Part shown: piece by piece, positions 1-64,000 of the stretch
Layout: each line of letters starts with the position of its first letter
Position numbering within the stretch: the first letter of the stretch is position 1
From: Leucoraja ocellata
Lineage: Eukaryota
DNA length: 64,000 bases
Assembly (NCBI GenBank): GCA_036785375.1
Contig: JAWMAR010000030.1
Span: 5,084,001 to 5,148,000, forward strand
Reading direction: 5' to 3'
Notes under the pieces: generated by a model
Database searches by the model: none
Told to the model about the DNA's origin: nothing
Seen by the model: the letters and a program-made list of their open reading frames with translations, nothing else
Made by a program: the position numbers and the translations under genes

Positions 1-1277
1 CTTTGTACATAGAACATCACTTAATCAAATGAATCTGTCTAGCAAATCCACTTTGCCAGGCTTACAAGGCAAGTAAGCATTTACTTGCATGCAGTAATCA
101 AAGGTAAGTGTCAACTAACCAAGCCCTTTTCAGCCACAAGACTGGATCTAGGAGATCCAACTTGTTTGTGTAACATATTTTGAGAGGTGTTATGACCCGA
201 AGATGCATAAAGGATCAGTTAGTATGTGGATCAAATTTGATTTGGCTACAAACATTGTCTAAATAATTAGGCCTTCATTTGTTGCTTGATGCTGTGGCTC
301 AATTTTTTCACATGTTAATTTGCTAAAATGACTGGTGGCTGGCCTTGTATTTAGTAACAGTACAGAGGTTGTAGTAAAAGACAGTCAATAAAATTGATGG
401 AGGGAAATGATTACTGTAAAAATTGAACTTTTCAGTGCTTTGACAGAGTATATTCCCATACAGCACAATAATTATGAAGCTCTTGGGGGCGAGGAGGAGC
501 CTTCAGCAGAAAAATGTAGACCTTGAATTCTGTTTCAGTCAGAAATTGTTACTGTATGTGAAGTGTTTTATTCCTAAGGGGATTGCATTTGTTGAAATTT
601 ACAGGTTTCAGCTATTCACCGTGGAACAATCTGCCAGAGCGTCCATTAATAAGCATACCTGGAAAGTTAGACTGGAGGGGGGGGAATACCCTGTCTACTT
701 GTTTACTGTAAATATATTTATTGGTTAAAAGTTAATTATTTATAATGCATTTCATTCAGTTGAACCAGGTGAAAGGAAGATGTAGTGTTGCTGATTGTGT
801 ATCGGAGTATGAAATCTCTACGTTTTCAGCCGGGATCTTAACCCTTTATGTATTAGCATATTTGCATTAATTGGCCATACTCTTTTATTTCACAGTTGAA
901 TTATGATGATGCCATGGGATATGTTTTTGTTCTTTACTGACTTTTAACCTTTTGCTCCTCTGAACATTTGTATTTCAGATGTTTTGTTATCACTGTGGGT
1001 TTTTCATTGCGCTGATCTCACCATTTTCTTTGAATGGATGTTTTTTCTCTTCGGATTGCTTGCCTCTCTATCATTTCTGGAATAAAGCAGTTGGCTCTAT
1101 CTGTCATCTGCACCATTTGACTCTTTGTCTTTCACCTCTATTAAAATTGAGATATTTGGTTATCACGTGGTTCTTTGCAGCAGCTCGATCAACACTTTGG
1201 TTGTGTTTCCCTCAGCGTCGCCATGATTATCCTTCACATGTTGTTTGATGACATTTTGAAATTTAATTATAAGGGTG

Positions 1278-1620
1278 CATAGACAATAGGTGCAGGAGTA
1301 GGCCATTCTGCCCTTCGAGCCAGCACCTCCATTCAATGTGATCATGGCTGATCATCCACATCAGTACCCCATTCCTGACTTCTCCCCATATCCCTTGATT
1401 CCGCTAGCCCGAAGAGCCCTATCTAAATCTCTTTTGAATACAACCAGTGAATCGGCCTCCACTGCCTTCTGTGGCAGAGAATTCCGCAAATTCACAATTC
1501 TCTGTGTGAAAATGTTTTTCCTCATCTCAGTTTTAAATGGCCTACCCATTATTCTTAAACTGTGGCCCCTGGTACTGGATTCGCCCAACATCGGGAACAT
1601 GTTTCCTGCATCTATAGTGT
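1278..1620 (-). mobile_element. CR1-family LINE, 5'-truncated 3' end
   Basis: The minus-strand peptide TRGHSLRI..FKTEMRKNIFTQRIVNLRNSLP..VEADSLVVFKRDLD is the typical CR1 ORF2 C-terminus. The 3' UTR GAAGGGCAGAATGGCCTACTCCTGCACC is nearly identical to the copy at 57715-57887. Confidence 0.88.
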
Positions 1621-1751
1621 TCTGAGATACGCATTGTTTGAGTAAAGATCTTTCCTCTATTTTGAAGTAAATGTAGTGTGTCTATCATACAAGTACATGC
1701 TATCACTTGGGAGACTTAAACCATGACTGTCTAGTTATTCATATGAATGAT

Positions 1752-1842
1752 AGATATAAAATACTGGAGTAACTCAGCGGGACAGGCAGCATCTCTGGAG
1801 AGAATGAATGGCAGACGTTTCGGGTCGAGACCCTTCAGACCG
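1752..1842 (-). mobile_element. Penelope-like element terminal fragment (damaged hammerhead motif)
   Basis: GTAACTCAGCGGGACAGGCAGCATCTCTGGAG...GACGTTTCGGGTCGAGACCCTTCAGAC is the reverse complement of the terminus at 18090-18225. Confidence 0.75.
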
Positions 1843-2553
1843 AGCATTTAATTGAAGCTTCTGATTATGCCAATCTGCAGTGTTTAATCAGCTATTTTAA
1901 GGGTCAGTACTTGTCCCTGTAATATATCAAGACTCCTGTAGAAACTTGAATAAGAGGTGACAAGACTGTTTTAGTGACATCTGACAACAGCTATGAGCCT
2001 GTAATGTAACTGGGATTCCATCTAATTTTGATCAAGTGTGATAGTGCGCGTTACATGGTTGCGGTTTGTTTGGGGACAGCAAATTGCGAATGATGCTATG
2101 TGGCCACTTTAAATGCCACACACATTAATTGTCCAGACACATCTGTTTTTCACTCCAGTGCTGCACGGCAATGAGGTTCACTACAGTTATGTCCAAACCC
2201 CATGACTGGCAGACATCTCCAAATGTAAATGCCAGTAATCCATCAGGGGAAAATAAAGCATAGTTTACATTGCAATATTGCTTGAATTCAATGAAATTGA
2301 CTATCTTATTTCATTCTGTGCTTTAAACAGATGATTGCAAGAAAAATGTGCCCTTTCCAATTTTTCTGATGTAAAAAAAAAATTCATTTCCTGCAGGCTG
2401 AACTTGTGCCAAAATAATTGTTGCATTTATTTTATTTGTTATGATCTTAAAAAGGTGTCACTCCCAGCTTGTGAATATTAACTATTTAAGTATCTCTTTT
2501 ATTTATTTTTTCTTTCATTACCAATGGCAGAAACAAGTACCATTTAAACTAAA

Positions 2554-2745
2554 AGACACAAAATTCTGGACTAACTCAGCAGGACAGGCAGCATCTCTGG
2601 AGAGAAAGAATGGGTGATGTTTCAGGTCAAGTCCCTTCTTCAGACTGAGTCAAAGGGAGAGGGAAACTAGAGATATAGGAGGGGACAAAGTGCATGTGAG
2701 GTGTGAAAGGGACAGATCAAAGCAGACGATGCTCAAGGAAATGTT
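2554..2745 (-). mobile_element. Penelope-like element terminal fragment
   Basis: Same terminal module; on the minus strand it reads CAGTCTGAAGAAGGGACTTGACCTGAAACATC. Confidence 0.75.
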
Positions 2746-3238
2746 TTATCCGAGTTCTAGCTCGGGTACGAGACCAAAGTGAGAATTCTCCAAATGGGAC
2801 AATAAATTGAGGCCCATTTTGCCTCTTTCAGCAATTGAGGTATTAATTGAAGAACAAGATATACTTTGATCCATTTTCATTTTTAACAACATTGAAAGTA
2901 AATTAAGTGGTCATTCATTGCATTGTTGATTGTGGATCTTGCTGCGTGAAGAATGATCGCTGTATTTTCCCACACAATAATAGTTGGTTTTCTGCGAAAA
3001 CCCATTGTTTTTTAAAGATACGTTAAGATGCTGTAGGTGTATGGGTGCACAAAGCAATGTATTTTAGAAATAAATAGTAAGTGCCATGCAAAATACATTA
3101 TAAGTGTAATATGCATTTGAAAGCATTGGAAATTGGAAAAACATTACAACAAAAGTATGATTTTTAATAATCATCCTTTAATAAATCTTGCTTGAGTTTG
3201 ATTATTTGGAACTTATTGGTTTTCATTTTCTCTTGTAG

Positions 3239-3370
3239 AGCTTTCAGTGATTGAACCAAATATATTTCTTCGACCTTTTCTGGAGGTGATCAGATCAGAA
3301 GATACAACTGGACCTATCACTGGGTTGGCACTAACGTCTGTTAACAAGTTCCTCTCTTATGGATTGATAG
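3239..3370 (+). CDS. GBF1: GBF1 window exon 1 (132 nt), DCB region
   Basis: ttttctcttgtag| ...LSVIEPNIFLRPFLEVIRSEDTTGPITGLALTSVNKFLSYGLI |gtaagt; phase 1-1. Confidence 0.96.
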
Positions 3371-3806
3371 GTAAGTGTACTTTGGCACTAAATTATAAAC
3401 TTAACTCTCTTTGAGCAAGCAGGGTACCCTGCCATCATGAAGTTATGGCTGATTACAATTTTTCAAAATGTAATTATCAGTGTGTATTTTGGAAATAAGG
3501 CCCAAGGTTTAGATTTTATCATTGTAATGGCAAAATATCTAGACAAAATAATAAGATATGCTAACAGTCACTAGCCTAGGCAAGAATGGCTCCATTATTT
3601 GTAAAAACGACTCCCAGCATTTATTGTTGAGCATTTGAAGTTATGATCTATTTTTTTAACATGGCCTTTGCGAAACTAGCCCATGTGGTCTCGTATTGTG
3701 CAGACATTTCTGGCTCTTCTTCAACTCCCGATGAGCAGATTGCTACTGTTGGGATTTTGATTGAAATCTTGGTGGTTTCTTTTATTTTGTGTTTATTTTG
3801 GTATTA

Positions 3807-5352
3807 CAGGTGCACAACCTTTTATCCGAAAGCCTTGGGACCAGACACTTTTCGTAATTCGGAATTTTTCGGCTTTCGGAATGGAAGATTTGTAGCGTAG
3901 ATTTTGACGGCTGGCTCAGTGGTAGAGTGCTCGGCTCATATCCGCCTCGATCCCGGCAGTTACTCGATCGCGAGTTTGAGTCTTCAATGTAGTTTTTTCT
4001 TGCAGAATAGGAGAGAATAGGGAGGGTTAGGCTGGGATCATTCTCTGCGAGATGATCTTAGTGCGGGAGACAAGTGTAGGAGAGGTGTACTGACTGTGTG
4101 GGCAGAACTTTGGAAGTGATTGCCCACCATTCTCAAAAGCCGCTGTGTCTCCTTGTCCCTGGGATAGCAGGGGGCGATCAAACAGCACAATACCTCCCTC
4201 CCCCTCCAACTCCAGAGGAATCCGCTCCCCGATGGGCCGCTACGGCGACAAGTGGCAGTTCGCCCACAATCCGAGCTGCGCCACCCCAAGAACAAGACGT
4301 ACCTTGCACACCATCAGCTTCTGCCCCCACGGGGAGCGTGTTCCTCTGGAGTTGGAGCGGGGCTGGGCTGGAGTTGCTGATCTGGGATCTCCGTGCTTGC
4401 AGTGGGCCTGGGGGTCGATGTCCCGATGAGAGGGCGCAGCTCGGGCTGTGGGCGAACTGCCACTTGTCGCCGTAGCGGCCCATCAGGGAGCGGCTTCTGG
4501 TGGTCCTGACGTCTCCGGCCACCCCCCTGTACAGGAGCTGAGACTGGGAACTGTACCGCCCTTGCAGGTGAGCAGGAGAGTGGGGTTGTTTTCAGTTGCA
4601 GAGGGAGGGGGCAAGGGCGGTACAGTTCCCAGTCTCAGCTCCTGTCCAGGGGGGTGGCCGGAGACGTCAGGACCAACAAGAACCCGCTCCCCGATGGGCC
4701 GCTACAGCAACAAGTGGCAGTTTGCCCACAGCCCGAGCTGCGCCCCCTCATCCGCAACCCGGGTTCCTCTGGAGTTGGAACGGGGCTGGGCTGCTGTTGG
4801 CTGTGGGTCTCTGGGATCTCCGTGCTTGCAGTGGGCCTGGGGGCCGGTGTCCCGTTGGTCCTGACATCCCCGGTGACTGGCACTGACCTGCTGGCATCGC
4901 CGACGTGAAGACAGTGCAAAGCCCCCGCGCTGGTGCAATGGGCGGGAGCTGGAGAGGGGAGGGAAGGGGTCACACACATGGCCGGGAAGCAGAGGGGTGA
5001 AACTGAAGGGAGCGACAATCTGCTGCTGCCTGCCCGCTGAGTTAAAAAGTTCCCACGCAAGACTCACGATACACTGTGTATCGTGAGTCTACCGTGGGAA
5101 CTTTTTAACTCAGCGGGCAGGCAGCAGCAGATTGTCAATTATTAACCCTCCCGCGCAATATACCCTCACCTTCTCCTTTATGAATGGGGATTTAGTTCCC
5201 CTTTCTTCGAGGACCGACCGGAGGTTCCGCTGACACCTCTGCGGGCCGCCCTCGGTGAACGTCTTCAAGGACCTTTCTTCAAGGACTGAAAAAATGGCCG
5301 CTATTCGGAGCTTTTCGTTATTTGGAATTTCGGATAAAAGGTTGTGCACCTG
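3807..5352. mobile_element. Non-autonomous Tc1/mariner (Tigger/pogo-like) DNA transposon, 1546 bp
   Basis: Perfect 25-bp TIRs CAGGTGCACAACCTTTTATCCGAAA (3807-3831 / 5328-5352) with TA on both sides (3805-3806, 5353-5354). The interior is GC/CpG-rich and has no transposase. Confidence 0.9.
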
Positions 5353-5687
5353 TACTATCATTTTAGTGAGTGGTATGCATTTGGTGCTTCTCCACTTGGC
5401 AATGGCTGCTCTTCCATATCTGCTCGAGGTGGGAACAGAACAAATAAGGGAAAAGGAAACAAAAAATAATGCATATTATTTCCCAGTATCTCTAAAATAG
5501 GTTTTGAGATTATCTCTGCCAGTAGACGTTGTCAATTAAACAATTTGATAGTGGATAACAAGTGTTTATGGTTTAATATGGAGTTTTCTGCAGCATTTTA
5601 GCTTAGACCATTATTGAAGTGGAAGACCAACAACTTGCTCTGCAAATAAATGACTATGTACCAGTTTTTTTTAGGAGAGTATTATGA

Positions 5688-5800
5688 GAAGTCAAGAGTG
5701 TTTTATTGTCATATGTCCGAGATTGAAAAATTGAAATTCATACTTGCAGCAGCACAACAGAATATGTAAACATAGAATCCTGTAAACAATATAATAAACG
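5688..5800 (-). mobile_element. LINE 3' terminal fragment (probably Rex1/Babar-like)
   Basis: GTCAAGAGTGTTTTATTGTCAT start, i.e. TGACAATAAAACACTCTTGAC on the minus strand; repeated at 63963-64000. Confidence 0.5.
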
Positions 5801-6044
5801 AGAGAAGTATTACATTTGAATTATACATTTTTCTTTTCTTGAATGTCTTAGTGTGGGTTTTAATTGTCATAAAACATTTTTTTTAATAAATTTGCACAGG
5901 GCTATTTCAATTTGCGATGACATTTACTTATCTTTGTGTATTTTTCTTTTCATCAGTTGCACAGCCCCCAGATGGGGAATTAACTGGTGTACCTTGTCAG
6001 TGAAAGAAATTTGGATTTTCTTAATTGCCAGTCTATATGTTATC

Positions 6045-6089
6045 TCTCTGTCTGTCTGTCTGTCTGTGCGTGTGTGTGTGTGTGTGTGT
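6045..6089. repeat. Compound microsatellite (TCTG)n(TG)n
   Basis: tctgtctgtctgtctgtctgtgcgtgtgtgtgtgtg... read directly. Confidence 0.9.
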
Positions 6090-7899
6090 TTTATATAATA
6101 TACAAGTGCTGTGTTTAAGGCTCCTTGTCAGAAAGCCGATATTATTGGCAAACAAAGCACGATTCATGGAATCCTGGAAGAGAATTTTGATGAGAAGGGC
6201 AAACCCTAATTTATTTGACTGCAATACCAACGAAGTGATGAATAAACATTCTGCAGGAGTGCCTGGGTGATTGCACATAATATTTCCTGAAAAATTTCTG
6301 TTGTGCACTTTAATATTTTGACTTTCTATGGTAGGTGTAGTGAATTAGGAGAGAATCATATGGTATTCAAATACTCAGATGAAAAGAAGGAAAAGTCCAT
6401 CCAGTCTGTTCCAAGCTCTCAAGGTGCAACCTACCCATTCCTTGAATGTCCTGCACCCCCATGTAACAGAACACATTTGATTCTATAGAGGGAGAGAAAC
6501 TCATTTGACATACTTATCAGTGTTTACAATGAGCTGAAACCTGTCTAAGCTGCTTGCTTGTTCCATTGTTTGAAAAGAAATAGGTCCTGATCTCATCTAA
6601 CCTAGTTCTGTAGTTGTTTTACCCTGTATTCCCTCACCTATTTTAAATAGATAGCTCAGCCACTTAGACTGAATATAATTCTTTCATAATTTAAAAGGGA
6701 AACTGAATGTTTAAAATTAAACTTGCAATGATATCTGTCCGAAAGTTAATGGTGACCTGAATTAGATTAAATTTGTTGTTCATTCAAAATGAGTTACAGT
6801 CTGCCTAATTTGGAGTTATAAAACTTCACATCCGAGCCTATTATTCATTGAATAAGGAAACAAGTACTAATAGCCGAGAGTATATGTAAAGATTAAATTT
6901 TACAATTTTTGAAATTAAAAAAATATTCTTGTACTTTAGTATTAGAATTGATGTGGCTTTAAGAATGTAATTCCTTGCAATCGCAGTTTTGTAAATTTAG
7001 GTTCATGGCCATGTATTGTATTTTTTTTAAGGGCCACAACTCTTGACAGATCTGGGATTTTTTTTTAAAGAGGCACAGGGAAATCAAGTGAATCCTTTTA
7101 TAAATGAGTCTCTATGGGGGGAAATAGTGAAAATGCAGGGGGGTATGAGGAGTTTTACATTTTTTTTCTTGAATTCTCTTTTTATAGCTTAAATTAGTCT
7201 GAGGCACATACTGAATCTCTGCATTAAAATGAAGATGCTGTCTAAAGGTTAATATATCAGACTTGGGAGGTAGACTGATATATCTGCAAAAGCACAACTC
7301 TCCCATGGTAAGTGGGCCCAGTGTCCTCTTCATGTTGTTCAGCAGTCGCAGTTGTTGAGTCTGACTCCCAGTCAACAGCATAGCAGTAATGCATGGTCTT
7401 CTGGGACTTTGCATTATTGTTTGCATAGTGGATATCTGCAGCATTGCGTTCTCATATCAGCTTGGACTGGTGCTGTTTTAATTTTAAGTCTTTGAATACC
7501 AACAAGTTGAGCTTGAACTAATATGAAAATCTTTAAGTTTGTGCAAATCTAGAAGTGAGTCAAAGGATCCATTCTGAAATATTCAAAATGTCTGAGCTTT
7601 TTACGCCTGTGCAAGTCTAGACGTGCATTGGAACACATTCAGATACGTAGGTTTGTATTCTCACTCACTTGCTCTAAAACCATTTGCATATCTTCTGTAA
7701 CATCAATCAAGTTTAAAAAGAGTTTTCTCATTAAAGTAACCTTTTTAATACGTAGCCTTCTTGTATTTGTCTTCAGAGTGAAATTTCTTTCAAGTCTATT
7801 GGCTGAGGCACACAAAGGAAGAGAAGGGAAATAACCCATGATCTGTATATAGTCGTTGTTAGGTCACCGCAGGTCAAGATTCATGTTACAGTGTAAAAG

Positions 7900-8310
7900 A
7901 AGGAATGGAACCACACAAGGATGTTACCAAGTTTAAAGTTGTTAATTTTGAAGAAAGATGCTGTTTTGTTTTGAACAGAGATGGTTTGAGGTGAGTTGGG
8001 GATATTAGTTAAGTTGTATACAATTGAGAGAGTTATTTGGATGAGATAGGAAGGATTGGTTTCGCCTGGTAGAGAGGTCAGTAAACAATTAAGATAATTA
8101 GAGAATTAAGAGTGAGAGATTGAATAAAATCTCTTCAGTGTTAGTGGGTGACTTTAATTTGTTGCCAAAGAGAGTTTCTTCATGAGACCGACAAGGCTAC
8201 AGAGCAAGAGATGGGAAGTGGGATTAAATCGGGTCGCTCCTAATTAGCTCTTGTGACAATCTTGGTCCAGATCCTGCTTACTGTGCTGTTAATTTATTTG
8301 ATTCTACAAA
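7900..8310 (+). mobile_element. Old degraded CR1-like LINE 3' region
   Basis: Eroded motifs resembling the CR1 C-terminus and tail (aggatgttacca, ttgaacagagatggtttgaggtga, agagcaagagatgggaagtgggatta); boundaries approximate. Confidence 0.45.
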
Positions 8311-10154
8311 ATCATAGGATCAATCTGATTCTAATTGTTTTTGAGGGGGCAGATTTTTAGCTTGGAACAAATGTAATTTTCCAACAAGCATATGCGACAA
8401 ACTGCTTTGCATTTTCATCAATATGCCCTCCAAAAACATTGGTCCTTAACAATTCAGTGTTAACTCTTAGTGCTACATTGGCTCTGAGAATATAATTGTT
8501 GCTGAGATGTGTGTCTGCAGCGAAAACATTGATTTTTAATTTTACTTGCAGTGGTTATTTTACAGCTTTGGTGATGGTATTTCAACATAATATGGCTGGG
8601 GATATCTCCTTCAGATTGAGTCACTTGGGGCTCGTTTGTTGAAGGATAATAGATAGAACATTGTTGCCAGCCATCAGTAATCCTTTTTGAGGGATGTGGA
8701 CTGGTGAAGTCCAATTCCACTTTTAAGTAAAATTGTGTGTGTATTCGAGAGACAGAGCGAGAGAGAAAGAACATTTGCTGTCTTTATGTGCCTTTTGAGC
8801 AAGAAAATTAAAAGTTGGCAGTTTACTCAAATCCGTTTAGTATATATAAATTATGAAAGATCTTGGATTCGATTCAGGCATCATTACAGAAATAAATTGG
8901 TTAATTGACTTTTATTCCGATTTGAACAAAATGTACTTGAGATGTATTCTATTTCCCATTCTGCTATTAGAGGTTGCCATTGCAGACCTTGTTAGTTTGA
9001 AAGTGTTGGTTGGATACCAACTGGAAGATTTATTATGGGGCGGACTCAGACTTTATTAAATGGAAGCAATTAATTTTGCAGACGAATGACTGCAAGGAAC
9101 ATATTTTTTGGTTAAAAGGAGGGCACGTCCAATTAAACAACTTAAAAATTGCAACCAAAGGACACTAGAATGGGTTGAAGCATTTATTTGATCATTTACC
9201 AAATTTTTACCATTCATTTAATTCATCTGCATCTCTTTATAACTTCCTTATATCCTGGTTTTTGACATAAGGAGGACAACCCTGTTTGTCAGAAAGACTT
9301 AAATCTTGTAACATTTCATACCAATTTAATTCTAATTTCATATGGATGCTCTTGGTATGTTTTTGTACTTCCTTCAAATGGAATTAACCATTGCTTTAAA
9401 ACAAAATGTTTGATCCTAATGTCTTGGAAAAGTCCAATTTTATTTACTATTGATTGTTCTTTTTGTTATTTGGAATTAGAATGGGTTTCTTTGAGAATAG
9501 AGATGATCTTTTATGCTTTAGAGTAGGGTATGTCAACCGACTGCCCTGAACGTGAATTTGATAAAGAAACAGTTCAGTGTGATTATTTCTGTGGGTTGAC
9601 AGCTGCTCTTATTTGAACTTTGGATTTAGTTCTTTGTAGTTCTTTCAATTGCCACATGAACAGGAAATGACGTTGATCATTTTCTTTGCAATGTGATAGC
9701 TGTTTTCGTGAATATATCTTACTGAAGGTTGATTCGTTAGTGACTAATCGTGAGGAGAGGTTGGATTAATTCCCTCTGGACAGCGAGGTTTCTAAGAATG
9801 GAGACTTATGCTTTATAGTTACTCAAAGCAGATCATGATTATGATATTGTTTGATGGTGGCTTTCAAAAAGAAATACTCAAAGCAATTGTACTGAGAGGT
9901 ATTTGAGCAGAAATAGTTTGCACTTATGTAGATAGATAGACCCATAGATTTTTAAATATAACCACTTCCCTTTAAAGGCTCACTGTAGGAAACCCAATTC
10001 TCCAGAAACACAGATAAAATATAAAAAATATGCCCTACAGCATGAAAATGGTGTGGCACCAGGGCCCTGATTGTTGCCTCGTCTCACATTTTTGAGTTTG
10101 CTTGTTGATATTTGTACAGAAGTTTTTTCAGAATACAAATGGAGACTTTTAACG

Positions 10155-10265
10155 GTGTTGGGAGAAACCGCAGATGCTGGTTTAAAACGAAGACACACAA
10201 AAAGCTAGAGTGACTCAGCGGGTCAGGCAGCATCTCTGAAGAAATGGAATAGATGACATTTTGAT
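10155..10265 (-). mobile_element. Penelope-like element terminal fragment
   Basis: GCAGATGCTGGTTTAAA...GACTCAGCGGGTCAGGCAGCATCTCTG module. Confidence 0.7.
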
Positions 10266-11389
10266 CTTGTTTTGGTGATGTTTCACTGTTTTTGCCTGCT
10301 ACAGTGGTTGGGCATGAATATGATGGAATTCTTATACAAGTAGTCAGACAATTTTTATGACTTCCTTCCTCACTTTGTGGTATGTTGAAAGGCCTCGGAA
10401 CCACAAATCCTTGTATAGACAAATAAAGAAAAGTGAGCAGGATGATTTATTGATAAATTATGCAGGGCAGACCTCAGGTTACATATCCCAAAATAGAAGA
10501 AATTTTGCACAAATAGTTAAACTGAATTGAAATTCCTCAATTTCCACGGTAGGATTATTCACCCTGACCCAGCCATCTTAAATCTTGACAGGTGGCTTTT
10601 TTAATCAGTTGAGGCCTGTGAATAATGACCTCATTTTGGTGGCCTGGGACATGATTTTCACTGTGTGGCAATTCCATGTGAAATCGAGGGAGCTGCAAGA
10701 ACCACGAGACAAAAGCCTTTAATTCTGCCAATGAAGGGGACTGTTGAACAGGTTTCTCAAATTTTGGCTGCAAACAGACATTGATGTGGGATGTAATCTT
10801 AACCAACAGTTCCAATATTGCTACATACTGGAATAGGGCTAATGAAGACTATTCAACTTCAATCATCTCTACTCCAGAAGTGATGTCACCTTAACATTAG
10901 TCATGGAGTTACAGTACACAGACAACATGAACTGACCCCAAGTTGTCACCATCTCAAAGTTGACTCGTGAGAGAATCGGCTTTGATGAAAACTTTCAAAG
11001 AATAAAATAGTCAACCTGTCTTGCTGTGCAATGCTGCGCTCCAATTATAAAGACCAACTCAGGAAAACATGGACTCCTTTGCATAACTTAGGAAGAACCT
11101 GCAAATGAAATTAAATCATGTACAGAGAAAAAGATTCAATAAATCTCTGAAGTGAAACACTCCCATATGCCAGTTAGGACCACTTGAAATGTCGGAGCAC
11201 TTGGGGTGGCATTTAAATCCTTGAGTCAATACATTTGATGCCTGCAGAAAGCTAATTGAGGATGAGCATCCCTTCCCAAACTACCCTCCTGCTAATCTTA
11301 TCAGGTTTCCATAAGATTCCACCAAATTCCATTTGTTGGAATCAGATCCAATCACTTGTTTTAGGAGACATTTATTCACATATTTTGAT

Positions 11390-11512
11390 ATGCAAGGTAG
11401 AGAAGAATGTTGACCTAATGTGGTCAAATCGGACAGGTATAGATGGTTTAAATGGTCAGCTTGCACCTGCTGGGGTGAAGGGCCTGTCTCTTTGTCTATG
11501 AGACTCTGATTC
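11390..11512 (+). mobile_element. CR1/SINE shared 3' tail fragment
   Basis: ...GGGGTGAAGGGCCTGTCTCTTTGTCTATGAGACTCTG resembles the tail shared by elasmobranch CR1 LINEs and SINEs. Confidence 0.45.
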
Positions 11513-13639
11513 AATTAGCACCACAAACCACCTATGAAGTCACAGAACTGAAACGCAGGGAAGTCATTGCCGATCCCAAGGAAAGTGAGAAATAGCATAA
11601 TTTTCTCGTGTCTATTGATCCATGCATAGTTGTTGTTTTGGTCATTGCTTGAAAGCTTCAGAGCAACATGGACGAGAGCACTGAATCTACTGAGAATTGC
11701 TGACATAGCAGATTAAGCATCCTTTGTGGCTGTAATATTCCAAACTGGCCTGAAGGATTAGGACCCTGGAAACCTGACATGTTTTGTTATAGTCATATGT
11801 ACATAGAGCTTTCCACAAATCACTTGAATCAATTATTGTTATTTGATTGAAGTTTAAGCTTGACCCAGAAAGCTCCTATCTTGCTTATCTTTTTAAACCT
11901 GACATGATGATTCTTTCATATAGAATCAACAAATTGCTTTGTTACTTTGAGCTGTCTCGTTGTCTGCTCTTGGGGATCTCTGCAGAAGGCGATGTCCACT
12001 CTGAGTTGCATTATGGAAGAGTTTAAAACATGTTAACTGTAAAAGAAGGAGACTTAGAAAAATTCCAAGATAATTTATCTCCCGATGAGTGCAATTTATC
12101 CAAATATGCACAGAGCTAACATGTGGTCAAAGCATGTGAAAGATTAGACTTAAGGTTAAGTAACAACCAAATATTTTGTAACAGAATATTTCCATGAGGG
12201 ATATATTTCTTAGACGTCGAGTTTTGTTTAAAGCCTTATTTCTGTTGTCAATTCCGCCACCTTCCATTTCTTTTCCTGCAAACTCAGTCCTTACACTTTA
12301 TGCTTTGTGCAACACCCACTGTCTGAAATCTACAATAATTGCCGGTGCTATTCTTTGACTTTCCACTCTTCAGCCCCGATATAATGCTATAAACCCATAT
12401 CTTTATATTGTACATTTAAAAAAACATGGAACTCTGAATAAAGCAGGCTATTTTTTGTACACAGTGAACCAACAACTTGACTTTGCTTGTTTCCACACTC
12501 GCATGCATAGCTTCAAATCAAAATGTCTGACCTCATAAATTTCAATTAAAGTCTCTATGGAGATGTGACTAAACAAACAGACTTGACTTGGAAAATTAAA
12601 AATGTCTGTGAACACATTGCTTAAACCCATTGGCTTCCTCACCTATTTATTCAACACAATGATCATTTTACACAGGACAGTGTTTTTGTGGCGTGCATGG
12701 TATTTGTACTGAAGCTGCACGTGCTTCTCATGAGGTTTGATAGTCCATGAGTTTAAATAGGTTATAATTCTGCATGGTTAGTTTGATGAGGAGATTATAG
12801 TTCTAGAATTTTGATGCATTTCTTATGAATTGGTGCTTTTCTTATGGTACAGAAGTTTCATACAAAAACACAAATAATTTATCAATGATTCGTCACTTTT
12901 ACAGAAAGGAAAATCAGCCTCTGATAAATTAGTAATTTGTTCTTAAATTAATTCTTACTTAGAGAAAAATCAAGATCAAGGATGGAATAAAATGCTCAGT
13001 TTGACATTTTGTCAAATCTAAAGGTGCAGGTTTCTCACAAAATATATATTAAATACCACAATTTAACACAAAGATTCGGCATGATTAGATCTTGTTTGAA
13101 GATATAGTGAGGTAGCTATTTTAAGAATTGGAGGTTTTTTGGATGTGCGATTAATGCATGATAACTTTTATTGATGATTTAATTTTGTGATACTTTGAAA
13201 AATGTACGTAATTTTGTGAAGCATATTGTCCATGCTTGTATATAGTGCCACCTATAGGTTAACTAGAATTTTTACTGAAGATGCATCATTGATTTGATTT
13301 AAATATAAAGTGAAATGAAGTTCCATCCTGGATTAAATGATTACATAAGTATTTTTATTTGGACATATTAACAATTTTGCAACGATTAATATTTAAGCAC
13401 GATTAAATTTTAATCTTTATTTGGATAACTCGTATGAAGTTAGAACCGTTTAAAGATAAATTTGTAAAGTGTTGTGTAGTTATTAATATTTTACATTTCA
13501 GAAAATATTTGTGTAAATAAATGAAATTGTCTGATTTCCCACAAATGTTATATCTGTATTATGATCATATTGTTTCATAAGTATTATTCTTTGGACTTTT
13601 AGCTAAAGTAGAAAGTTATAAAGTGACGGTAAATTACTG

Positions 13640-14545
13640 ACCTGAAGATAACATTGGCAAAAGGATGAAAGGACAGTAGGAGTAAATTGCGGATACCCAC
13701 ATTGGTAGGGCATGACTAATACTGCAAGGGTTACATTGGAACACATCAGTCCCTGTATTTAGAAATGATTTAGAAAGTAGAGAAAGAAAAGACAACACAA
13801 ATAATTTGCTGAAAACTCAAAGGATGTCTGCATTACAAGCAACATGGCTTTAACTATTAAATTGCGAAGAGATATTGATTTAAAAAAAAAAAAGGATTTT
13901 GGCATGGGCAAATGTGATGTTATATATTTTGTACTTAAAAAGCATAGAACGGTGTTCTGTAGGATCAGGCATTAGGAATCGAAATAAACTTGAGGAACCA
14001 TGCACAAAGATTATGAACAGGGGTAGAAATAGTCAAGAAGATTGCTAGTCATTATTGTACAAAATCTCAACACGTGGGGTAAAAATCATGCTCCAGCTAT
14101 TTAAATCCCTGCATTACAATGAGTACACATTGAAAAGTGTTTGCCCAGAAGTAATGTCTCCACTCGGGTTTGGAGAAATAATACCCGGATTTGAGGGTTA
14201 AATTAAGTATTACAGAAACTAGAGCTGCATCTAATGGATGTTAGAACTGCTAAGATATGACATCGGTAAGGTAGATGGGGAGAAGCTATTTCTATAGGAG
14301 GTAGTCCTGCATTTGGGCAGTGTAGTAAAAATTAATAGATGCAGGCTATTCAAGTTTGAACTTAGGAAACATTTTTACATGTAGAGGGCAATTAAAAAAT
14401 ATTGTAGTTTTTGTCTTTTGCCATTGGCCCTTGTTGCAAAGTCATTAAAGTCTGCATTAAAGGAAGGCAAGAATGTGAAGTTACATTGCCGATCAGCTCT
14501 GATTTCCTTGTTCAGACAAACTTGTCAAAGACTGTAGCCTATTCC
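13640..14545 (+). mobile_element. Old degraded CR1-like LINE (RT to 3' end)
   Basis: Colinear eroded motifs (tttgctgaaaactcaaag ~ FADDTK; gcaaatgtgatgttata ~ KCEVM; cttaggaaacatttt ~ RKHFF); boundaries approximate. Confidence 0.45.
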
Positions 14546-17334
14546 TAGACTAGATCAGTGAACATTTCTGTTTCAGATGCAATGTCTATGACTTTCAGTA
14601 GAAAAAAATACTGGCTTATTGGGGACACTAACACGGAATAAATAAATTTCTAAGTGCTCTTTTCTGGTACATTAGCTTGTTTTAAAAAAAAAGATATGTT
14701 TGAACTAGTTAATTATATGGGGAACAAGGGTAGGTAAGAATGAATAGAAAATACTTGTATAATAGTGGTTTATAGAGTTTATTAAATCTTAGTGTTGTAT
14801 AAAATACAAAAGTGCTTTAAAGTAGCTGAAAGAAAATGAATATCAAAATGCATATTATCGGCTTGAAATATAGCTAAATAGCATGAGGAAGCAAAGGAAA
14901 TGGTAATGACAGGGCCCACAGTTCTTGTTTGATTGCCATTAAATGGAAGTAAAAAATTGACATTAATTTCCAGTATTTCATCATTTTGAAAAAAAAATTC
15001 TGAGCTGATCTTGGAATTAATCAGTATCAATGCAAGTGTGCATATTTATTAAAAAAAAAAACAATTTAATGAAAGAAAAATAAGCATTTGCTGAGTGAGC
15101 AAAATGTGATTTTCCCCCCCCCCCCCGTTTGTTTGAAGCAATTTGGTTGAGATGTTACTTTTTTTTAAATCCTGAGATTTGGTTAAAGTATATTTCGCAA
15201 TTTAAATCTAAAGGCTGCAGGAAAATATGTGTATGTCCCGTAGAAAATGTTTGCTGAACTCAGCAAGAACCAATCTTCAAATAAAGTAAGATTTGAAAAG
15301 TTTAAGTCTATTAGTTGAGGTTCATCCTTTGAGAAAAGATGAATTGATTAAAAAATTAAGAAATATAAATGATTTCTGACTAAAAACTTCAATTATTGAT
15401 TAAGTAGTTATTATTAATGTCATGTTTTTGCTTTCATATGAAGTATTTTTGAAAGTCGTGAAAATGCAACATAACACTATTTATTCCTTTCAGCTTGTCC
15501 TTTTCCTTTCAACATTGGGAAATTGTATACCAATTGTTAACCTTGGGTGCTGAATTTCTTTTAGGATGCCATTGGTATTCTAGGTGCAAATTGGGTCCCT
15601 GTTCATGGTGGCATTGATTTCTCCATTTGAAACATATTTGAAGAAGAGTTATTTCACAGAGTATACGTGTCAATTCGTGAGTTGTTAATTATAGTTTATG
15701 GTATGTGCAAGGAAAGCAGTCATTGCTAGAGCAAGTGGAACTAGTTTGTGTCTGAAAGAGCATTCGCAATGCCAAGTTTTAGTGATTGCACATCTTTCAG
15801 TTCATTCATTGTTGACTTTTGTATCATGCCAGACACAAATAAAAAAGGAATTAGTTTAAGAAAACAAATGTCTCTACATGCCCAAGTTATAATATCCCTG
15901 AAAGTTTTGCTGCTTTTTGCAATATTATCATTGATACTGTCTTTGTTCACTGGTTAACTGACATTGCTTCGCAACTTTTTTTTTTGGCCTTGATAATATG
16001 ACTCGCTCTTTGCAATCTACAGTAATGCTTAGCAAGTAATTTTCATTGTTCCTTTTCAATGCACAGCAAGAGAATCTTTCATCTTCAGTGAATTGAGTTC
16101 ATACAAAATTCAGATCCCTGCACTTTAATCACCCATCAAGTGAATTCCAGGCCTTCGTTGGTTTCCGGTCCTGCAATATTTAGAATTTAGTATTCTCATT
16201 CTTGTTTCCAGACACCACCATGTCCTCACCTCTATGTCCTTTCCCCTCTCACTTTTTTTTTGTAGCCTCCCTGACCAAGTCACTCATCCTTTTCTGGCTT
16301 CCTGTTCAACCAGATTTTTATGACCGTATTACTGCCAACTGTGCCTTCAGTCACCCAAGTCTGAGGCTTTTGAATTGCCTTTCTGGGCCTCAATCCTTTT
16401 GGTCATCGGTTCAACTTAATTTAATTATGAAGTTGGTTTGTTTTGTATCGTTTCTGCAAAATGGGTTGATGTTTTAATATCATGTGTGTTGTATATATGT
16501 AAATTATTGTAATATAAATGTTATTTCTATTGATGAATGTATTTTTTGTTTCCTGTATTTGCTTTATACTTGGGGCAGAGTTTAGCAGATCAGTTACATG
16601 GAAGTTTAAAAAGATCCATGCTCTTTGAATACATTATGCCAATATATGTCAATATCTAAGTACTTCTTGCAATGATTTTTCTTTGTGAAAACGAGCCGAT
16701 GACAGTGGCATATTAATTCATCTGTTTTCGGTTGAATCTGGGTGCGAGAGCTGTTTTTTGAGGTGGTCTTTGAACATTTACTCAGCGTTATTGACAGTGG
16801 TTCCAAGCATAATTTTCATTTAAATTATCATAATCAATATTCCAAGGCGATGCACTGCTCGAGGCAAAAGATGTTGCTGCACCACATTGGTTCCTTGAAT
16901 TTTCTAGTTAATCTAAATTTCATTTTTAATTTTTGTTGTAATTTCAATCTTCTCTGATTTAACAAAATAATTTGAATAGGTATTTAAATTATTGGATACA
17001 GTTCCTGTGCACCTGAGAAATGATTAGCAGAATAGCTCAAATAACCAAGGGGACATGTCTGTTACATTGCTGGTAGCTGGTAAGTTGGATTTGGTGATTT
17101 TAGTTATCAAATTGTGTTTTCTGATCATCTCTGCAATCAAGAAAAGTAACCTTTGTGTGACATTTGCTCTTAACATTGTTCAGGTTCAGCATCTGAAACT
17201 GTTTCCTTAGATTTGGTGTATCTTTAGGTGTCCAAAGCCGTAGTAATTTTTAGCAAGTCTCTAATTGAATGGAAAATATGAAGTTCGTACATTGCTTTGA
17301 TGCTCACAACATTCTTCCAGTGTGGTATTTACTC

Positions 17335-18225
17335 CAAAAGGAATTTCCTCATTATCCTGCAGCTCCACTCTTGCTCCCCCTCCCCCATTCGTAACAAGGA
17401 CAGAGTCCCCCTTGTCCTCACCTTCCACCCCATACAGCATATAATCCTCCAACATTTTCGCCACCTCCAACGTGATCCCACCACTGGCCACATCTTCCCA
17501 TCCCCACCCCTTTCTGCTTTCCGCAGAGACCGTTCCCTCCGAAACTCCCTGGCCAACTCGTCCCTTCCCACCCAAACCACCCCCTCCCCAGGTACTTTCC
17601 CCTGCAACCGCAGGAGCTGCACCACCTGTCCCTTTAGCTCCACCCTCGACTCCATCCAAGGACCCTAACACTCTTTCCAGGTGAAGCAGAGGTTCACCAA
17701 TCTCATCTGCAGTATCTGCTGTGCCAGGTATCAACTTCTCTACTTCTGCGAGACCAAATGCAGGCTTGGCGATTGTTTCGCTGAACACCTCCGCTTAGTC
17801 CGTCTTAACTTACGTGATCTCTGGTTGCTCAGCACTTCAACTCACCCTCCCATCCCCAATCTGACCTTTCTGTCCTGGGTTTCCTCCATTGTCAGAGTGA
17901 GGCCCAGTGCAAATTGTAGGAACAGCACCTCATATTTCACTTGGGTAGTTTACACCACAACAGTATGAACATTGACTTCTGTAACTTCAAATAGCCCTTG
18001 CCTCCCCTCTCTCTCCCCCTTCCCAGTTCTCCCAACCGTCTTACTGCCTCCGACTACATTCTATCTTTGTCCCGCCCACTACCCTGACATCAGTCTGAAG
18101 AAGGGTCTTGACCTGAAACGTCACCCATTCCTTCTCACCAGAGATGCTGCCTGTCCTGTGGAGTTACTCCTGCACTTCGTGTCTACCTTTGATTTAAACC
18201 AGCATCTGCAGTTCTTTGTTACACA
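17335..18225 (+). mobile_element. Penelope-like retroelement fragment (RT-thumb/linker, GIY-YIG endonuclease, terminal repeat)
   Basis: Peptides NKDRVPLVLTFHP...PLSAFRRDRSLRNSL..PGTFPCNRRSCTTC and NLICSICCARYQLLYFCETKCRLGDCFAEHL (degenerate GIY-YIG), followed by a terminus with CTGAAGA...GAAACGTC. Confidence 0.88.
18091..18125 (+). ncRNA. Minimal type-I hammerhead ribozyme-like motif (Penelope-associated), sense to the GBF1 pre-mRNA
   Basis: CAGT-CTGAAGA-A-GGGTC TT GACCT-GAAA-CGTC-ACC; stem II closes with a G-U pair. Confidence 0.5.
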
Positions 18226-20504
18226 TGTAAATTAACAAATAAATTAACTGATAAATGAAGAGGAGCAATGTTGCATTATGAATTACAAATTTTCCGTTTA
18301 ATTATGTCCTTGAAAGAGAACTGGAAACCTGCTCTGAATTAATGTTGTAACTTGGCATAAAATATCAGTGTTTACTGTAGCAGGTGATAATTCATTATAA
18401 TTTAACTAGATTTAATAATTGTAAAGTAGTCGTAATAATTTTATAATGATACTCTGTTTTGTAAAAGTATTTCTTAGTGCAGGTTAGTGGTTACTGACCA
18501 GGGGAATTGACAGCCACATGAGGGAGAATAGGTTACAGTGAAATGTGTGGCAAAAGGGATTAATGGGTTTGCTCTGAGAACTAACATGGACTTGATGGGC
18601 CAAATGGTCTCGGGAAATACTCGGGAAAGGAAGTAAGGCCTTTTCATATTGTATTGCATGTGTGTTCGTGGATTCGCAATACAGTTTCAATAAGGCGATA
18701 CAGTTGCAAATCTTTTGAAATTTGACTGGCCTCAAGCTTGGAAAACTGCCAACATTACACATGTTAACTGTGCATTTCCTTAGTTACATTGATACCATAA
18801 ATGCATAGTCCAGGGAGGACAACGCCTACTCTGACCCCAGTCAGTAAACTTAGTCCAGACCTGCAAGCATGATTACACTTGCTATGGGCACCAGTTTCAT
18901 TATGCTGTTTTAATTGATGAATGTATATGACTTAACAAAAATGAGTGCACAAAATTGCTTTTGAGTTCAGTTTTTCATGTTTGAAGAAGATATCTGAAAG
19001 AAACATTTAAAAAAGAAGTTGACCCAGTTATCAACATGTTTGTTGGATCTCAGCGATTACCATTGTTCATTGATAGAGATGCTAAACTTCAACAAAGTAG
19101 CTTATTGGGGGGGGGGTATGCTACTGGTATAAAATGATCACCTGCCCCCTGTCTATACGTGGCAATTTATTCTCATCTTTTATATATACTAAAATCAATA
19201 ATGGAAAAAAATCAATGACACCTCCGATATTACTGTGGTCCATTCTTGGTGCTATGAGTTTTGCTGTTCGCTTCACTGTTGTGGTCATTGCCAGTGCCTT
19301 TGTGTCAAAATTGTGGCGAACATCATCCTTGGCACTGCTGAACACAAGGGAAGTGTTCAACTTTGAACTGTCATTATATCACAACATGTTAGTATTGCAT
19401 TTCTTTTTGAGGAAGTTAGTTACATTCTGTGCAGTTTAACTATGTAATGCAGTGCTCAAGATCTCCTCACAGCTGAGACGTGCAGCAGCTTTTAACTTGG
19501 GCAAACAACATTACATTTCCTTTTAGCCACTCAACTAAGTCAAAACAAAACCTCTGTTCTGCTTCCAGCCAATATGAACATTTATTTTACTTAGCTCTAC
19601 TATTCTGGATTATACGATTCCTTCCTGATCAATGGCAATTACTTTAAACAATTAGGCCTTATGTGACAGTGAGGTAGTGTGAATTTTTTTGTTTTTCAGT
19701 TCTGTCATTGTAAAGTTATGCTTCAGCTTTCCAACCTGTAACTGTAATTGTCTATATTTTTCAATAAATGACTTAAATTGCAGAAAGCTCAATGCTGTTG
19801 AAGCAGTAAGATTCATTACTCGGGTATTTTCACTGATGTAATCTAAAACCTTTTATTCAGCCAATTCTCCCTTTGTCTAAACTTTCTAAGTTAACCATTT
19901 TGTCTTGACGTATATATGCACAGAGTACACAGCTAATTATTGCCATTGCTAAGGTACTTGACAGCAGCATCTTAAATCTATTCCTCATCCACACGCTATG
20001 GACGGATAATTTGAAAGATTATGTAAAGTCTGTGTACTTAGCAGGAATGTGAAAAATACATTGATGTTGAAGATGCACAGTGGCATATGGTAGTCCCTGT
20101 TTGGATAAAACCCCAGGACCTAGACCACAATATTGCCAGTTTGTTTCATCCCAGTCAGAAGATTATATTTCCTACTAAGGACGTGAGGTTGTGAAAAGTC
20201 CATGACAAAAGTGTCCAAAAGCTACAGTCTCTGTGCTTAACCCTATTTTCGGTTTGTTCCAGGAGTTGATTCAAAATTTAAAAAAATGCCAGAGCACTTT
20301 GACCAATAATGAAATTAATCTTGAATCACTCTTATGTTGCAAAGAAATGATGGCGGATCATTGGTTTTATCAACAGCGTTAAACTCTGAAACATCTATAG
20401 TGCAAATTTTACACTGACTAATTAGAAGTAGCTTTAATTTGCTCAATATTGTTAATTAAAAGTTTAAGGATGTTAATACTGAAGTGTTTTTTTTTTTTTT
20501 GCAG

Positions 20505-20623
20505 ACCCCAATCATGAAGGTGCAGCAGAGGGAATTGAAAATATGGCTGATGCTGTCACACATGCTCGTTTTGTGGGCACAGACCCTGCGAGTGACGAAG
20601 TTGTCCTAATGAAAATCCTGCAG
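20505..20623 (+). CDS. GBF1: GBF1 window exon 2 (119 nt)
   Basis: poly-T gcag| (D)PNHEGAAEGIENMADAVTHARFVGTDPASDEVVLMKILQ |gtaatg; phase 1-0. Confidence 0.96.
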
Positions 20624-21079
20624 GTAATGCTGCCTGTTAGTTAATGTAAAGAAAAACAGCGGAACCAATTAGTTACTGGTATTAAAATGAAATCTGGTTA
20701 CTTGGCCAGTAATTAGAGTAATGATGTATTCAATTTCATTCAAATCCATGTGGGGATTCCATGTTTTGGCTTCAGGATTTCTCCTTTGTCTCTGTTGTGA
20801 ACCAGGGGATTACATAGTACTCTACATTGTTCTGATTAATTCCTTCTCTTGTCCTCAGCTTACTTTGTCTTTTTGGTAAATTCTTCCTCTCCTAATAAGT
20901 TACATGGGCACAATGGATTCCATACTTCAGCCGTTTGCTTGGAATTCTAAATGCATAATTGATGGAAGTCGGTTTACAATGTGCACATCATCAATACATG
21001 GCATGATATCACTTGCTTGATATCACATAGCATGATATGGTGGCCCTAGCTACCCCCCCCTTCCTCTCTGAACACCCAC

Positions 21080-21630
21080 CATCCAGCTCCTCCAACCTCA
21101 TCTACTGTATCCGCTGTTCCAGGTGTCAACTTGTGTACACCGGCAAGATCAAGCGCAGGCTCGGCGATTGTTTCGCGGAACACCTCCGCTCAGTCCGCCT
21201 TAACCTACCTGATCTCCCGGTTGCTCAGCACTTTAACCCCTCCTCCCATTCCCAATCTGACCTTTCTGTCCTAGGCCTCCTCCATTGTCAGAGTGAGGCA
21301 CAGTGCAAATTGGAGGAACAGCACCTCCTATTTCGCTCGGATAGCTTACACCCCAGCGATATGAACATTGACTTATCTTGCTTCAAACAGTCCTTGCTTT
21401 CCCTCTCTCTCTATCCCCTCCCCTTTCCCAGTTCTTCCTCCAGTCTTACAGTCTCCGACTACATTCCATCTCTGTCCCGCCCACTCCCCTGACATCAGTC
21501 TAAAGAAGGGCCTTGACCCAAAATATCACCCATTCCTTCTCTCCAGAAATGCTGCCTGTCCCGCTGAGTTACTCCAGCATTTTGTGTCTACGTTCGATTT
21601 AAACCAGCATCTGCAGTTCTTTCCTACACA
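21080..21630 (+). mobile_element. Penelope-like retroelement fragment (GIY-YIG plus terminus)
   Basis: SSNLIYCIRCSRCQLVYTGKIKRRLGDCFAEHLRSVR...VAQHFN...LEEQHLLF; colinear with 17690-18225. Confidence 0.88.
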
Positions 21631-22394
21631 TGATATCACTTCATGTGAACAAAGACATGTTGGTTGGTTAAATCGCCACTGTAAACTACTCTTAGTTGCA
21701 AAAAAGAACCTAAGGGAATTGATGGCATGTGTGAAAGAGAATAAATTGTAGGACCATTGGGAAATAATGAGCGCAGGAATTTAAAAAAATGGGATTACTC
21801 CCCTGGTTGCTGACATGGACCTGACAAGCCAAGTGTCATCATTTGCATCATTATAACGTTAGGGATAAGTATGTTTGGCTTGAACAAGAACAGCAAGACT
21901 AATTGAATTTTCCCCAGCAAACATGAGAAAACTTTGAGCAAGCTGGACTCTGCCACTGGATTCTATGTGGTACAGGAATGGTGCATTATGACAAGCACAA
22001 ATTGTTTTGTAATGCATGGTGCTTCACCATGGCTGAAATATGGATGACCTTTGTCATCTTGTTTAAATTGTTTTTGATAGTCACCTCTGCATGAAAATGC
22101 AAACTGCTATCATTTTCCAATTATTAAATCATGTGTTTTTCTGAGTTGCAAATATAGCGTGGGAGTGCATTTTTTTCTCTCCATGAGCAACTACAATATA
22201 CACCAACCTGAGAAGAGTAATCTGCATCATGACAACTTTTTGGATCCAATTAGTGCTGAATTTAAGTAAAAATTTGCATTTCTAGTCTTGAATTTACTGA
22301 GAATTGGGGTTATTTGTTGCGAGTGCAACTTTTAACTTTGGGCCCTGAGTGGTGAAAGCTGCATTGGTTTGTGATGATTGGTTTTGGTTAAAAT

Positions 22395-22535
22395 TGGTTT
22401 TCAAGAGAGAGTTAGATTTAGCTCTTAGGGCTAAAGGAATCAAGGGATATGGGGAAAAAGCAGGAACGAGGTACTGATTTTAGATGATCAACCATGATCA
22501 TATGGAATTGCAGTGCTGGATCAAAGGGCCAATTG
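22395..22535 (+). mobile_element. CR1 LINE 3' end fragment
   Basis: TTCAAGAGAGAGTTAGAT..GGAATCAAGGGATATGGGGAAAAAGCAGG..GATGATCAACCATGATCAT matches the reverse complement of 1300-1440. Confidence 0.8.
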
Positions 22536-22759
22536 AAAATGCATCGTATATTGATCTCCGCTTTTAAAATTAGTTTGTTGATGAGCTTTCACAGCAGGTT
22601 TATAAAATTAACAAGGGATTCCGATTGATCTATTTTAATACAGTGTAGGATAAAGCGTGCATAATTCTTGAATTAAGCATTTGTGTTTATTTCTGAAAAA
22701 GTTTTGCATTGAATGGCTGCATGGATCGAAACATGAACATTTTGCTTTATCATTTTTAG

Positions 22760-22868
22760 GTCTTGAGAACCTTACTCCTTACTCCTGTTGGTGCTCACCT
22801 GACTAATGAATCTGTTTGTGAAATTATGCAGTCATGTTTTCGAATATGCTTTGAAATGAGGCTCAGTG
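22760..22868 (+). CDS. GBF1: GBF1 window exon 3 (109 nt)
   Basis: catttttag| [36 protein letters not shown] |gtgagt; phase 0-1. Confidence 0.96.
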
Positions 22869-23239
22869 GTGAGTTTTCTTGGCTGTGTGCCTGTTTCTCT
22901 ATTATCTTTTTAAGTTTTGTATTCTTGTTTTATGATGACTAAGTGAAGTAATTAATTGGCAACTTTACCAGCACACATGCAGTTTATCCCACGTAGATTG
23001 ATTTATTTTTAATTGAATTTTGATTTTTTAATAATTTGAATCTATATACATAGTTTATGAATGTCCTTATCAGTGACACTTAAAAATATTTTCTCATTTC
23101 AATCTTAAAGCCTGCTCTCAACTTGGAGTGTGCTCTGTCTTGTTGATGAGTGAGGTATGACTGCATGAAGACCCGGGATGTGCATCCATACACTTTGCGA
23201 ACCGTCCCCCTTTCTTCTGATGTTCCTTAGTTTTTTGTC

Positions 23240-23500
23240 TAGATGTATAGTGGACACAGGTCCTTCGATCCACTGAGTACACGCCGACCAGCGATCATCC
23301 CCTACACTATTTCTATCCTACACACTAGGGACAATTTACAGAGGCCAATTAACCTACAAAACGGAGCTCCCGGAGGAAACCCACACGTTCACGGGGAGAA
23401 CGTGCAAACTCCATCCAGATAGCACCCGTAGTCGGAATCAAACCCGGGTCCCTGGCACTGTAAGGCAGCAACTCTACCGATGCTTGACTGTACCACCCAC
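23240..23500 (-). mobile_element. tRNA-derived V-SINE (HE1-like)
   Basis: Minus strand: GGTAGAGTTGCTGCCTTACAGTGCCAGGGACCCGGGTTTGATTCC (A/B-box-like), then the V-domain GGAGTTTGCACGTTCTCCCCGTG and a CR1-like tail GAAGGACCTGTG. Confidence 0.82.
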
Positions 23501-25466
23501 AGTGGGTTAACAACTGAATCACTTTGTGTTGTTGATCTGAAACCTGGTGGCTTGCTTCCTGTTCCCTCCTTAGCTGTGCAGATTGAATTCACCGGACGAT
23601 CCACCCCTTTAAAAAATGTTCGATTTGTATAACTATGTGGCACCAAACCAGGTCCTTCAGCCCAACTCATCCATGCTGATCAAGTTGCCTAACCAGACGG
23701 CCCATATCCCTGAAGTATGCAAATAGTGAAAGTAAATGCTGCAGGTTGGCACAATGTTCTTTGCGGCAGCTCATCACTATAGTTAGCCCACAGTTTAAAA
23801 GTATATAGTGGCAAACAATTATAATGATGTTTATATAGATAGGTACTGATGAAATGCTGTCTCCTTCACTCTTATCATACAGTTTGTGATAAACTCTAGA
23901 TACAATTATTTGAATAAAACCAGTCTTAATCATGAATTGGAGGAGAAACATATTTTAAATATTACACAAACTTTATAGCAGTCTTTGATTGAAGCTGCAA
24001 GGACATTCCACAATCAATAATTATTTTGTGGGAAAGACGAGTGATCAGTTGTTCTTGCTGGTAGTTTTACTAAATTGAAAGGATCTAAGCATAAAACTGG
24101 GACAAAGCACTATTTAATTAACAGTTAGACTGATCAGAGCAGGTAGTTTGCAACATTAGCAGTAGCAACATTAAACTAATCAGAGTAAGTAGTTTGTTTT
24201 TCTTAATTAGAAAACATACTAAATCTGCAACTGACTGGCAGATAGACTTATTTTATGGGCTGGATCATCCAACCTAACACACCAGCCACTCAACTTCTAG
24301 TTGTGACTGCACCAGCAAGAAATATCCCATTCAGTCCCATTGAAATTCCTTCCAGGTTTGTAGGCTGACTCCATGGTCGATTCAATGTTGCCTTCACACA
24401 CGAAGGATGGTTGGTGGTGGTGATGAGGGAGGGGAGGGGAGTACTCCTAGTTACTGCAGGTCAGACAATCTACCCCCCCTTAAATGACTCTCAAATAACT
24501 TGTTCCCACTTAACTGCGCATACTGAATTCTTATAGCTATGTTGGAATTCTGGCAGGACATTTTGTGTTTTCTCCTTCATCCTTTGCGCATCCCATTTGT
24601 GCTTTAAAAAGGTCTGGTTTTTGGTGTCACCACTTTTTATGCAGTTCACTTGCTCAGTTTAGCTGTTTGCTGTTTATTAAGGAACCATGTTAAATTCTTG
24701 GAGTTCGTGCAAAATCAGGTGCAAAGTAAATTTTATTGCAGCTGGGTTTAATGTATGCACTTTTATCCCACTAGGTTGATAAAAGGCATAGTGTTTGGAA
24801 ATATAAATAAATAAGTTAAATAAGTTGAGTGAGTGTGCCGCTGGTAAATTACTAAGCTCAAGTGGAACAAATTCATGGTGCCTCATGTTAGGAATATTTG
24901 TTTCATGATATTTAACTAACCTGCAATGTGGTTGACGTAAGATATATTTTGCATAAAGGGGGCATTGCTGGTTGGTGGTGTGTAGTGTTTGGTTGCGTTC
25001 CACACAGGCCATTAAAGGACCTTTGCAGCATCAGGACGATCCAAGTTTTCCATTCTACCTGCCTGTGAAGATTTAACCCTCTGTGATGAACATTTCCTCA
25101 CTTTAAAGTCTTAGAAATTCGAGATTAGAAATGGCTTTCATCAGGATTTGACTTTATCTGTCTCTGTTAGAACTATATGTAATGGACGTGTGTTCCGAAA
25201 TGTGTGCCTTATATTAAAAGCAGTAAAAGGGCATCTTGTGCTGTAAAGGGATAAACAGACAGCTGCTCGCAAGGACTGACAGTGCTGCAGTGCCATCTTC
25301 CTTCTGTTTGTGTCTGACAAATGCATTGAGTTTAATTTAAAATGGTTTAATAAGCTTTGCTTAATCCTTAGTAAACAAAACTAGGAGGGAGGTCTACTTG
25401 TTGGAGCCTCTTGATAATATCACAATGCATAATGACACCTGTGCTATTTGTTTTTTCTCTCTGCAG

Positions 25467-25527
25467 AGTTATTGAGGAAATCTGCTGAACACACACTGGT
25501 CGACATGGTGCAGCTGCTGTTCTCAAG
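25467..25527 (+). CDS. GBF1: GBF1 window exon 4 (61 nt)
   Basis: ttctctctgcag| (E)LLRKSAEHTLVDMVQLLFS(R) |gtagaa; phase 1-2. Confidence 0.95.
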
Positions 25528-27319
25528 GTAGAAATGCTGAGATTAACCTGTCATAGTTCTCCTTTGGGGCTAGCCAAGGGCAACTATTTTGTGTGTTGAT
25601 ACCTTAATATCAAAAAAGTGGACTTGTTTCATTATTATTGTTTAGATTTCATCAGTGCAAATATAAAACTTCTATGATCTAAAATGGTCTCTTAAATTTT
25701 CAATTGAACAGTGGTATTGTCAAGCTATAATTATTTGGAATTGAGTTAATTTTTTCTTGTTTATGGTGGTGTGAAATGCTTTGAAGATCTGTGTGATGTT
25801 GCCTTTTGAACATATTATTTGGTTTGTGTGAATCCAAGTTTTTGTTCAGTAATAGTTTTATCAACCTAGCCTTCTATCACAGAATGTCACAGCTTCACAT
25901 TTCCTCTTTCCATTCTCTCTGGCTTTACACTAGTTGAACTGACACTTAGCTCCTCTGCCTCCCAGATTACTGAGCCAGCCATTAGGCTGTATATACTAGT
26001 ATTGGGTCAATTTTGTCCTCTGACACAGTGGTTTATATATGTATGAACAATGTAAGCTGACTTTAATGGACTGGATATCCACAGGTATTTTGTCAGTTCA
26101 AAGCAGCTGCCTAATCTATTCAAAGCACAATAAACCGGGCAACTTAACCTTCATTCTCGGGATCAGCTGGGGGTAAGCCAGTATTTCATCTGCAGCTCCT
26201 TCTGCAACTCATTCTGAGTCTCAAATGTAAGTTTCTATGTTAATTGTGGCAGAATGTGATACTGTTGCATTGTACCCTTTGCACACCAAGATGACCATCT
26301 GGAGAGCGACTTAGCAAGTTCGTGACCAAGTGGATTTGGAACTGCCTACACTATGCTGGCAGGGTCATTTGATGTAGCTACTGCCCAGCTGATCCTCCAA
26401 GCTCTCTTTATATGATGTTTCATTCCACACAAATTAGTTGCTGTTTTTTTCCAGTGACACTATTATTTTGTGTCCAATGCAAGTAATACTTTTGATATTG
26501 AAGATCAAGAAATTGATCTGCATTTCAAATTTGTCCATTGTAAATGCTTATCCACAGTCTCTGCTATACTTTGCCCCCCTTTGTGCTTTTTCTCTGTCCC
26601 AGTGAAGGAGTATCTATCTTCCTTTTGCGGCCCCAGGAAAAAAATTGGAAACAAGGTTTTACAGGCCTCTTTAGCATGCAGCTGTAGTCCTGTAATATAT
26701 TTGTTCCTGTCAATTTTTGTGATAAAAATAGTATTCTTTCTCTTAAAATGTTGCATGCACACTGTCAATAAGATTTCTGTTCAGGTGAGCAGATATGGTT
26801 TCACATTTTTATAAATTACTAGAAGAAGTGGAGCCATGTATGCTGTTCGGACAGAAATCGTAGAAAGCAATGGGGAATTACTGTAATTTAATTGATAGTA
26901 GGCGTGCAGCATTTAAAAGATAAACCTTTACTTTAAAAAGTCTGATTATCGTCAGATATTCAATAAATTACGAGAAGAAACTGGTATCTTTAGTTTGTCC
27001 AGAGAGTTCTGTCCATTCTCTCTTTTGTAATCTTAAATTGGTTTTAATATACAATTTAATATCGTGTGTTTTGTCTGTCCAAAACTCTCTCTGTTTTATT
27101 TTTCCGATATTGCATGGTTCATTTTAAGGCAGCTGCACTTTATTACAAAGACACTCAGTCCCGCAGCTTTACTCCTTAAAGGAATATGAAACTTGGGCAG
27201 TAATGCATGGATTGCATGATCTAGCACCTGCTCTCTTTGCCTAATAATCTTCTTCATGTGGTTTTGTAACATTGGTGTATATATTGCTAAGTAATTTATC
27301 TCGTGTTTTCATAAGTCTA

Positions 27320-27490
27320 TGTATTACTAGACTTGTGCAGCACGAAAGCAGGCTCTGTGGCCCAACTCGTCCATGCTCTCAAAATGCAATCGATGCTAAT
27401 CCCATTTGCCTGCATTTGGCCGAATCCCTTTATTCCTCTCTTTCTAGACTCTACCCTCGGAAAAGGTTGTGACCGTTCACTTATCTATGT
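27320..27490 (-). mobile_element. CR1-type 3' tail fragment
   Basis: GGCCCAACTCGTCCATGC..TCCCATTTGCCTGCATTTGGCC, the reverse complement of a CR1 3' UTR. Confidence 0.55.
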
Positions 27491-27558
27491 CTTTTATTAC
27501 TGAAACTATTCTGTGGAATTTACTTTTATACTTTCTAATGTTTGTTAATGTTCTGCAG

Positions 27559-27613
27559 GTTACCTCAATTTAAAGAAGAAGCCAAAAGTTTTGTGGGAAC
27601 CAGTATGAAGAAG
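27559..27613 (+). CDS. GBF1: GBF1 window exon 5 (55 nt)
   Basis: ttctgcag| LPQFKEEAKSFVGTSMKK |gtagac; phase 2-0. Confidence 0.95.
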
Positions 27614-28054
27614 GTAGACTGATATTTTATTTTCCGTTGATTCCATGGTGGCTTTTAGTTTAAATAGGGCGGTGTGTTTAATTTACTTCATCCTGTTTTT
27701 GTGTGTTTTCTTTGCTTGTATGCATTATGATCTTGTTTTGACTGCTTTGTGCCTGGCAACGCTTATTTAATGTTTCTCAAAGAGTTCAGAATTTTAAATA
27801 AAAACATTTAAAAGGTTGCAATGACACTAAATCATTATTTGACAGGAAATTGAGGCTTGAGTGTTCTTTTGGAATTTTCCCAATATATGGAAAATGCCCC
27901 TTTTATAAATGGGAAACTATCATTTGCACTGTCTTAATAATTAATTTGGGCATCCAGTAGTTTACTTACTTTCTGCACTTTTGAGAAAGTCTGTCTGAGT
28001 ACTGGTGTAAATGCTACACAGAAGATCAATCTCCTTTATTGTTCTCGAAATATT

Positions 28055-28185
28055 AAAACAACTGCAGATGCTGAAAATCGGAAACAAAAACCGAACTCTG
28101 TAGAAACATTCAGCAGGCCAGGCAGCATCTATGGAGGGAGAAACCTAATCAAAGTTTTGGGTCAGTGATCCCACATAGAATGGGA
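28055..28185 (-). mobile_element. Older Penelope-like terminal fragment
   Basis: AACTGCAGATGCTGAAAATC..CAGCAGGCCAGGCAGCATCTATGGAG module. Confidence 0.6.
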
Positions 28186-29019
28186 AAGTGAGATGACAGT
28201 TTTAAGCTGCTGGCAATTCTGTATTTAAGGTTTGAGTTGTTTTAAGATTGGGAATATGTTAAGTGATTGTGAGTGAAGTATGGAAGGAATTTGGGGAAGC
28301 GCACAACTGTTCATCCACTTTGGCTTAGTCTGTTCCTGCTAAACTGACTGATTTGATTTGCATTAGCAGAGCATTGTGAGACATCTTGGGAGTCTTTGAA
28401 GTCGACCTTTTGCGTTTTTAATTCCATTGCTGCCTGCCTCTGAAAGTTCAGCTGCATTTATTTTCAAATTATATATTTCATGTTGGAACTATGCGCTTCT
28501 GGACACTTTTGTTATATTTAAAGACATTGACTAAGCAAGCAAGAAATAAATGCAGTTCACAAAAATCTTTAAACTATTTTGAAAAACACTTTTTCTTTTG
28601 TCCTCGTCTATCTGCCTCACTGTGTTTGTTTTACACAATATCTCAAATGCACACATGTACCTTTTGTTTTCCGAGAGATAGATCCATGATTTAGGACATT
28701 AATTCAATACCTCCAACAAAGGCCACTCGTCAGAGTCAAGAACTATAGACCTGATTGTCAAGTTCGGGCTGATGTTGACTGGACATCTTAAATCTTCTTG
28801 CACTGTGGTGTTAATTATCAGAGCATATTAACCTGCTGCCAGTAGATTTGCCTATCTCTCATACAATTGACCTCGCTGGTTTCCATCCCAATGTTGTCAG
28901 GTTTGTTTAATCTTAAAAAAACAGTTTTTAATACAAAGATCATGGAGGTATACTTTAACCAATGTGACACGAGCATCATTATTATGTTCTGAGTCCTTCA
29001 CAAAATTGTGGCACAAAAT

Positions 29020-29192
29020 AGACACAGGAACTGCAGATGTGGGAACCGCGAGTGGAACTCAGTGGGTCGGGCAACATTTGTGAAGGGGAATGGACAGGCG
29101 GCTGGAAGGGTCCAAACCTGAAACATCGCCTGTCCATTTCCCATCATAGATGTTGCCTGACCAGCTGAGCTCCTCCAGCACTTTGTTTTGCT
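29020..29192. mobile_element. Two Penelope-like termini in inverted (fold-back) arrangement
   Basis: Minus-type half (GGAACTCAGTGGGTCGGGCAACAT..GGAATGGACAGGCG) followed by a plus-type half (GAAACATCGCCTGTCCATTT..ATGTTGCCTGACCAGCTGAGCTCC). Confidence 0.65.
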
Positions 29193-29873
29193 GTTGTACA
29201 GAATACTTGTCTTTGAATAAATCATCTTTCCTATTGATAAATATAAAATAAAATGGGACTTTTTAAATGGAAGTGTGAGCATGCTGAAAACGTTTAAGAA
29301 GTTTGGCGCATGTGTAAGATGGCTAGTAATCAGGAGTAATGAGCGGACTTCTCCCTGTGAAGGTTCAATCCATGGTTTTTGTGCACAACATGACTGTCAA
29401 GCAGTGCAAGAAATGGATATGCAGAAATGCAAATACTTTTTTTGCAAAATACCATTACCAAAACATACATTGAATTGTATTTTTATACGTTTCTTTTTGA
29501 TGTTTGGCTTGTTGGAATGGAGGTAATTAGTAAATCCAAATAAATCTGTAGACTGAAGTGATCTAAGGTGTCCTCATTTTAAAGTATTTGATTATGTTGC
29601 ATGGTTCGCATCAAGCACTGCATGAGGTGATGGTCATGTTTTGAAGTTCCTCTTACAAATGGTTTAGATGGACATCCTAAGGCATGAATTTGTGTCTTAA
29701 AATTCATACATGGCTATATTTATAACGAGAATCTGTAGTTTTGTATGCTTTCAAATGTGAAATAATTAAAACGTAGTTGAAAGTTTAATTGAGATTTTTT
29801 TTAAATCCCTTATCACAATCATTTTACAACTTTTTAATTTACTATTTACTGGCAACATTCTTTCCCCCCTGAG

Positions 29874-29909
29874 GCTTACACTATCATGTGGAAAAACAAA
29901 CGAGTGCAG
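29874..29909 (+). CDS. GBF1: Candidate alternative GBF1 microexon (36 nt, AYTIMWKNKRVQ)
   Basis: ttctttcccccctgag| gct tac act atc atg tgg aaa aac aaa cga gtg cag |gtaagg. Phase 0-0 in a phase-0 intron, no stop, and about 78 nt without an AG upstream. Confidence 0.6.
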
Positions 29910-31600
29910 GTAAGGATATTAGACTGATGCAAGCTTTGTCAGTGGAAGGAAGGTCCCAAAATCAGAATACTGTTCACACAAGTATAGGATTTAGGATCCT
30001 GGATATCTGTAATTTCATCAAATAACATTTACAATCTTGTAATGAAATAATTTTTAAAAGTTTTATTTAGAATTTTGAAAAAGTAAATCAAATATATAGG
30101 TGAAAATGGCCTGTTGTTTTCTCCCATACATTCAAAAATCCATTATTGGGGAGAGGTAGAATACATATTTTCCATCAAATTGACGAGCTCTTGTGCCATT
30201 TCCCTATTAAGAAAAGTATTGGATTGGAGTCACCTAATATGCACATAGTTGGTCCTTAAGCAGCAGATGCTGGTCACTTGAAACGATTGTTGGTTGCACT
30301 GTAAACTGATTGTATGATACCTCCCTTTCTGTACACTAGTAGATTTAGACAACTTGAAATCTGATGTTTCTTGCTATAATTTCTGACAAGCAACAGTATG
30401 TAGATGGAGTTTGGTTTGTTCTCAGCTACTATACCATACTGTGCCAACAAATCAGACCTTCAGTATATTATGAACTATTCAAAATATAAATTTGGTTCTT
30501 CCATTGTGCATTTGTTGAACATATCATAAGCATTATGATCCTTTGCTGTCGTACTTTAACTGGTCTTCCATTGTCTATATCAAATTTGATTTTATGCATT
30601 CGCAGAGAGGTTCAGTTTACGTGTTTGTGTACATCAATATTACTGAAATCCTCATTTCTATCTTGAATGCCTTTTATTTCCATAATATTACCGAACAGCT
30701 CATTTAAAGAACATGGGGTATTCCTGATAATTTCACCTTTGCTGTATTTGTTGGCATCCGCACATAGCACCATTATTGATGGATCTTTCAGAAATATTTT
30801 CCTATCATTCCTCCGTCTGCATTGTGATTTACTACTGCAACGACGTGCAGCAAAGAAAAATATTTGTAACTTGGGTGGTTAATTTTTGGTAATTTTCATC
30901 CTTGGACCAGGATCTGACCTGTGTAGCTTGGTAAAGATTTTGCGAGGGAAGTGGTGGGGGTGATCAGTTAAATGACTGTTTACTTTTAGTTTTGCTTTGG
31001 ATCAAAATGAATTGGTGCAATAGCCTATGTTGTATTATTTCTGTCTGTAGTGCCCTGCTTTTCTCCCCCCATGTATGCTTAGCATTTATCCAGAACTAAT
31101 TAACCTAGCCAAGATTCCATTGTTGGGTTTGGAATGCTCTTAATGATGATGTGAATAAGCCCGACTGGATAAATAATATTTCACCTTCAGATTGCAAACA
31201 AGAATGTCCGGGTATACATTTAATGTGTTAAAAATATTAACGAGTGAAAATCTGTTGCAGGAATTTCCTTCATAATTAGCAGCAGACAGAGAACTTAGTA
31301 TTCAGAACCACATCAATGCATTTAAAAATGAACAATACATTTTGATCACTTCCGTGTCAGTGTTGTACCTCATTGTTATTAATTGTTGTTTAGGCATGGG
31401 GTAAATTTCATTCCTTAATATTAGTTTAGTATGAATAAATAAGTGGCCATTTTGTTTTTCATTTTATGGGGTGAGCATCACTCACTTGAAGTGATAAACT
31501 GAACAGGGAAGTTTGCAAACAGAAATATAATTCTCTGGATTTAAATCTGAGTATTTTAAAGCAGACCTTGCATTAGAATATGTTCGCATTCAACTTGCAG

Positions 31601-31778
31601 CTTAAAATGAGGGCTGGAGGAATGAGTGACTCATCCAAGTGGAAAAAGCAGAAGAAATCACCACGACCTTCTCGTCACGCCAACAAACTTGCACTTGCGT
31701 CCGATCAGCAGTCAGTTCCTGGCCAGGTCTTGCATGGTTCAATCGGTTCTGTACCTCAGCTCTTGAACAATCATCCAG
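31601..31778 (+). CDS. GBF1: GBF1 window exon 6 (178 nt)
   Basis: caacttgcag| LKMRAGGMSDSSKWKKQKKSPRPSRH...NNHP |gtaggt; phase 0-1. Confidence 0.92.
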
Positions 31779-32312
31779 GTAGGTCTTGTTTGGCTCATCG
31801 TTCCTGAGAAAGAAAATCTTGCAAACAATTTTTCTGGTGAAAGGTTCAGAGAATTTAAGTTTAAAAATATTAGCCTTTGTAAAAAAAGATCATTTTTCTT
31901 CAGCACCACTTTTCTGCAAGAATATTAGCTTAGAGATATAGCATAAAGTGAGTTTGAAACGACACTAAATTTGTACACGGGTGAAAATGCAGGCAGAAAT
32001 TCATTTAGAAATGTTTGATTAATTTTCACATAAGATCAACCTATAATGGGTTGTACGTTTGTTAAAGAAGCTGGATCTTGTTTTGGATTTCTCTGCTAAT
32101 GCAGCAATAACAATACTCAAATAACCCGGAAAATAGCGATAAGAAATTGAAAACCTGTATCGAATGGTACCCTGAGATATATGAATGAAAAGTAGCCCAT
32201 ATCCATAATTTAAACATTTAAGAAAATATTGCATATAGGGAGTTGAAAGAACAAATGGATAATAAAGACTAATCTTGTCATCTCGATGATTGATATATTT
32301 ATTGGTCTAAAG

Positions 32313-32539
32313 GTGAAACATCCTTCCTGGAACATTCGGTGATACCTGTGAGCAGTGCAGGTTCTGAAAATGCATCAATTATCTTAAGCCCTGCCACAGA
32401 CAGTGGCGTGGAATTTTCTTCAAAGACAGCATCAAAAGAAGACCTCACTGATCTTGATCAAGTCACTCCAGCAAGCACCCCTACCGGTGAACCAGCAGAA
32501 GACAAAATTATAGAGTCGCTTGCTCAGCACGAGTCTCAG
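32313..32539 (+). CDS. GBF1: GBF1 window exon 7 (227 nt)
   Basis: ggtctaaag| (G)ETSFLEHSVIPVSSAGSE...SPATDSGVEFSSKTASKEDLTDLDQ...HESQ |gtaaat; phase 1-0. The acceptor is weak. Confidence 0.88.
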
Positions 32540-33139
32540 GTAAATGCCATTGCATTAAAAAATTTGAGCAATTTTTATTATTTTCAATTATTATTCTGAT
32601 TCCTTCTGGTGTGTACTTCAATGTTTTAATCTGGTTTGTAGCAGTTTATTATGATGCAAACATTGGAATTTTCTTAGAGTGTAAAAGCAAAATGCATATC
32701 AGTTCAGCCATTATATTTTCATGTCATAACATTCCATACATTACCCACTTCTTTGAACAAGGAATCTTTGCACTATCCTTCGAAACCTCAGCTCCTTAAT
32801 CCAGAACTTGTTAAATCACTTCTGTCAGGTTACATTGAAGGAGAAGAAAGCTATTAATCCTGTGTGATTGTGACAGATAACTTTTCCCATCATCTAATTT
32901 GGTACAGTCATTAACCACTGTAAATTGCCTGAGTGTGCAAGTTAGTGGTACGATCTTGGAGTTGTTATTGTGCATGTGAGGAGAATAAAAACATGGGTGT
33001 TTTATGTTCCGCGTGGCTGAAGATCATGTTTCTATGACTATATGTAGGAAGTTTGAACATTGTTCTAAATTATTACTACAGTGTATCTTTGGGTTTAAGT
33101 AAGCTAATTGAATTGAAGCTTGCTAATTTTGTTTTGAAG

Positions 33140-33332
33140 GGCAGAAGATTGGATGAATTTTTGCCGAAGGAAGAGAAGGCTCAATTCACATCGGTGGAAT
33201 CTATTCCAGAAGTGTTAGAAGATCGTGACTCCCTCACAGAAATATCTGACACTGCTTCAATCCATGAAGTACATGATATGGACTATGTGAACCCTCGTGG
33301 GGTTAGATTTACTCAGTCAACGCAGAAGGAAG
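33140..33332 (+). CDS. GBF1: GBF1 window exon 8 (193 nt)
   Basis: ttttgttttgaag| GRRLDEF...SVESIPEVLE...HDMDYVNPRGVRFTQSTQKE |gttggt; phase 0-1. Confidence 0.9.
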
Positions 33333-33461
33333 GTTGGTGTTAGTGCTTGTATATCTTGGAATGAAACAAGATTAATCAAAGAGCAATGGAAGGGTTCCTT
33401 TTCATTTTAATCATGAAACAAATGTAACTTGTTTTTACCGTAATGTCTGAACTGGAAACGT

Positions 33462-33712
33462 AAATAATAATAATAATAATAATAATTTTATTTATAGAGC
33501 ACTTTAAAAACAAACATAGCTGCAACAAAGTGCTGTACATCACTAATCATTGACAAAAAAGTTAATACACACCAAAAATAACAATCAAAAGAAATAGTAG
33601 GAAAAGACATGTAAAATAAAGAAACATCAAAAACACCACAAACAGAAGCAAAGCCTCAGGCATGGTCAAAAGCCAGGGAATACAAATGCGTTTTAACACT
33701 GGATTTGAAGAA
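33462..33712 (-). mobile_element. L2-family LINE 3' end with (TTA)n tail
   Basis: The minus strand encodes FKSSVKTHLYSLAF (L2 ORF end), then GTACAGCACTTTG...AAAGTGCTCTATAAATAAA and the tail, seen as (AAT)n at 33462-33485. Confidence 0.75.
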
Positions 33713-33739
33713 TTTAAATAATTTTAAATAATTCAGTCA

Positions 33740-34145
33740 AGTTGGTGTGTGCTGAATGAGGCCACATGCAAACTGGAGCAACAACATCTCATATTCCGCT
33801 TGTGTAGCTTACAACCAAGCATATGAATATTGCATTCTCCACTTTTAGGTAACCCCTCACAACAACCCTTTCCCCATTTCCCTTGCCCCCCCCCATCTTT
33901 CCCTCCGCTTTGTCCCACCTAGACTCCCACCTATTTCCCTCTACCATCCACCACCCCACACTCTCCTGCTACCTACCTCCCTCTGGATTTACATTTACAT
34001 TCCACAACTCAACAAACCTGCCTCCCACCTTCATTTATTATCTAAAGCCAAACACATTGTACGGAAGTAACTCAGCAGGTCAGGCAGTATTTGGGGAGGG
34101 AATGGGTCGGTAATGTTTCGGGTCAGGATCCGTCTTCAGACTTTG
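33740..34145. mobile_element. Penelope-like fragment (+, end of GIY-YIG region) joined to an inverted terminus (-)
   Basis: GAGGCCACATGCAAACTGGAGCAACAACATCTCATATTCCGC (EATCKLEQQHLIFR) on +; GTAACTCAGCAGGTCAGGCAG..GTTTCGGGTC..TCTTCAGACT at 34067-34142. Confidence 0.7.
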
Positions 34146-34565
34146 AGTCTCTGAGATAAACTAAACCCTGGAAATATGGATTGACCATCATAATGTCCAT
34201 GATAGAAAGATGTTAAATTCTGCACAGTATGAAAAGATGGGAGGGTAAATAGAGATCGACAACATTGTTAAAAAGAGCTAGAATGGAAACCAAAATGCTT
34301 AGAAATATTTAACCAACATTACAGAATTCATTAAAGTGATGTAAAATAAGGTGATGCCATTAATAGTAAAAACTTCAACATCTATACCATAGCAGTCTAT
34401 ATTACAAGAGGCTTCAATGTCTTTGAAAGGAAACTAAATAAGTATGTGCGAGTTGGGGGCAGAAAGATGCGCTGAATGGTTGAGATGAGGTAGATGGAAG
34501 AAAGGCTGAGGTTTCATATGGTGTATTATGTGTAACTTGGTCTAATGTGCAAGTCTCCCTCTCAG

Positions 34566-34777
34566 GTGCCGCTTTGGTTCCATATGGTTTGCCATGTATC
34601 CGAGAGCTCTTCCGTTTCCTAATATCCCTCACCAATCCACATGATCGCCACAACTCTGACGTGATGATTCATATGGGTTTGCAGTTGCTTACCATAGCAT
34701 TGGAATCAGCAGCAATTGCTAATTACACATCACTGCTGGGTCTTATTAAAGATGAGCTCTGCCGGCACCTGTTCCAG
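34566..34777 (+). CDS. GBF1: GBF1 window exon 9 (212 nt), HUS region
   Basis: ctccctctcag| (G)AALVPYGLPCIRELFRFLISLTNPHDRHNSD...CRHLFQ |gtagga; phase 1-0. Confidence 0.96.
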
Positions 34778-34864
34778 GTAGGAATTTTTAAATTTCATGA
34801 ACATTTTATGACTGTGCACATTTAGTGGCTTTGCAATAAGTGTTTCATGTCATTTGCTTTTCAG

Positions 34865-34963
34865 CTGTTAATTGTTGAACGTCTTAATTTATACGCCACT
34901 TCTCTCCGGCTATGTTTCCTTTTATTTGAGGGCATGAGGCAACATCTTAAGTTCCAACTTGAG
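34865..34963 (+). CDS. GBF1: GBF1 window exon 10 (99 nt)
   Basis: tttgcttttcag| LLIVERLNLYATSLRLCFLLFEGMRQHLKFQLE |gtaagt; follows an 87-nt intron. Confidence 0.96.
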
Positions 34964-35209
34964 GTAAGTGAAATTTAATGTATTTCAACCTATAATCCTT
35001 GGTAGTTGAACCTGCTTCATAACACTGTTCATGGCAACCAACAATATTGGGCATTTTAATACTTCTTTTAATCTTGATGCAGAGATCTTGCCGTTTTTCA
35101 GTTCTGGGTGTCAAATTTCTGGGCATTACTTTTTAAATATTCATTTTAAACTCCGCGGCGAACAAATTGGCTTATCTTTATCTTCATAAAATAATATGTT
35201 GTATGATGA

Positions 35210-35300
35210 TAGACACAAAATGCTGGAGTAACTCACAAGCAGCATCTCTGGAGAGAAGGAATGGGTGACGTTTTGGGTCGAGACCCTTGTTCAGACTGAA
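35210..35300 (-). mobile_element. Penelope-like terminal fragment
   Basis: GACACAAAATGCTGGAGTAACTCA..GGAATGGGTGACGTTTTGGGTCGAGACCCTTGTTCAGACTGA. Confidence 0.75.
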
Positions 35301-35664
35301 AGTCAGTATGATGAAATGTGTCATTCATATTCAGCTGGCTAAACAGTAGAGATTTGAATTTTGAATACACGGATCATAAAATTTATCTCCACAAGTATTA
35401 ATATAATGTTGAATGTTTGAGTGGCTATAAAATAATTTTCCAACTAATTTTTCTGTCTTGATCTCCAAAAATATCCTCAGTGTTGACATTTATGTTGCTT
35501 TTTTAAGGTACAAAATACTTAATTACTTTCCAGTTGCATTGGGGTTAAGAATATAATTGTGGGCATCCAAACAATTCTGAGCCTTATTGGTACCAACAAA
35601 GAACCTAAATGAGGGCTTGTCCTGTATTTTATTTAGAATTGCACTCTATCTTTCAGCTATGCCA

Positions 35665-35975
35665 TTGTGTGGCATAGAGGGGGATTTGGTAGAGCTGCTT
35701 CTTTGCAGTGTTAGAAGCCCGGGATCTATCCTGAGCTTAGATACTGTTTGTGTGGAATTTGCAGGTTCTCCCTGTGACTGCATGGGTTTCCTCCGAATCT
35801 CAGGTTTCCTTCCACATCCCAAAACGGTGAAAGTTTGTAGGTTAATTGGCATGTGGAAATTGCTCCTAATCTGTAGGGAATGTATGAAAAAGTGGGACAA
35901 CATATAATTAGTGTGATGGGTGATCGATGGCCAGCATGGACTTGGCCTGTTTCCATACTGCATCTTTAAACTAAA
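35665..35975 (+). mobile_element. tRNA-derived V-SINE (HE1-like)
   Basis: GGTAGAGCTGCT..CCCGGGATCTATCCTG head, V-domain GTGGAATTTGCAGGTTCTCCCTGTGACTGCATGGGTTTCCTCCG, tail GGCCTGTTTCCATACTG. Confidence 0.8.
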
Positions 35976-36188
35976 CTGGCAGATTTTCATTTGATGTGAC
36001 AAATGGCAATTTGTTTGAATTGCTTTGCTTTTGACTGATGTCTTTTTCTTGTAGGTTGGTTTGGTATTAGAAATCATATTTGGGTAGCTGTTCCAGCAAG
36101 CTAAAAAAATGTTCTAGTTTACATATAGATAACTGTAATGTGACATTTTTACTCTTGAAGTTTATAGGAGTGATATCTTTTCCCCTAG

Positions 36189-36383
36189 ATGTATTTAAAG
36201 AAACTAATGGATTTGGTCACTTCGGAGAATCCCAAGATGCCCTATGAAATGAAAGAGATGGCTTTGGAGGCATTAGTTCAACTGTGGCGAATCCCAAGCT
36301 TTGCCACAGAACTGTACATCAACTTTGATTGTGATTTCTACTGTTGTAATCTTTTTGAAGATCTTACCAAACTTCTTTCCAAG
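36189..36383 (+). CDS. GBF1: GBF1 window exon 11 (195 nt), HUS box
   Basis: ttttcccctag| MYLKKLMD...[25 protein letters not shown] |gtacat; contains the N(Y/F)DC HUS box. Confidence 0.96.
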
Positions 36384-36931
36384 GTACATTTTGGTACATT
36401 CACTCTGTTGAATTATTGATCATGCTCATCTCTCATCGTATTGTAGTAGTATTTTTCAATTTAATTGATCGAGGAAAGAGATTGATTAAGAAATTCATAA
36501 TCAGTACTATGATAATTGTCTGGATGAGAGAAGTGAGGAAATGTAAACAAATGCTTTTGAAAATGTGCATCATGAAAGCATTAGTGTGTGCTAGTCACAA
36601 GAAAAGGCCGACATAATAATGAGTTTGTTAAACTACGTTATATTTTGAAAGAAAACATTAATTATGCAATTCAATTATAGAATTATAGGAAGTATATAAG
36701 AATTGGTGCAATTGTTTTTTCTGCAGTGCTCAGTGTCATGTCTACTTTGTGGGAGCCAGCTTCAGTCCCAACTTCAGAATATGTTTGTTATTTAACTTTG
36801 GTGCATTTTACAATTGTAAACTTTTATGGGTTATCATACAAACGAGCTTATGGAAGCATTTATGGAAATGTGATTTATTTGGCAGATTTGTATTCACAGC
36901 TACACTGAACTACTTTTTCCTATCTTTGTAG

Positions 36932-37115
36932 AATGCTTTTCCTGTATCTGGACAACTGTACACCACTCACTTGTTGTCACTCGAGGCCCTGTTAACAGTT
37001 ATTGACAGCACGGAGGCTCACTGCCAAGCCCGAGTTCTCAATAATGCTCTGCAACAGGACAAGGATGGAAGTACGCTGACAATGGAAACTAATCACAGCA
37101 AAGAGAACTCTAATG
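36932..37115 (+). CDS. GBF1: GBF1 window exon 12 (184 nt)
   Basis: tatctttgtag| NAFPVSGQLYTTHLLSLEALLTVIDSTEAHCQ...ENSN |gtgagt; phase 0-1. Confidence 0.95.
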
Positions 37116-38293
37116 GTGAGTACTACTTTCTTTGTAGATTGTCTACAGGTGGTTGAGGGCCACCTAAATGTTGTATTTTTGACAAGCTTCATGGAAACTC
37201 TGTTGTGAAATAATAATGTTCACACATCTAACCATCAATATTAGGTGGAACTAATTACAACATAAGGAAATTATTGAAGATAAATTTCTGTCAAACTATA
37301 ATTTCAATGTTTGTCCCTTACTTTGCAACTGAAGCTTTCTCCCTGCGTGTGCTGTCAGATGTGAATGTTGCAGTTTCACTGTCAAGTTTTCTTACAAATC
37401 CTTTCTTAAAACCATGCAATTATTGTGGCTATCTGGGGGTTACCTGTCATGATTAGTCAGAATAAATACTTTCAAAAAATAATTGGGGCTACGATGCCCA
37501 CCATAATGTTTGGGACAAAGACCCATCATTTATTTCTTTGCCTCTGTACTCCACTATTTGAGATTTGTAATAGAAAAAATCACATGTGGTTAAAGTGCAC
37601 ATTGTCAGATTTTATTAAAGTTATTTTTATACATGTTGGTTTCACCATGTAGAAATTACAACTGTGTTTATACATAGTTGCTCCCCCCCATTTCAGGGCA
37701 CCATATTCTTTGGGACACATGGCTTCACAGGCGTTTGTAATTGCTCAGGTATGTTTAAATGCCTCCTTAATACAGGTATAAGAGAGCTCTCAGCACCTAG
37801 TCTTTCCTCCAGTATTTTCATCACCTTTGGAATTTTTTTGTGCTGTTTATCAACACGATGACCAAAGTTGTGCCAATGAAAGTCAAATAAGCCATTATGA
37901 GAATGAGAAACAAGAATACAACTGTTAGAGACATCAGCCAAAATCAACTGTTTGGGACATCATTAAGAAGAAAGAGAGCACTGGTGAGCTTACTAATTGC
38001 AAAGGGACTGGCAGGCCAAGGAAGACCTCCACAGCTGATGACAGAAAAATTATCTCTATAATAAAGAAAAATCCCCAAACACCTATCCGACAGATCAAAA
38101 ACACTCTCCAGGAGTCAGGTGTGGATTTGGCAATGACCACTGTCTGTGGAAGACTTCATGAACAGAAATACAGAGACTACACTGCAAGATGCAAACCACT
38201 GGTTAGCTGCAAAATAGTATGACCAGGTTACAGTTTGCCAAGAAGTACTTAAAAGAGCAACCACAGTTCTGGAAAAAGATCTTGTGGCAGATG

Positions 38294-39185
38294 TAGGCGG
38301 CGCGGCTCTGGCCAGCAGCGGCCTCTGCAGCCTGTCCGCGTTTTTATTATTTTTGTCTATGTTTTTATGTAGTGTTTGTTATTTTATGTTGGGGTGCGTG
38401 TGTGGGGGGGTGGGGGTGGGGTGGGAGGGGGGGGGAAACTTTTTGAATCTCTCCCTGCACTGAGACCAGACCTTTTCTCGTCGGGTCTCAGTCGTCGTTG
38501 AGGCCGCAACGAGGAGCGGCCTCCAACAGGAAGAGACCGGGGACTCGGGTGTCGACTCACCTCACCGTAGCGGAGCTGGCCGGGTCCGGAGTGGTGGAGG
38601 AGTGCTGCTGCTGCTGGTGCTGTTGCTGCTGCTGCTGATGCTGTTGCTGCTGCTGCTGCTGCTGCCGGAGAGTCGGAGGCTCTCTACAGGTCTGTGGACG
38701 ACGGCGCCGAGCCCACGGCTCCCTGGGGGGAGACCGCTTTTCGGGGCTTCTGCGGCGGCGACTTCTCCCGCCCGAGTTGCGGGGTCGAAGAGCTCCTGGA
38801 GCGGGGCCTAGCACCGCTGCCCCGCGCGGCTGGAATGGCCGCGGACTCTGCGAGCGCACGCCGGGGGCTCTAACACCAAGACCCGGTGTGCGACCTCGCA
38901 CCACCCGGCGTGGCTTTAATGGCCGCGGGACAATCGCCATCGCCAGCCGGGGGCTATGACTTTGACTCTGACATCGGGGGGGGGGGGGGGGGGGGAGAGT
39001 GCAGTGGAGAGATACGTTTATTTGGCCTTCCATCACAGTTATGTGATGGATGTTTATGTTAAATGTAAATATGTTGTGTCTGGGGTCTATTTGTGTGTAA
39101 TGTATGGCTGCAGAAACGGCATTTCGTTTGGACCTCCAGGGGTCCAAATGACAAATAAATTGATTCTGATTCTGATTCTGATTCT
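38294..39185 (+). mobile_element. GC-rich non-autonomous retroposon (~890 bp) nested in the Tc1 transposase
   Basis: Interrupts the Tc1 ..GAT G|AG.. and is flanked by GATG (38290-38293, 39186-39189). Its 3' end has the stem-loop TTTGGACC..GGTCCAAA, then AATAAA and an (ATTCTG)4 tail. Confidence 0.8.
38603..38665. repeat. Imperfect (CTG)n trinucleotide repeat inside the retroposon
   Basis: gctgctgctgctggtgctgttgctgctgctgctgatgctgttgctgctgctg...; source of the poly-Q and poly-L ORFs in the track. Confidence 0.9.
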
Positions 39186-39769
39186 GATGAGGTGAAGATT
39201 AACTTATATCAGAGTGATGGCAAGAGCAAAATATGGAGGAGAGAAGGAGCTGCCCAAGATCCAAAGCATGCCACATCATCTGTGAAACACGGTGGTGGGG
39301 GTGTTATGACCTGGCCATGTATGGCTGCTGAAGGTATTGGCTCACATCTTCATTGATGATACAACTGCTGATGGCAGTAGCATAATGAATTCTGAAGTGT
39401 ACAGACACATCCTACCTGCTCAGGTTCCAACAAATGCCTCAAAACTCATTGGCCGGTGGTTCATTCTACAGCAAGACAATGATCCCAAACATACTGCTAA
39501 AGCAACAAAGGAGTTTTTCAAAGCCTAAAAATGGTAAATTCTTAAGTGGCCAAGTCAATCACCCGAACTGAACTCAATTGAATGCCTTTTCTGGCATGCC
39601 TTTTATATGCTGAAGAGAAAACTGAAGGGGACTAGCTCCCAAAACAAGCATAAGCTAAAGATGGCTGTAATACAGGCCTGGCAGAGCAGGGCACTGTATT
39701 TCTGAGGGAATGGAGCCAGGGGTTGGGACACTTTTGTTGGTTTAGAGCTGCCACAGCCATAATGGTATC

Positions 39770-40210
39770 ATATTAATTTATTATTGTCACACATACCGTG
39801 ATAGCGTGAAAAAAGGTGTGAGCCATCCAGTCAAATCATAATATAAATGAGTAGGAACAAGCCGTACACAAGTTCAAGTAGTACAAAGTGCAAACGATCA
39901 GAATCCAGCATATAGTGTTACGCCGTGATAGCATTATAGTTGCACAAAAAGTGCAGATAAAATAAGTGTAAGATTGTAATAGGTTGGGAGATGGGACTAT
40001 CCCCTAGCTTATGGGAGGATCGTTCAGAAGTCTGGTAATGGCAGGGAAGAATCTGTTTATGAATCTGACGGTATTCATAAGCCTCTATTTTCTGCCCGTT
40101 GGGAGAGGGGAGAAGGTGGAATGAAGGGGTGAAAATGGTCCTTGATTATGTTGATGCTTTTCCCGTGACATTGTGATGTATTGATGGAACTGATGAGGCA
40201 TGTAGATGTG
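39770..40210 (-). mobile_element. Rex1/Babar-like LINE 3' end
   Basis: Minus strand IIKDHFHPFIPPSPLS..GRK and a 3' end TGTGACAATAATAAA; similar to 60615-60990. Confidence 0.65.
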
Positions 40211-41039
40211 GGGGGGGGGGGGGGGGGGGTGTTTAATCTGCTGGATGATCTCATGTTTTGCAAAATTATTTTCAATAAAGAAATAATCGTGTCTTTTCTA
40301 CTCGTACATCAGCTGCTCTGTCAAAAATACAAACGGTTAAAAGTGACAGCTGTTTTTGTTATTGAATTTCGTTGTCCTTGTTGTAAAGATTGTGTTACTT
40401 GACCATGTTTTCAATTGACTCAAGTTTGATCATAAATTACTTGAGAAGGGCTCAAGTTCCTCGAAGGGGCTCAAGAGAATTGGCTCCATGAGAGAAAATA
40501 ATAAGCCGATGCCGCATTCTGCTTAAATAACGATACGTAAATAGTTTATTGGGGAAAGGGATAGTATCCTATATCAACGTTCTCATTTCAGTGATGGAAA
40601 GAAATGGCCATATTATTTTATGGTTGACTATTTAAAGAAGTCAACAAGTATTCTACACGGGCAGTGCTACACATTAGAATGGCAGATAGTCTGCTTAACC
40701 GATCAGTGTCCACAGGAACTTGATTCTGGTTGCCGGGTTTGTGTTTGGGTATATGTCCTAATTAAAACATTTGAGGTTTGGGTCGAGTCTGGCTATGCCG
40801 CAAAGTCCGAGAGAGGCTGACATTCGTTGTGTGTAAGAAGGAATTGGAGGGAGAGGGCAGGCAATCTGAAAATGATGGGTTAGATTGGGGAAAATATCTT
40901 GAGTACTTGACTTGGTTTTGGATCAGATTAGGTAATGCTAGACTTAATTTTTATTTTAGACCACCCAACTAGAATGGCATCCTTTACGATCATGTGAGCA
41001 GCAAATGAAAGAATGACACTCATTTGCATGCCTTGAAAG

Positions 41040-42026
41040 CAGGGCCGGACTTAGGAGTTGCGGGGCCCAATTGGGAACAATTTTCATAGAAATATATAAT
41101 TATAAATGAGTTATATTCAAGCACGTGCTGTGAGTAATTACTCAGGGTCGGCTTTTAAAAAATCTTAATGTATGCGCAGATTGTTCTCTCCACAAAAATA
41201 AAAAATAAAAATAAAGAAAGTAACAATTCAATTTGCCCAAGGCTTCCAAATCTCCTTCTTTCTGAATAACTGAATGGGTGGGGGTTGGAGGGTGGAGAGA
41301 TGGTGGAAATATCGGGAGCACACCAGGACAAGTTGAATCGGTTGTGATCTTATTGAATGACTATACTAGTTCAAAGGACCAATTGGAGGGAGAGTTCCTT
41401 TCGCAGCGTGTGGGGAGTCTGGCCAGGGGTAAAGTTGCGGGGAGGGCAGGAGCATTGAGAAGGAGGGTGTCGAGGATCATACCGATAACCCACTCATTCA
41501 CCGCTGCCATGGCGCTCCGGACGTGGAGCCACCGCATTGTGGCTGAGGAGGGAAGCAACACGTGTGGCTATGAGCGGCCACCGGGACCGCAGCGCCTTCT
41601 GCCAGCCCACACGCCTCTGGCAGTGCTCTCCGTCTGAACAGTGAGGGGACCAGCTCAAGAGCAAAGATCATAGAGCAGAGTGGGTCAGCGGGTGATGGAT
41701 AACAGGACAGCGGGCAGTGGAGCCTACTCCTGTGTCAGCGCGAACAAGGGACCAATTGAGGTTACTCGCACTGACATATGGAGTACGCTCCACCGCCCAC
41801 TGTCCTGTTATTCATCGCCCGCTAACCCGCTCTTGAGCTGGATGATCCCCGACCCCTTCCTTCTCAACGTTCCTGCCCTCCCTGCAACTTTACCCCTGGC
41901 CAGACTCCCCACACGCTGTGAAAGGAACTCTTTCCCCCCCCCCACCTCCGTAATATTTCCGTACGGAATATTAGTGTGGGGCCCCAATTGGGAGCAATCG
42001 GTCCAATCGGCTTAAGGCCGGCCCTG
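41040..42026. mobile_element. Non-autonomous hAT-type DNA transposon, 987 bp
   Basis: Perfect 8-bp TSD CTTGAAAG (41032-41039, 42027-42034); TIR CAGGGCCGG(A/C)CTTA; subterminal GGGGCCC(C)AATTGGGA at both ends. Confidence 0.92.
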
Positions 42027-42899
42027 CTTGAAAGTGAGGTAAAAAAGCCACAGCCAACTTAATGTCAGACACAATTAGTAACGCGTGCAATCTAAATAAT
42101 ATTGTAATTCTTTGAAAGGTGTTGATTGTTTTTCATGCTCTAGTTAGGAAGATCACCTATTACTCTACTTAATTATCCCTGCTGGGAATACGTAATTTAC
42201 TGTCGTATTGTTGTAAGCCCTTGGCATTATCTATTATTTTGCACCTTGGACAGTTGAAGTAGTGTTCTTAAGATAGCCTTTGGAATTTTTATTGGTGGTA
42301 AATGCCAATGTGTTAGTGAACACCTGCATGCCATCAAGTTATGTGTTTAAGGATTTCAGGGCAAGCCTTTAAGTAAATAATAATGCAATTGCTGAACAAA
42401 AAAATTTGCCGTAAATAAATGCATGGCTGTGAAATGCATCTCGCTATCCTTTGCTGGAAACAAAGTACAGCTGAATCAGTTTGGTTGGTACAAAAATTAA
42501 CAGGTTACATTTCGAGGATTTGAATGTTTGAGGATCAATGAAGATGCGTGACAAATCACTTTAAATTCGCAACATGTAAAATAGCTAATGATGCTGAACA
42601 GTTGCAGCTTTTGACAATTCATTGCTTCTGAAGGATTTCTAAGTTTATTTAGTAGACATTTCATCCAGAAAAATTCCCACTTGAGGTGAGGGTATAATTT
42701 CATTATGTGCCATAGTTTCAAAACTTGCCGGGCAAGGAGAGGGACAACAGTTTGCGCGACGATTTGGTTCATGTCAACAGCTGTAAAAGGCCTTTATGGC
42801 CATCTGCAGCTGGGACTTTGAAATGGTGCTAAAACCTGGCGACTCCTGCATATAGACTCGGTGAACTGTTTCTAGGCTTTCTACACTTAATTGGGGCTG

Positions 42900-42990
42900 T
42901 ACTTATGCATGGCAATAATCTTACTGATCTGTATGCAAAAATCAAAGAATTTCACTATACCTCGGGACACGTGATAATAAAGAACCATCA
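42900..42990 (+). mobile_element. Rex1-like LINE 3' tail fragment
   Basis: GAATTTCACTATACCTCGGGACACGTGATAATAAA resembles the tail at 60955-60990. Confidence 0.45.
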
Positions 42991-43894
42991 GCTCGATGGT
43001 AACTTTGCTGGCCGAGATCTATTGGTAATTGCTTGGCTGCGATTTGAGGCTACGTTACTCTGGTACAGTGGCAGCTCGCTGGAGATCTGCTCTCACATCT
43101 TCCAACTTGTTGGATCACGTTAACAATATTTCTGAAAACAATATAAAATCTCTCACCTGTAAGAGCGAGCATATTTGTGTAGGTGGAGATGTAACCAGTT
43201 TGAGGTATTGTGTGGTTTCAAGTATTTGGGTTTGTAATTATTCTGGTGATATCCACAGGTGGGGCGTATCTGGTCCAGCCCATGTGTTGCGATGTGATCA
43301 CATGAGATTCTCCTCAATGTCTTTCCACTCGGCTCAAGACTCTTCTCAGTCAAATGAGTTTTCCTTGGTGGAACTGACAATGCATATCAATGCAGTCCAG
43401 TACAGTGAAAACAGTGCCTCAATGAAAACCGGCCCAATTAATTGAAAACAAAAATATATTTTCTACACATTGATTTTGCATCATGTGGTTTCTGTGAAAT
43501 TTTGATATGCTTTGTTCTTTGTCGCTGTAAGAAAGCACCCATGCCCTTGAGTTAGATGTTTAATGATTTGGTTGCACTCCAGAGATCTGAACACAGGATT
43601 TAGACTGACAATACAATGTACTAAAAGAATGGTGTCCTTCCAAAGGAGGTGGTAAACTAAGAGCAGTGAAGAGGACAGAGGAATATCTGTTATTTGGTGT
43701 GGACTGAAGCTGTTGTAACAACTATTGTATAAATTAGCAAGTAAAAATTGAAGGGGAAAAAAAGAAAAATAAATTGCAGTGTGAAGAGAAGGAATGAAAT
43801 TTTAAATTCACGATTGAGTTCTGAAGGAATGTGCATACAGAAGACAAAGTGCAGTGCTTTAATGTGAAACAAGGAACTGCGGACGTTGATTTAC

Positions 43895-44880
43895 AAAAAA
43901 GGTATAAAGTGCTGGAGTAACTCAGCAGGTCAGGCAGCATCTCTGGAGAACGTGAATAGGTGATGTTTTGGGTAAGGACCTTTTTTCAGACTGGTTATAA
44001 TGGTGGGGGGGGGGGGGGGGGGGCAGGATAAAGCCTGACAAGTGATAGGTGGATACAGGTGAGGGAGGGTTTTGCGAGGCAGATGGTTGGACAAAAGCCA
44101 GAGATGAAAAGACAAAAGGTGTGAGGAATGGATAGAAGAGTTGCAAATTGTGAAGCCAGAGGTTGGAGTGTAGGGGAGGGGAGAAATGGCTGTGAGTGCA
44201 GGAAGGGAGAGAGGGCTGAAAAAAAAGGGGGGGGGGGGCGGTGGGGTTTGCTAGTTACCTAAAATTAAATAATTCAGTGTTAATGCCATTAAGTTGTAAG
44301 CTACCCAAATGGAATATATGGGGCTGTCCCTCCAGTTTCCGTGTTGCTTCACTCTGGCAATGGAAGCGGCCCAGGACAGAAAGATCAGCACGGGAATGGG
44401 AAGAGGAGTTAAAATAGTTACCAAGTGGGCGATTCAGTAAGCAGTCGTCTGGTCCACCCTCTCCCTCACCAATGTAAAAGAGGCCACATGAGGAACATGT
44501 GGAGATGAGGTTACACGAGGTGCATGTGAATCTCGGTCTCATCTGGAAGGATTGCTTGGGGTGCCTGGATGGATGCGAGGGAGGAGGTATCCCCCTCTCT
44601 CTTCCCACCAGAATTAGGATAGGTTCTCCCTTGCCCTCGGCTTCCACCCATATGCCTCCAGGTTCAGTGGCTTATCGTTCAATATATATCGTTCATCTTT
44701 ACAGGGCAACCCTGAATTTCCAGTCACCTGACACTTTATTTTGCAATCCCACTCCCACCACAATGTTTCTACTTTTGTCAACCAAGTCCACCAATGTACT
44801 CAGTAGAAGCTTCTAGATGAGCACCTCATCTTTCACCTCGGCATGTTGCATCCTTGGCATTTGGCACTTTTGGGTAACCA
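43895..44880. mobile_element. Penelope-like fragment (-, 43895-44590) with an adjoining inverted fragment (+, 44590-44880)
   Basis: Minus peptide PKQSFQMRPRFTCTSCNLISTCSSCGLFYIGE..YFNS..CQSEATRKLEGQPHIF (GIY-YIG) and a terminus at 43905-43995. The + part AGGATAGGTTCTCCCTTGCCCTC..TTCCACCC resembles 17395-17430. Confidence 0.8.
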
Positions 44881-45357
44881 CCAATTGTTCTCCCTCTTGA
44901 AGTGGCTGGAGATTGTATTTTTTTCCCCCTCTTCTGTTTTTAATTGCTGGTTTTTAATGTAATGGATGTAATTTGGATGTGCCCCATCTGTATGCAACAT
45001 CCCTCTCAGCAAATTAAAATTTCTTGTTTTCTCAGCTATCTAATTCTGCAGACATGAAACATATGCCTGACATGAAACATTGATTCTGGTTCTTTTCTCA
45101 CAATGGTCTTTGGCCTGCTAAGAGCTTCTACCATTTTCTGCTTTTGTTTCAGACTGCCACCATCTGTAGTTTTTGACTCCAATTATCACATCAGTCTTTG
45201 CGGGACCTTACACTGCCCATTTATTACAGAATAAATTTTTGATATAGCGCAACAGTGAAAATCGTACATATGTATTTGGGGGTGACGCTCTTTTTGAACA
45301 CCGAGGTTGTGAGTAAAATGTCATCGTAAAAGTTTGCTGTCTTTTGTTTCTCTGCAG

Positions 45358-45492
45358 GCAGTGAAAGGGCAGGGGTTAGTGCTGCATCAGCTCCTTCAGA
45401 TGTGGAACCATCACTACCTCATCCTCCTACCAGTGGTCACCTTATGGCTCAGAAAATGAAACTAGGTCGGCAACTTGAGGAAAATGAAACAG
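45358..45492 (+). CDS. GBF1: GBF1 window exon 13 (135 nt), divergent linker
   Basis: ttttgtttctctgcag| (G)SERAGVSAASAPSDVEPSLPHPPTSGHLMAQKMKLGRQLEENET |gtaaag; phase 1-1 fits both neighbours. Confidence 0.85.
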
Positions 45493-46249
45493 GTAAAGGT
45501 GTAGTAGGTGGAAACCTTCCTTGGTTGTATAACAGTTTTTCTTTGATACAGATAAATGTAATTTTCATCTTGAGAACTCCAATGTGCCAATAAACCTGCA
45601 GGTTGGAAATCTGAGATACTTTGCTTGCCTGTTTGGTTCATCTTGCAACAAAAAAAAGTTGTATTCTACGAAAGAACATGGTCCCTTTGAAACTGTCCTT
45701 TGAAACCCATGCAAAAATGTATTCGTCAGTTTCCTATCATTTCTGGCAGTAGATTTTTAGTATAGTTCTTTTTAGTATATGAAGTAACAAAGAGAAGTTT
45801 CTTGGTGAAGCTAATATAATATAGCTGGAATAAATGAGAGGTTAGATCTTTAATTTAATCTTAGTGTGATCCTTTTGGAAAAGTAATTGAATAGTTTAAG
45901 GATTAGATGACTCTTGTATTTCCATAATCTCTTGGAGTAAAATAAAAAAATTGGCACTTTCTAAATAATCCTGTTGAGCTGTGGATATGGTCAGCTCTGA
46001 GGTCTTTGCTGAATTTATCAGTGTCTTTGGTAAGGATGTAATGAAGCTGCTACATTTAATTGTAATTCCACAATTTAGAGGAATGAAAAAATAAGCGTAT
46101 TTTATTCCAAAACCTGAAAATGTGAGTTTATAAACTGGATGACACATGCGTGGTATCTTCTTACCATAGTCGTAAAAGTTTGTGTAAACGGTAATCTGTT
46201 TCCAGAAATGAAATAAATTGAAAGAATAATTTGGGTTCAACAAATTGGA

Positions 46250-47285
46250 AAGGTATGGATGAAGTTAAAGGGAGCACAGGAGAGGTTACTAAAGTCTCCA
46301 GAAGAAGTAATAAGACAAAGTTTAAGAAGCGATAAGAGTCTCTCAGGCAAAATGGGGAGCAATTTGAGAAGAGAGGTGGTGAATACTGAACTAAAGGTGT
46401 TATATTTGCTTGTACGTAGTATACGGAACCAAGTGGAGGAGCCTATCGCACAGTTAGAAATTGGCAGGTGTAACGTTGTGGGCTCAGTAAGATGTGGCTA
46501 AATGAGGATCAGAACTGAGAGCTGAACATCGAAGGATACATATCCTATCGTAAAAAAAGACAGGCAGATGGGTGCGGTGACTGCTGATAAGGAATTACAT
46601 TCAATCCTCAGCAAGGATGATGTAGGATCAGTAGATGAAGAATCCTTGTGGGTAGAGTTAAGAATCTGCAAATGTAGAAATATCCCGATGGAAGTTATAT
46701 ACCAGTCTCCGAACAGTAGCTAGGATGTAGGGTACAAATCACACCAGGATATGCAATCGGCATGTAAGAAAGGCAATGTTATCGTGGTTATGTGGGATTT
46801 CAATGTGCAGGTAGATTGGGGAAATCAGGTTGGTTCTGGATCCGAAGACAAGGAATTTGTAGAGTGGCTTCTTGGAGCAGCTTGTCGTTGAGCTTACTCG
46901 GGGAAAATACAATTCAGAACTTGGTGTTGTACCATGAACTGGATTTGTTTAAGGTAAAAGAACCCCCGAGGAAGTAGTGTCCATAATATGATAAAATTGA
47001 AACTGCAGTTTGCGAGGGAGAAGATGAAATCAGTTGTGTCGGTATTACTGTTGAGTAAAGTTAACGACAGAGGTATAAGGGAGGAGCTGGTGATTATTGA
47101 ATGGAAATGAAACCTAGTCGGAATGACAGTGGAGCAACCATGGTAGCTTGCCAGGTACTTGATTTGTAAAGGTATCAAAGGTTATGGGAAGACGACAGGA
47201 GAATCGGGTTAAGAGGGAAGGATAAGAGGCATGATTGAATGGCAGATTGATGGGCCGAATAGCCTAATTCTGCTCCTATGACATG
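46250..47285 (+). mobile_element. CR1 LINE remnant: AP-endonuclease region fused to the 3' UTR
   Basis: LKVLYLLVRSIRNQVEE (~NARSI), ESLWVELR and VMWDFN (~GDFN) motifs, then a direct jump at about 47150 to GGTATCAAAGGTTATGGG..GGGCCGAATAGCCTAATTCTGCTCCTATG. Confidence 0.75.
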
Positions 47286-47609
47286 GAAAAAGTTCAACTT
47301 TGTAATTAATTATATTTCATTTTTCTAGATGTCAATGTTGCTGGCATTTATCTAAAATTCCCCTTGAATAGCTGGCGAACCGCCATCTTGAACCATTTAC
47401 ATTCTGTGTGTATTTTTAATTGTCAATGCTTTATTAGAAATAAATAATTTTTAAGATTAGAATTCAGGCACAAAGCTGAAAGCCTTTCTGCAGATTGTTT
47501 TAATGTTGTATGGATTGAAAAGAGCTAGAAAGCCAGATGTTAAAATGTATTCTTTACCGTGTATATAGACAAGCTTTCAATGTTAATAAGTTCTGGTGCT
47601 TACTTATAG

Positions 47610-47698
47610 TAGAGAAGAAGACGCCAAAGAAGCCACCTCGATTCTCGTCTTTCCTACCAACTGCTCAAGAATTGTTGAAGATAAAATCCAAGAAGAAG
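47610..47698 (+). CDS. GBF1: GBF1 window exon 14 (89 nt, or 86 nt from 47613)
   Basis: tacttatag|tag| (V)EKKTPKKPPRFSSFLPTAQELLKIKSKKK |gtaaag; tandem TAGTAG acceptor. Confidence 0.9.
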
Positions 47699-48151
47699 GT
47701 AAAGGAGAGCATTTATTACTAACTTGCGAGTAAACATTTCAATTATTGGGTCAGAATAATATGCATATCCCATTACAATTTACACATAAGTTTCTGAAAT
47801 TGCTTCTCTTCGTTGACAACTGCTCTGCTTAAAAGATTTGTCATGTGAACGCAGGATTAGTACTGACATCGGATTAATAGTTAAATAGACTTTGTATTCA
47901 TTTGGATAAATTTGTGTGGTGCGGATGAATTGTGCCAATCGTTGCCTTGCTCTTTGTCCTACAACTTCAAACTTTCTTCCAAATATGTCTACTATTTGGA
48001 AAGATTTTACTTTTTGCTCCATTCTGGAGCAATTTTACATTTTACTCCATGACTTCTTTCATACTTTTTTCCACAGTATCATAAGTAGATTATGTAACTG
48101 GGCCAACGCATTCAGTTTTCCTTTACATTTGCTTTCCTCAAATGAACCTGA

Positions 48152-48733
48152 AGGGCCTGTCCCACTTAGGCGATTTTTCAGCGGACTGCCAGCGACTGTC
48201 AAGTTCGCAGCACTCGCCTGAAAAACCGGGAACTGGAACGGCGACTGTCAGTGGAGAACACGCACGCCCGCACCCACCCGCAAAGGCGGGGGCTAGGGAA
48301 AGCGGGGGAGCGCTGTCTGAAATTCACACGGTGCAAAGCCAAGGTGATACAGACACACACCATGATGAACAGGAAGGTTAAGACGGCAAGCACAGTATAC
48401 GGCAAGTCTTTTAAAAGAGGAGGGAGAAGGAGTGGAGACACTTTTAAGAAGCCAGACAACTTTTGATAAGCCAGAGATACACAGTTGTGAAGTTTGGCAT
48501 TTAACACTACCGGTTGGTTATCCTTGGTTCTGAAAACATGTGCTTACGTTTTTTTTCCCCAATGAGCCATCGAAAATGCCCGGTCAGCAAAGGCAAATAA
48601 CAAAAACTGCCTACAACTACCTCGACTACCCACAACTACATGGCGACCCCACTACAACTGCACCTACGACTACAGGATTATCGATTTTCTCCATGGCTAC
48701 CAATTTTTGGTCTTGGAAAGTGGGACAGGCCCT
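48152..48733. mobile_element. PIF/Harbinger-type MITE, 582 bp
   Basis: 16-bp TIR AGGGCCTGTCCCACTT / AAGTGGGACAGGCCCT; 3-bp TSD TGA (48149-48151, 48734-48736). Confidence 0.88.
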
Positions 48734-49382
48734 TGAGTTTGGAACACAGTGAAGGAAACTCTTCAGAGTTTACAGCCTGTGCTTCTGAGTGAAATGTATC
48801 CAATGGTAATAACATGGAACATTCATAAAGTGCCTGTTAACTTTCTTGGTGGTGGTAAAAACACAAATGAATAAATCAATTTTTATGGCTATCTCTCTCT
48901 CTCTCCATATTGTTGTGTAGTGCATTAGCCATACACCTGATATCTGTAAACTCCACATTCCTCTGATACTGGCTTCCTGCGCAATACTGCGCAATTCACC
49001 TACCAATTGCAGTTTTGCCTTGAGGCACCTGGGTCACTACTGTTCACCCCCATTTCTGCTCTTCCTTAATCTGAAAGAACAAGTGTGAGACCACTCTGTT
49101 AATGAGATTACTATGAATTGTCTTAAATATTTAATGTTAATAAAATGTGGGCTCTATATTGCAAAGCTTATGGTTACTTTCAATTTCTGTTTGCTAAAGA
49201 GATTCCTCAATAAAAAGTCAGAAGTTCATCTTGGCAGCTTTGTTAGCGTGTCCAAAATCAAACCAGATGTTTGGTTTAAACTTGTATAAATATAATCCTA
49301 AACAGTTAATTTTGGAAGATATAAGCACCTCTAAGCACTTCAAAAAATTGTATCATGTTTTTGTATCTTCTCTCTTCACAAG

Positions 49383-49585
49383 CTTCTTATCACTGGAACG
49401 GAACAATTTAACCAGAAACCAAAGAAAGGCATTCAGTTTCTTCAGGAAAAGGGCTTGCTTGCATCTCCCATGGATAATCGCGAGGTAGCTCAGTGGCTGC
49501 GGGAAAATCCTCGTCTGGACAAGAAAATGATTGGCGAGTTTATCAGTGATCGGAAAAGTATTGAACTTCTGGACAGTTTTGTTGG
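49383..49585 (+). CDS. GBF1: GBF1 window exon 15 (203 nt), Sec7 N-terminal part
   Basis: ctctcttcacaag| LLITGTEQFNQKPKKGIQFLQEKG...LRENPRLDKKMIGEFISDRK...DSFV(G) |gtattg; phase 0-2. Confidence 0.95.
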
Positions 49586-50221
49586 GTATTGAAATGCATT
49601 TTCAAAACATCTTTAGAAAAATAATTTCAGTACAATGAGTAACATATACTATGAAAAATATTAACTGGATATCCCTGGGGAAAGGGTCAAAAGTAAAAAT
49701 AGTTTTTTATTGACTGTTATTTAGCATTATGAGTGCAATGATTAGTATAGTGATCTGCTAGCTTATTTCCTTACAAACATAATTAATAACTGTATAACAA
49801 AACCAGTTTTGAATTTTTCAGTGCATGGTATACAATTGTTGTTAATGTCATAACCCGGATGGAATCCATTTCTTTAATTTCAATGATAAATATATATTTT
49901 ACATTGATTTGGGCCAAATGATTTAGCTGGTTTCCCAGTAATAATTGTGTTCATGTTTTCCCAGAAACATATGTTTTCCTTTGGTGCTTATTTAACAATC
50001 TGATCCAAGAGTTAAAGCGTTTGGAGAAATTGTCTTTGAAATTTTTGTGCAGCTGAACTGCTCTTTCTGATCCGTTGACATTAAATGTTGGCTTCGAGTA
50101 ATCGCTTCAAATTTATTCCAAAATTACACAATATATATCATAATTCCACATCAATGTTTGTTAAAGGCTGAGAACTAATTTATATGTGATTAGAAAACGA
50201 TTCTCATTTGGCCCTTAGTTT

Positions 50222-50650
50222 AAGTAGGAACTGCAGATGCTGGTTTAAACCGAAGATAGACACAAAAAGCTGGAGTAACTCGCGGGACAGGCAGCATCTC
50301 TGGAGAGAAGGAATGGTGACGTTTCGGGTCAAGACCCTTCTTCAGACTGGTTAGGGATAAGGGAACCGAGAGATATAGACGGTGATGTGGAGAGACAAAG
50401 GACAATGAATGACAGATGTGCAAAAAAGTAACAATGAAAAAGGAAACAGACCATTCATTATAAGCTGTTTCGTTGGGTGAAAATGAGAAGCTCGTGCGAA
50501 TTGGGTGGGGGAGGAATAGAAAGAGAAGGAATGTCGGGGCTCCTTGAGTTGTGAGAGAAACCAGTGGTATGAATATTGATTTCTCTCACTTCAGGTAACC
50601 CCAGCTAACAATGACATGTTTCCTATGTCATCGTTACTTTTTTTGCACTT
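50222..50650 (-). mobile_element. Penelope-like terminus with the best-preserved hammerhead motif, plus a short inverted piece (50565-50650)
   Basis: Minus strand CAGTCTGAAGAAGGGTCTTGACCCGAAACGTCACC; CATCGTTACTTTTTTGCAC near 50630 is the inverse of GTGCAAAAAAGTAACAATG near 50420. Confidence 0.8.
50316..50349 (-). ncRNA. Minimal type-I hammerhead ribozyme-like motif (Penelope-associated)
   Basis: CUGAAGA-A-[GGGUC UU GACCC]-GAAA-C-GUC: both core boxes, a 5-bp stem II and the palindromic ACGU mini-helix III are present. Stem I has only about 2 bp. Activity is not shown. Confidence 0.55.
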
Positions 50651-50969
50651 CCATTGAAATAAGCCCACCACACAGCCAATTCTCTGTTTTGCATGTAATA
50701 TTTGGCTGATCCTTCTCCAGTATCTGCATCAATAATTAAATGAAGAAGGTACAACTTTTCTGCCCTTTTAGATGTTTTGTTTAGTTTATAAGTAGATTTC
50801 AGTTATCCTCATTTTGTTTATATGAGAAAAGTCTGGGTTTTATAAATGGTCTAAAATTACTAACGTTGGGATTATGTTGGCTATTGCAGTGAAATTAACA
50901 GTCAGAGAAACTCTTTTTCAAATTGTAAAGAGGCTATGTTGATAATTTGTGCTCTTATTTTACAATTAG

Positions 50970-51093
50970 GACATTTACATTCCAAGGATTGAGAATTGAT
51001 GAAGCACTGCGCTCATATCTAGAAGCTTTCAGACTTCCTGGTGAAGCCCCTGTAATTCACAGATTATTAGAAGTCTTCACAGATCATTGGCAT
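50970..51093 (+). CDS. GBF1: GBF1 window exon 16 (124 nt), Sec7 motif 1 with catalytic Glu
   Basis: tacaattag| TFTFQGLRIDEALRSYLEAFRLPGEAPVIHRLLEVFTDHWH |gtatgt; the glutamic-finger GAA is at 51043-51045. Confidence 0.97.
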
Positions 51094-51986
51094 GTATGTA
51101 CTTCAAAAACAAAATTAAAATGTAATAAATCATGAATATGTAAAAATAATTCTGAGGAATAATAATGTACAGCTACTGTCCAGCAACAACTAACTGCACT
51201 TTGGAGACCATTTGTGTCCTATTCGTCTCTGCTGTTGGTGTACCTTGCAGAATGATTTCTGCTAAATTAATTATTAGTAGCAGCGATTGGAGATCCACGT
51301 TTATATGTTAAGAGTGGTAAAAGTTCCTGCTGCCCCTGTTACTAAGTGAGATGCTTTACTACAAGAGCCACTCATGAACGTGTTCTCTTGATTTAATTGC
51401 AGCTTTGGTGGAGAACAGAGGGGTATTTTATCTGTAGTTTTAGTTTATTATTGTCACGTGTACTGAGGTACAGTGAAAAGTTTGTTGTGTGCTATCCAGT
51501 CAGCAGAAAGACGATACATTATGTATTTTTGCACATTATATTCTTAACTGAGAGTAATAGTGCAAAATATTTGGGGAAAACTGAAAAAATATTTTGATAG
51601 CTTTTTAATTCGGAGGTGATAAATTCAAAATTTTCATTCTGATGAAAATAATTTTAAAAGCGCTTGCAGTATTTCACAAAACATTTAATTTGAATTGATT
51701 TTGATTAATTTTAATACATGGATTTAGATTTAGATTTTAATTAATGTGTTTTCTCATTGTAAGATTTGTTTTTCCCTGATACTCCACCTGGTTGCAATAA
51801 AAAAGTCATTAAAAAAAAATGTCATTGACACCGTGGAAGGAGAAGAGGAAACTTGTATATGTTTGTCTCTCAACGTTTATTCACCTGGTTATCTGCACGT
51901 TGATACTAATTGAAAATTATGCATTTGAACCAATTTTTGCATTTACTGAGTGGTAAATCTCTACATTTGTCTCTTACTCTGTACAG

Positions 51987-52112
51987 AAAATTAATGGATC
52001 ACCATTTGTTAACAACGATGCCTGCTTTGCTCTTGCTTATGCTGTAATAATGCTCAATACGGATCAGCATAATCACAACGTTCGTAAGCAAAATGTGCCG
52101 ATGACGCTGGAG
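51987..52112 (+). CDS. GBF1: GBF1 window exon 17 (126 nt), Sec7 motif 2
   Basis: ctctgtacag| KINGSPFVNNDACFALAYAVIMLNTDQHNHNVRKQNVPMTLE |gtaggt. Confidence 0.97.
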
Positions 52113-52419
52113 GTAGGTATTTCAGGAGCTTTGGTGAATCAGTTTTGAAAATATTTACTCCTCACTATTACATTGCATTATTAATTGCTGTAATAATAAG
52201 AATGTAAAGACACAAGACAAAGATGAAAGGGTTTACTGTTCAATCTCAGCACAACGCCTACATGAAACCTGCGTCATTAGTGTTTATAATTGAGCCATAG
52301 TAATCATGTCCTAATCCGCACATATTCTTTTTAAAACCACTCCTCCAACCCTTTTCAGTATTAGCATTCGATTTTGTGCATGCATGATTTTGGATTTATA
52401 CTCAATCAGGTGTAGAACA

Positions 52420-52720
52420 TTATCTATTATCCCATTAACCTGTCCTTGGTTGGTAGTGAAAGGGTGTTGGGTTGTCAGGCGATGCATCTTGGCAAGGGCA
52501 CCCAGCTTCTAACCTGCTTTTCAAACTATCACATTTATGTAGCTGGCACAGTCAAGGTTCTGATCACAATGGTGACCCCATTTGGTATTGAGGGTGAGAG
52601 TTTTAGCAATGGTGCCGAAGCGAAATGTCACCGTTAGGTGGTCAAAGCTCCTATTGGAAAGGTTCAGTGATGAGCACTTGCATGGCTTCAATGTTGCCAC
52701 ATTTTGACTGTGTTTGATGT
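52420..52720 (-). mobile_element. Old LINE RT fragment (CR1/L2 group)
   Basis: Minus strand TGGGGTCACCATTG..ATCAGAACCTTGACTGTGCCAGCTACATAAAT resembles LGVTIDxxLxWxxHI; boundaries approximate. Confidence 0.4.
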
Positions 52721-54062
52721 CTTCAGCATTATTACATTTTGTTTTGATAAAAAAGACAAATTATGATGGTAATTGTTAATATTGGTGCTTTGTTACTGAA
52801 AATATAATCTCTTTCTTGTACAGGATATATTATAAAATTGTATTAATTGACTGCTAAATATTATTCCCTGCCTTGATTTTTATAGTTTGTGTATGAGGCT
52901 GTTGAGAAAATAATACCATATCATGACAGTTTAAGGCCACCTACCTGATTCTATCAATTTTAAATTGCTATTATTATTTTAACAAAAGGGTCCTTTAAAT
53001 ATCCCCTAAGGGTTTGATGTTTAATTAAGATTTTAAGGACCACTTAACCAATTGGTATCTTGTTGCCGTTGCCATAATAGAAATCACTCACATTAATGAC
53101 TTGGGTTTAAAGCAGTTAGGCATGCAATACTTCTCAACATTCATGATAAATTAATGCCTGTTCGTGGCAGGGTAATTTGAAAGCTGCCTTGAGATTTAAT
53201 TTAATATTACTGCAATGTAGTTGGTTTAAAAAAAAAATATTTGAAGATGAACATATTTTGCAGTGTGGTTCTCAAAATTGATTTTCCTAATTTCAATGGC
53301 CTAAATTAATCAGTGTTTCTGCATCTCTTATTATCAATTTGATGTATTTTCTCAACTGAATTTGGCTGGTAATGTCTTCAGTTTAAAAACTCATTCATAT
53401 CATACTTTTCCCATGTTCAGGCCAATGTGTTTTGGACCCAATCAATTGCAATTGATCAATCTTTTGGCATAAGCATTGGCTTGTAAATTTGTATGGATCA
53501 CAGTTCCATAAACAGATTAAAGTAACTGTTTTTAGAAATGGAACATTTTAGTATATAGCTTCTGAACTTCATATTGATAGAAAGGGTTTATCCTGATTTT
53601 GGAAGGTAATTAATTATGCCATTAAATAAAATGTTCATTACTTTCTGAAGGAAGAAACTTTACATTTTACTGATGTCTCAAAGTCAACCTTTTAAAACTT
53701 GAAGTGAAACAAGCCTTTTGGCAAAAGTCAACAGTAATTATATGTTCACTGTAAAATAAACCTTTAAATCCCTTTAGATTCCATGGATCATACTGTGTTT
53801 CATCAGATTGTCTGCTTGACCTATTCGCTGAAATCAGTTTAATAAACTGAATGTTAAAATATGTACCAGCTCTGTAGTTATATCTCATGATAATTTTAGT
53901 AAGGATAGTGATTGATTATTTTCAAAGCCAATATGAATTTGTGATTTTAGACTTTCCATTCCCCCTTTTGTTTTCTCTATTGATTAAAGGGGCTGTTAAT
54001 TATCATGCCATCATACTATAAATTCTTGATCATAATTTGCTTTGTGGTCTTTCTCTTTGTAG

Positions 54063-54145
54063 CAATTCAAAAAGAATTTGAAAGGAGTTAATGGCTCCAA
54101 AGATTTTGACCAAGATATGTTAGAAGACATCTACAATGGAATAAA
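54063..54145 (+). CDS. GBF1: GBF1 window exon 18 (83 nt), Sec7 C-terminal part
   Basis: ttctctttgtag| QFKKNLKGVNGSKDFDQDMLEDIYNGI(K) |gtaagt; phase 0-2. Confidence 0.96.
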
Positions 54146-54385
54146 GTAAGTTTGTTTAACGAAAATATTTTACCTAGTCAGCTTTAGTCATATTTAATCA
54201 GAGATTGCATCATGGCAATATTAAAAATATATATGTTTTAAATGACGTGCAAGTATCACTTGCCACAGGAAACATGGGAATATCTATCGGGTGGTACATT
54301 ATTAATGCCTTCTATTAAATATTGGCACATAGTTAAAATTTGTAATGACAACATTTCCTCTTAACAAATGTGCAGTGAATTTAAG

Positions 54386-54720
54386 GTCATAAGTGATGGG
54401 AGCAAAATTAGGCCATTCGACCCATCAAGTCTACTCTGTCATTCAATCATGGCTGATCTATCTCTCCCTCCAAACCCCATTCTCCTGCCTTCTCCCCATA
54501 ACCTCTGACACGTGTGCTAATCAAGAATCTATCAATCTATGCCTAAAAATATCCATTAACTTGGCCTCCACAGCCTTCTGTGGCAAAAAAAATCGAGAGA
54601 TTCACCACCCTCTGATTAAAGAAATTCCTTCTCACCTTCCTAAAGGAATGCCCTTTAATTCTTAGGCTATGACCTAGACTCTCCCACTAGTGGAAACATC
54701 TTCTCCACATCCAGTCTTTC
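54386..54720 (-). mobile_element. CR1 LINE 3' end
   Basis: GAGCAAAATTAGGCCATTCGACCCATC..CATTCAATCATGGCTGATC..GGCCTCCACAGCCTTCTGTGGC..ACTAGTGGAAACAT; same family as 1278-1620. Confidence 0.82.
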
Positions 54721-55765
54721 CAATTTGAGCCAAAAAGATCTTTAGAGATGTTGTTTTAATTCACTGTAACAGTGGGTTAGCTAGTTCAAAGATTAAGCTC
54801 GAACTGCCTGAGATCCAGAACCTTTCCACATTTTTCTTGGTTGTTTTATTATGGGAAATTATGATGTTAATTATTTAAAGTTAATTTTACATGGATTCAG
54901 TGTTTAAAAAAAGGTCAATTTAAATCAAAAATGGTGATGAATGGAAAGTGTGATTCATGGGATCATTTCATATTTCCAAAAGAACAACGCAGTTATTAAT
55001 CAAGATCACATTTTCTAAGCAAACAAAAGACTTTTATATTCAATTAATTACTTTCTATTTAGCTGCTCTTATTTTGGAGAGATGCATAATTTACTCGTCA
55101 GGATACTAATTTATGTGAATTTGTGAAACTGCAAAAGTAAAAGACGATGACATTGAAACAAACTTTAACATTCAAAAACAAAAAAGCCAGCAATTCAAAA
55201 GCAGCTGTACGTGAACAGGTGACCTAGGTTATTGGCTTATTGCTACTGATTAGTTAATTTATTGTTATTGAATGGGATTCTCAGATTTTTACCAGTACAT
55301 ATGGCCCATTTATTTCTGGAGACTAAAATCTAAAAAAAGACATGTTGGAGTGATCTTTATAAGGAAAAAGTTGATCCCTTTCAACAAATCTTGTGAACAA
55401 TTCTGATGAATTGTTTTTTCATCTTGTAACTCAGTATCACAGCAGATGGTACACTTACTCAGTGGAATACTCGTATTTCTTGATCATATCTTTCTAATCT
55501 TTATTAATTAACTTTTGTTTGTTATTGTTGATCAAAATACTGACTAGTGGGAAATAAAAGACAAATGGGATTAAAGAGATGGTAACGTTATAAAATCATA
55601 CAATGTGGTAATTAGGTGTTGCATTTGGAATTATAGCTTTCTTTATTTTAATAGAAACTAGATTTTATGATCAAATTTGATGTTGAAACATTTTTCTGTT
55701 TGGGGATTTCTTTTGAACTGCACAAATGTTAGCTATATCTAATTTACTGACAAAAGCTGACTAAT

Positions 55766-56083
55766 AGCCCTGTCCCACGGTACGAGTTAATTCCAAGAGC
55801 TCTCCCAAGTTTAAAAAAAATCAAACTCGCGGTAAGCACGGAGAATGAATGTAGCGGGTACGTCGGAGTTCGGGGACGTCTCTTAGCGCTAACGGCAGGT
55901 ACTCAGGAAGACTCGCTAATGGCAGGTAAGCATTGGAAGACTCGTGAAGATTTTTCAACATGGTGAAAAATGTCCACGAGAGCCCCGAGTACCGACGAGT
56001 GGCCATTACAATAAATCTCAGAGCTCAAATCGGGGCAAAATCGGGTGAATTCTTCGAATAAACTCGTACCGTGGGACAGGGCT
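55766..56083. mobile_element. PIF/Harbinger-type MITE, ~318 bp
   Basis: Perfect 23-bp TIR AGCCCTGTCCCACGGTACGAGTT; flanks TAA(T) and (T)TTA give an imperfect TWA TSD; shares the CCTGTCCCAC core with 48152-48733. Confidence 0.85.
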
Positions 56084-56282
56084 TTTAGTAGTACAGAACA
56101 TCAAAATATGATACCAGAATATGTTTTCCTCATGTTCAATATTTAAAGAAAGTAATAAGTTTATCATTGTGGATAAAGTGTTGATTATAAAAAGAAACTC
56201 AAACTAAATTCCAAGAATCAAATGTTATAACAGCTCTCTGTGCAATTGAAATATCTAAAAGAAAAACATTGTTATACCTTAG

Positions 56283-56519
56283 AAATGATGAGATTGTGAT
56301 GCCTGAGGAACAAACGGGTTTTGTGAGAGAAAACTATATATGGAACGTACTTTTGAATCGTGGGAGCTCGTCAGAAGGCATCTTCCTCCATGTGCCTCCA
56401 GGAAGCTTTGATCATGACCTATTCACCATGACGTGGGGTCCCACTATAGCTGCACTTTCCTATGTTTTTGACAAGAGTTTAGATGAAACAATAATACAGA
56501 AGGCAATATCTGGATTCAG
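56283..56519 (+). CDS. GBF1: GBF1 window exon 19 (237 nt)
   Basis: ataccttag| NDEIVMPEEQTGFVRENYIWN...WGPTIAALSYVFDKS...KAISGF(R) |gtaaag; phase 2-2. Confidence 0.96.
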
Positions 56520-57241
56520 GTAAAGTATTACCAAATGCTAATCAATTATATGTTTTAATATTAATGTGTACAGGAAAGATCTCTGATGGAAAACAAGTTT
56601 TATGCTTGGCAGAAGGGTGTGTATAGAACATGGGTGCTAAGAGTGTAATCATATTGGAATTAATTCTGTGCAGAATAGTGATGGCCTAGGTTTTTGTGTG
56701 TGTTCGATATCAAAATGAAGATTTTCAACAAAATGAAGCATGTTGATATATCTTTGACGAATCAACTTTATTGCTTTTTCTAATGTGGGTCAGATTCCTT
56801 TGGTGGTTATTCTTAACTTGAGGTGATTCCCATTCTGTTGAGTGTTATTTAAAAGTCATAGCTGCAGTTAATCTTCAATAATTTAGAATAACGTTGGTGA
56901 TCAATGCCTCTCAAGTAAAACAATTGGGATGGATTTGGATGAGCTCTTGATTTTTTTTCCTTAGCCATTGGTTTTGTTAAATTAGTACTTTGATAATTTC
57001 AGAAAGTAGAAAGCTGTTTAATTTGGGTATCCTTATACCTTTGCTCATCGACATTGTTCACTGAAGTTGTAACAGATTTATTTGTCGAAACCTGTATTTC
57101 CTTGAAATTACACAAACCCTATTAGGACCATCGACCAATAAATGTAAGATCAAATTATAACTCAATGCTTTTTAACCTTTTGTGTCGTTAGAGCAATATT
57201 GAGTTGTTATCTTAATGATCATTTTCCTTTCTCCTCTGTAG

Positions 57242-57335
57242 GAAATGCGCCATGATTTCAGCTCATTATGGACTAAGTGATGTGTTTGACAATCTTATTA
57301 TTTCCCTGTGCAAATTTACAGCTCTTAGCAGTGAG
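57242..57335 (+). CDS. GBF1: GBF1 window exon 20 (94 nt), HDS1
   Basis: ctcctctgtag| [31 protein letters not shown] |gttggt; phase 2-0. Confidence 0.96.
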
Positions 57336-57714
57336 GTTGGTGCTTTGCAATACTTAATTATTTCATGGAACTCCTGAGACTGTGTCTTTGCATTTTTTAA
57401 ATAAAATCTGCTTGCTTTTTTTTGGGGATAAATTCTGCAATGAAGAATTTGTTTGCAGAAATATAAAATGTAATTTTTATAATTTCATCCCATTCAAACC
57501 TTTGAATTCCTCATGCGAATAATAGCAGTTGATTAAATTATCGTGTCCATTATTCATGAGTATTTTCTGAACCACCTGAAGTATAATATCATGCCATGCA
57601 TCTTTTAGACATAGGATTCTAAACAGTTCAGTGTTGTACTGAACATTCTGTGTATGAAAGGAAAACTGCCTTGTTTGGCATCAATGTGGGATGTCAGTTT
57701 TCCCTTAAAACAAC

Positions 57715-57887
57715 CGAGGGAGTTAGATGTGGCCCTTGTGGCTAAGGGGATCAGGGGGTATGGAGAGAAGGCAGGTACGGGATACTGAGTTGGATGATCA
57801 GCCATGATCATATTGAATGGCGGTGCAGGCTCGAAGGGCCGAATGGCCTACTCCTGCACCTAATTTCTATGTTTCTATGTTTCTATG
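57715..57887 (+). mobile_element. Young CR1 LINE 3' end with (TTTCTATG)3 tail
   Basis: GGGATCAGGGGGTATGGAGAGAAGGCAGG..GAAGGGCCGAATGGCCTACTCCTGCACCTAA followed by tttctatg x3, the typical CR1 octamer tail. Confidence 0.88.
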
Positions 57888-58839
57888 AATAGAAATCTCC
57901 AACAGTGCCCCAACTACTTTTTCTGAAGCTTTCTGTTGGGAAGTGCCTTCAGCATTGCCCTGAGACCCACTTCCTGGTTGCAGAGGGCTCTGGGGTCATG
58001 CCACCAGGAACCTAGTTGAGCCAGGTACTTTCTATTGAGTCCAAGCATTTATCCAATTCTTGACCCAGGGCTTCCATACTGTGTGGTTTAGATCTGTCGC
58101 AATATAACATTGGGATATAATCTTGAATCTCTTGAATCAGTATCATGGGTACACGCCACTCTCATTGGCACGACTGGAATTTAAAGGTGTTGTAGGCATG
58201 GTGAACTACAAGATCATTTAAATTACAATTCCTTCTCTCGCTGCCCTCAAGATTTTTTTTTGTTGAAAACAGGTATATTGCATGAACTTAAGTCGCAAGA
58301 GTTCTGATCTATGGAAAGTATTTGCCCTGTCACAGGAAGGCGAGTTTAGCTAGTTTTAAGCGGTTAGAAACCTTTCCATTTATGTTGGTTTTTTTAAATG
58401 GCTTGAGTGTTATCTTTAGATTTTAACGATGAATGTAATAGCTCATACTTTGGGGAAGAACAGATTTATACTGCCTCTTTCATTATTTAATATCATTAAA
58501 TAATATGATGTGACATAATGTATAATCTCAAAAATGCATAGCACCAATATGTATTTTATCCACTTGTTATATATAATCTGCTCGTCAATTTATTATATCA
58601 CGAGCTACATTGTTCAAATTTGCAACTAGCTGTCATTTAATTTGTCTTCCTGCTCTCTGCATTGTTTTAGTTGCTCCACTATATATATATTACACCAACT
58701 TCTTTGGCTGAATCTTTCTCCTTCAGTTTTTTATGTGTTGTTAAACGTGTCAATTTGATCCCGGCCCTTTTAATTAAATTAACCATTGGCATTGGGCTGC
58801 TTTGCTGTTAATTAACTGTATTGTGCTCTTTTCCTGCAG

Positions 58840-59016
58840 TCTGTAGAGAATCTTCCAAATGTTTTTGGTAGCAATGCAAAAGCTCAACTGGCAGCCAAGA
58901 CGGTGTTTAATCTGTCACATCGTCATGGCGACATTCTTAGAGAGGGGTGGAAGAACATTATGGACGCGATGCTGCAACTTTTCCGTGCTGAGCTTTTGCC
59001 TAAAGCCATGATAGAG
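58840..59016 (+). CDS. GBF1: GBF1 window exon 21 (177 nt), HDS1
   Basis: ttttcctgcag| SVENLPNVFGSNAKAQLAAKTVFNLSHRHGDILREGWKNIMDAMLQLFRAELLPKAMIE |gtaagt. Confidence 0.96.
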
Positions 59017-60189
59017 GTAAGTGTTTCCTCCAGAACCTCTTCCCACTGTTAAAGTATGGTGAATATATGAGGTGACTTTTACAAATACAGTAATGCCTAT
59101 GGCTATTTATGCTCGTTGTGATGTTGCTCTATGAAATAAAGATGAAGACATTATTGTGACAGAGACAAGCTCATGTACATTTTTTGTAAAATAAATCCCA
59201 ACACATAGTAAAATGAGACGATGATATTGGTGGGAGACGGTATGGCTTAAATTGCCCCCTTTAGGTTCCTAACTTCATGCTGCACAGACGTTTGGACAAA
59301 AAAGGAATCTGTTAATAATCCTTGTACATGATAGGCAGGGCCATATTTATTGTTTGAGACTGAAAGACATTTTTAACCCATAGAATAATAAGGAATAAAT
59401 ACATCTTGATAGTTGGTGGAAATCCTCATCTCCGTTGTGGGAGTAACTTCACTACATTGACGATAATATTTTATGAACATGGGGTAATACTATTTTTTCC
59501 TAAAGCAATTGAGGATAGTCTATCAAGGAGAGGCTTGTTATTCATGCAGTCTTGTGAGATTAATGGGGGGGGAATCCTTTTTTAAAAATGGGCATGATTC
59601 GGATGAATTTTAGTTTATGGTCCTTCTTGAAAGCCTCAAACGTAACCCTGTTCATCCAGACCCTAATTGTCAGAGCACAGTATCTAATCATGAAACTGGT
59701 GATGTCTGAAGTACACTAATTCGAATAACTACTGGGAGACTTGGTGCACAAGAATGCTTTTTGCTTTGAACAAATTTGTTGACTGTATTGTGCCTTTGAT
59801 ATTGAGAAACATTCCAGTACAATGCAGAAAATTATACTGAAAATTTGTACTCGTGCAAGTACTCGGGAAAATATATTAAACACGTTGAATAAATGTACTT
59901 GTTGCAAATCTTCTGAAAGCATGCAATGCCCATCGTGCAATGCCCATGCATTGACCAAGGTTGTTAATTGTCTTTGGAAGTACTCAATTATAACTAGGAG
60001 AAAACAAAATGGTATTTTTAGGATTGAGCTGCACAAAGAGGGAGGGAACAGAAAATGGCAAAGTCGGCTGTGTTGATTGTTACGAAAAGGTGATTAATAA
60101 ATGTAATTGCAGTGTTTAAAAACTATAAGGGTACAACGTTCTAGGTAGCACACCCTAGTGATTACAGCCTGCCTGTGGAAAAAATATTG

Positions 60190-60995
60190 GGACAACACAG
60201 GATGAGTAATAAATGAGAAGAACGTTGACTGGGCGGGAAAAAAATTAGACAAGTTGAAATTTGTAAAATTAGTATTTGGCTATTGAAAGAGCAGCAGTAG
60301 AAGTGTTGAGATACTGTTGCGATAAGCTACTGTGCAGTAATCATTGTGACAAGTCATTTCCCTTGGGGACTGGAATGATGTATTTTCTATGAAGCAACCA
60401 GTAGACTGTTGAAGCGAGAGATTGAAGATATTGGTGAAAACTGGCCGGTTCAATGGCGTGCAATTTCAAAAACACCATCTGCTTAATGGAAACCTGCATC
60501 ATTCCAATCCCTAAGAAAAATAAAGTGACCTTTCTCAATAACCAGTTCCCTACTATCCACTCCATCTGACAGTTAAACACTTGATCTACACTTCACACCG
60601 CCTCAGGAATGCAGCCAACATAATTAAGGACCTTTTTAACTCCGGTCATTCACTCTTCTCCCTACGGGCAGATGATATAAAACCTTGAAAGCACATACCC
60701 CCAGATTCAGGAACAACTACTTCCCCATTGTCTTAAGAGTACTGGACAATCCTCCCATGTTAGGGTGTAGCCCTGATCTCCCAACCTACATATTTGCAGA
60801 CATTGGACTTTTTTCTCTGGGACTGTAATGCTGCAATACTGTAACATTATATTCTGCACTCCTGTATTTTTCCCTTTGCAGTCCCTGCATACTTGTGTAG
60901 GACTTGATTGTAGTCATACGTGGCATGATTTGACTTGACTGGATGGAACACACAGTTTTTCATTGTATCTTGGTGCATGTGACAAGAACATATTA
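60190..60995. mobile_element. Rex1/Babar-like LINE remnants in opposite orientations (- 60190-60450; + 60470-60995)
   Basis: Minus: VFTNIFNLSLQQS..IIPVPK. Plus: IIPIPKKNKVTFLN, then IIKD..GHSLFS..GR..LKAH..RFRNNYFP and a 3' tail. Confidence 0.7.
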
Positions 60996-63234
60996 AAGAC
61001 TATTGGCCAGTCGCTCATTGCAAACGTATCTCTATTTTCATTCCTGCTCTTCCAACAGCCCAAACATTCATTTTACAAATTCCAACCTGTCCCATTTACC
61101 CCACCCAGTCAACATTCTTCTCTTCCATTACTCAACTTGTGTTCCAATATTTTTCCCACAAGCTGACTCCAATCAGCAGGGTGTGCTGCCTAGAACTTTG
61201 TACCTTTTCAGCTTTTAACACTGCTATTAATTTATGAATTACCTTTCCATAAAGTCAAGGGTGGCACGTTCGTTATCAGAATGAGTTGAAGCAATCTAAC
61301 TTTTAACTTCTGGGAGATTGTGGTCATATTGAGTGGAAATGTTCAATGAACGATAATCCAATTTATGTTTGATGAGCAGGAAGGCTTGCGGAAGCAAAGC
61401 ATGTTCATTCAAAATACATGTAAATTATTTTGGAGTGGCATTAGTATTGAAACTGTAGTTACATCAGTTTCCCTTAACCTCTTTGTGATTACCTGCTTGT
61501 TCATTGCCTCTTGCACCAGCGAATAAGCATTGAACTTTCATGAATTACTGCTTTGGAATGCTTCTTTTATTATTCCGGTGAAATCCATCTCAGATTTATT
61601 AACAAATTGTTGTGATGTGATATTTTGTTGAGCACTAACCTAACGTTAAGTAGTTACATTGAGTTCTTTTTACTCCATCTAGACAAGTCAAAGATGAGAG
61701 AAAAGCCTGTCGTCAGAAATTAGAATATAATTGATGATTTCAATGGAAGCAGCTTCCTTTTCCCCCATCAGAATCACAAAACCATTCATTTTTCACTCAA
61801 ATTTAATGCTGTGACAATCATGGTCTTGGGGAGGGGAAAAAAATACATGTTTTTTTCCGATTTAAATTTGACTGTTGGACTGACATTACAGATTTATTTG
61901 AAAGTGTTGGGTCAGCATTTTCTTTTCAGTTAGAATGATTGAAGCATGAATTGACAGAGTACAAGTCATCTCTTTTATTTTTGTGATGTGGCAGAAATTC
62001 TTTGTGCATAGCGCAAATTCTGGATTACTACATACATCTGAACTTTGAACTATAAGTTTTTATGAAGAGTTGGTACTGTGTTAGAGACTACCCTCTCCTC
62101 CTTCAATCCGGCTGTGCCCAACCCAAGCTGGAGTGTTTATGTCACAAACTTACCTTACAATTGAGGAGCTTGAGATGACTGTGTTCAGAACAGTAGTGAA
62201 CTCCACTGAGACTTTGACAAGGGGCTATTAAAATAAAACAATGTTTGTAAAGACAACCTAGTGCATTGTTTCATTGGACAAAGAGAGGTGAACTTTGACT
62301 ACATTATATATGCACCACGCAGGGTGAAGGTGTAGAACTGCACGTGACTTGTAGATTTCCACACTTGACATTTGGTATTGGGTTTCACTTTTAGAGGGTT
62401 TGTCGAGTGGAGGAATCCCTAGGAAGCTCGGTTGTGAAATCTACAAATATGATTGTTAATACCCCATGTTATAAACTAATTTTAATTTATTTCTTTCCTT
62501 ACTGGTTGAATATTTCTAAATAAGATATGGAAATAACAGTAAGGTCTGTAACAATGAAAAGCTCCTAATAAAATTAGGCCTATTAGTATTGTTGTCTATT
62601 TGTGATAGTATTGAGGCAATACTGCCACCTGCTGCTCACAACTAATCAATTTTTTAAAGCCTGTTTGAAATGTTATTCAAATACATTACCTGTAGTCAAT
62701 AGGCTATGATTTCTTACCATATTGACTGCAAGTCATCTTAATGTCCTTGCTTGGAGGATCAGAGAGATGGCAAAAACAAAATACTATGTTATGGAAATCT
62801 GCAGTAACAACAATGAATCTTGGAACTGCTCAGGTTATATCTGTCAAAAGTGAAGGAGTTCATAGTTTAGGTCAAGGAAGTGAATGAATACTTGATCACA
62901 TGTGACAAGTCACAGTGAAATTATTTGCTTGCATACCCAAGGTATGCAAATAGTCGCAACTAAATTGTTAACAAGTGAATTTCCAGAATGGTAAGCACAC
63001 AATATACCCATGTTTTTTTTATATTTGAAAACAATTAATTTTGTATTGGAGTATCTCCATATTACACTCATATTACTTTCCTAGCTTTTACACCTGTTTG
63101 ATATATGCATGATTTATTTTAAACAAAAAACAATGAGTATAACTTTCTCTAACCTGAGTTCTGAAAGTATTTAGATTAAGTTGATCAATTATTATTCTGG
63201 AGTTTTGTTAGCAAGTGAATCTTTGTTTGTGCAG

Positions 63235-63299
63235 GTAGAAGACTTTGTGGAGCCCAATGGGAAAATCTCACTTCAGCGGGAAGAAACGCCCTCAAATCG
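63235..63299 (+). CDS. GBF1: GBF1 window exon 22 (65 nt)
   Basis: tttgtttgtgcag| VEDFVEPNGKISLQREETPSN(R) |gtagga; phase 0-2. Confidence 0.95.
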
Positions 63300-63316
63300 G
63301 TAGGAAGAATATTTAG

Positions 63317-63432
63317 AGACACAAGAGACAGCAGATGTTGGAATCTTGAGCAAATAAAATTGCTGGAGGAGCTCAGCGGGTCAGGCAGCTGCCTGACCCA
63401 TCAAGTTCCTTCAGCAGTTTGTTGTCTGCTCG
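63317..63432. mobile_element. Fold-back of two Penelope-like termini
   Basis: Perfect 22-bp palindrome GGGTCAGGCAGCTGCCTGACCC (63378-63399) with imperfect extension on both sides. Confidence 0.65.
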
Positions 63433-63962
63433 GGATGTATCTTTACATGGCAGACTGAGATGATTTTGATGTTGGAATAACAATTCATTTTAAACCACCA
63501 CTGCATTGTTAATATGTGGAATATAAACACCTTCATTTACCACAATGTTGCTTTTGTGAAATTGAGACCAAATTAAAGTTACAAAGGTTAAAATATACTT
63601 GGATAAGGATGAAGGATTGGCAGAGAGAAGGGCATCTTTCAGAAGGGAAGAGAAGAATGGAATTTGGGGGACGCTGTTGGAAGATGCATTGGGAGGAGGA
63701 GCGCATCGTGAACGAGGCGATGAGGATTGGGAATCTGAACGAGGAATGCAAGAAATGATAAATGGATGAGAATAATTGGATAATTACTAGAGTGTAAATT
63801 TGCTAAACTGGCCATAAACCAGGAGTTTCATCACAACACACAGCTTCATCCAGTTACAATTTTTTCTACATCTGTGAGATTTCACCAAATTATCTTATTT
63901 TTAATGCCTCTTTGAGACCATGGGACAATTTGGCAGGATAAATTGCCATAGAGGCAGAAAAA

Positions 63963-64000
63963 GAGTCAAGAGTGTTTTATTGTCATGTCCCAAACACAAT
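63963..64000 (-). mobile_element. LINE 3' terminus running off the window end
   Basis: GAGTCAAGAGTGTTTTATTGTCAT, the same start as 5688-5712. Confidence 0.55.

What the first reader, a model, noticed from the sequence alone, without database searches (positions are those of the whole stretch)
29874..29909. Hidden 36-nt in-frame GBF1 microexon (AYTIMWKNKRVQ) with a rare GAG acceptor
Seen: in the phase-0 intron between ...TSMKK and LKMRAGG..., a 36-nt stop-free segment is bounded by a pyrimidine tract ending cctGAG and a near-consensus donor CAG|GTAAGG. No AG occurs from 29794 to 29871, and two TGCATG motifs lie upstream (29598, 29619). Known: long AG-exclusion zones mark real acceptors, GAG is the rarest NAG acceptor, and TGCATG is the RBFOX site. 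The canonical human GBF1 as I recall it lacks this peptide. Inference: a regulated, perhaps muscle or neural, microexon that adds a hydrophobic/basic patch just after the DCB domain and could alter dimerisation or membrane recruitment.
Basis: partly seen in the sequence, partly recalled or inferred. Interest (0 to 1): 0.7.

Follow-up and report, generated by a model that had tools for sequence, protein, structure and literature searches.

The report
Ancient GBF1 mini-exon lost in mammals
A 36-base optional exon of the Golgi trafficking gene GBF1 is real, already annotated, and shared by sharks, skates, bony fish, frogs and birds but not found in the mammal proteins examined; its likely zebrafish counterpart is used mainly in retina and nerve tissue, so it likely tunes GBF1 for light-sensing and nerve cells.

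Summary
Real and largely known. The 36-nt exon (29874-29909, AYTIMWKNKRVQ) is in RefSeq GBF1 isoforms: the identical peptide in the skate Amblyraja and catsharks, close variants in a chimaera, ray-finned fish, frogs, birds and one turtle, with matching isoforms that skip it. It is in 0 of 130 mammalian proteins. A fish genomic contig has the same weak GAG acceptor and donor (43 of 46 nt identical). The likely zebrafish orthologue, DreEX0034448, is tabulated in two papers' supplements: retina-enriched (PSI 78 against 5 elsewhere, 38 neural), Srrm3-dependent (47 to 1.5 in mutant eyes), no human orthologue. That favours retina/neural over muscle. In a related species 13 reads show skipping; no inclusion junction was seen. 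The peptide lands in the disordered DCB-HUS linker, just before a conserved LKMR motif. A meeting abstract reports that DCB-HUS binds rhodopsin and active Arf4. Not found in print: the shared GAG acceptor, and the ancestral origin with likely mammalian loss. No earlier scan note covers it.

The parts
29874..29909 (+). 36-nt phase-0 cassette exon of GBF1 (12 residues)
   Evidence: Translation; identical peptide in P0001 and P0007, and P0125 vs P0122 differ only by it; 33 of 36 nt identical to fish contig L003
29869..29873 (+). GAG acceptor (CTGAG), also present in the fish contig and in the second genomic copy
   Evidence: the only GAG among 22 mapped acceptors
29910..29915 (+). Donor GTAAGG (GTAAG shared with the fish contig)
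29794..29871 (+). AG-free zone with pyrimidine tract; no UGC within 30 nt of the acceptor (nearest at -128), whereas the fish contig has UGC at -24 and -20
29598..29624 (+). Two upstream TGCATG (RBFOX-type) motifs; one more GCATG at 29682; likely repressive by position
   Evidence: the fish contig has one TGCATG at -209, but the flanking introns do not align better than shuffles; positional rule from PMC9303857
27559..27613 (+). Upstream flanking exon (end of DCB, start of linker)
   Evidence: skip junction in raw reads
31601..31778 (+). Downstream flanking exon (LKMR motif, basic stretch, serine equivalent to human S233)

Best explanation
This is a real, frame-preserving 36-nt cassette exon of GBF1, conserved from cartilaginous fish to birds, that is likely skipped by default because of its weak GAG acceptor and likely switched on in retina and neurons by Srrm3/4, and it likely tunes the regulatory DCB-HUS region of GBF1 for photoreceptor and neuronal Golgi export. 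Shown: the exon, its splice sites, both isoforms in annotation, the skip junction in RNA of a relative, and the shared GAG in one fish. From papers, for the likely zebrafish orthologue: retina/neural enrichment and Srrm3 dependence. Inferred: the same regulation in this skate; repression by upstream RBFOX sites outside photoreceptors; loss in mammals; and a role for the aromatic-basic peptide (+3 charge) as a short interaction or membrane-contact motif inserted between the KK and LKMR residues of the linker, changing how the rhodopsin/Arf4-GTP-binding region engages cargo or trans-Golgi membrane. Odds: real exon about 0.97; retina/neural in the skate about 0.75; this protein-level role about 0.35.
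For: Annotated isoform pairs differ by exactly this peptide in skate, sawfish-type, chimaera, paddlefish and teleost sets. It is in 23 of 77 cartilaginous-fish proteins, 7 of 15 frog and 31 of 34 rows grouped as birds (one row later proved not to be a bird), and in 26 of 62 cypriniform/catfish proteins. 7 of 12 positions are invariant over 10 variants. A Logan contig of 6,403 nt encodes a 1,889-aa protein with the exon (P0239), so it is a spliced transcript. Fish contig L003 is identical at 43 of 46 nt across acceptor, exon and donor, with only 1 third-position change in 12 codons. Zebrafish gbf1 DreEX0034448 (36 nt): neural dPSI +47.9, eMIC-mutant dPSI -45.95, no human orthologue (PMC12626424 supplement rows); PSI retina 77.7, others 4.8, neural 37.6; srrm3-mutant eyes 47.5 to 1.5 (PMC9303857 supplement rows). 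It is the only 12-residue indel in the 12 cypriniform isoform pairs compared. GAG is the least preferred acceptor (PMC2699507 passage). AlphaFold2 puts the peptide about 19 residues after the last confident DCB helix, in a low-confidence linker with a tentative helix. L, K, M, R right after the insert are the commonest residues in 31, 24, 25 and 26 of 58 distant GBF1 homologues. Rhodopsin and active Arf4 bind the DCB-HUS fragment (PMC4519070, meeting abstract, whole text).
Against: No inclusion junction was seen in any of 8 runs laid; two raw-read runs gave 4 and 9 skip reads and zero depth over the exon. Tissues are unknown, about 5% of each of those runs was read, and they come from a related species. 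The skate acceptor lacks the UGC motif that Srrm3/4 use (nearest at -128). GBF1 is not named in the chicken, mouse or human retina-exon lists, so retina enrichment may be fish-specific. Orthology to DreEX0034448 rests on gene, length and isoform logic; I did not see the zebrafish sequence. GAG conservation rests on one fish contig. Flanking introns show no significant similarity (394 and 351 of 500 shuffles score as high). The helical hydrophobic moment is moderate (0.44 at most), and the model shows no docking. Mammalian rods work without the exon.
Confidence: 0.7

Rival explanations
1. The exon is real and neural, but in cartilaginous fish it is driven by something other than Srrm3/4 (for example Musashi through downstream UAG, or relief from RBFOX/PTB repression).
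For: No UGC within 30 nt of the skate acceptor. Six TAG lie in the 250 nt downstream. Many neural microexons lack UGC: 51 non-UGC against 180 UGC in human (PMC12871342 passage).
Against: Six TAG in 250 nt is reached by 7.8% of window bins, and the fish contig has only two. The zebrafish event falls to 1.5 PSI in srrm3 mutants.
Confidence: 0.15
2. The exon is real but muscle- or heart-regulated in this skate.
For: Upstream TGCATG motifs; RBFOX proteins are expressed in muscle (recalled).
Against: In zebrafish the average over 15 other tissue groups is 4.8 PSI, and the highest of them equals the neural value. Upstream RBFOX sites are expected to repress.
Confidence: 0.04
3. Splicing is regulated, but the peptide is a near-neutral linker extension conserved mainly because of overlapping splicing signals.
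For: It lies in a disordered linker. It is not annotated in mammals, squamates or most turtles. Synonymous sites are also conserved. Two zebrafish studies of other microexons report mild effects of deletion (PMC12626420 title; PMC12626424 section heading).
Against: Substitutions among variants are mostly conservative (I/V, L/M/F), with W, Y and K fixed. The insert sits inside a motif conserved to invertebrates.
Confidence: 0.1
4. A pseudo-exon or gene-prediction artefact.
For: No inclusion reads were seen here; RefSeq XP isoforms are models.
Against: Conservation across jawed vertebrates at protein and DNA level, a transcript contig that includes it, and measured inclusion in zebrafish.
Confidence: 0.01

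Closest known systems
Zebrafish gbf1 exon DreEX0034448 (VastDB event; supplements of PMC12626424 and PMC9303857)
   Same: Same gene, 36 nt, simple cassette; likely the orthologue.
   Different: Listed only as table rows and classed as having no human orthologue. The paper reads that class as suggesting zebrafish lineage-specific exons, whereas shark, frog and bird copies make this one ancestral. The skate acceptor lacks the nearby UGC seen in the fish contig.
RefSeq GBF1 isoforms of Amblyraja (XP_032868447-451 with the exon, XP_032868452 without)
   Same: Identical peptide at the identical position.
   Different: None for the exon; the window is a close relative with a few substitutions elsewhere.
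Srrm3/4-dependent neural microexons and retina-enriched exons (RetMICs/RetLONGs)
   Same: Short, in frame, highly conserved, long AG-free acceptor region, upstream RBFOX motifs, in a vesicle-traffic/GTPase-regulator gene.
   Different: 36 nt exceeds the 3-27-nt definition; GAG acceptor; no proximal UGC in the skate; not found in mammals.
Cytohesin-1 three-nucleotide microexon (ARF-GEF; PMC6724607 passage)
   Same: A tiny alternative exon that tunes an ARF-GEF.
   Different: It changes lipid specificity in a folded PH domain; this one lies in a disordered linker of a large ARF-GEF and has no tested function.

Membership tests
Neural microexon (3-27 nt definition) | Length 3-27 nt | tested here: not met
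   36 nt; the zebrafish event is classed MINI_Neural, 28-51 nt
Srrm3/4-dependent neural/retinal mini-exon (28-51 nt) | Length 28-51 nt and frame-preserving | tested here: met
Srrm3/4-dependent neural/retinal mini-exon (28-51 nt) | Alternative (both inclusion and skipping occur) | tested here: met
   Skip junction in 13 raw reads of a relative; inclusion in annotated isoforms and a fish transcript contig. Inclusion was not seen in skate reads.
Srrm3/4-dependent neural/retinal mini-exon (28-51 nt) | Deep vertebrate conservation of exon and splice sites | tested here: met
   splice sites compared in one fish contig only
Srrm3/4-dependent neural/retinal mini-exon (28-51 nt) | UGC motif near the acceptor | tested here: not met
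   Skate: nearest UGC at -128. Met in fish contig L003 (-24, -20). The motif is enriched in the class but not universal.
Srrm3/4-dependent neural/retinal mini-exon (28-51 nt) | Neural/retinal enrichment of inclusion | not testable with these tools
   Runs carry no tissue labels; published for the likely zebrafish orthologue
Srrm3/4-dependent neural/retinal mini-exon (28-51 nt) | Loss of inclusion without Srrm3/4 | not testable with these tools
   Published for zebrafish only; membership of the skate exon is by orthology, not shown directly
GBF1/Gea large ARF-GEF (host gene) | HUS and Sec7 domains, best hits named GBF1, closest solved structure Gea2 | tested here: met

The most novel reading that the evidence does not exclude
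Probability: 0.25. Interest if true: 0.6.

Novelty: already known. Interest (0 to 1): 0.3.

Why it matters
The exon is catalogued, so its existence is not news. Three modest points were not found in the papers searched: the GAG acceptor is shared by a skate and a bony fish; the exon is ancestral, so its absence in human is likely a loss and not a fish gain; and it sits in the GBF1 region reported to bind rhodopsin and active Arf4. If the peptide changes that binding, it gives a testable case of splicing that tunes the photoreceptor secretory pathway, and it matters for work that uses frog or fish retina with mammalian GBF1 constructs.

Tried and rejected
No run on record as RNA was listed as a holder of the stretch; raw-read runs came in by species label. 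Contig runs X1, X5, X7, X11 and X13 and single-cell run X21 showed no splice joint at this exon; contigs are filtered, so these blanks say nothing. An apparent shared intronic element around the TGCATG motifs did not beat shuffles. Downstream UAG enrichment was not significant. No counterpart of the 25-27-residue cassette exon of bony vertebrates was found in the skate intron (best score 21.7 against 20.1-24.0 in five control introns). A second GAG candidate at 34931 is the 3' part of a constitutive exon. My alignment used the wrong strand of the second copy and was redone. gbf1 is absent from 12 of 13 supplement files of PMC12626420; files 13-18 of PMC9303857 were not searched. The 2017 J Cell Sci paper on GBF1 and rhodopsin is not held. 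Calmodulin-binding and YxxΦ sorting-motif readings were considered from recalled patterns and not tested; one variant has Ser at the Φ position. No complex prediction and no fold of the skipped form were run. Searches of earlier findings gave nothing on this exon.

Full report
Observation. The window holds 23 mapped coding exons of a skate-type GBF1 gene; the closest named protein is from Amblyraja. Both junctions of the small exon match P0001 at 18 of 18 residues, and it has the only GAG among 22 acceptors. Alone the signals are weak: AG-free gaps this long are 1.3% of gaps, and paired TGCATG occurs in 2.8% of 213 bins.

It is an annotated, conserved exon. The peptide is already in RefSeq: Amblyraja isoforms X1-X3 have it, and X4 differs from X1 only by lacking it. 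Isoform pairs differing by this peptide also exist in chimaera, paddlefish and teleosts. Counts among the proteins I retrieved (enriched by my queries, so not frequencies): cartilaginous fish 23 of 77, frogs 7 of 15, birds 31 of 34 rows (one row, P0392, later proved to lead a non-bird cluster); cypriniform/catfish clusters 26 of 62, gar-type cluster 5 of 13, passerine cluster 6 of 15, turtles 4 of 74, all four from one softshell turtle and diverged at two positions. It was in 0 of 130 mammalian proteins (including 6 platypus and 11 marsupial; unnamed rows left out), 0 of 33 squamate, and 0 of 15 in a cluster I take to be crocodilian (label recalled). It was also absent from small sets of coelacanth (4), bichir (7), newt (4) and caecilian (4) proteins and from one Xenopus cluster (0 of 8), although another Xenopus protein has it (P0331). 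For a tissue-restricted exon, absence from annotation is weak evidence outside mammals. A, Y, W, K, K, V and Q are invariant over 10 variants. A Logan contig of 6,403 nt encodes a full-length fish GBF1 with the exon (P0239), which is transcript evidence of inclusion.

The GAG acceptor is shared with a bony fish. A pattern scan of metagenome contigs gave one hit, L003, encoding the ray-finned-fish variant. Acceptor, exon and donor are identical to the skate at 43 of 46 nt, including CTGAG and GTAAG. The fish has UGC at -24 and -20 and a TGCATG at -209; the skate has no UGC nearer than -128. The flanking introns do not align better than shuffles. GAG is the least preferred acceptor, CAG > TAG > AAG > GAG (PMC2699507, passages). 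A weak site kept in both lineages is likely part of the regulation, but this rests on one contig.

RNA. Two raw-read runs from a related species show the skip junction 27613^31601 in 4 and 9 reads and no depth over the exon. Six further runs showed no joint there. Tissues are not given. So skipping is shown in a relative; inclusion is not shown in any skate read.

Regulation, from papers. The supplements of PMC12626424 (rows; passages) list zebrafish gbf1 DreEX0034448, 36 nt, as a neural mini-exon: zero inclusion until 24 hpf, 52% at 5 dpf, neural dPSI +47.9, eMIC-mutant dPSI -45.95, no human orthologue. The supplements of PMC9303857 (rows; passages; 12 of 18 files searched) list it as retina-enriched: PSI 77.7 in retina, 4.8 in others, 37.6 neural, and 47.5 to 1.5 in srrm3-mutant eyes. 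GBF1 is not named in that paper's human, mouse or chicken lists. I did not see the zebrafish sequence; orthology is inferred because this is the only 12-residue indel in 12 cypriniform isoform pairs. The same paper reports RBFOX motifs upstream of retina microexons, where they are expected to repress, which fits the skate layout. PMC12871342 (passages) reports extended branchpoint-to-acceptor regions in neural microexons and a sizeable non-UGC subset.

Protein context. An AlphaFold2 model of residues 41-668 of P0001 (75-sequence alignment, mean pLDDT 78) has confident DCB and HUS helices. The peptide lies about 19 residues after the last DCB helix, in a low-confidence region with a tentative helix and no docking. 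It splits a KK-LKMR motif whose L, K, M and R are the commonest residues in 31, 24, 25 and 26 of 58 distant homologues, and it adds three basic and several aromatic/hydrophobic residues to an already basic stretch. Human S233, 19 residues past the insertion point, is a conserved phosphosite in this linker whose mutants disturb cytokinesis but not secretion (PMC10442430, passages). Yeast Gea2 dimerises through DCB-HUS and binds membrane through a different helix, between HDS1 and HDS2 (PMC9469209, passages), so the insert is not at the known membrane anchor. In photoreceptors GBF1 activates Arf4 for rhodopsin export (PMC7889997 and PMC11828469, passages), and rhodopsin and active Arf4 were pulled down by DCB-HUS (PMC4519070, meeting abstract, whole text). 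That makes a cargo- or membrane-tuning role in photoreceptors the most economical guess. It is untested, and mammalian rods do without the exon.

Novelty. The exon is known to annotation and to two supplementary tables. Full-text searches found no paper that discusses it: GBF1 with microexon gave 2 papers, neither about it; the event id gave 0; three broader searches listed nothing on it (listings only). The library lacks most subscription journals. Verdict: real, already known, modest interest (0.3).

Noticed in passing
G000:C30 about 8.18-8.21 Mb, minus strand (L002, L004): A second GBF1 copy about 3 Mb away on the same contig, 98-99% identical over 8 kb, with the small exon and its splice sites intact; a distant exon is duplicated too. 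Recent duplication or an uncollapsed haplotype.
   Followed up: partly
Same intron in bony vertebrates (P0017, P0059, P0330, P0693); no match in window 27614-31600: A second cassette exon of 25-27 residues, upstream of the 36-nt exon, from gar and coelacanth to mammals. In tetrapods it has an optional 8-residue extension that appears only after it and mostly begins with Val, likely an alternative donor; the extension loosely resembles the core of the 12-residue peptide.
   Followed up: partly
GBF1 residue about 1563 of P0125 (beyond the window): A 4-residue (12-nt) alternative segment shared by skates, paddlefish and teleosts.
   Followed up: no
P0134: A ray isoform model starts at the Met inside the small exon; probably a model with an alternative 5' end.
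   Followed up: no
window 28004-28154 and 29061-29211: Short repeat pieces in the intron that attract hundreds of RNA reads from elsewhere in the transcriptome; likely SINE-type.
   Followed up: no
window 38464-39198: A GC-rich intronic stretch with a long CAG/CTG-type triplet run giving poly-Q, poly-A, poly-L and poly-C open frames.
   Followed up: no
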